Counted from the first letter of the whole stretch, positions 1 to 63,839 are shown. The stretch: 63,839 bases of DNA, filler included, from Pirum gemmata (GCA_002812295.1; 13 parts of 13 records of this genome joined end to end with filler, not necessarily neighbours in it); one strand, 5' to 3'. Notes: a model not told the origin generated them from the letters alone. Numbers and translations are program-made.

Positions 1-34
<34 letters not shown>

Positions 35-2534
35 ATAGAAAAAAAAGCTCTAGTAGAAAAAAGCTTATTGTTATTTCTGGGAAAATATATCTTGGTTGCA
101 GCATCTGAAAGTTTTTGATTAATTTTGATAGGTTTTGATATTACTTTGATAAATGTGAACTTGTGCTCCAACCAGCCAGTATTTAAAAAACAAACCTTGG
201 GGGGGGGGGATTGAAGAACAGAGATAAGTTTAAAAAATTATATATATATAAAAGCATTATGATTTGATATATTTTTTAAAATAGTATATTATTGGTAAAA
301 AAATTGAATTACATAATTTTTTAAAAATTATAATTTTTTTAAAATTTTAGTAAAAAAATAGAGCAGTAAAAACTGCTGAGTAAAACTGCAGTTTACAAAT
401 CAGCTAGGGTAAATCACTTTATTTAAAATAATAGATAAAAAATTAGGTAATAACATTATGATATCTGATAAAATAAATACTATCAAATTATATTCAAATA
501 TGATACTTATTATAAATCCGATAGTCATGTTTTAGATAACCTTTTGCTAATATTAATCTTTCTGTCTCCCTAGCTAGCTAGCTTCTAATACGTATACCTC
601 TACACATGTAGTTTACATAAAGTGTACTAGCTAGAAGGAGTCTACAGCAATAATATAGGGTTGGGGTTGGGGTTGTGGGCATATGATAATAATAAAGTAT
701 ATAATTATCGGTATTTTAATATTCAAGAAGTTTCTTAAACCCTTGTAATATTATATCATAATACCCCTTTTTATTGGAATTGTCACGATGTTTAATTTGG
801 TGTTTTATAAACAAAATAAATAACGAATTATTAAGTGCTTGATATAATTAGTTTTTGCTATTGTAATATAAAAGTACTCAATTGATAGCCTGTACTATTC
901 ATTCGGTCAGTTCAGCTTTGTATTTTACTTATTATTAAAAAACAAAATAAACGAAAAGGACTGTATCACTTGTTTGTAGTAGTAATGTAGATAATATTAT
1001 GCAGTTGTTGCAATGTAGTTGCAGTAGTACGTACTATTCATTCTTACTATAGATAAAATAATTAGACCAAATAATGTATATGTATTAAATACTATATAAT
1101 AACAATGACAATAATAAAAATAATAATATATAATAAAAATAATAATATAATAATAATAATAATAATAATATATATAAATAATAATGAGTGATATTATAAT
1201 TTACAATAACAATACCAATTGTCAGTGACACCAACGTTAACAGTAACTTTAACAGTAACAGCAATAGTAACAGTAACATAATTTTATAACATTGTTTATT
1301 AATATCAAAAACAGTGGTGGTAATTTATATAATATCGATTATATTAGCATAAGCTGCTAGCTAGCCATAAGCTGTAAGTTAGCTCTGTAACTTAGACTAG
1401 CTGCTGAACGTCTCCTACCCCTTGCCCAATGCCTATCGAGAATCCCTTTCTACTAGCTAGCTAGCCAGTAGACTAGCCAGTAGTAGTCTGTAGAGCTAGC
1501 TAGCTAGCTAGACCGTCTACTAACTAACAGGAGTCTAACAGGCAACACAGAATAGTCCTGGGAGGAATACTCTAGTTCTACGAATTTCTCAAAAAAAAAA
1601 AAAAATACAAAAAATACAAAAAGACAAAAAGACAAAAAGATTTGTTTTCTTTATTGAGTCACAACTCACAAGAACTTGCAAAAAAATATTCCATCATTGC
1701 ATTTACTTTCCATTATTCACAGCATTGTTCACTCATTTATCAAAAAACTTTATCACTTTTATTATTACATTGTTACAAAATATTTGGCACTGTTTTAAAA
1801 AATAAAAAATGGTCAGAAATTAAACAATAATTGTTCATGATGACATAATCGATTTATTAATATCGATACTTCGAAAAAAATCAAAACCACACTTGTTGAT
1901 GGGAACTTTAATTAAAGAATGCGAACTATAAAATTAAACTTATTCTACTATTTGTTGCATTTCATAAAGTTCAATATGATTTAAAATTAATGATGATTAC
2001 ATATGTGCCTTTCCAATATGTCAATAATACGTATACTCTATTGCTTATCCTAACTTTATAGCTACCAAACTTAAATTAAACTTTCTCTCTAGTATTAATA
2101 GTTTTTTTTATAACCCTTGAAATCTTGATTATCAACAGACATGTCAAAGAATAGGTAACTTGCAATTGGATTAGCTTTATATTATATTGAATATGAGAAT
2201 TATACAACACTATATTATGTTATGCTATTATATACATATATTATATATAATATGAAATGATAAAAGTATAATGTTATTGTTAAAATTAATTAGTGGGTTT
2301 CAAAAAAAAAAAAAAAAAAAAAAAAAACTAACTGGAGTTATCATAGAATATATTAGGTCAAAATGATATTGAATGTTTTAATTAGCGCTATTGATAACCT
2401 TTGAAATCCCACTTACAGTAATTGCATGCGTTTATAAACCCACAGAGTTGGACAACAAATACTTACATGCATATAATTAATATATATACATATATTATAA
2501 TTATAAGTATCATTGACACCAATTTAAGCTGTAT

Positions 2535-3325
2535 TTAGCCAATGAAGGTGAAAATTGTCGTATTTATAACAGTTCTGATATATTTAATCCCCAGATGTTC
2601 ATTATCGATTTTATCGATATTACCAGAGCTATTACCAGTAAATTTTACTAAGTAAATTTTACATACCGTAGCTATGGGACTGCTATTGTTTTGTGTGAAT
2701 TGGTTGTTGGTATTAATAAAAAAAGTTGTGATTTTTTGTTGTAGGGGTAGAAGTAAGTTATCTGGTATAAAGGTGTTGGCCATGGAATATTGAGATTTTG
2801 CTAGCATTAAGGTGGTGGTTAAATTCATTCTTTCTAATAAGGGTAGAGCTTTCGACTTTTTGGTTGTTTCTATTATATTAATATTAATATTAATTTTTTA
2901 ATTATTTTTCTTTCTAGTTTGTTGTAGTTTTCTTTTTGACTTGCCTGGGAGTTTCCTATAAAAACCCCTAAGTTTTCCATTATTTCGAATTCTAGCTTAC
3001 ATATTTTTTGATTATTCATTAGAATGCCGTTTTCTTCTAATAAGGTTGACAATTTTTGAAAGTACATCGTTTTTGTTTTATCCTGTATTCGTATTATAAC
3101 CACCAATAATTTTACCAAAACTTGTTATTGTATTGATTACTAATAGAATGATTAATTCATTTTTACCGAAGATGTTAATAAGATCATCTGCGTATGCAGG
3201 AGGATACGTTTTTGTAATGAGGTGGATTATAACTCTTAAAAATTCTATATGAATGACAAAAAGATATGTTGACATTGAGCAACCCTGTCTTATACTTCTT
3301 GTTGTAAATATTGGTGTTGTTGTAC
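2535..3325 (-). pseudogene. Decayed non-LTR retrotransposon (L1/Tx1-like) reverse transcriptase fragment
   Basis: Minus strand reads TTPIFTTRSIRQGCSMSTYLFVIHIE...PAYADDLINI, containing the RT QG(x)3S and YADD motifs. After stops and frameshifts it continues ALPLLERMNLTTTLMLAKSQY...LQQKITTFF, resembling the post-RT L1-clade segment. Confidence 0.85.
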
Positions 3326-4700
3326 TACTAGCTAGCTACTAGCTATGATGATAGCTCTAGTAGTAGCTGCTCTAGTAGACCCTGGTCTATGATAGCTATG
3401 ATAGCTATGATATCATAGCTATAGTAGACCCCGTCTATAGCTATGATATCATAGCTCTACCGAGTAGAGTAGCTATTGATACTCTCTAGCTACTAGCTAG
3501 CTAGCTGCTGAAGACTATAGCCTGGCTAGGCGTAGTAGTGATATTTACTGGGAAGACCCTTTTAGGGGGCTACTACTAGCTAGTATTACAGTAGGGGTGG
3601 GGGGGCGGGGTCTATATCGTATATTGTCGTATAGTGTCATATCGATATCATAGTACAATAAAATTTAAAAATTTAATATAGTCTTACTACTATGCATACT
3701 AACACACACCACTGATAAATATCAATCGTATCATAGGTATCATTATGATAAAAGTTTTGTTTTTATAATAATAAACTTAGTTACATTTAGCTTTTTATTT
3801 TTATGTTATATTGAAAACAGTTACGAAAAACACAATTTCTCTAAAACAAAAAATTGAAAATTAAACTCATAATTCTAAAACAAAAAATTGAAAAATATTT
3901 CTTACTCGCATATTCAAATGATTGCATCAAAGCGACATGAATTTATCTGTTAATTTTAATTGGGCAAGCGGGAAAAAAGCAGACGATGGCATCTCCTTAA
4001 GAATGGTAATAAAAGATGGATCTGTCAATATCCAGTCTCTAGAAACTGGTAAATATGAATTACCTATTATTCTCAATCATTCTTGACTAAAACTATTTTT
4101 TTTGTTGACGAATAAACCAAGGCAACAGATAAAATATATACCAAGTTTGTATTTTATTGTGATTTAAGCAATTCGAGGTATATCGCTAGGTATCATAATA
4201 TACTATGCACTTATGCGAATTTTTATGGTTATGATTTAAAGATAAATAATTATCATAGTTCTTATTATGTTGTCATTTTTTTTGTGTCAGTTTTATTATG
4301 GTGTCTTCACTTGTATAATATAATAACAATCACCTTAGAAATCGCTTTTACTTATTATCTTCATTTTAATTCATAGCTGTATTCTTTAGGCTTGTTTAAG
4401 CACCCAATAATCAAATTCTTTATGACATCATCGTTATTTATTTTCACTATTCCGATTTTCAAAATATAAGGTGTATTACAGGCTTATTTTAGAAATTTTC
4501 CTAAGTACAAGGCCCCAGAAGGGAAGATTTTACGAATAAAACATTTACGAGATCAGTCCAATTGTATCATCGATAAGCAAGCTAACGTAACTGATATTTT
4601 AAAAAACATCCGGCACGTGTCAGTCATTTTAGAAGGTATTGTCCCGCCTTTCCCTTTCTAGTGACTTTAATCAAATCACACAAAGAATTTTGTTTTTGGC

Positions 4701-4733
<33 letters not shown>

Positions 4734-4833
4734 NNNNNNNNNNNNNNNNNNNNNNNNNNNNNNNNNNNNNNNNNNNNTTAATTAATTAANNNNNNNNNNN
4801 NNNNNNNNNNNNNNNNNNNNNNNNNNNNNNNNN
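4734..4833. other. Artificial contig linker N44-TTAATTAATTAA-N44 (first of 12)
   Basis: The same 100-nt linker, with stops in all six frames, occurs at 4734, 9650, 14518, 19388, 24330, 29221, 34083, 38903, 43766, 49276, 54153 and 58963. A plain 45-N scaffold gap lies at 48623-48667. Contigs are all about 4.7-4.85 kb apart from one 5.4-kb scaffold, so they look like size-sorted unplaced contigs. Confidence 0.98.
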
Positions 4834-7782
4834 TGGATCTATAAAGTATCTATATAACGTCATGTCAAGGGGTAGGTAGGTAGTTGGTATTTGACTGGAA
4901 ATTAACGTCGAGGGAAAGGTAGATAGGAGGGTATTTGAAGCTGTATTTGACTGGAAGTTGGCGTTACGATATAGGCTTAGCCAGTGCTTAGCCGCTTAGC
5001 TCACAGCTCTATAGCCTAGCTAGTAGTAGAACTAACCCAGGCAATCAAACCCATATAAACCCTTTTTCTTTTAGTCTCTAACCCCCTAATCATAACCCTA
5101 ATCATAAGTTCCTACCCCTAATCCTAACAGTTCCTAACCCTAACCCTAACCCTCTTAAATCCTAATTAATAACCCGACTATCCCCCAAACCCTAACCTTA
5201 ACCTTAACTCTAACCTTAATTAACCTAACAGTCCGTAACCCTAACTCTAACCCTAACTAACCATGCCCTACCCCATTAGCATAATTAGTTTGAATCAAAT
5301 CACTCGAACGAGTTTGAAAATCAAAATGTGCAACGTGCCCTCGTTTCAGTAGCTAGGGTCTTGATAGACTATATATATTCGAAAATAACCGAAAATTTGC
5401 TATATCAGTATATGTACCATAATAAGTTTATATGACGTCATACTTACTAAATGGTTGGTAGAACTGTTGGTAGAGAGAATCTATAACAGAATCTATCATA
5501 GCTTAGCTACAATGGAAGATGTACTTATCTTTGTAAGATGGATAAAGTAAAACTTGAAGGTTCTTGCGATGGAAAGGAACATGTTACTGTCGTTTTAAAA
5601 ACAACAGCATAACAGTTCAGGTTCTATAAATACCTTGAGGATTTTTTGAATCTCACTATTTACTACTAGTTTATACTAGTTTACATACTAGCTAGCTAGT
5701 AGTAGTCTAGCTATCAATGCCTATCATAGCTAGCTACTAGTAGTGGAGCTAGCTAGCTATCGATAGAGACTCCTCGGTAGTAGCTATGTTGCTTTTCAGT
5801 TGTTTTGTCATCATAAAATATAAAATAAATAGTACCAAATTAATACAATACAAATCCATTTTATTTAATTTGGTATATTTTATTATTCATTTATTCATTT
5901 AACAATGTCAATTAAAAACTTATAACCAACCAAATAAATATTAGGAGGGACAAAATAATTTGGGCCCAGCAGTAGAATGTCTGATAGTTTAAAAAATTTA
6001 ATCAAATAATACCTTACGTCAAGGGGTTGGTAGGTAGCTGGTATTTGACCGGAAATTAACGTCGAGGGGTAGGTAGGTAGGGGTATTTGAAGCTGTATTT
6101 GACCGGAAGTTGGCGTTACATAGTATTTGAAAGTGTCCTGGACAAGCTAGTAGGGGTGAGATATCTACTGGAACTTTTTTCGAACAGATACTTATCGAGC
6201 CAACCTTAGTTCCGTGTTCTTTACTAACAATAGCTGTTAAATAGCTTAAAATAGTAAATCTAATTATAGCAGATACCAATTAAAGTAATAACATTGACAT
6301 TAATAGTAATAAACCATAAAAATCGAAAAAGTTCCAGCAGCTGCTCGGTGATAATAAAATGACGTCATCTCACCCCTACTCCTGGACTCCTGGTGTCTTC
6401 TGTAAGCTCATCTATATCAGACATGTTTTTTTTAAAAATTAATCTGGTACTTTATACTTTTTATAAACAAGAAATTATATAGTTAAACAGTACCAAATCA
6501 AAGATTTGAGAGGAAAACATATATTAAACTACCGGTATAATATAAGATAACTGTTTTTTTATGATCAGCGTTTATTATCAATAACATTTTAATGTTGTTT
6601 ATCGATATTATTATATTATCATAAATACGGATAATTCTATACAAAATATTATCATATACTGAAAAACAAAAAATAATATTCAGGAAAAAACATTAATTCT
6701 ATGTAATTATTATTTATTTTATTATAGCACTAAACTAACTGCTAAATTATGTATTATGATAATGAAGGATAATCATAGTAGGTAGTTGATATTACTACTG
6801 GTGGTCTACACGTAGGTAGTTGATATTACTACTGGTGGTCTACACAATACTTCTACAATGCTTCTTTATTTTTATAACTTTTAATATATTGGTTGCTTTT
6901 TTTTTGGGAGAGAATGAAACATAAAAAGCAACGATATTTATAAGAAAATAAACAGACTCAATCTTTAATTTGGTACTGTTTAAGTGTATAATTGAACTTT
7001 TTATTAATACAAAGTTAAGTATAAAATCATACCAAATTAATCAAAACATGCCTGATAGTTTAAACATAATAACAATTTGGTATTTTTTTGAACTGGACGA
7101 CACTATTGAAAAAACAATAGCCGTAATAATATAAAGTACTGGTCCCAAAAACTGTCTTTGATATAACATTACAATAACGCCAATAAAAGTTATCTTTCAT
7201 GTTACTATTCTTTTTGTTGTGGAATATAATATAAATTGTATAATAACATGCTTGTTTAATTATTATTTTATCATTATAATAACAATAACAATAATTATCA
7301 GTATTATTATTATTATAATATTTTATAAATAAGTGGAATTCGTTTTACTAATAATGAAGTTTGTAAAGACGTCAAATCATACATAATTATTATATATAAT
7401 ATTACTGAATAAGGTTGTCTCATTTGGTGTGTTGGGGCGCTGTTGGGGCGGGGGTAAAAATTGATGAAAACTGTCATAAATATCACAATTATATTATTCT
7501 TTTAATTAATTTTAATAATAATAATAATATAATAATATAGTAGTCTACTTCAGTTTTTTTTTTTCATTGTCGAGTTGATTTACCCTACCCGTAACCCTAA
7601 CCCTAACCCTAAGTAGCATTGCATCCCACACGTATTAAATTTTTGTTGATTTTTATTATTGTAGCACCTAGCTAGAGTACGATAGTTGTTATTAGAAAAA
7701 AACTTCAAACCCAAAAGCTGTCATTTGTATCATTAGTCTATCATAGAATAATTTGTTAATTAACAATATGCACTTATTTAAT

Positions 7783-7932
7783 AAGGGTTAGGGTTAGGGT
7801 TAGGGTTAGGGTTAAGGTTAGGGTTAGGGTTAGGGTTAGGGTTAGGATTAGGGTTAGGGTTAGGGTTAGGGTTAGGATTAGGGTTAGGGTNGGTTAGGGT
7901 TAGGATTAGGGTTAGGGTTAGGGTTAGGATTA
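7783..7932 (+). repeat. Interstitial telomeric-type (TTAGGG)n tract, representative
   Basis: Other tracts, in both orientations, near 5080, 7590, 11083, 11520, 13140, 14435, 20963, 22450, 22800, 26397, 37630, 38565, 45435 and 59815. Confidence 0.95.
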
Positions 7933-10077
7933 AATGCTATTATTAGTAAAACACAGAACTAAGGTTGGCTCGATAAGCATCTGTTCGAAAAAAGTTCCAG
8001 TAGATATCTCACCCCTACTATATTTTGGCTATAATATTTCCTCAATTATGAATTATTAGCCAATGAAAATGATTTGTTATTTTATTTTATTTTTAGTTTT
8101 TTTTTTCATTCATTTTTTTTTTTTTAACTATCAAGCCGGATAAAAATGGCGACACCCGCCATATATATGAGTTCAAAAATCCTAAAAATATCAAAATGAT
8201 CCAATTTTAATAGAAGTACTACCAAATTTTGAGAAATAATTTAATAAGAAAAACTATATTATGAACCAATGGCTAGTTTTTAAAAATAAGTTGGCTAGTT
8301 AATATTAAAGGTTTTTAGGAAAGAAGTTTAAAAAAAAAAAAAAGATTTCTACAGTTTTATCCAGCAAAAAAAATAATAAGAAAATACAAACATCAACATA
8401 GACTATTATACTACTAACTATTATTATATGATTTATATCACTTTTATATCTCATGTTTTTTAGTATTTTTGAAATGATGACATAATATTTTCAATATCAT
8501 GAAACTTTCGAGTTTGTGGGCAACGTTGCACACTTGCAGGCAGGCACCTTGCAGGCACACAGCCGCACACATAATAATAATTTTTAAAATAAGTAAATTG
8601 TTTCCTTTTTTTTCAAAAAGAAACAGTTGAGCGAGAATTCAAAGCAATCGCTCAAAAGAAATTACACATTAAAATTTTTAAGACTACGATAAAAGTATCT
8701 GATCTACATAAGTCGTAAGGGCAGGCACCCTTTTAACTTTTATCCCCAACTTTTTTTGTAAAATGTATATGTTGTTGTCCGAACTGTTGTCAATACATAT
8801 CATTAATTCTTATCATTTGTGCATTGTATTGATTATGATAATGTACATAGGTTGGTTAATTTTGATGTTGAAGCCTTTTGAAGTTTCTGAGTGATTATTA
8901 TTATTATTATGTGATATTATATTAGCTAATTATAATAATTATAGTTTAATTTAAAAATTCTTGCTTACTTATAATAATTGCTATCGATAGATAATAATTG
9001 AAAATGGGCTATGGGCTATGTATTTTTTTGGTAATATTTAACTAATTTGATAACTTAAACAGTTAAACTATGGTATTATGTTATCATAGTGTATTATTAA
9101 TTAATATTATGATCATACTCTCATCATGTCTAGTAGACTGTAGCTGCTGGTGCCCCAGCCAGCCTCTTTCTGAGACTTCCTTTTTTATCTAGCCTTTTTT
9201 ATCCATTTTAGTTGTGATCGATACCCTGTCAGTGCTGTCACTCCCTGTCAACCCCAGTCAACAAGGGTAGGTTTATTTATTGTATCATATCATTCTAAAG
9301 TCTATGATTAATTTCATTGCTATCTGATAAAAATTGTAGTCTACTGCCAAAGTTTGAGAAATCGTCTAGCTAACAAAACTCTATTATGGATCAATGGCAA
9401 GTTTTTAAAAATAATTTGGTTAGTTATGATATGCATAGCATTAAAGATTTTTAGAAAAGAAGTATAAAAAAAATGATACAGATTTATCTGGCTTGGCTGT
9501 TGAATTTTATTTTTTTTTGTTTTTGTTTTTTTGTTTTTTTTTATTTATTTTTAAAGCACGATAGACATGGGCGTGGTGTTTGGATTTTCAAAACACAGTC
9601 TAAAAAATTATATCTACGGAAACTTCTTTAACCCTATATGTTATTTAGTNNNNNNNNNNNNNNNNNNNNNNNNNNNNNNNNNNNNNNNNNNNNTTAATTA
9701 ATTAANNNNNNNNNNNNNNNNNNNNNNNNNNNNNNNNNNNNNNNNNNNNAAAAAAAAATATAAAAAAAAAAAAAAAAAAAAAAAAAGAAAGAAAGAAAAA
9801 AATAATTGGGTATGCTATAATAGAAAATTGTACATTATAAGATAAGAGTGAAACACTAGTTGTACTCTAAAATTACAATATATTCACTAAACAATATTTA
9901 TTTGGCAGTCATTAAATTTTATTGGATACTTTTATATAAATTTTAATGCTAACCGTGTTCTTGTTTTTTTTAAATGGCTACATTTAACTATCTGAAACTA
10001 TCACCATTTTTAAAACCAATGAACTTTCGTTGTTTTACCGAAAAAAAGTAACTTATTTACAATCTTTTTTTTTTTAA

Positions 10078-10311
10078 CAAGCCGGATAAAAATGGCGACA
10101 TCTACCATATGGGCTCAAAAATCCAAAAAATCTCAAAATTATCCAATTTAATAAAAGTGCTACCAAAGTTTTAGAATTATTATAATTAAAAAACTCTATT
10201 ATGAACCAATGGAGAGTTTTTTAAAACTATTTGGCTAGTTAGCATTTAAAGTTTTTAGAAAAGAAGTCTACTAAAAAAAAATGATTTTTACAGTTTTATC
10301 CGGCTTGACTG
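10078..10311. mobile_element. MITE family F (~230 bp)
   Basis: TIR CAAGCCGGATAAAA / TTTTATCCGGCTTG; this copy is bracketed by TTAA. Other copies near 8132, 9320, 18374-18597 (reversed) and 21090. Confidence 0.85.
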
Positions 10312-11399
10312 TTAAAAAAAATATAAAACAAAACAGATTTCCGGTGGCTCAATTTATTATAAATATCATAGTGAATAAAAAAAAAATTTATCCTGCGTGT
10401 ACCGGAGTATTTTTATTATTTTTCGAGGACGCCTTAATTTATAAAATTTAATAAGCTAGAAGACTATACAGCCCCCGTTTACTATACCTTAGAAATTATT
10501 TTTTATGCCTCCTTAGTTACCGTATTATAAACAGTAGGCCCGGCCCGCTGCAATAAAATAAAAAAAATAAAAATAAAATCCCGGTGGGTTTCCTGTACTG
10601 GTGAGAAATGGATCGAGAGGAATGTGGCTTATTATTGGCAATCACCATCACTATCATAATATCAATTTTTTTTTATAATTTTTTATCATTTTTTAAAAAT
10701 TTTTTTTTTTAAAAAACTTTATAAAAAAATAAAAAAATAAAAAAAATAAAAAAATAAAAAAATAAAATGAAATAAAATAAAACTAATAAATAAATAATAA
10801 AATATTTTGTTTTAAAAAAATATCATAAATGGATAAGTAAATAAATATTAATTAATAAAATTTAATGTAAATTTACATTGTATATATTATAGTCTTTATA
10901 TATGTGATATGTAACTGTTAATTAATAATAATGTAATTATAAGCTATCATCTTTGCTAGACTGTTTTCTTTTCAAAAAAAAGTATATTTATAAATTAAAT
11001 AATACATATGTATACTAACACAATAATAAATCGATTGCCAAAGGACTGACCAAGGTTCGAGCAATGTATGGTTCTCTATAATAGGGTTAGGGTTAGTTTA
11101 ATAAGGTTATAATTAGCTATAGGGTTAGGGTTAGGGTTGTAATGCTAGCTAGGGTTAGGGTAAGGGTTTAGGGTTAGGGTTAGAGTTAGGGTTTAGGGTT
11201 AGGGTTAGGGTTAGGGTTAGGGTTTAGGCTATCATACTATGATAGACATAAATTTAAAGCATTCATACAGCCATAGACCACCCAGCTGGTCATAGACAGT
11301 TCATGACTTCATTTTTAGAGGACTTCAACTTTTTTTTCTTGAAGTTGAAAAAAAATATTTATTGTGCTTTTAAAAAAATTTCGTTTATTTTGTCACTCN

Positions 11400-11433
<34 letters not shown>

Positions 11434-13574
11434 AATTTGCTAACTTTTTTTTTTTTTGTTTGTTTTTTTTATGACATTGTAATATTATATACTCTAACTA
11501 ATAGTCTCTAACCTTTTAATTAATTAACCTTAACCTAGCCCTTTCCTTCATTATCCCTAACCCTAAACCTTTACCATAACCTCAATCATATACCCATAAC
11601 CATAACCTTACAACCTTAATTAACCTTACTAACCCTAACCCTAACCCTAGCCCCTAAACCCTAACCTAAAACCCTAACCCCTAACCCCTAACCCTAACCC
11701 TAACCCTAACCCTAATCCTCTAACATGAGTTCTATAGAAAAAAAGAAAAGAAACGAAAGTTTTAAAGAAAAAAAAGAGCAATATTTAGATTTATTTACAT
11801 TATCGATATCATAATGCATTATATATATTATAATGCAATAATAAATTTAATAAATATATAGATAAATAATATAATATTAACAGTTTAAATAATAATTGTA
11901 ATATTATAATAATAATTATTATACAGTAACAATATTATAATATGGACGGGTCTAAAGCCTATCATTTCTGTTTTTATAAATAAATCAATTTATGAAAAAA
12001 AAAAAAACAATATGCATGATACTATCATTTTCCTAATGTACTTTTTTGGGGTTCGGTTTTTCGGTTACTACCAATAATTGATCTGAGAAAGTTTGAGAAT
12101 TATTTTTAAATTTTAATTTTATTTATATTTATATTGATATAATAATAAATACTAGATAATAAATAAATAAATACATCTACTGGCACCCAACACAAACAAA
12201 TCTATAAAGAAATATTATATCTAAAAGATGACTATTAATATTAAAATATTAATAATAATATCTATATATTGTAATATATATATTATACACATATATATAC
12301 ACATGTATATTAATATTGTGCTTTTCATTTATTATGTCACTCTGAATATTTATTTGCTAAGTTATAATCTTAAAATTGACAATTTTAAATGAATAAACAG
12401 ATAATAAGATATGCCAAATTAAACGTAATGAATATCGATCCCCCGGATTTATTGTTAATTTGGTACTTTTTATTGTATATTTTATGATGATAAAACACTA
12501 CTGTAAGCACCAGTTTTCGCATAATTATCTGTTTATCCCGCAAAAAGTGTCAGTATATATAATACATGCATGTATATAATAATATTTATCGTGCTTTTCA
12601 GTTATTTTGTCGTCATAAAATATACAATAAATAGTACCAAATTAATACAATAAGTGACAAAATAAATGAAAAGTATTAATATAATATTTAATTAATATAA
12701 TAATATATATTAATAGCGAGTGATATTTTGTAATGTTGTATTAATATTAATAACAATTTGTATGGTTTGTCTGGATGGTTTGTGGCTGAAAAAAAATAGA
12801 CTAAATATTAAAAGTCTAAATATATATTAATAAAAAAAAATTGTTTTTCACAACATTAAATTTTTATGTTCTCATGATTTATTATAATCATTAATATTCA
12901 TATTATAATAATATTTATAATCGCTTTTATATTATGTAAATAGGATTTTTCAAAAAATGTTTTTGATTTTAAAGTACTATTATTAGCACGCTGTACTATA
13001 ATTATATATCTCTCTATATTATAATTTTATATATATAGCAAAAAAGTGGTTATTTTCGAAAATTACCATAGGAGTTTTGTTTTTTGAGGGGGTAGACCTC
13101 TTAGGGGTAGGGTTCAAGCTATGGTTACTTTATGGTTATGTTTAGGGTTAGGGTTAGGGTATATAGTACCAAATTAATACAATATAAAACCATTTCATTT
13201 AATTAGGTATATTTTATTATCTATTTACTCATTTAAAAAATGTCAATTTATTGGTTATAAACCACAAAATAAAATAAAAGGTCAATATTAAAATTTATGT
13301 TTTAATTTAAATTATACATTCATTCTTACAATGTTACTGAATCAATTCAAGTAATAATTATAATTAATAACTGGATAATTATAATTACATAAAACATTAA
13401 AAATAATTTAATTAGTTAATTAACATAATTAATTTAACATTAAATTTTCATAATATAAATAAATTAGTCAACAATTTTGTGCAAAATGTATTTACACAAG
13501 AAGTTCGATAATATTAAAAAAATTCACACATCAAACATAAAATTAATTAATTACAAATATTATAATTATATTTT

Positions 13575-13672
13575 GTTAGTTTTACTTTTAGCGTTCTCAA
13601 CAAAACATTAACTAAATTTTCCTTTCAACACCATCTTCAACAACACCTTCAATCATATATACTTAAACCAAC
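13575..13672 (-). pseudogene. Degenerate partial duplicate of the WS/DGAT 3' end
   Basis: ttagttttacttttagcgttctcaacaaaacattaact...cctttcaacaccatcttcaacaacacc mirrors 13952-14041 with deletions. Confidence 0.7.
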
Positions 13673-13936
13673 AATAGATATTATATTGGTTCTTTTTATG
13701 AAGTAAAAATGTGTTGTCATTAACAAATTCATATATATATATTGTTTTTTGAAACTAATTACGACCAAGCTTTACAAATGCCCTTCTCGACTTCTTATAC
13801 TATTCACATGGAAACTGTCCAATCTAGCCAACAAAATACTTTGTCTGACTTTGACTTTTCACTGGTCAACATGTTCCTGTATAAGGATGATATATTTGGA
13901 ACCATTCTTTTATATATTTCATCTGTAAATATATAA

Positions 13937-14408
13937 CTAGTTTGTTTTTTGGTTAGTTTTACTTTTAGCCTTCTCCAACAAAACATTAAACTCATTGACA
14001 AAGTGTTCACAAATCCTTTCAACACTCCCTTCAACAACACCCGACTCTGCAAAAGCACCAAAGTAAATTCGACCATTATAACTTAACAATCCCATACTTA
14101 AGCCACCACGACTTCCACAAGGAATAAATGGAGCAAACGATTCCACTTCATGACCTGCAATATTAATTTCGCAAGCAGGACCAGGAACATTAGTTAAAAT
14201 AGTTTGGCATTTTGTTGCATAAAAATTCATCATTAAACCATCAAACATTGTAAATACTTTCACAAACAAAGTCCAACTCCATAAAAACTCAAACCCAAAG
14301 TACATTAAAACCGGAACTGGTGAATATTTTAAGTAATTCATATTTTTGTGGATACTTTCCATACGTTCAAGTGGATCAGCAATAGTAGTAGGCATAAAGG
14401 TGAACGCC
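13937..14408 (-). CDS. Terminal exon of a WS/DGAT (wax ester synthase/diacylglycerol acyltransferase) gene, C-terminal domain; upstream exons lie off the contig
   Basis: TILTNVPGP...IAGHEVESFAPF...GLSMGLLSYNGRIYFGAFAE matches the WS_DGAT_C signature (SNVPGP, SYxG). An acceptor ttgttttag precedes 14408, and the TAG stop is at 13937. Confidence 0.88.
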
Positions 14409-17279
14409 CTAAAACAAACCAAAAAAAAAACAACAGTTAAGGTAAGGGTAAGGGTAAGGGTTAGGGTTAGGGTAAGGGTAAGCGTTAAGGTTAGGGTTAA
14501 GGTTAGGGTTAGGGTTANNNNNNNNNNNNNNNNNNNNNNNNNNNNNNNNNNNNNNNNNNNNTTAATTAATTAANNNNNNNNNNNNNNNNNNNNNNNNNNN
14601 NNNNNNNNNNNNNNNNNAGGTCTAGCTAGCTAGAATGTCTAGCTAGCTACAGTCTACACTACAGTAGCTATCAATATTGTAACTAGCTAGTAGCTAGAGC
14701 TAGCTAGTAGCTATCATACTAGCTAGCTAGTCTCTATCGGTCAGACGGGCTCATATGAGCCCATTTTTCACTATTGCTCATTGCTTAGCTCATTGCTTGA
14801 GCTCATTGCTCTCTACTACAGTACTACTAGACTAGCTCTAGCTAGCTAGCTAGCTAGCTGGTAAGTTTTTATGACTATCTGATATCATAGTTTATGCTAT
14901 CATATCGATACTACTATCTGATAAAAGCTATTGGTATCTATGCTTTCGTAGAGTTTTTGGTAGGTATTATAGTGTGTAGTCTATATCGATATTATTCTGG
15001 AATCTCAGATAGTCTCTTAGTTAGAGTTCTCTTTTCAGATAGTATCATACTATCTGGATACTAGCTATCGTCTATTTCATTACAGTTGTCCCCTCACTCT
15101 TTAATTTGGTACTGTTTAAGTGTATAATTGAACTTGTTTACAAAATAAAATATTATGTATAAGATACCAAATTAATTAAAACATGTCTGATAGTTTAGCC
15201 ATAATAATAATTTGGTATGTTTATTTCAGTTTTTGAACTGGGCGACACTATTGAAAAACTATTGAAAAACACAATAGCTAGAGGAGGGGTGAGAACTCTT
15301 ATGGCGAACTTTTTTGACCGAGGCACAAAGTAAATGTTGTTCGCCTGTTTCTCCTTACCATATTTAGTATTTGTAATTATTTATTTAGTAGCTACTTATT
15401 TAAGTAGTTACTTTAAAAAGAGTTTATTATATTATTTATAGTAACTTTAGGCAAATTTCTGGAAGTTCGCCGGTCCGAGCATCCAATTGGCAAGATGACG
15501 TCATCTCATCCCTCCTATGATAACTGTATGATAGTAAAATAAGTATATATTTTTTTAATAGATTTGAAATTTTGAAACATTATGATAAAAAAAAAAAAGT
15601 AGGAAAAAAGTAGGACTTTAATTAGAAAAAAAGTAGGACGTTTTTAAAAAGGTTTGATACATTATACAGTACATACCAGCCATCTGATAGACCAGTTGCG
15701 AGAAGTGTTGCGAGCTACTATCAATAGCTAGCGAGCACTAGCTCGTAGTAGAGGCAAGAGCTAGTAGTAGCTATCAAATATTATGATAGTATCAATAGCT
15801 ACTAGCTAGCTAGCTAGAAGAGCAGACAAGCTAGCTGGGTGCTTTTCATTTATTTTGTCACTCTGAATATTAATTTGGTTTGTTATAATATTTAAGTTGA
15901 CATTTTTAAATAAATAAATAGATGGTATAATATACCAAATTAAATGAAATGGATTTATATAGTATTAATTTGGTATTTTTTATTGTATATTTTATGATGA
16001 CAAAAACAACTGAAAGGCACGATATTTTTAACTCTACTGATAGTCTACTGATAGTCTACTCTAACTTTTCGATCTAACATCCTCCCTCGATAGCTACTAT
16101 GATACTCTAGCTAGTAGCTAGCTAGCTAGGCCCCCTTCTACGTATTATTATGAAAAATACAACAAACCTCTATAACAAAAAAAACCAAATGACAATCAAA
16201 TCATTTAATAAAGTATTAAGAACCTATACCAAAGTATTATGAAACAAATCAACAAATTACAACTTTAATTTATAATTAACTATATAACTGTAACCTGCTG
16301 CACCTCCTTTTTCATAAGGAAAACAGAAACTTTTTTTTTTATCATATTATCATAGTGTATGTAAAAAACAAAAACTCCACATAAATTTTACTCGAAAGTC
16401 GGCCCAAACAACCATAATAATCATTACCGGTAGACTAATTATAATTATAATTACAATTTCTTCTTTGAAGTCTTATTAATATTCAACTGGAACTGGTGAG
16501 GGTCACAAACACACCCCTGCCACTAAAAACTTAAAACCTATCATTCTCTAAAACTTCAACAATTCCTTTCCAACTCTTATATGGAATCAAAATAATATTA
16601 TCGAACCGAATCACCAACTGTAATAAAACCTTACATTAAATCTAACCCTCATGCCCTTATCAATCTTTTGTTGTTCACTCTAATAAAATTACTAATAATT
16701 ATTTCTAAATCACAATTCACCTTTATCCTTATCAAAACTAACACAACCGTTAATTAAAATTAGAATTATCACTAACTACTCTGCATTTAAACCTCTGTTT
16801 TTAATTAATAAAAAGCATATAAAATGGTACCGGTGTATACCCTAAATCGTTGTGTAGCTCACAATTAATCACATGGATATAATTATCAACAATTACATCC
16901 CATTCTAAACCTGTTTCGATGTACTTTTTTCTTTTAAAACATCCTTAATCTTCCGTATTAATACTAGCCCATTGCTTTCATGGTGATCATGATTCTCTTT
17001 TAATTTTAAATGAATAGGCAACGTTTTAATTAACAACTACATTTTGCGACAAACAATACTCAAACAATACATAATCAGGATTAAATTCCAGAACAAAAAA
17101 ATAAAGATCACTTCGCTAAAGTATAAATTACAAGAGAAGGAACCAATTGCAACACTATAGCTATATAGCTATTGTACATTGGTTAGTTAACTAAACTCTT
17201 CTAACAGCTCTTCTAACCCAAATTTTTAAAGAACTCGCAAAGAACTATTTCAATTTAAATAAGTAAAATTTAAATTTAA

Positions 17280-17560
17280 ATATTTGATCTTGTATTTTGT
17301 ATTCGCTATTCTATTTTCCGGTTGTATTACTGACTACAGTAACTTTATTACACCAATTACAAGTAGTTCTTATAATAAAATTAATTGACTCCTAGGCCTG
17401 AGTATTTATTTGTAGATATAGAGGTATTTAGGAGTAACGTTAACGTATCTGATATATTATTGTAAATTTGTAATATAAAAGGCGTTAGCCATTGAGTATA
17501 GAGTTTATATAAGGGGAGAAGCTTTTGATTTTCTTGTCATTTCTATCCTGCTTTTTACCT
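17280..17560 (-). pseudogene. Second, more decayed copy of the same LINE family (post-RT region)
   Basis: Minus-strand atagaaatgacaagaaaatcaaaagcttctccccttat...tactcaatggctaacgcctttt aligns by eye with atagaaacaaccaaaaagtcgaaagctctacccttatt...tattccatggccaacaccttt at about 2770-2875. Confidence 0.55.
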
Positions 17561-20500
17561 TTTGGGGGGGTTGGGGTGAGTATCGGAGTTTTCTATAATG
17601 CTGTAGTTAGTAACGGTAGTATACATATACGTATACATTAATATTGTGCATATATTATAGAAGAGTATATAGAAGTATGACAGAGTAAAAGAGTATGTTT
17701 GCTTTATTAATAAAATTAAAGTATCATATATTATATAGATTATATCTTTAATTAAATATAGGGTTTCTTGGTATTTTATAAAATTTAATGTAATGACACG
17801 TGCACGCTTTTAAAATTACAATAACCCTCAAGAGTCCTCAAGAACTTCAAAATTGAAGCCTTTGGATTCAAGAAAAGTTTGGATTCTTCGGTTTATATTA
17901 TGTAGATAAATAAATAATATTAATACTTTTAATAATAATAAATAATTATAATAATATAACAAATTAACTTGATTTATTGCGAATCTGCAGCTGCGATCTT
18001 TATGTTTGGTGTTGATTAATATTAGTAGAGTGTTTTACAACCAACGACCCCCCTTTTCCTGATAGCTAGCTAGCCTTTTCCTGGGGTCTTTGTTGTATGA
18101 TAATAGCTCTATCGATAGTAGTAGTAGACTGTGTAGTAGTCTAGTATTTTTTAAACATTTTATAGGTCTACTCAGGGTAGTCAGACGTATGATATAGACT
18201 AGTCTAGTCCTCTAGACCCTAGCTAGCTAGCTAGCTAGTACTCCAGACTATCATAGTCTACATCAGCTATCTTCCTGGCTAGCTAGCTACTACTAGTAGC
18301 TACGTCAGTACTGTTACGTCTATCTTCCAAGTTTTCGAACTCGAGTAGACTTTTATTATTTTTTTTAAAGAATCAGTCAAACCGGATAAAACTGTAGAAC
18401 CATTTTTTTTAGACTTCTTTGTTGAAAACCTTTAATTATAACTAGCCACTTTATTTTTGAAAAATGGCCATTGGCTCATAATAGAGTTTTATTAGTTAGA
18501 CGATTCCTCAAAATTTGATAGTACTTTCATTAAAATTGGGTCATTTTGAGATTTTTTGGATTTTGAGCTCAGATGTCACCATTTTTATCCGGCTTGGTAT
18601 CGTGTCATAAAAAAACAAAAAAAAACTGTTCTTTATTGAAGAAGATCCGGTTTCTCTTTTGTAATGGTTGAATGTTCGGATCGAAGGGCCCACGCAATAC
18701 GACTTGGTGACGTTGTCACCTACCTACATACCTACTATCATAAGGGAGCAAATAATACGTCACGTCAAGGGGTAGGTAGGTAGGTGATACTTGACCGGAA
18801 ATTAAAGTCAAGGGATAGGTAGGTAGGGGGTGTTCGAGGCTGTATTTGACTGGAAATTGGCGTTACGTAGTATTTGAACGCTCCTAGCTAGCTAGAGTGG
18901 ATAATTGATAGCTAGCTAGCTAGCTACCAGCTAGCTACTACTAGCTACCTAGCTAGAGTGAACTCAGTGAAAAAAAAAAAAAAAAAAAACTTTAGACTCT
19001 AGGCTTGGATTTTATTTCGAGCCTTGATTGTAAACAAAAAAAAAGAGGAAAAAAAGGCTCTCTTTACACTTCTATAGCAGATCTAGCAGAACTTCTCATA
19101 ATAAAAGTCTTTCTTTTGGGAATTGCATGGCAAAAAAAAAAGTAGTGATCGATTTTTAATTATCTTTCGGGTTTTTAGTTATTTTTTCTTTTCTTTTTTC
19201 AGGAATTCACGCGGGAGCTAGGCCGGAGCCCCGGAAAAATTATAAAAAAATCTTTTGATGTATGATACCGGGAGTAGGTAGGTAGTCTTGATTACCCTTG
19301 TTTGTTTTAGATCATATTCCTGCGGCTTTTTTATTTGTCCTTTTCTTTTCCTGCGGTTCTTTTTTTCATTTTTTTTTTTTTTTTTTTNNNNNNNNNNNNN
19401 NNNNNNNNNNNNNNNNNNNNNNNNNNNNNNNTTAATTAATTAANNNNNNNNNNNNNNNNNNNNNNNNNNNNNNNNNNNNNNNNNNNNTTTTTTTTGTTTT
19501 TGTTTTTTGTGTTTTTTTTGTTTTTGTTTTTGTTTGTTGTTTGTTTCTTTTGTTTCTTTGTTTCTTTGTTTTTGTTTTTGGTTTTTTTTTTGAATGTGTT
19601 TTGTTTTGAATCTGCTTTTTTGTTTTGAACTTGCTTTTGTTTGATTTTTTTGATTTGTAAAAAAAAAATTTTTTTTGAATTTTTTTTTTGTTATGAAACA
19701 GAGAAACCGGTTTATTTACGTATGTTTATAAAATACTTGCTTGCTTATTATCTCTTCCTTTTTTAAAATTATAATTATTTGTTTTTAATTATAAAGATGT
19801 TTTAATTGTAATATTCATTTTGTAATTATTTTCTTTTGAATGTAAATTGTTTTTAATTATTTGTTTTTTGAATTGTTTTATTTCATTCTTTTAGTGTTCC
19901 TACTTTAAGGAGAAGAAATTCAGCTACAATGCAGGAAACCGTGCTCGAAAGTCCTCCAGTTCAACTAAAATAAGCGATTTTCGATCATATAAACATATAA
20001 TACAAATTTGGTACTTGTGGTGCCTAAGTCAATTTGAACTAGCATGTACATATATATATATTATAAACCGGTATATAATAATATTATGTATTGGTTTTTT
20101 TTATTTGTTTGTTTGTTTTATTCATATGTATTTCTAAATAAAATTTATTTTATTTTTTATTTTTATTATTTATTTTTTTGAAGTTCTTTTACAACCATGT
20201 CTTAGACAACGCTTTCGTTTCTTCGTTGTTGATATATTGGATTACTGGGAGATATGGGAAAACATAATCGAATCAAGCAGCTCGATCCTAAGTATTAAAT
20301 AGTGATAATTTTGAAATGACCTTCTTTTTTTTTGAGTTTCAAGTTTTTTCTATGAAATTTCTAAGGATTTTCAAGAATTTTTTAATGAAATCAAAAGTGA
20401 GTCAATACTTAAAATTAGATCGAAAAGTTTCGAAAGTTTCGAACTAGTCCCGATTCGATGTTCCCCCCCCATCTCCCTGGTCTATTTCTAGCGTTCCCAC

Positions 20501-20741
20501 AAATAGGTTTTTTCTTTTCCATTAATACACTCTTACCTAAGCAACCATCTCACATATTCGCTACCAACATATTGTGCATTTCATTTATTTTGCCACTCTG
20601 AATATTTATTTGGTAGTTTATAACCTTTAAATTGACATTTTTTAAATGAATAAATAACTAATAAAATATACCGAATTAAATAAAATTAATTTATATTATA
20701 ATAATTTCGTACTTTTTATTGTATATTTTATGATACCAAAA

Positions 20742-20873
20742 GGGAGCGTTCAAATAATACGTCACGTCAAGGGGTAGTTAAGTAGGTGGTATTTGACGGG
20801 AAATTAACGTCGAGGGGTAGGTAGAAGCTGTATTCGACCGGAAATTGGCGTTACGCAGTATTCGAACGCACCC
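20742..20873. mobile_element. MITE family B (Harbinger/Tourist-like, ~135 bp), here nested inside a family A copy
   Basis: TIRs GGGAGCGTTCAAATA / TATTCGAACGCACCC with a 3-bp AAA duplication and an internal ggtag repeat. Other copies near 4845, 6000, 18744-18884; a variant near 35301. Confidence 0.85.
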
Positions 20874-21374
20874 AAACAAATGAAAAGCACCACAAAAAAT
20901 AAACAAGTGTTGCCTCCTGTAGTAAGCAACCATCTCACATATTCGCTACTAACATAAAAAATGGGTTAGGGTTAGGGTTAGGGTTAGGGTTAGGTCGCCA
21001 CCAACATAAAAAATAAAATGGACGTCATTTATGCATTCGGTACATACTAAAATTAATAAACAATGACTTTCTGAATACATAAATGACGAAATGTTAAAAT
21101 GCTCCAATTTTAATGAAAGTAAGTACTATCAAAATTGCATCGTATAACTAAGAAAATTCTATTATGGCCCAATGGCCAGTTTTTAATAATAATTTGGCTA
21201 GTTAGCATTTTAAGGTTTTTAGAAAAGAAATCTAAAAAAAAAAGATTTCTGCAGTTTCATCCAGCAGTGTTGAAAATTAAAAAAAAATTCAAAAAATTCA
21301 AAAATTCAAAATTCAAAAATTAGAAAGAGGAACAGGAAAATGTCACATAATTCGGTAGATGAATTTTATTGCAA

Positions 21375-21585
21375 TTAATGTTTTGTATTGTGTTATATTG
21401 TATTGTATTGTATTGTATTGTATTGTATTGTATTGTATTGTATTGTATTGTATTGTATTGTATTGTATTGTATTTCTTAATTAATATTTTTATTTAATTA
21501 TAATATACGTACAATACAATACAATACAATACAATACAATACAATACAATACAATACAATACAATACAATACAATACATTAAAAT
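21375..21585. repeat. (TATTG)n / (CAATA)n inverted microsatellite pair
   Basis: A (TATTG) array followed about 40 nt later by its reverse complement. Confidence 0.9.
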
Positions 21586-22173
21586 TACATAAGAGAAAAT
21601 CAAACCTATAGCCTTTATACCATTTTTTAAAGCGCAATAAGCGAAATCGAATTCAATAGACTAACAATCAGTTAACAAAAACTTCAATCTATACTAACAT
21701 GTTCAAAAAATCATTCAATTGATAAAAAATAAAAAAATTGAAATTACAAACAAAAAAATTAAAAAAAAAAAACTGTTTATTATTTATTAGTATTTATTTC
21801 GCTTACTTCGAATGTTTTTTTAAATTTTTTTTTTTTAGTGTTACTTTCTACTTACACCCCTTGTTAATTGATGTATTATCTTTTTTATCGCTAGGAGATG
21901 CGGGAAAAACATCGAATCGAGACTAATTCGAAACTTTCGAAAAATTTCGATCTAATTTTAAGTATTGACTCGCTTTTGATTTCATTAAAAAGTTCTTAAA
22001 AATTCTTAGAAATTTTATTGAAAAAATTTGAAACTCGAAAAAAAAAGAATATAATTTCAAAATTGTCACTATTTAATAATTAGGATCGAGCTGTTTGATT
22101 CGATTATGTTTTCCCTATCTCCCTATTCATTTTTCCATCCTCGTTTACTCGTATAAAATACGATCCATGTTTG

Positions 22174-22398
22174 GTAGGGAGATGCGGGAAAAACCATCGA
22201 ATCGAGACTAGTTCGAAACTTTCGAAATTTTTCGATCTAATTTTAAGTATTGACTCACTTTTGATTTCATTAAAAATTCTTAGAAATTTCATTGGAAAAA
22301 TTTGAAACTCGAAAAAAAAGATTATCATTTCAAAATTGTCACTATTTAATAGTTAGAATCGAGCTATTAGATTCGATTATGTGTTCCCGTATCTCCTA
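22174..22398. mobile_element. MITE family E (~225 bp), locally clustered
   Basis: TIR TAGG(G)AGATGCGGGAAAA / TTCCCGTATCTCCTA. Copies near 20247-20480 (reversed), 21892-22125 and 23658-23872; a decayed copy near 53350. Confidence 0.9.
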
Positions 22399-22608
22399 GT
22401 CTACGTTTATAGTGTGTACCCGTAATATTAAAAAGTTATGCGAGTTTGACCCTAACCCTAACCCTAACCCTAACCCTAACCCTAACCCTAACCCTAACCC
22501 TAACCCTAACTTGAATCATATCGAAATACCTATATGATCTCTACATTGGTTGTATACTAAATATACAACTTTGTCGCATATTTATTTAAACATATACAAC
22601 TGCTACTG

Positions 22609-22697
<89 letters not shown>

Positions 22698-22896
22698 NTA
22701 ATAGTTAGAATCGAGCTATTAGATTCGATTATGTGTTCCCGTATCTCCTAGTCTACGTTTATAGTGTGTACCCGTAATATTAAAAAGTTATGCGAGTTTG
22801 ACCCTAACCCTAACCCTAACCCTAACCCTAACCCTAACCCTAACCCTAACCCTAACCCTAACTTGAATCATATCGAAATACCTATATGATCTCTAC

Positions 22897-22960
22897 ATTG
22901 GTTGTATACTAAATATACAACTTTGTCGCATATTTATTTAAACATATACAACTGCTACTG

Positions 22961-23023
<63 letters not shown>

Positions 23024-23071
23024 ACAACTACTACTACTACTATTACCACCACCACTACTACTACTACTACC

Positions 23072-23120
<49 letters not shown>

Positions 23121-23230
23121 TTATTATTATGCCCTTATAAACGACTACTATTACGACTACTACTACTGCTACTAATACCACTACTATGTTAAAACATATA
23201 ACAAAGTTGTATATTTAGTATACAACCAAT
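22897..23230. mobile_element. MITE with perfect 30-bp TIRs enclosing a (CTA)n microsatellite
   Basis: attggttgtatactaaatatacaactttgt at 22897-22926 and its exact reverse complement at 23201-23230. Confidence 0.8.
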
Positions 23231-24518
23231 ATAACCCAACGTCAGCGATGACGGTCATTCGTGGTCTTTTTTTCTGGCGGATGCTCTTTTAACAGTACTT
23301 ATCGTGCTTTTCAGTTGTTTTGTCATCATAAAATATACAATGTCAACTTAAATATTATAACCAACCAAATAAATATTCAGAGTGACAAAATAAACGAAAA
23401 GCACTATAACAAAAAACATAAAATAATTCGACTCGAAGCTAAAAGCTATTTTCAAATTTTCAAAAATGATGATATCAACCTCTGAGAGATGCGGGAAAAG
23501 GAAAACCCCTATTGGCTCTTTCCCCCCCTTTTTTTTTTCTTATTTTCAAAATCAATTTTTATTGGTTAAAAACAAGATAGGATCTTGTTTGAAAAAAATT
23601 CTTTATTTTGATTAACTGCGAAAATATGCGCAATTTTTGAAACAAAAGTTTTTTTAGTAAGGAGATGAGGGAAAAACCATCGAATCGAGACTAGTTCGAA
23701 ACTTTCGAAATTTTTCGATCTAATTTTTTAAGTGTTGACTCACTATTGATTTCATTAAAAAATTCTTGGAAATTTCATAGAAAAAACTTGAACAGAATAC
23801 CGTTTCAAAATTGTCAATATATAATATTTAGGATTGAGCTGTTTGATTCGATTTGTTTTCCCGTATCTCCTAGTCTGCGCATTTTTAAACAGTAAAAAAA
23901 ACCTTAGAAGTCTGCGCACTTTTAAATTAAAAACCTTCGTAGATATAAAACTAATTTTTTATAAAATTTTCGAGCATTTTAGCTTTTTCGAGCTAAATTT
24001 TTTTCGCGCTTTTTTTTTAAATATAACACGTGTAAGAATAGATATTACAGTGTAGATTGATTCGAAAAAAAAACAAAAAACCTTTTTTCGCACTTTTTTT
24101 AAGAATATATATATATACTATAGTGTAAATCGATTCGAAAAAAAAAAAAGTCTAATTAATAGTATGACAAAAACTATTTGTAATCATAATTTATCGAGAT
24201 CATTATCGATCGAATTTTCGAGCTAATAATCTTAACATAACTAGCAGTTACAGCTACTAGGTTGATTTGTTTCAGTTTTTTAATTTTGGGTTTGTATTTT
24301 TACTTAAAATTTATTATTATTATTATTATNNNNNNNNNNNNNNNNNNNNNNNNNNNNNNNNNNNNNNNNNNNNTTAATTAATTAANNNNNNNNNNNNNNN
24401 NNNNNNNNNNNNNNNNNNNNNNNNNNNNNTAATAATAATAATAATAATAATAATATTTATTAATAATAATAACTAAAGGGAAGGTTACTATGAATCTCAA
24501 AATCAAAAAGATGATATA

Positions 24519-26078
24519 ATGTCATGGAAAGACAGAATGCTCTATAGAAACTTGCTATCTAGAAGGGCTAGAGATAATGTTAAAACTGCTAAAGTACCTG
24601 TCCCTGTATTTAATAATCATAATAGAACTACAGCTGAAGTCCCAGAGACTAGAATAGTCTATTCTGTACCCGAAGATTCTTTACCTACCCTTGGCAAGTA
24701 TCAAACTCCAAGGAACAATAGAGTTATAAAAACTATTGTAAAAAATAAGAAATATGCTCAAAACAAAAACTTAGAAGAAGCTATGAAAATCGAGCCTAAG
24801 GCTGGTGTTATAGTAGACCCCGACTACCCTAGTCTAGACCAACTCTACCCTGGGAAAAGAGGGGCACAGAGAAGGTCAATAGTAAGGGTTATGTATAAGG
24901 CGTTAACAGGTGCCAAGGAGCCTTTGGGCTTGAACCTTAACCACTTTGCTAGCTTACTACCAACTTTGGCTATGAACAAAGCAAGACCTAGTCAGGCTGA
25001 TAATGATGCCATGGCTAGCGAAAAAGAGGCCCTGGAAAAGAGGTTGGAATGGTTTCTTCATGAGAAAGGGAAGACTAACTCGAATCCAAAACATTATTCT
25101 AACCAATTAGAAGGCTTCATAACAAACAGCCAGAAGTATGTTGAAGACAAAATCAAACAAAAACGATCACAGTTAAAAATCGAAAAAGTTTTATTTACTA
25201 TTTTTAAACATGCTTCGAGTCAAGCACAAAGTACAATCAACGAAAATCAAGCCGGTGCTAATAGGTTTATATATGAAGCTCAAAACTCGAATATGAAAAT
25301 TAGTCTGGATAATATTGATTTCGAGCACAGTTTCAAACCGGCTCAATACAAAAAATTCAAAGATAACTGGATTCCATTGGATAAAATAAATGAAAAGTAT
25401 GAAAGTAAAGTACAAGACTTGAAAAAATTACCTAATAAAGAGGTTTTTGCACTCCTACTGCTAGGCATTTATCTAGCTGCAGCCAATCAGAAGCAATTAG
25501 AGGCTGACAGCGGTAAAGATTTTCAAGGTGTTATTGGTTCAGCTCTTCGAGAAGAACCCGAGCACATCCAATGGGTGAGGCAAGTTTCACATAGCAAAAA
25601 GGAAGTGAACCAAATAAGTTATAACGAAATCCTTATAGAGAATAGAAAAACTCCTGGTTATAACCCATATTTCCATTTTAAGACAAATGATAACCTTAAA
25701 AGGATATTGAGTTTTTTGGACCCAGCAAAAAAATCAAGTGATTCTAGATCAACAAAAAGGGTAACTAGAGCTCAAAATCAATCAGAAGAAGGTCAAGATG
25801 ATACAGAAACAGTTCAAGATAAAGATAAAAAAAAATATAGTCTTCCGGGTTATAATCAAAATTTTTTTGAAAAAAAAATGACGTTAAAACAAGCTTTTAA
25901 AATTTTATTTAACAAATCTGATTTGGGATGGCAAACCTTTAGAAAAATTGTTATTAATAATCAATATTTTAAAACACCACGCTCATTCGCTCAAATTGAT
26001 AATTATTCGAGAATTCATAATGGGCATGAAGGTAGTGTTGAGATTAAAAATTATATTGTACCAGGAATGGTCAATTAA
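24519..26078 (+). CDS. Tyrosine recombinase/integrase, 519 aa, resembling the OLV11-like YRs of PLVs and virophages
   Basis: Catalytic set in canonical order: R344 (GSALRE), K377 (ENRKT), Q-x-x-R475 (WQTFRK, the HxxR position), H503 (NGH), Y512. Also NWIPLDKI, LLLLGIY and LKQAFKILFNK. The frame is open from 24477 behind a possible acceptor (taaag), so an upstream exon is possible. Confidence 0.8.
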   Translation: MSWKDRMLYRNLLSRRARDNVKTAKVPVPVFNNHNRTTAEVPETRIVYSVPEDSLPTLGKYQTPRNNRVIKTIVKNKKYAQNKNLEEAMKIEPKAGVIVDPDYPSLDQLYPGKRGAQRRSIVRVMYKALTGAKEPLGLNLNHFASLLPTLAMNKARPSQADNDAMASEKEALEKRLEWFLHEKGKTNSNPKHYSNQLEGFITNSQKYVEDKIKQKRSQLKIEKVLFTIFKHASSQAQSTINENQAGANRFIYEAQNSNMKISLDNIDFEHSFKPAQYKKFKDNWIPLDKINEKYESKVQDLKKLPNKEVFALLLLGIYLAAANQKQLEADSGKDFQGVIGSALREEPEHIQWVRQVSHSKKEVNQISYNEILIENRKTPGYNPYFHFKTNDNLKRILSFLDPAKKSSDSRSTKRVTRAQNQSEEGQDDTETVQDKDKKKYSLPGYNQNFFEKKMTLKQAFKILFNKSDLGWQTFRKIVINNQYFKTPRSFAQIDNYSRIHNGHEGSVEIKNYIVPGMVN

Positions 26079-26102
26079 AAGTTAAATTTTTTTATTATTA
26101 TT

Positions 26103-26396
26103 TTAAATATCTAGCTGTTCAAAATAAGACTCTAACATAGCAGTATTATTAATATTTTCGTATTTTTCACACAGTTCCAAACAGGTGAACAAATAGTCCC
26201 TAAACTCAACAATTAAACTATGATTCAAATTAAAGGCCCTTACCATATGTTTATAGGTACTATAAGTACCATCAGCTTTATTGGTAGCATACCAGCAGTT
26301 GATAGCTAATTTTCTTAAGTGACATTCTATTTCTACCCGATCTGGGATATCCAAATACTTTTTTAATTTATACCAAGTGTTACCACTAACATTGAA
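26103..26396 (-). CDS. Hypothetical protein (~97-99 aa), convergent with the YR; true start uncertain
   Basis: The frame is open from 26396 (FNVSGNTWYKLKKYLDIPDRVEIECHLRK...) directly after a (TTAGGG) tract ending in TTAG. It stops 24 nt from the YR stop. Composition is normal and complex. Confidence 0.6.
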   Translation of the reverse strand, partial: FNVSGNTWYKLKKYLDIPDRVEIECHLRKLAINCWYATNKADGTYSTYKHMVRAFNLNHSLIVEFRDYLFTCLELCEKYENINNTAMLESYFEQLDI

Positions 26397-26445
26397 CTAA
26401 CCCTAACCCTAACCCTAACCCTAACCCTGCCTACCTAGAATAAAA

Positions 26446-26619
26446 ATGTCACTATTGAGAGATTACCAATTAAAAAATTTAAAGTGTAAACAATGTAAAA
26501 AACGACTTTTCTACCACCAATTAAAACCTTGTCATAGCTGTCTAAAACATCATTGTAATTATTGTTTAACACCCCATAATATGTGTATGTTATGTGCATT
26601 CTACTTAACTTTTAATTAA
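26446..26619 (+). CDS. 57-aa zinc-finger protein with four CxxC pairs (not in the ORF track)
   Basis: MSLLRDYQLKNLKCKQCKKRLFYHQLKPCHSCLKHHCNYCLTPHNMCMLCAFYLTFN*, starting in an aaaaATG context. Eight Cys in four CxxC pairs suggest two Zn sites. Confidence 0.72.
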   Translation: MSLLRDYQLKNLKCKQCKKRLFYHQLKPCHSCLKHHCNYCLTPHNMCMLCAFYLTFN

Positions 26620-26805
26620 GTAGAACAGACATGATTTATTTTGAGAATAAAAGAATAATAATAATAATAATAGCAGACCCAAGCAGACCAAAGCAGACCA
26701 CCACCCCCTTCTGTAGACCCCAGTGGAGCCAGTGAAGGCTAAGGGAAAGGGGAGAGGTATTAGTAGGTATTAGTATGAACAAACAAAGGGGTATGGGGCT
26801 TAGTA

Positions 26806-26836
<31 letters not shown>

Positions 26837-26892
26837 TTTAATGACAACAAAAATAATAATAATAATAATAATAAAATAATTATATGTTATTT

Positions 26893-27090
26893 TTAGAACC
26901 TCCTATCAACCACCCCTTTATAGTAACCTTCCCTATCATGGTATAGAGCAATGGCAATGTCTTTGTGGTATTTATGAACATAAGTACCTTGTCCAAAATT
27001 AGCATTATAGATATGTCTTAATCGGTCTCTCCCTGTTTTAGTGAGAGAGAGAGATTGTAAGTCTAATTGGTATTTTCGACCAAACAACAT
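26893..27090 (-). CDS. 65-aa hypothetical protein of the virus-like cassette
   Basis: ATG-started ORF with complex composition, bounded by (AAT)n tracts. Its upstream leader is duplicated at 26630-26730. Confidence 0.55.
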   Translation of the reverse strand: MLFGRKYQLDLQSLSLTKTGRDRLRHIYNANFGQGTYVHKYHKDIAIALYHDREGYYKGVVDRRF

Positions 27091-27110
27091 AATTTATTTT
27101 GAGAATAAAA

Positions 27111-27148
<38 letters not shown>

Positions 27149-27321
27149 TACCTTTTTAAACCCCTATAACAAGCAGACCAAGCAGACCAAAGCAGACGCC
27201 AGTGAAGGCAGTGAAGGCAGTGAAGAGAAGGAGTAAAATGTACATTATTACGGTTACCTTTTAAAAAAATTTTGTGTCTAGATTTTTTTTTTTTATTATT
27301 TTAGACTATCTATTTTCGACC

Positions 27322-27950
27322 GTACCGATTCGGACCCAAATTAGCTAAAAAGGTACCAATTCGGACCCAAATTAGCTAAAAGGTACCGTAATTTGGTAGG
27401 TAACTGTACTTTTGTACAAGTTGACCGTAATACTGTACAAGTTGACCGTAATATGCTCAAAGTAGCCGTAATATGCTCAAAGTAGCCGTAATAGACCTCT
27501 ATGTACAAAGTAGCCGTAATACTGTACATGTATTAATTTATTACCAAATATAGTAATATATGGTAGAAGGAGTTTTATAAATATGAGAATGAGATTTTTA
27601 TAGTCCAGATTGAATTTTCAGGGTGCTTCTTATTTCAAGGCTATACCAAGGGTGTTTTAGAGAATTTTTATTTCAAGGCAGCTACAAGGGTGTTTTAGAC
27701 ATTAAAAATTTTTTATTTCAAGGCAGCTACAGGGGTGTTTTAGTTGATCATGTGACTTTGAAAACTCTCAAGACTCTGAACCTAGGTGATCACGTGACTT
27801 AGTGACTCTGAACCCAGGTGATCACGTGACTTGGCGCGGACTTGTGTTGTGTTCTAAATAAAGTTGTGTTGTGTCTACATTTAGTTGTGTTGTAAAATAT
27901 TAATATGGTGTGTTGAGTTCCAAATATGTATAGTGTTGTGCGAACGAGAC
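27322..27950. repeat. Layered short tandem repeats (element terminus or origin-like)
   Basis: 2 x ~31 nt gtacc(g/a)attcggacccaaattagctaaaa; about 5 x ~20 nt units with ccgtaata; 3 x tatttcaaggc...gggtgttttag; 3 x tgatca(c/t)gtgactt; several gttgtgttgt. Confidence 0.85.
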
Positions 27951-27991
27951 TGATCAAGTTATCTATATATATATATATAGGGATATATATA

Positions 27992-28614
27992 TATATAAAC
28001 AGACTTAAAGTGTACATCGATTTTACAAATGTGAAATTTTTCTAAGTATTTTTTTTACCAAAATTGTTTAAATCCTTACCATATTTCAAGGTACTTTTTG
28101 CCAAATTTGCTAAAAATATCGAGCGGCCAGGGGGCATAACAAATGTTGATCAAATGTGATCTAATTGGGTTGATGTATTAACGATGATAANATAACACCG
28201 ATACTTACGTCAACAATGACGACAAATTTTCGTTAAGTACGTCACCACAAATAAATTAATATCATTGTAATGAATTTAATATCATTGTAATGAATTTAAT
28301 ATCATTGATAATGAATTTAATATCATTGATAATGAATTTTAATATCATTGATAATGAATTTAATATCATTGATAATGATACTGGCAATAATAATACATTA
28401 CATAGTCAATCACGATTATCATCGTTAATACATCAACCCAATTAGATCACATTTGATCAACATTTGTTATGCCCCCTGGCCGCTCGATATTTTTAGCAAA
28501 TTTGGCAAAAAGTACCTTGAAATATGGTAAGGATTTAAACAATTTTGGTAAAAAAAATACTTAGAAAAATTTCACATTTGTAAAATCGATGTACACTTTA
28601 AGTCTGTTTATATA
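27992..28614. mobile_element. Foldback/MITE with ~199-bp inverted arms
   Basis: 27992-28190 is the reverse complement of 28416-28614. The flanks are TA, and the spacer holds about 6 copies of aatatcattg(a)taatgaattt. One N at 28191. Confidence 0.8.
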
Positions 28615-29388
28615 ATGAACTTTTTATGAATCAATTTTTTATTCATTTTTTATAAATAGTGACAAAATATTGTTTTATTGTTTTAAATTGGCAGCCAAAA
28701 ACTACTATGTGTATAAAACGGTCACTGAAGCTAGTTATAATAGCCTTGTTTTAAGGGTAATTTTGTACCACTTCGGCATAGAAAAGCTCTAGACTAGTGA
28801 CAAAAGCAATGAAGATGTTGTCTGTAACCCTAACCCTTAACCTTGTTTTAAGGGTGAAAGCAATGAAAGCAATGAAGATGTTACTGATGTATGTTACTGA
28901 TTGTTAATTTTTCTATATTTTTTTTTTACCCTATGTTCAAGGTACTTTAGACCCCCATTTTCGCATAGCAAAACGCGTACAAAGGTATAGCAAATATGAC
29001 GTAATTATGACGTCATTGAATAATGTATATAGTCTATAGCCTGTTCGCTAGACTAAAAAAATACAATGGTATGTATGGCTTATGTGAGACAGGTGTAACA
29101 AAACTTGGATTTTAAGCCAATAAATTATGATTATAGACTATTATTCATCTGAAGCTCTAAAAAGGCAATCTCATATTTATAAAAGTCGATCTTTTGTTTG
29201 TGACATTTTTTTTTTTGTTTNNNNNNNNNNNNNNNNNNNNNNNNNNNNNNNNNNNNNNNNNNNNTTAATTAATTAANNNNNNNNNNNNNNNNNNNNNNNN
29301 NNNNNNNNNNNNNNNNNNNNCCAAAAACCTAAAACCAAAAACCAAAAACCAAAAACCAAAAAAACATATAATCAAAAAAAAAAAAAAA

Positions 29389-29883
29389 ATGTTTATAGAA
29401 ATGTATTCTGAAGCCCAAATCCAATGTTCGGGAAAAACTAAATTTGGTGAACGTTGTAAAAAGATGGCTACATCAAAATACTGCTTCCAACATCAAAAAC
29501 TTATTGTTAAGAAAAAGCTACCTAACTCTAAATTCAAAAAAAATTTAACTAAAACAGCAACAACAACAGCAACAACTACCACAACAAGTCCAGTTCTTAG
29601 ACAATATTCATTACCTAATTATACTATGCCTTATACTATGTCATCACCAACGTTATCATTACCCCAACCACAACCACAACCACAAACGATATCAACATTT
29701 TCTCCATTTGAGATTCAGCCAAGTCTTTTACTTCATTCAGTTTCAATTGGAAGTGTGGATAGTTATAATTATAATATAAGTATTGGTAGTGATAGCGAAT
29801 GTGAAGAAGAAACTGATCTTATGCATATGAACATACTAAATGATGTCAACTTTTTTAACTTAAACAATATCCTTTCCAATTAA
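29389..29883 (+). CDS. 164-aa protein with an N-terminal DUF5763-like C-x8-C-x8-C-x2-H zinc motif and a low-complexity S/T/P tail
   Basis: QCSGKTKFGERCKKMATSKYCFQH. The ATG follows a poly-A leader, and the ORF is intact and intronless. Confidence 0.7.
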   Translation: MFIEMYSEAQIQCSGKTKFGERCKKMATSKYCFQHQKLIVKKKLPNSKFKKNLTKTATTTATTTTTSPVLRQYSLPNYTMPYTMSSPTLSLPQPQPQPQTISTFSPFEIQPSLLLHSVSIGSVDSYNYNISIGSDSECEEETDLMHMNILNDVNFFNLNNILSN

Positions 29884-30116
29884 AATAATTAAAAAAAAAA
29901 AAAAAAAAACAAAAAAAAAATATTAGAAAAAAATACAAAAAAACAAAAAAGAAAAAAAAAATTAAGTTCAGTCACATTCAATCAATAAGCACTTTAATAT
30001 ATTATGATAATATATAATAAGGATATAGTAACAGCTATACTAGATTCACAAAACCAACACGGTGTAAACTCCTCTATGACTCTCTCTACTATTATAAGTT
30101 TTATTATATAATATTA

Positions 30117-30304
30117 TCGTGCTTTTCAGTTATTTTGTCGTCATAAAATATACAATAAATAGTACCAAATTAATACAAAATAAATCCATTTCATTTAATT
30201 TGGTATATTTTATTATACATTTATTTATTTTTAAAATTATCAATTTAAATACTATAAACAACCAAATAAATATTCGGAGTGATAAAATAAATGAAAAGCA
30301 CAAT
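30117..30304. mobile_element. MITE family A (~190 bp), representative copy; the most abundant repeat in the window
   Basis: TIRs T(C/T)GTGCTTTTCA(G/T)TTATTTT with TA flanks. Other copies near 5789, 12316, 12588, 13163, 15839, 20572, 23302, 34183, 34510, 35495, 38805, 42762, 54540, 56006, 57996 and 63672. Confidence 0.9.
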
Positions 30305-30969
30305 ACATTGATAATACATCCTAATGATGTATTGTTTATAATATTATAATATTATATTTTATATTATACTATGATAGTTAGAGGACGTGACCGTAGTTTG
30401 TCCATTCTATTTATAAAATTTAATACTGAATTTAAAATGTAAATACTAGTATATATAAATAGATATTTTTGTAATAAAAATATCTAAATATAGATATATC
30501 CACTGAACCTATCATTCCTTTTATAGCATTTAGAACAGGCTCCTGGCTTACCCAATTATACTTTGCTTTTTAAAAAAATTCGAGTTTTCAAGCCTATGTA
30601 CTAATTCTAAATAAGTTCGAAAATTTTAAGCTAACAGTTTTTTAAGTATTCAAGTATATTTGTTTATTTATTTATAATCCCGAAAAAATGGAAAAAATAA
30701 TTTTCGAACAAGGGATTTCGGCTTTTTTTTCGAAAGCAGAAACTCGTGCTTTCAAACTCGAGCGGAATTGGGAGAGGATCAAAGACATAGACCCAAAGTA
30801 ACCCAACCTGTGCACAATACTGTACGACTCTTTGCGATAGTCTATTGGCCAATTATTTTACCTATATATGTATATATTCCAAATTGGTTCTTTCAGATTG
30901 CACAAAGAGTCAAAGACTCTTGGAGACTGAGTCTGGGCCTGGGGCTCCCTGGGGCTTTGGCTTGCTTGG

Positions 30970-31458
30970 GGAATATTCATAAAGGACGTCACTTATTCTT
31001 TGATAGAAGTCATTGCAGTGAAAGTGTGACTTAAACTGTTTTAGGGAGCAATTAATTATTTTAAAATAAACTTTTAAAAATTATGACCAAAAGTGTTTTG
31101 GATAAAGAGGCATACATAGGTAAGATTGGGTGACGTCCTTTATGGATGATTCCTTGGCAATCCTTGCATCAAGATGATCAAAATTCACCAAATTACCAAG
31201 CCCTATGATAACTAGCTAGCTAGTCTACCAGCTCTAGCTATCTAGCTAGGGCTAGTAGTAGACTAAGAACTAGACTAAGTAAGCAATCATCCATAAAGGA
31301 CATCACCTAATCTTACCTATGCCTCTTTGCCCAAAATACTTTTGGTCATAATTTTAAAGTTTATTTTAATAATTAATTACTGCATAAAACAGTTTAAGTC
31401 ACACTTTCGAGCAATTACTTCTATCAAAGAATGAGTGACATCCTTTATGAATGTTCTC
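30970..31458. mobile_element. Two copies of a ~180-bp MITE in inverted orientation about 130 bp apart
   Basis: Each copy has its own TIRs (cataaaggac(g/a)tcac / gtgac(g/a)tcctttatg). About 30970-31155 is a diverged reverse complement of about 31283-31458. Confidence 0.75.
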
Positions 31459-32083
31459 TAAACTAAGGAGAAATCTGAGAGATCAACTCGTGATGTTATA
31501 GTATATTATGATAGTTATATATATGAAAGTAGATTATAGGTATTATTAGCGGGTTACTCGATACTACTCTCTATTTTCTATACCCTCTCCTAAACCAACT
31601 AGCCTAAATCAATTTTTCACGGCCTCCTAATTTCCTAAACAGGCCTCCTAAAGTTGTTTAGGTAACTTTAGGAGGCCATGAAATTTCAAGTTGTTTTACT
31701 GGTTTGTTTCAACACCACACCGTTTCGAACTTTCGACACTGGCAAAACTCCTGGTGCCAGAGGTGCCAGTGGGCACCTATTCCCTTAATTGGTATAAAAG
31801 AACCTAGAGTGTTTTTTCATTGGTGGATTAAATTGTACGATTTTGAATGAGGAGTTGCTTCAATGTATCATAGTCCTTCAATGCTTTGGAGGCCAGACTC
31901 CCAGAGGCCCCAGGAGTCAGGACTCCCCAGCCTCAGGAGTCAGAACTGTCCTCAGGCACAACTATGAATACCAAGTCATACCATACTCATATCATGACAA
32001 ATTGACAATGATAGTTTTTTTATTTTATTTATTATTATTATAAGAAAATTTATTTTATTTTATTTTATTAATTAATACATAAA

Positions 32084-32142
<59 letters not shown>

Positions 32143-35100
32143 TTATTTATTTATGGAGTTGTAGTACTCTTGTGTCCTTGTATCCGTAGATAAGTACTTA
32201 ACAATATTCTACAGTATTCCAAAACAAATTAAATGTCAATAATATTAATATTATATTATTAATTAAAACAAAATTAATTTAATTAATTAAAAGCACAGCA
32301 TAATAATTGCCAATCATTGGTTTTATACTTTTATATGACTCTTTCTTCGATAATATTATCATGGAAGTAATTATTCTATTACAAAAATTAGCAATTATAT
32401 ATTTACCCGTTACCTTTATCAGCTCGGGATAATGACTCTATTATGGAATTTAGGGTAAAACACTGTAAAACCATTATCTACTAATAAGCTTAAGTCTTTT
32501 GTAATTTACATTAGAAAGTCATCAGAACTCAGAATAATGAAATTTAATTAAACAAATTAAAATTAATTAATTTTAAAATGCAATCAAATAAGCTCAAGTT
32601 TCCACATCTATTAAAAAATATTATAGCCTACTGCTCTTCCTAGGCCTGGTATTAAAGAAAGAATTTCTTTATTATTATTATAATTATTATTATTATTATT
32701 TATTAAAATAATTTTATTTATTTATTTATTTTATTTATATAATTACAATGTTAATTAAATTAAAAATAATGAAAATTATTATATTAGAATACCAAAGGCA
32801 TCACTGTAGATCATGGCATACTATTGTACATTAATTTTAATTAATAAAAAGATGTCATTAGGCTTGTAACTTTGGATCGACTTTTAATTTTTATTTTGTG
32901 TTTGGAACATGAGTCCATGGTGTTTAAGTAAACTGTATAATATTACAACAATTACAAATTATGAAAAACATTAGCGTAATTTTAGTTTTAAAAAAGCACT
33001 TTGGTTCGATTGGTAAATTAATATTGCATAATAGCATGTAGTACCAACATCACTGCTATATATATTACCAATAATATTATTGTAACCTAAAGATTTCGAA
33101 CCAGACATAGTAAAAGCTGACCAAAAGTCTAAGAACCAAGAATCAAATCTCATTGTTCTCAAATCATTAAACCCAATATAATATATATAAATGTGAAGAG
33201 GACAAATAACTGTATCATTTGTTTTTTTTATTTTTTATTAATTTATTATCCAGTCCATAAATTTTTAATTTTAATAAATTATTAATAATGTAACCGAAAT
33301 TTTAAAAGTGGTATTATGAGGTAATTATAACGTATATGATTTTTTTTATATAATAATAAAGCTTGGTATTAGTATTGCTACAATGTTATAATTAATTATG
33401 ATAAAAAAAAGATAAAAAAATATAGTTTTGGAGTGTTTTGGTACGATAATCAATTAACCGGTTCAGAAGTTAGTAATGTATATAAACTTATTAGTTAATC
33501 AATAAATCTACATAATTATTATTAATATAATAATTATAATTATATCATATTAAATTTTATACAATATCGGCAAGTACAATATAATATAATATGTATTATA
33601 TAGTATATTAATAATATAATAACAGTTTAATAACGTTAAATAATGTTTTAGTATGATAATTAACTAACCGGTTCAGATGTTAGTAATGATAACAACAAAT
33701 CCTTTAAAACTAAAATTAAAACCTTCATAATTATTACTACTATTCATAATAATAATAGAATGCATGGTCATAATAATTATTAATAAATCTTCAATTGTTA
33801 TTGTATATACCATAATATAATATTAGTATTATTGGAAACGGGAGGACATAATATATAATACTAGTAAAAAATCTGAAGATGGAAAAATCTGAACATGGAA
33901 TTGAATCCAGAAGGGAATTTTGTCAACTAAGGCATATAGATTGGTATTTTAAACTCTTAAATCGACATCTGGATACACATTTTTTTTTTTTTGAGCAAAA
34001 TAAAGGATCAAAAAAAAATATATATATCGATGCAAACGATGGTTTTAAAGTCTAAAAATATCAATCTAGATGCCTTAGTTGANNNNNNNNNNNNNNNNNN
34101 NNNNNNNNNNNNNNNNNNNNNNNNNNTTAATTAATTAANNNNNNNNNNNNNNNNNNNNNNNNNNNNNNNNNNNNNNNNNNNNAAAATATACCAAATTAAT
34201 TGAAATGGATTTATATTGTATTAATAACAAAATAACTGAAAAGCACTGAAAAGCATGACAGTCTAGTAAAAGTACTAACTAGAGCGTAAAAGTGTTTACG
34301 ATAGAATTAGTCTAGCTAGTACCTAGTCTATCATAATTATTATATAAACATTTTGTATCGTAAAATATACAGTAAGTAGTACCAAATCAATACAATACTA
34401 TAGTAATACTACTATGATATTATGATAGAACTAGTCTAGCTGATACTTCTAGTAGCTCTAGTAGTTTACCTAGTCTATCATAATATTATATAGACTAAAC
34501 ATTTTGTATCGTAGTTATTTTGTCGTCATAAAATATGCAATAAATATAATCCATTTCATTTAATTCGGTATATTTTATTATATATTTATTTATTTAAAAG
34601 TATCAGTTTAAATATTATAAACAACCAAATAAATATTCGGAGTGACAGAATAAATGAAAAGCACAATATCATTAATTAATCAAAGAGGTTTACTGGTAGT
34701 TAGAGTACGTAGTTATCGGATAGGTCTCATGGTTAAACTTAGCTGGTTAGGAACCGGTTAGGGAGCTGTTTGCAAGTTCAATTATGATAAATATGCATGT
34801 ATTAATATGTGTTTTAGAGATTCTGTTTTATTAACATGACATTGTGGTAGTTCCCATGGTTTTTTAATAAATGCAAATTTTTTACTTAATTTGGTATTTT
34901 ATACTTAATGTTGTATTTTGTAAACCATGAGACCTACTGGTCTCATGTGTAAACAGAACCAAATTTAAGGGTGAGAGGAGAGCACACCCAGAAATGCATT
35001 GAGGACTAAGAGAATTATTATTACCATACCATTTATCAATAATATAGCCCCTATGTTCATTACACAGAATAAATTTTCAAAAATTATCAATAGCCAAAAA

Positions 35101-36024
35101 TGCTAAATTGTGTACTTTAATAATAGTCTGACTCCAGATATAGACTCTAGCTAGCATATAAGATGATATTTTAATTATAATTTAAAAAATTACCAGTTTC
35201 AGTACGCTTTTGGTAGATTCGATATATATCAGGCTAGATAACTGCCGGTATTTACCTGCGGTATTTAGTCTACTCAACTTTTTTTTTCTTTCTATGATAT
35301 GGGAGCGTTCAATAATTACGTAACGCTGCTGGGGGGTAGGTAGGGGGGGTCGGATTTTTGTGACAGGCCGTGACGCAGTAGTAGGGGGTAGGTTTTCGTA
35401 ATATGACATAACGCAAAAAAAAATTATATGACTTGAGCATTTAGGTAATTTAGGGCTAGTAATTTAGGGTACTAGTAGTCTATTTTTACCAAATCGTATT
35501 GTCAATTTAAAGATTACAACCCTCCAAATAGATATTCGGAGTGACCAAATAAATGAAATACACGATAGTAGTATAGTATCATACACATCCATGCCACCAA
35601 GATGCATACACGTACATGCATGATTTGTAATAAATCATTTGTATAGACTAGCTAGTATAGACTCGACGACTCTCGGCGTCTATCGTGTTTTTCAGTTCAA
35701 AAATTGAAATAAATGTACGAAATTATTATTATGGTTAAACTGTCAGGTATGTTTTAATTAATTTGTGGTATTTTATACTTACTTTTAATGTTGTATTTTA
35801 CAAACAAGTTCAATTATATATACAATGATTGAGAGAACAACAACTGTAATGATATATTTTGTTATTATTTTTTACAAATATTTTTTGTTATATTATTTTT
35901 TTTTTGTTACAATTTTTTATCACATTTTTTTTATTATTTTTTTTACAACTTTTTTTTTTTTTTTTTACAATTTTAACCAATAAAAGACTGTTTGCAAGTC
36001 TATATATAATATATTATATTTTAA

Positions 36025-36226
36025 TATCGTGTTTTTCAATAGTGTTGTCCAGTTCAAAAACAACTGAAATAAACTTACCAAATTATTATTATGGTTAAAC
36101 TATCGGACATGTTTTGATTAATTTGGTATTTTATACTTAATGTTACATTTTATAAAACAGTTCAATTATGCATTAAAAAGTACCAAATTAAAGATTGAGA
36201 GGACAACTGTAATGAAATAGACGATA
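36025..36226. mobile_element. MITE family C (~200 bp), representative copy
   Basis: Ends TATCGTGTTTTTCA / TGAAATAGACGATA, similar to family A termini. Other copies near 6420, 6955, 15066-15276, 34890, 35681 and 52905. Confidence 0.85.
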
Positions 36227-39104
36227 TTATCGATATATTATATATTATATGAAAGGGTCAAACTGTAGTTTTTATCGTAATCTACTATCAATATCAGTAT
36301 CGATATTAATATTGACTAGTTGATATTGATATTCCACTTATCGGATATTTTATATATTATATATACATATATATTAATATAATAATCATCTAGACTTATT
36401 TTTTTCTTTTTGTTCGGTTTAAATTTCTCTGAAAGGTATCGAGTTGAATGTTCTCAGGTTGAAGGAGTTTAATCAACATTACTGGGCTACTGAGAGAGAA
36501 ACGTAAAGCTTAATTAATTTTTATAAGGTTTACATAATATTATACTATATAATATATGTATTATACGGGTATATATTAAAGTCCATCCACATTCACATAT
36601 AGCTCACCAAGCTATGTTAGCTAGCTTCTTTATATTAGGTAATAACGATAACGATAATAGTAACATATATATAAATTGCAAAAAATATGTCCAAATTATG
36701 AAAAGTTAATTCGTAATGGAGAGGGTTTGTCTTTACTTCAACATAATAGGTTAACAAGTAATAACTAGCTTCTCCAGGTAATAACGATATCGATAACGAC
36801 AATTAATATTAATATATATATAACGATACCAGTCAATAACAATAACAATATAACAAAAACAAAACAAAAAGTATTATATTAATGACAATTAATAATAATA
36901 ATATGATAACAACAATATTATAACAATATAACAATAGCAATATAACAATAACAATTACTTAATATTATTGATAATTAATAATATTATAATATTAATAATA
37001 GTAATAATAATAATAATAATAATAATATAACAATAACTCCTCAATAACAATAACAATAACAATAACAATAAAAATAACAATAACAATATTAATATCAATA
37101 ACACTAACAATAACAATATCAATAACAATAACAAAAACAATAACAATAATAATATTAATAATAATAATAATAATATTGATTAATAGTAATATTATATTAT
37201 ATATATTATATATATATAGACGTTAAAATTAATATGAGTATTTACATTCTTAATTAAATAGACTTCCATAGTCTTATTTTTCACATGAAAGTCTATCTAA
37301 TAATTAAGAATGTATTATAAATACTCATAATTATTAACGTCTATAATTATATATATTAATAATATAATTATAATATGTAGCAATATTTATTATACTAATA
37401 ACAATATTAATAACAATATATGTATTAATATATTATAATAATAACAATGAAAATGACATGTACAATATTAAAATAATACCACTCTACTGATAGCTCAACT
37501 AGCTAGACTACCTCTTAACACCAACCCTAACCCTTATCTTGTCGCAACGATATCATGTGAGGTATACGTAGTTCTGTGAGGTTTTCGTTATTTTCCTCTA
37601 AAACCATGAACGTAATTATAATATAAGTCTAACCCTAACCCTAACCCTAACCCTAACCCTAACCCTACCCTAACCCTAACCCTAACCCTAACCCTAACCC
37701 TAACCCAAAAAAATTTGGCCCTAACCCTAGAGCTAGCTAGTCTAGCTAGCGTGTCGTAAACGATGTGAGGTTTTCGTTTAATACCCTGATATTTTCCTCT
37801 CTAAAAACATGGATGTAAATAATAGAAGTCCACACCAAAAAATATGGCAAAAAAGCCAACAAACTCTGGAGAGAAACAGTAGAGAAACTAGACTGAAACT
37901 AGATCGAGGAGGCTTTCGGAATGTGTGAGCCTCTCGGGAGATGCCTACTCCTGAAAAAGAAAACACTCTGAAAAACTCTGAAAACGTAACTCGAAAATTA
38001 AAAAAACCCCCATAGACTATAATAAATATTATGATATAATCTAGATATCAAATTATTACCATCGATACTACTGATACTATTGCTTATCATATCGGTATCA
38101 TAATCATAGAACAATAAATGCACAATAATATATTATCATATATACTTAATATTATTATAATTTATATTAATAAATTTAACTATGAAACAGATGTGGGTCT
38201 TTCGGCCCTTTTCTATATAATTATATAGAATATATAATAATATAATAATATTATATGATATTATATTATTAATATTATAATATAATTTATAATATATATG
38301 CGAGGGTGTCGAGGGCTATAACCCAGTACCCACCCCACTAGTGATAGAGCGAGCATTGGGGTTAGACTTACATGATAATATATTAATATTCTATAAAGTA
38401 TATTATATTGCTTATAATACATAACTATTATAATATTATGTGATGTATTATATAATATTAAATGAAATAGATAATATTAATTTTATTATATTATTACTAA
38501 TTAATACCTATATAATATAGTTAGCAATTATTAATATATACAACCAAAACTATGTATAGTATTTAGGATTAAGGTTAGGGTCAAGTTTAGGGTTAATAAG
38601 GTTAGGGTATAATGTACATGAGTGTACATGCATTACATTGGTTTATTTGATTAAATTTTGCTGTTGTTGCAAATTGCATGTAATTGATTTATTTTTAAAA
38701 ATATTATTCTAATGTATAAGCAAGTTGATAATTTGATTATTTTTGAAAGATTAATTAAAAAGTCGACGTCATTTTATCATACGTTTCATATACATCATCA
38801 TTATAGTGGTTTTCATTTATTTTGTCACTCCGAATATTTATTTGGTTGGTTATAATATTTAAATTGAAATTTTTAAATGAATAAATAGATAATAAAATAT
38901 ACNNNNNNNNNNNNNNNNNNNNNNNNNNNNNNNNNNNNNNNNNNNNTTAATTAATTAANNNNNNNNNNNNNNNNNNNNNNNNNNNNNNNNNNNNNNNNNN
39001 NNTAAATAATAATAATAATAATAATCCTGTTGCAATTCAATATTATAGACAACAATAAATAATTTTGGTGCTGATGAAATCCAAAGTGAAATTAAGGAGC
39101 TTAC

Positions 39105-39203
39105 AAGTATAATGTGTTCTTCATTCCAAGTAGGATTTAAAGTTTTCTCAATAACGTCAGTTTTTACTCTTCTATCATGGTCAAAATCTACAGTAATATA
39201 TGG
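39105..39203 (-). CDS. C2-domain protein, internal exon B (PYITVDFDHDRRVKTDVIEKTLNPTWNEEHIIL)
   Basis: A 99-nt exon between tatatag and gtaagc carries the hallmark KTxVxxKTLNPxWNE motif. Confidence 0.9.
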
Positions 39204-39360
39204 CTATATACACAATATTTTTTAAGAAAAGATTACTACCTGATAATAGAGAAAATTGGTAATAAAAAAGTTTGAAGATTCAACAACAACAAAAAAAACT
39301 AAAAAATAAGAACAATACGACAAAATAAAATATATGGGTGTGTGTGTGAAAAATAAATAC

Positions 39361-39402
39361 ATCGCTTAATCCATTTGAGTCAGCAGCAGGAAGGTCTTTA
39401 CC
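39361..39402 (-). CDS. C2-domain protein, internal exon A (GKDLPAADSNGLSD)
   Basis: A 42-nt exon between aaatag and gtattt encodes the C2 Ca2+-binding loop 1 motif LxAADxNGxSD, and splices in phase 0 to PY. Confidence 0.85.

Positions 39403-63839: not shown

Follow-up and report, generated by a model that had tools for sequence, protein, structure and literature searches.

A probable tyrosine recombinase with OLV11-like affinities and a candidate mobile-element end in Pirum gemmata

A recombinase-like gene packed with small ORFs and a block of repeats within 3.5 kb of DNA from Pirum gemmata, an AT-rich eukaryote, raises the question whether it marks one end of a mobile element and, if so, of which kind. 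The window, i.e. the whole stretch of 63,839 nucleotides analysed, consists of 13 unlinked contigs joined by artificial linkers (N44-TTAATTAATTAA-N44), and the adjacent DNA in the window is therefore uninformative on the recombinase locus. The recombinase-bearing contig is 4.8 kb long and contains no left flank, as its first base lies 89 bp 5' of the 519-codon ORF. It opens with a (TAA)n microsatellite (24430-24472), at which the contig of a public run, X1, ends too, and the element probably extends leftwards beyond this tract. The interspersed repeats common to 11 of the 12 other contigs are all missing from the recombinase contig, and likewise from contig 43866-49275, which carries an apparent host gene. 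The first-pass annotation had described every other transposon ORF as decayed. The sole one identified among the ORFs scanned, a DDE_Tnp_1_7 transposase spread over three frames (60902-62269), is indeed broken, but it lies on another contig and says nothing about this locus.

The recombinase ORF (24519-26078, + strand) encodes 519 aa from its ATG and is intact as first annotated, with no stop or frameshift. Record 1 of X1, which may be the source of the window DNA, is identical to positions 24476-26388 (0 differences). The catalytic R-K-(H)xxR-H/W-Y set of tyrosine recombinases was found in order and spacing as R344, K377, Q472-x-x-R475, H503 and Y512, in agreement with the earlier reading. 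From spacing and conservation R344 would be Arg-I, and Y512 is the predicted nucleophile. K388 was also considered as the catalytic Lys and rejected, the KT of the family aligning with K377, and K325 is disfavoured as a substitute for Arg-I (spacing of 52 against a viral maximum of 45). The predicted catalytic domain (residues 282-519; 25362-26078, +) carries inserts at ~326-343 and ~401-440. It is preceded by a predicted core-binding domain (residues 165-281; 25011-25361, +) that is helical in the model described below and aligns with the N-terminal domain of viral OLV11-like proteins, Y193 included. A DUF29 match to this part (E 0.0007, residues 167-242, under the cut-off) was taken as a helical-bundle artefact. 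Residues 1-164 (24519-25010, +) form an extension that has no family match and is absent from all relatives described below. An unrecognised N-terminus had been noted correctly, but its length is 164 aa instead of ~270, since it is M165 with which the N-terminus of the family proteins aligns.

Among 1.84 billion representatives, the sole homologue was P0001 (Pgem_evm2s6834, EukProt), a Pirum gemmata protein of 348 aa which is 44% identical to the query over residues 167-514 (E 5e-64). Identity is highest at the catalytic C-terminus (29/43 at 471-514 vs 42/117 at 165-281). The five residues proposed as catalytic (R344, K377, R475, H503 and Y512) are all kept, as are both inserts. P0001 differs in having Glu in place of Gln472 and in beginning at the equivalent of M165, and it is known as a gene model without genomic context. 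Word-seeded protein searches gave no match from the query and P0001 alone from the query-P0001 pair. No relative was detected when loci were scanned in viral, metagenome and prokaryote collections, a family-specific pattern scan yielded 9 loci and 0 relatives, and no match was obtained in PDB sequence searches or Rfam.

For placement against viral enzymes, 80 viral loci (of 81 matches) served as seeds, providing 69 complete proteins and 45 after 70% clustering, of which 42 entered alignment A1; alignment A4 has 46 viral rows. GVMAG records are among the seeds, and no A32 ATPase was found on the 1 seed record examined (of 5). The seeds were named OLV11-like because their motifs match the published Yrec by eye, and 5 of the 42 match PF00589. 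In the ESM Atlas, the query (0.96) and P0001 (0.97) fell to the same three Preplasmiviricota clusters, one of which has PF00589 in 16% of its members; the recognition value of P0001 (2351) was above the 2300 mark and that of the query (2194) below it. The query contains the ordered motifs NW, LL..Y, KT, R[HK] and GH..Y together with the N-terminal helical domain. This motif pattern, composed after seeing the query, is matched by the query, P0001 and 24 of 45 viral representatives, and by 0/20,000 shuffles of each protein and 0/116 other ORFs. The only invariant columns of the 48-row alignment are K377, R475, H503 and Y512, three of which, all but K377, owe their invariance among the viral rows to the seed pattern or to its filter. 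Profile scores were weak. An OLV11-like catalytic HMM gave 4.7 bits for the query (equalled by 27/1988 shuffles) and 7.9 bits for P0001 (7/1994), or 11.9 bits (6/1988) and 17.6 bits (0/1994) without composition correction, and the hhalign probabilities were 4.7% and 13.9%, respectively. Neither Pfam, PHROG nor NCBIfam returned a match to any recombinase family, and the protein matched no relevant profile, the Pfam YR families included (E <= 1). Cryptons, DIRS/Ngaro elements, Starship captains and protelomerases belong to the same catalytic fold superfamily; their Pfam families appeared neither in the Pfam scans nor among the 30 Atlas clusters closest to each protein. Taken together, the Atlas clusters, the ordered motifs and the conserved residues support the earlier proposal, namely that the gene encodes a tyrosine recombinase allied to the OLV11-like enzymes.

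The first-pass annotation had singled out the replacement of the HxxR His by Gln as an oddity. It is ordinary for the group, as the viral relatives have Ser, Thr or Asn at this position in 63 of 64 cases and His in none (0/64); moreover, Gln occurs there naturally and Cre His-289 variants remain active, as described in PMC4381057. The real deviation, which had been overlooked, lies around the first catalytic Arg, where the PxR box has been lost. This box, with Arg-I just past the LL..Y helix, is present in 65 of 70 distinct viral proteins and missing from both the query and P0001, in which Arg-I has probably been displaced by an insert of ~19 residues. The spacings R344-K377 (33; viral range 9-45) and R475-H503 (28; viral range 24-29) are nevertheless within the viral limits, whereas K377-R475 (98) is outside the range of 64-96. 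In a tree with 46 viral proteins and no outgroup, the query and P0001 pair on a stem of 4.1 substitutions per site.

A single-sequence AlphaFold model was unusable (pLDDT 35). An alignment-driven model reached pLDDT 68, its signal being taken from the 46 viral rows, and matched Cre, Xer and topoisomerase IB at Z 6-7.5, none with E <= 0.001, in a comparison that is partly circular; the catalytic domains of topoisomerase IB and Cre scored Z 7.5 and 7.2. Tetraselmis virus 1 and AaV are among the top BFVD rows. This tie between topoisomerase IB and Cre, together with the lost PxR box, the long stem apart from the viral proteins and a eukaryotic gene model as only homologue, would be expected of a host gene domesticated from a viral recombinase, as a DNA-binding protein or a topoisomerase-like enzyme with its present neighbours by chance. 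The lack of introns in the ORF proves little in this respect, since 1.5-kb host exons exist. We nevertheless consider domestication very unlikely, given that the catalytic residues are fully retained and that the gene is tightly packed with small orphan ORFs, common upstream motifs and an element-specific repeat end.

These neighbours comprise three small ORFs, confirming the earlier description. The first (26103-26396, - strand) is an orphan of 97 codons from stop to stop, without an ATG, that converges on the recombinase gene. It is probably a 3' exon, for which 31 formal splice models exist, and a (CCCTAA)5 tract (26397-26428) of a type also found in host introns lies next to it. The second (26446-26619, +) encodes a 57-aa protein with four CxxC pairs, predicted to be a zinc finger, for which Pfam matches were sub-threshold only, and the third (26893-27090, -) is an orphan of 65 aa. 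The counts over 2000 simulations were 0 for four CxxC pairs, 105 for a stop-free stretch of 97 codons and 293 for a 65-aa ATG ORF. By codon scores the called frame was the best of six for the 97- and 65-codon ORFs, and tied with the antisense frame for the zinc-finger ORF. Analysis of repeat families revealed an upstream module of GCAGACC repeats, AAT tract, TCTCAAAAT and ATG, present in a first copy at 27087-27227 (-) and a second at 26629-26739 (-). The TCTCAAAAT motif is also located 5' of the recombinase ATG (24495-24503, +), and recurs at two minus-strand starts; three of its 6 window matches are within the element, each 5' of an ATG, which suggests a promoter-like sequence. AAT tracts similar to the (TAA)n microsatellite likewise lie 5' of the other small genes. 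Finally, a 15-bp sequence at 24477-24491 (+) has an exact inverted partner inside the 65-aa ORF (26920-26934). Such pairs occurred in 3 of 400 order-3 Markov simulations, and the sequence is a candidate recombinase or regulatory site.

This compact layout supports the earlier view that the cassette is one end of a mobile element. Its tracts of AAT and TTAGGG, which resemble those of the host, and one ORF for which splicing is probably required would also fit a capsid-less tyrosine-recombinase DNA transposon of a few kb, Crypton-like in behaviour, with a PLV-type integrase and small accessory genes only. The relative found only in a eukaryote, and in none of the viral, metagenome and prokaryote collections, points in the same direction, and polisuviruses are described as including capsid-less replication-integration modules (10.64898/2026.10.13.758929). 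The visible part of the element carries no hallmark virus gene, but the contig stops before capsid genes could appear, and their absence cannot be concluded because it ends 89 bp upstream of the ORF. As the nearest Atlas clusters with taxa are viral, we regard a capsid-less transposon as unlikely.

On its other side, the cassette runs into a terminal region of layered tandem repeats (27239-27963), with seven copies of CCGTAAT, four of TGATCA and two of CACGTG. Six arrays with periods of 31, 21, 20, 45, 32 and 21 bp were identified at 27322-27893, and CCGTAAT was counted 7 times in 721 bp, compared to 4 copies across 58,849 bp in the remaining contigs. The ~600 bp of layered repeats announced by the first-pass annotation thus amount to ~640 bp of iterated repeats running up to a (TA)8-GGG-(AT)7 tract (27964-27997). 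We infer that the repeat region is the right end of the element, and the tract itself is a candidate insertion site. A MITE-like host repeat with perfect inverted arms of 199 bp (27992-28614), of which many variant contigs exist in X1 and in X2, a second study of the same organism, is a separate flank outside the element. The cassette is joined to host-type repeats only through the assembly.

An X1 contig spans 27157-27865 without change. Contig depth in X1 was ~830 (828) over the ORF and 658 over 27157-27865; the latter, with only one element end present, is not double the former, a weak hint against a long perfect TIR. X2 contains two identical pieces of 224 and 151 bp (375 bp of the element) at a depth of 2-2.5, and the flank repeats are 29-189x shallower in X2 than in X1 in terms of contig depth. 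The contrast could reflect amplification in X1, but it may also depend on the kind of run, and contig depth is no copy number, so it was given no weight. None of the public contigs listed spans the junction between element and flank. That the listed X1 pieces end at 27865, short of this junction, with 0 differences over 1.9 kb, would also suit a free or episomal virus of the culture, fused to host repeats by short-read mis-assembly at (TA)n. We give this reading very little credence, since host-type microsatellites lie inside the cassette and the second study has two identical pieces.

A further reading takes the cassette as the integration end of something larger, either an endogenous giant virus or an extensive YR-rich repeat, for which the Plavaka-flanked clusters of Amoebidium are an example. 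In Phaeovirus EVEs the YR is described as terminal and the right end as made up of imperfect direct repeats (PMC13236599). Giant viruses are among the carriers of OLV11-like genes (PMC4642659), and Amoebidium holds giant-virus EVEs and YR-rich repeats (PMC11244446). The GVMAG seeds and the two giant-virus rows of the BFVD search agree with it. However, the screen described in PMC11244446 reports that none of the other ichthyosporean assemblies it covered, P. gemmata included, had giant-virus insertions that could be relied on, and the nearest Atlas clusters with taxa are Preplasmiviricota, so that a giant-virus or large-repeat origin appears highly improbable.

The cassette is therefore, in our opinion, probably one end of an integrated, recombinase-mobilised, virus-derived element, either a Polinton-like virus (PLV) or a capsid-less derivative. 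If the enzyme works as Cre/Xer-type recombinases do, one site at each element end would be clamped between residues 165-281 and the catalytic domain, R344, K377, R475 and H503 would activate the scissile phosphate, and Y512 would form a 3'-phosphotyrosine link. Exchange between the two ends would release an excised circle, and the reverse reaction would insert it at a short AT-rich target, e.g. the (TA)n at 27964, without target duplication; PLVs are described as having recombinase genes at their termini and as integrating through a YR with no TSD (PMC4642659, PMC12220804). The iterated CCGTAAT and TGATCA(C/T)GTGAC motifs may be accessory binding sites or a replication origin, and any genes for replication or capsid proteins would be expected beyond the (TAA)n break, on its left. 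More speculatively, and rather doubtfully, the two proteins could represent a family of capsid-less DNA transposons in unicellular animal relatives, derived from a virophage/PLV integrase independently of Cryptons. Its recombinase active site would have been rebuilt (a 19-residue loop displacing Arg-I, and Gln or Glu in place of His), it would recognise an iterated asymmetric end and insert at (TA)n, and it may invert its own gene between the two 15-bp sites.

The two-member recombinase branch is linked to an ichthyosporean, and so to a unicellular organism closely related to animals. The literature search turned up capsid genes of PLVs in Sphaeroforma and, in Amoebidium, YR repeats that look unrelated, and no description of this branch. 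A PLV would add one further member to a known class that is already very large; if the element is capsid-less, a virus integrase would have turned transposase. The intact enzyme and a candidate end site within the same 3.5 kb make a direct excision test possible.

Among known systems, OLV11-like recombinases are presumed, from sequence, to be the integrases of many protist viruses. The Yrec proteins of PLVs, Organic Lake-group virophages, PgVV and AaV, as described in PMC4642659, share with the query the domain layout from M165 onward, the ordered motifs and a gene near the element end, and likewise have no His at HxxR, the published Yrec having Ser. The query differs from them by an identity of only 11-17%, the altered Arg-I region, a second, charged insert of ~35 aa, the 164-aa extension and a long stem apart from every one of the 46 viral proteins sampled. 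The endogenous YREC-type PLVs known from protists (PMC10120064, PMC12220804) are described as elements of 15-30 kb that carry MCP, replicase and, in many cases, long TIRs; this contig shows none of these features. They resemble the present locus in their recombinase with small orphan genes, short-read fragmentation and lack of a clear TSD. The Phaeovirus EVE cassette of PMC13236599 belongs to a brown-algal giant virus with CC junctions and is likened by features, namely the terminal YR gene, the right end of imperfect direct repeats and the AT-rich target.

The recombinase ORF (24519-26078, plus strand) encodes 519 aa and is intact, as the first-pass annotation had claimed. This was borne out both by reading of the frame and by a contig of X1, the contig set of a public sequencing study of the same organism and possibly the source of the window DNA, which shows 0 differences over 24476-26388. 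No recombinase match to the query was found by sequence searches of Pfam, PHROGs, NCBIfam and PDB, and among 1.84 billion representatives, scanned in full with HMMER, one protein alone was hit: the 348-aa Pirum gemmata gene model Pgem_evm2s6834 (P0001), which is 44% identical to the query over residues 167-514. This one homologue to be found comes from an ichthyosporean (lineage as given in PMC11244446). Conservation between the two proteins is highest at residues 471-514 (29/43 identical). The R-K-QxxR-H-Y residues proposed earlier were found as R344, K377, R475, H503 and Y512, with Gln at the His position of HxxR, and all five are retained in P0001. The N-terminal region described as unrecognised over ~270 aa is shorter than that: residues 165-281 align with the helical N-terminal domain of OLV11-like recombinases, the group found in Polinton-like viruses (PLVs) and virophages, and only residues 1-164 have no counterpart in P0001 or the viral proteins.

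In the ESM Atlas, the query (0.96) and P0001 (0.97) pointed to the same three Preplasmiviricota clusters (312-332 aa), in one of which 16% of the members carry PF00589; the recognition values were 2194 and 2351, respectively, against the tool's mark of 2300. To test the OLV11 kinship, viral loci were collected by a motif of that family (80 of the 81 that matched it, and 24 more later), and in a by-eye comparison their motifs match those of a published Yrec(OLV11) (PMC4642659). The query and viral sequences align in register from M165 to the C-terminal end, and the invariant columns of a 48-row alignment of the pair (query and P0001) with viral rows are K377, R475, H503 and Y512. K377 offers the less constrained test, because in most viral rows the Arg and the His had been fixed beforehand by the seed pattern and the filter. 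With an OLV11-like HMM the query scored 4.7 bits, equalled or beaten by 27 of 1988 shuffles, and P0001 7.9 bits (7 of 1994); without composition correction the scores were 11.9 bits (6 of 1988 shuffles as high) and 17.6 bits (0 of 1994). A profile of the pair ranked 87 viral recombinase ORFs above their own shuffles, with p values of 0.013-0.025 when correction was applied, which are optimistic because the ORFs are related, and a motif pattern composed with the query already known matched 0 of 20,000 shuffles. At the level of sequence, statistical support is modest. Unaided structure prediction of the query gave no usable fold; a model from the mixed alignment (pLDDT 68), itself partly circular, had recombinases and topoisomerase IB among its matches in BFVD and PDB, none of which reached significance. 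Taking all the evidence together, we judge it very likely that the query has a tyrosine-recombinase fold, and likely that it is akin to the OLV11-like recombinases.

The replacement of the first His by Gln had been considered an oddity, which it is not, since this position is Ser in 41, Thr in 16, Asn in 6, Arg in 1 and His in 0 of 64 viral relatives. P0001 has Glu there. Gln is a known natural substitute for this His, and Cre His-289 variants still recombine (PMC4381057). The PxR box, the viral motif carrying the first catalytic Arg (Arg-I), directly follows the LL..Y helix in 65 of 70 viral proteins and is absent from the query and P0001, which share a conserved S-x-R-x-E-P about 19 residues past the usual place. 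The distance from its Arg to K377 is 33 and falls within that of the viral Arg-I-Lys pairs, which have a median of 37 and a maximum of 45. Judged from these alignments, the true deviation of the pair is the Arg-I region and not the His-to-Gln change. In a tree without outgroup, a stem of 4.1 changes per column separates the pair from 46 viral proteins. In view of the lost PxR box and this long stem, we class the pair as divergent kin of the OLV11-like family rather than as a member.

The window was assembled from 13 size-sorted contigs of 4.7-5.4 kb with 12 artificial N44-TTAATTAATTAA-N44 linkers containing stop codons (e.g. 24330-24429 and 29221-29320), across which adjacency is meaningless. 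The element contig (24430-29220) starts only 89 bp 5' of the recombinase ORF, with a (TAA)n tract, and the left flank is therefore unreadable from the window contigs. The host is AT-rich (GC about 28%) and uses the standard genetic code, and its apparent introns contain TTAGGG tracts. The element contig carries none of the interspersed repeats found across 11 of the other 12 contigs; one apparent host-gene contig likewise lacks them. In the window, a ~190-bp interspersed repeat of 75-93% identity is present in most contigs (e.g. 15839-16030, 20569-20741 and 30108-30308), together with several other short repeat families.

The three small ORFs reported beside the recombinase were all recovered, 3' of it: a 97-codon frame without ATG (26103-26396, minus strand), a 57-aa protein with four CxxC pairs (26446-26619, plus strand; 0/2000 simulations) and a 65-aa ORF (26893-27090, minus strand), not significant by length alone (293/2000) but ahead of the five other frames in codon score. 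An open minus-strand frame at 26435-26632, antisense to the 57-aa ORF, a predicted zinc finger, and behind a duplicated upstream module, could be the first exon of the 26103-26396 ORF. TCTCAAAAT precedes three element gene starts (3 of its 6 window matches), and the upstream module of ~110 bp is duplicated within the element. An exact 15-bp inverted pair (24477-24491, plus; 26920-26934, minus; 3/400 simulations) surrounds the recombinase and two small ORFs and may serve in inversion or in regulation.

The layered repeats noted after the cassette proved to be six tandem arrays filling 27322-27893. They are made up of motifs scarce elsewhere: CCGTAAT occurs 7 times in the 721 bp of the repeat end versus 4 times in 58,849 bp of the other contigs. 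The repeat region ends at ~27963 in a (TA)8-GGG-(AT)7 tract. X1 contigs are unchanged up to 27865, past which variant contigs start, and no piece among the matches listed bridges the element into the flank. X2, from another study of this organism, contains two pieces (224 and 151 bp) identical to the element. X1 contig depth, which is no copy number, is 658 at the repeat end and 828 at the ORF, i.e. not doubled, and this speaks weakly against a terminal inverted repeat of great length. Beyond the (TA)8-GGG-(AT)7 tract, and separate from the element, lies a MITE-like repeat (27992-28614) in which perfect inverted arms of 199 bp enclose a 21-bp tandem array, with TA runs on either side; its depth is high and variable in X1 and X2.

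Elsewhere in the window, 44256-48287 (plus strand) holds an orphan multi-exon gene or gene pair with a 370-aa ORF with a hydrophobic N-terminus, a 519-codon last frame, TTAGGG-rich introns and no over-threshold Pfam match. A transposase broken into three frames lies at 60902-62269 (plus strand); its first piece matches the piggyBac-like Pfam family DDE_Tnp_1_7. A WS/DGAT acyltransferase gene is represented by a 3' exon at 13937-14395 (minus strand; PF06974, E 1e-22), and a 164-aa ORF at 29389-29883 (plus strand) has a Cys/His-rich N-terminus weakly matching DUF5763 (E 0.002, under the cut-off). A tandem duplication (22345-22697 and 22699-23020), in which a single N stands amid (CCCTAA)10 and (CTA)n tracts, is possibly an assembly artefact.

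In the established chemistry of Cre/Xer enzymes, an Arg-Lys-Arg-His set activates the phosphate and the Tyr attacks. Support for this catalytic chemistry is found in PMC4381057. The recombinase would join the two element ends, excising a circle that would be reinserted at a short AT-rich target with no target duplication; the iterated end motifs might serve as accessory sites or as an origin. The query is a real, intact and divergent form of a known integrase type, probably located at the end of a virus-derived element; our literature search found no description of the two-member branch that it forms with P0001. Protist genomes commonly harbour PLVs with a recombinase, which assemble poorly from short reads (PMC10120064); PLV capsid genes are reported for Sphaeroforma arctica (PMC7805220), and adintoviruses and YR-rich repeats for Amoebidium (PMC11244446). 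Excision and reinsertion without duplication have been proposed for YREC PLVs (PMC4642659, PMC12220804), and such integration has been shown for phaeovirus EVEs, the right ends of which carry direct repeats, as does this element (PMC13236599).
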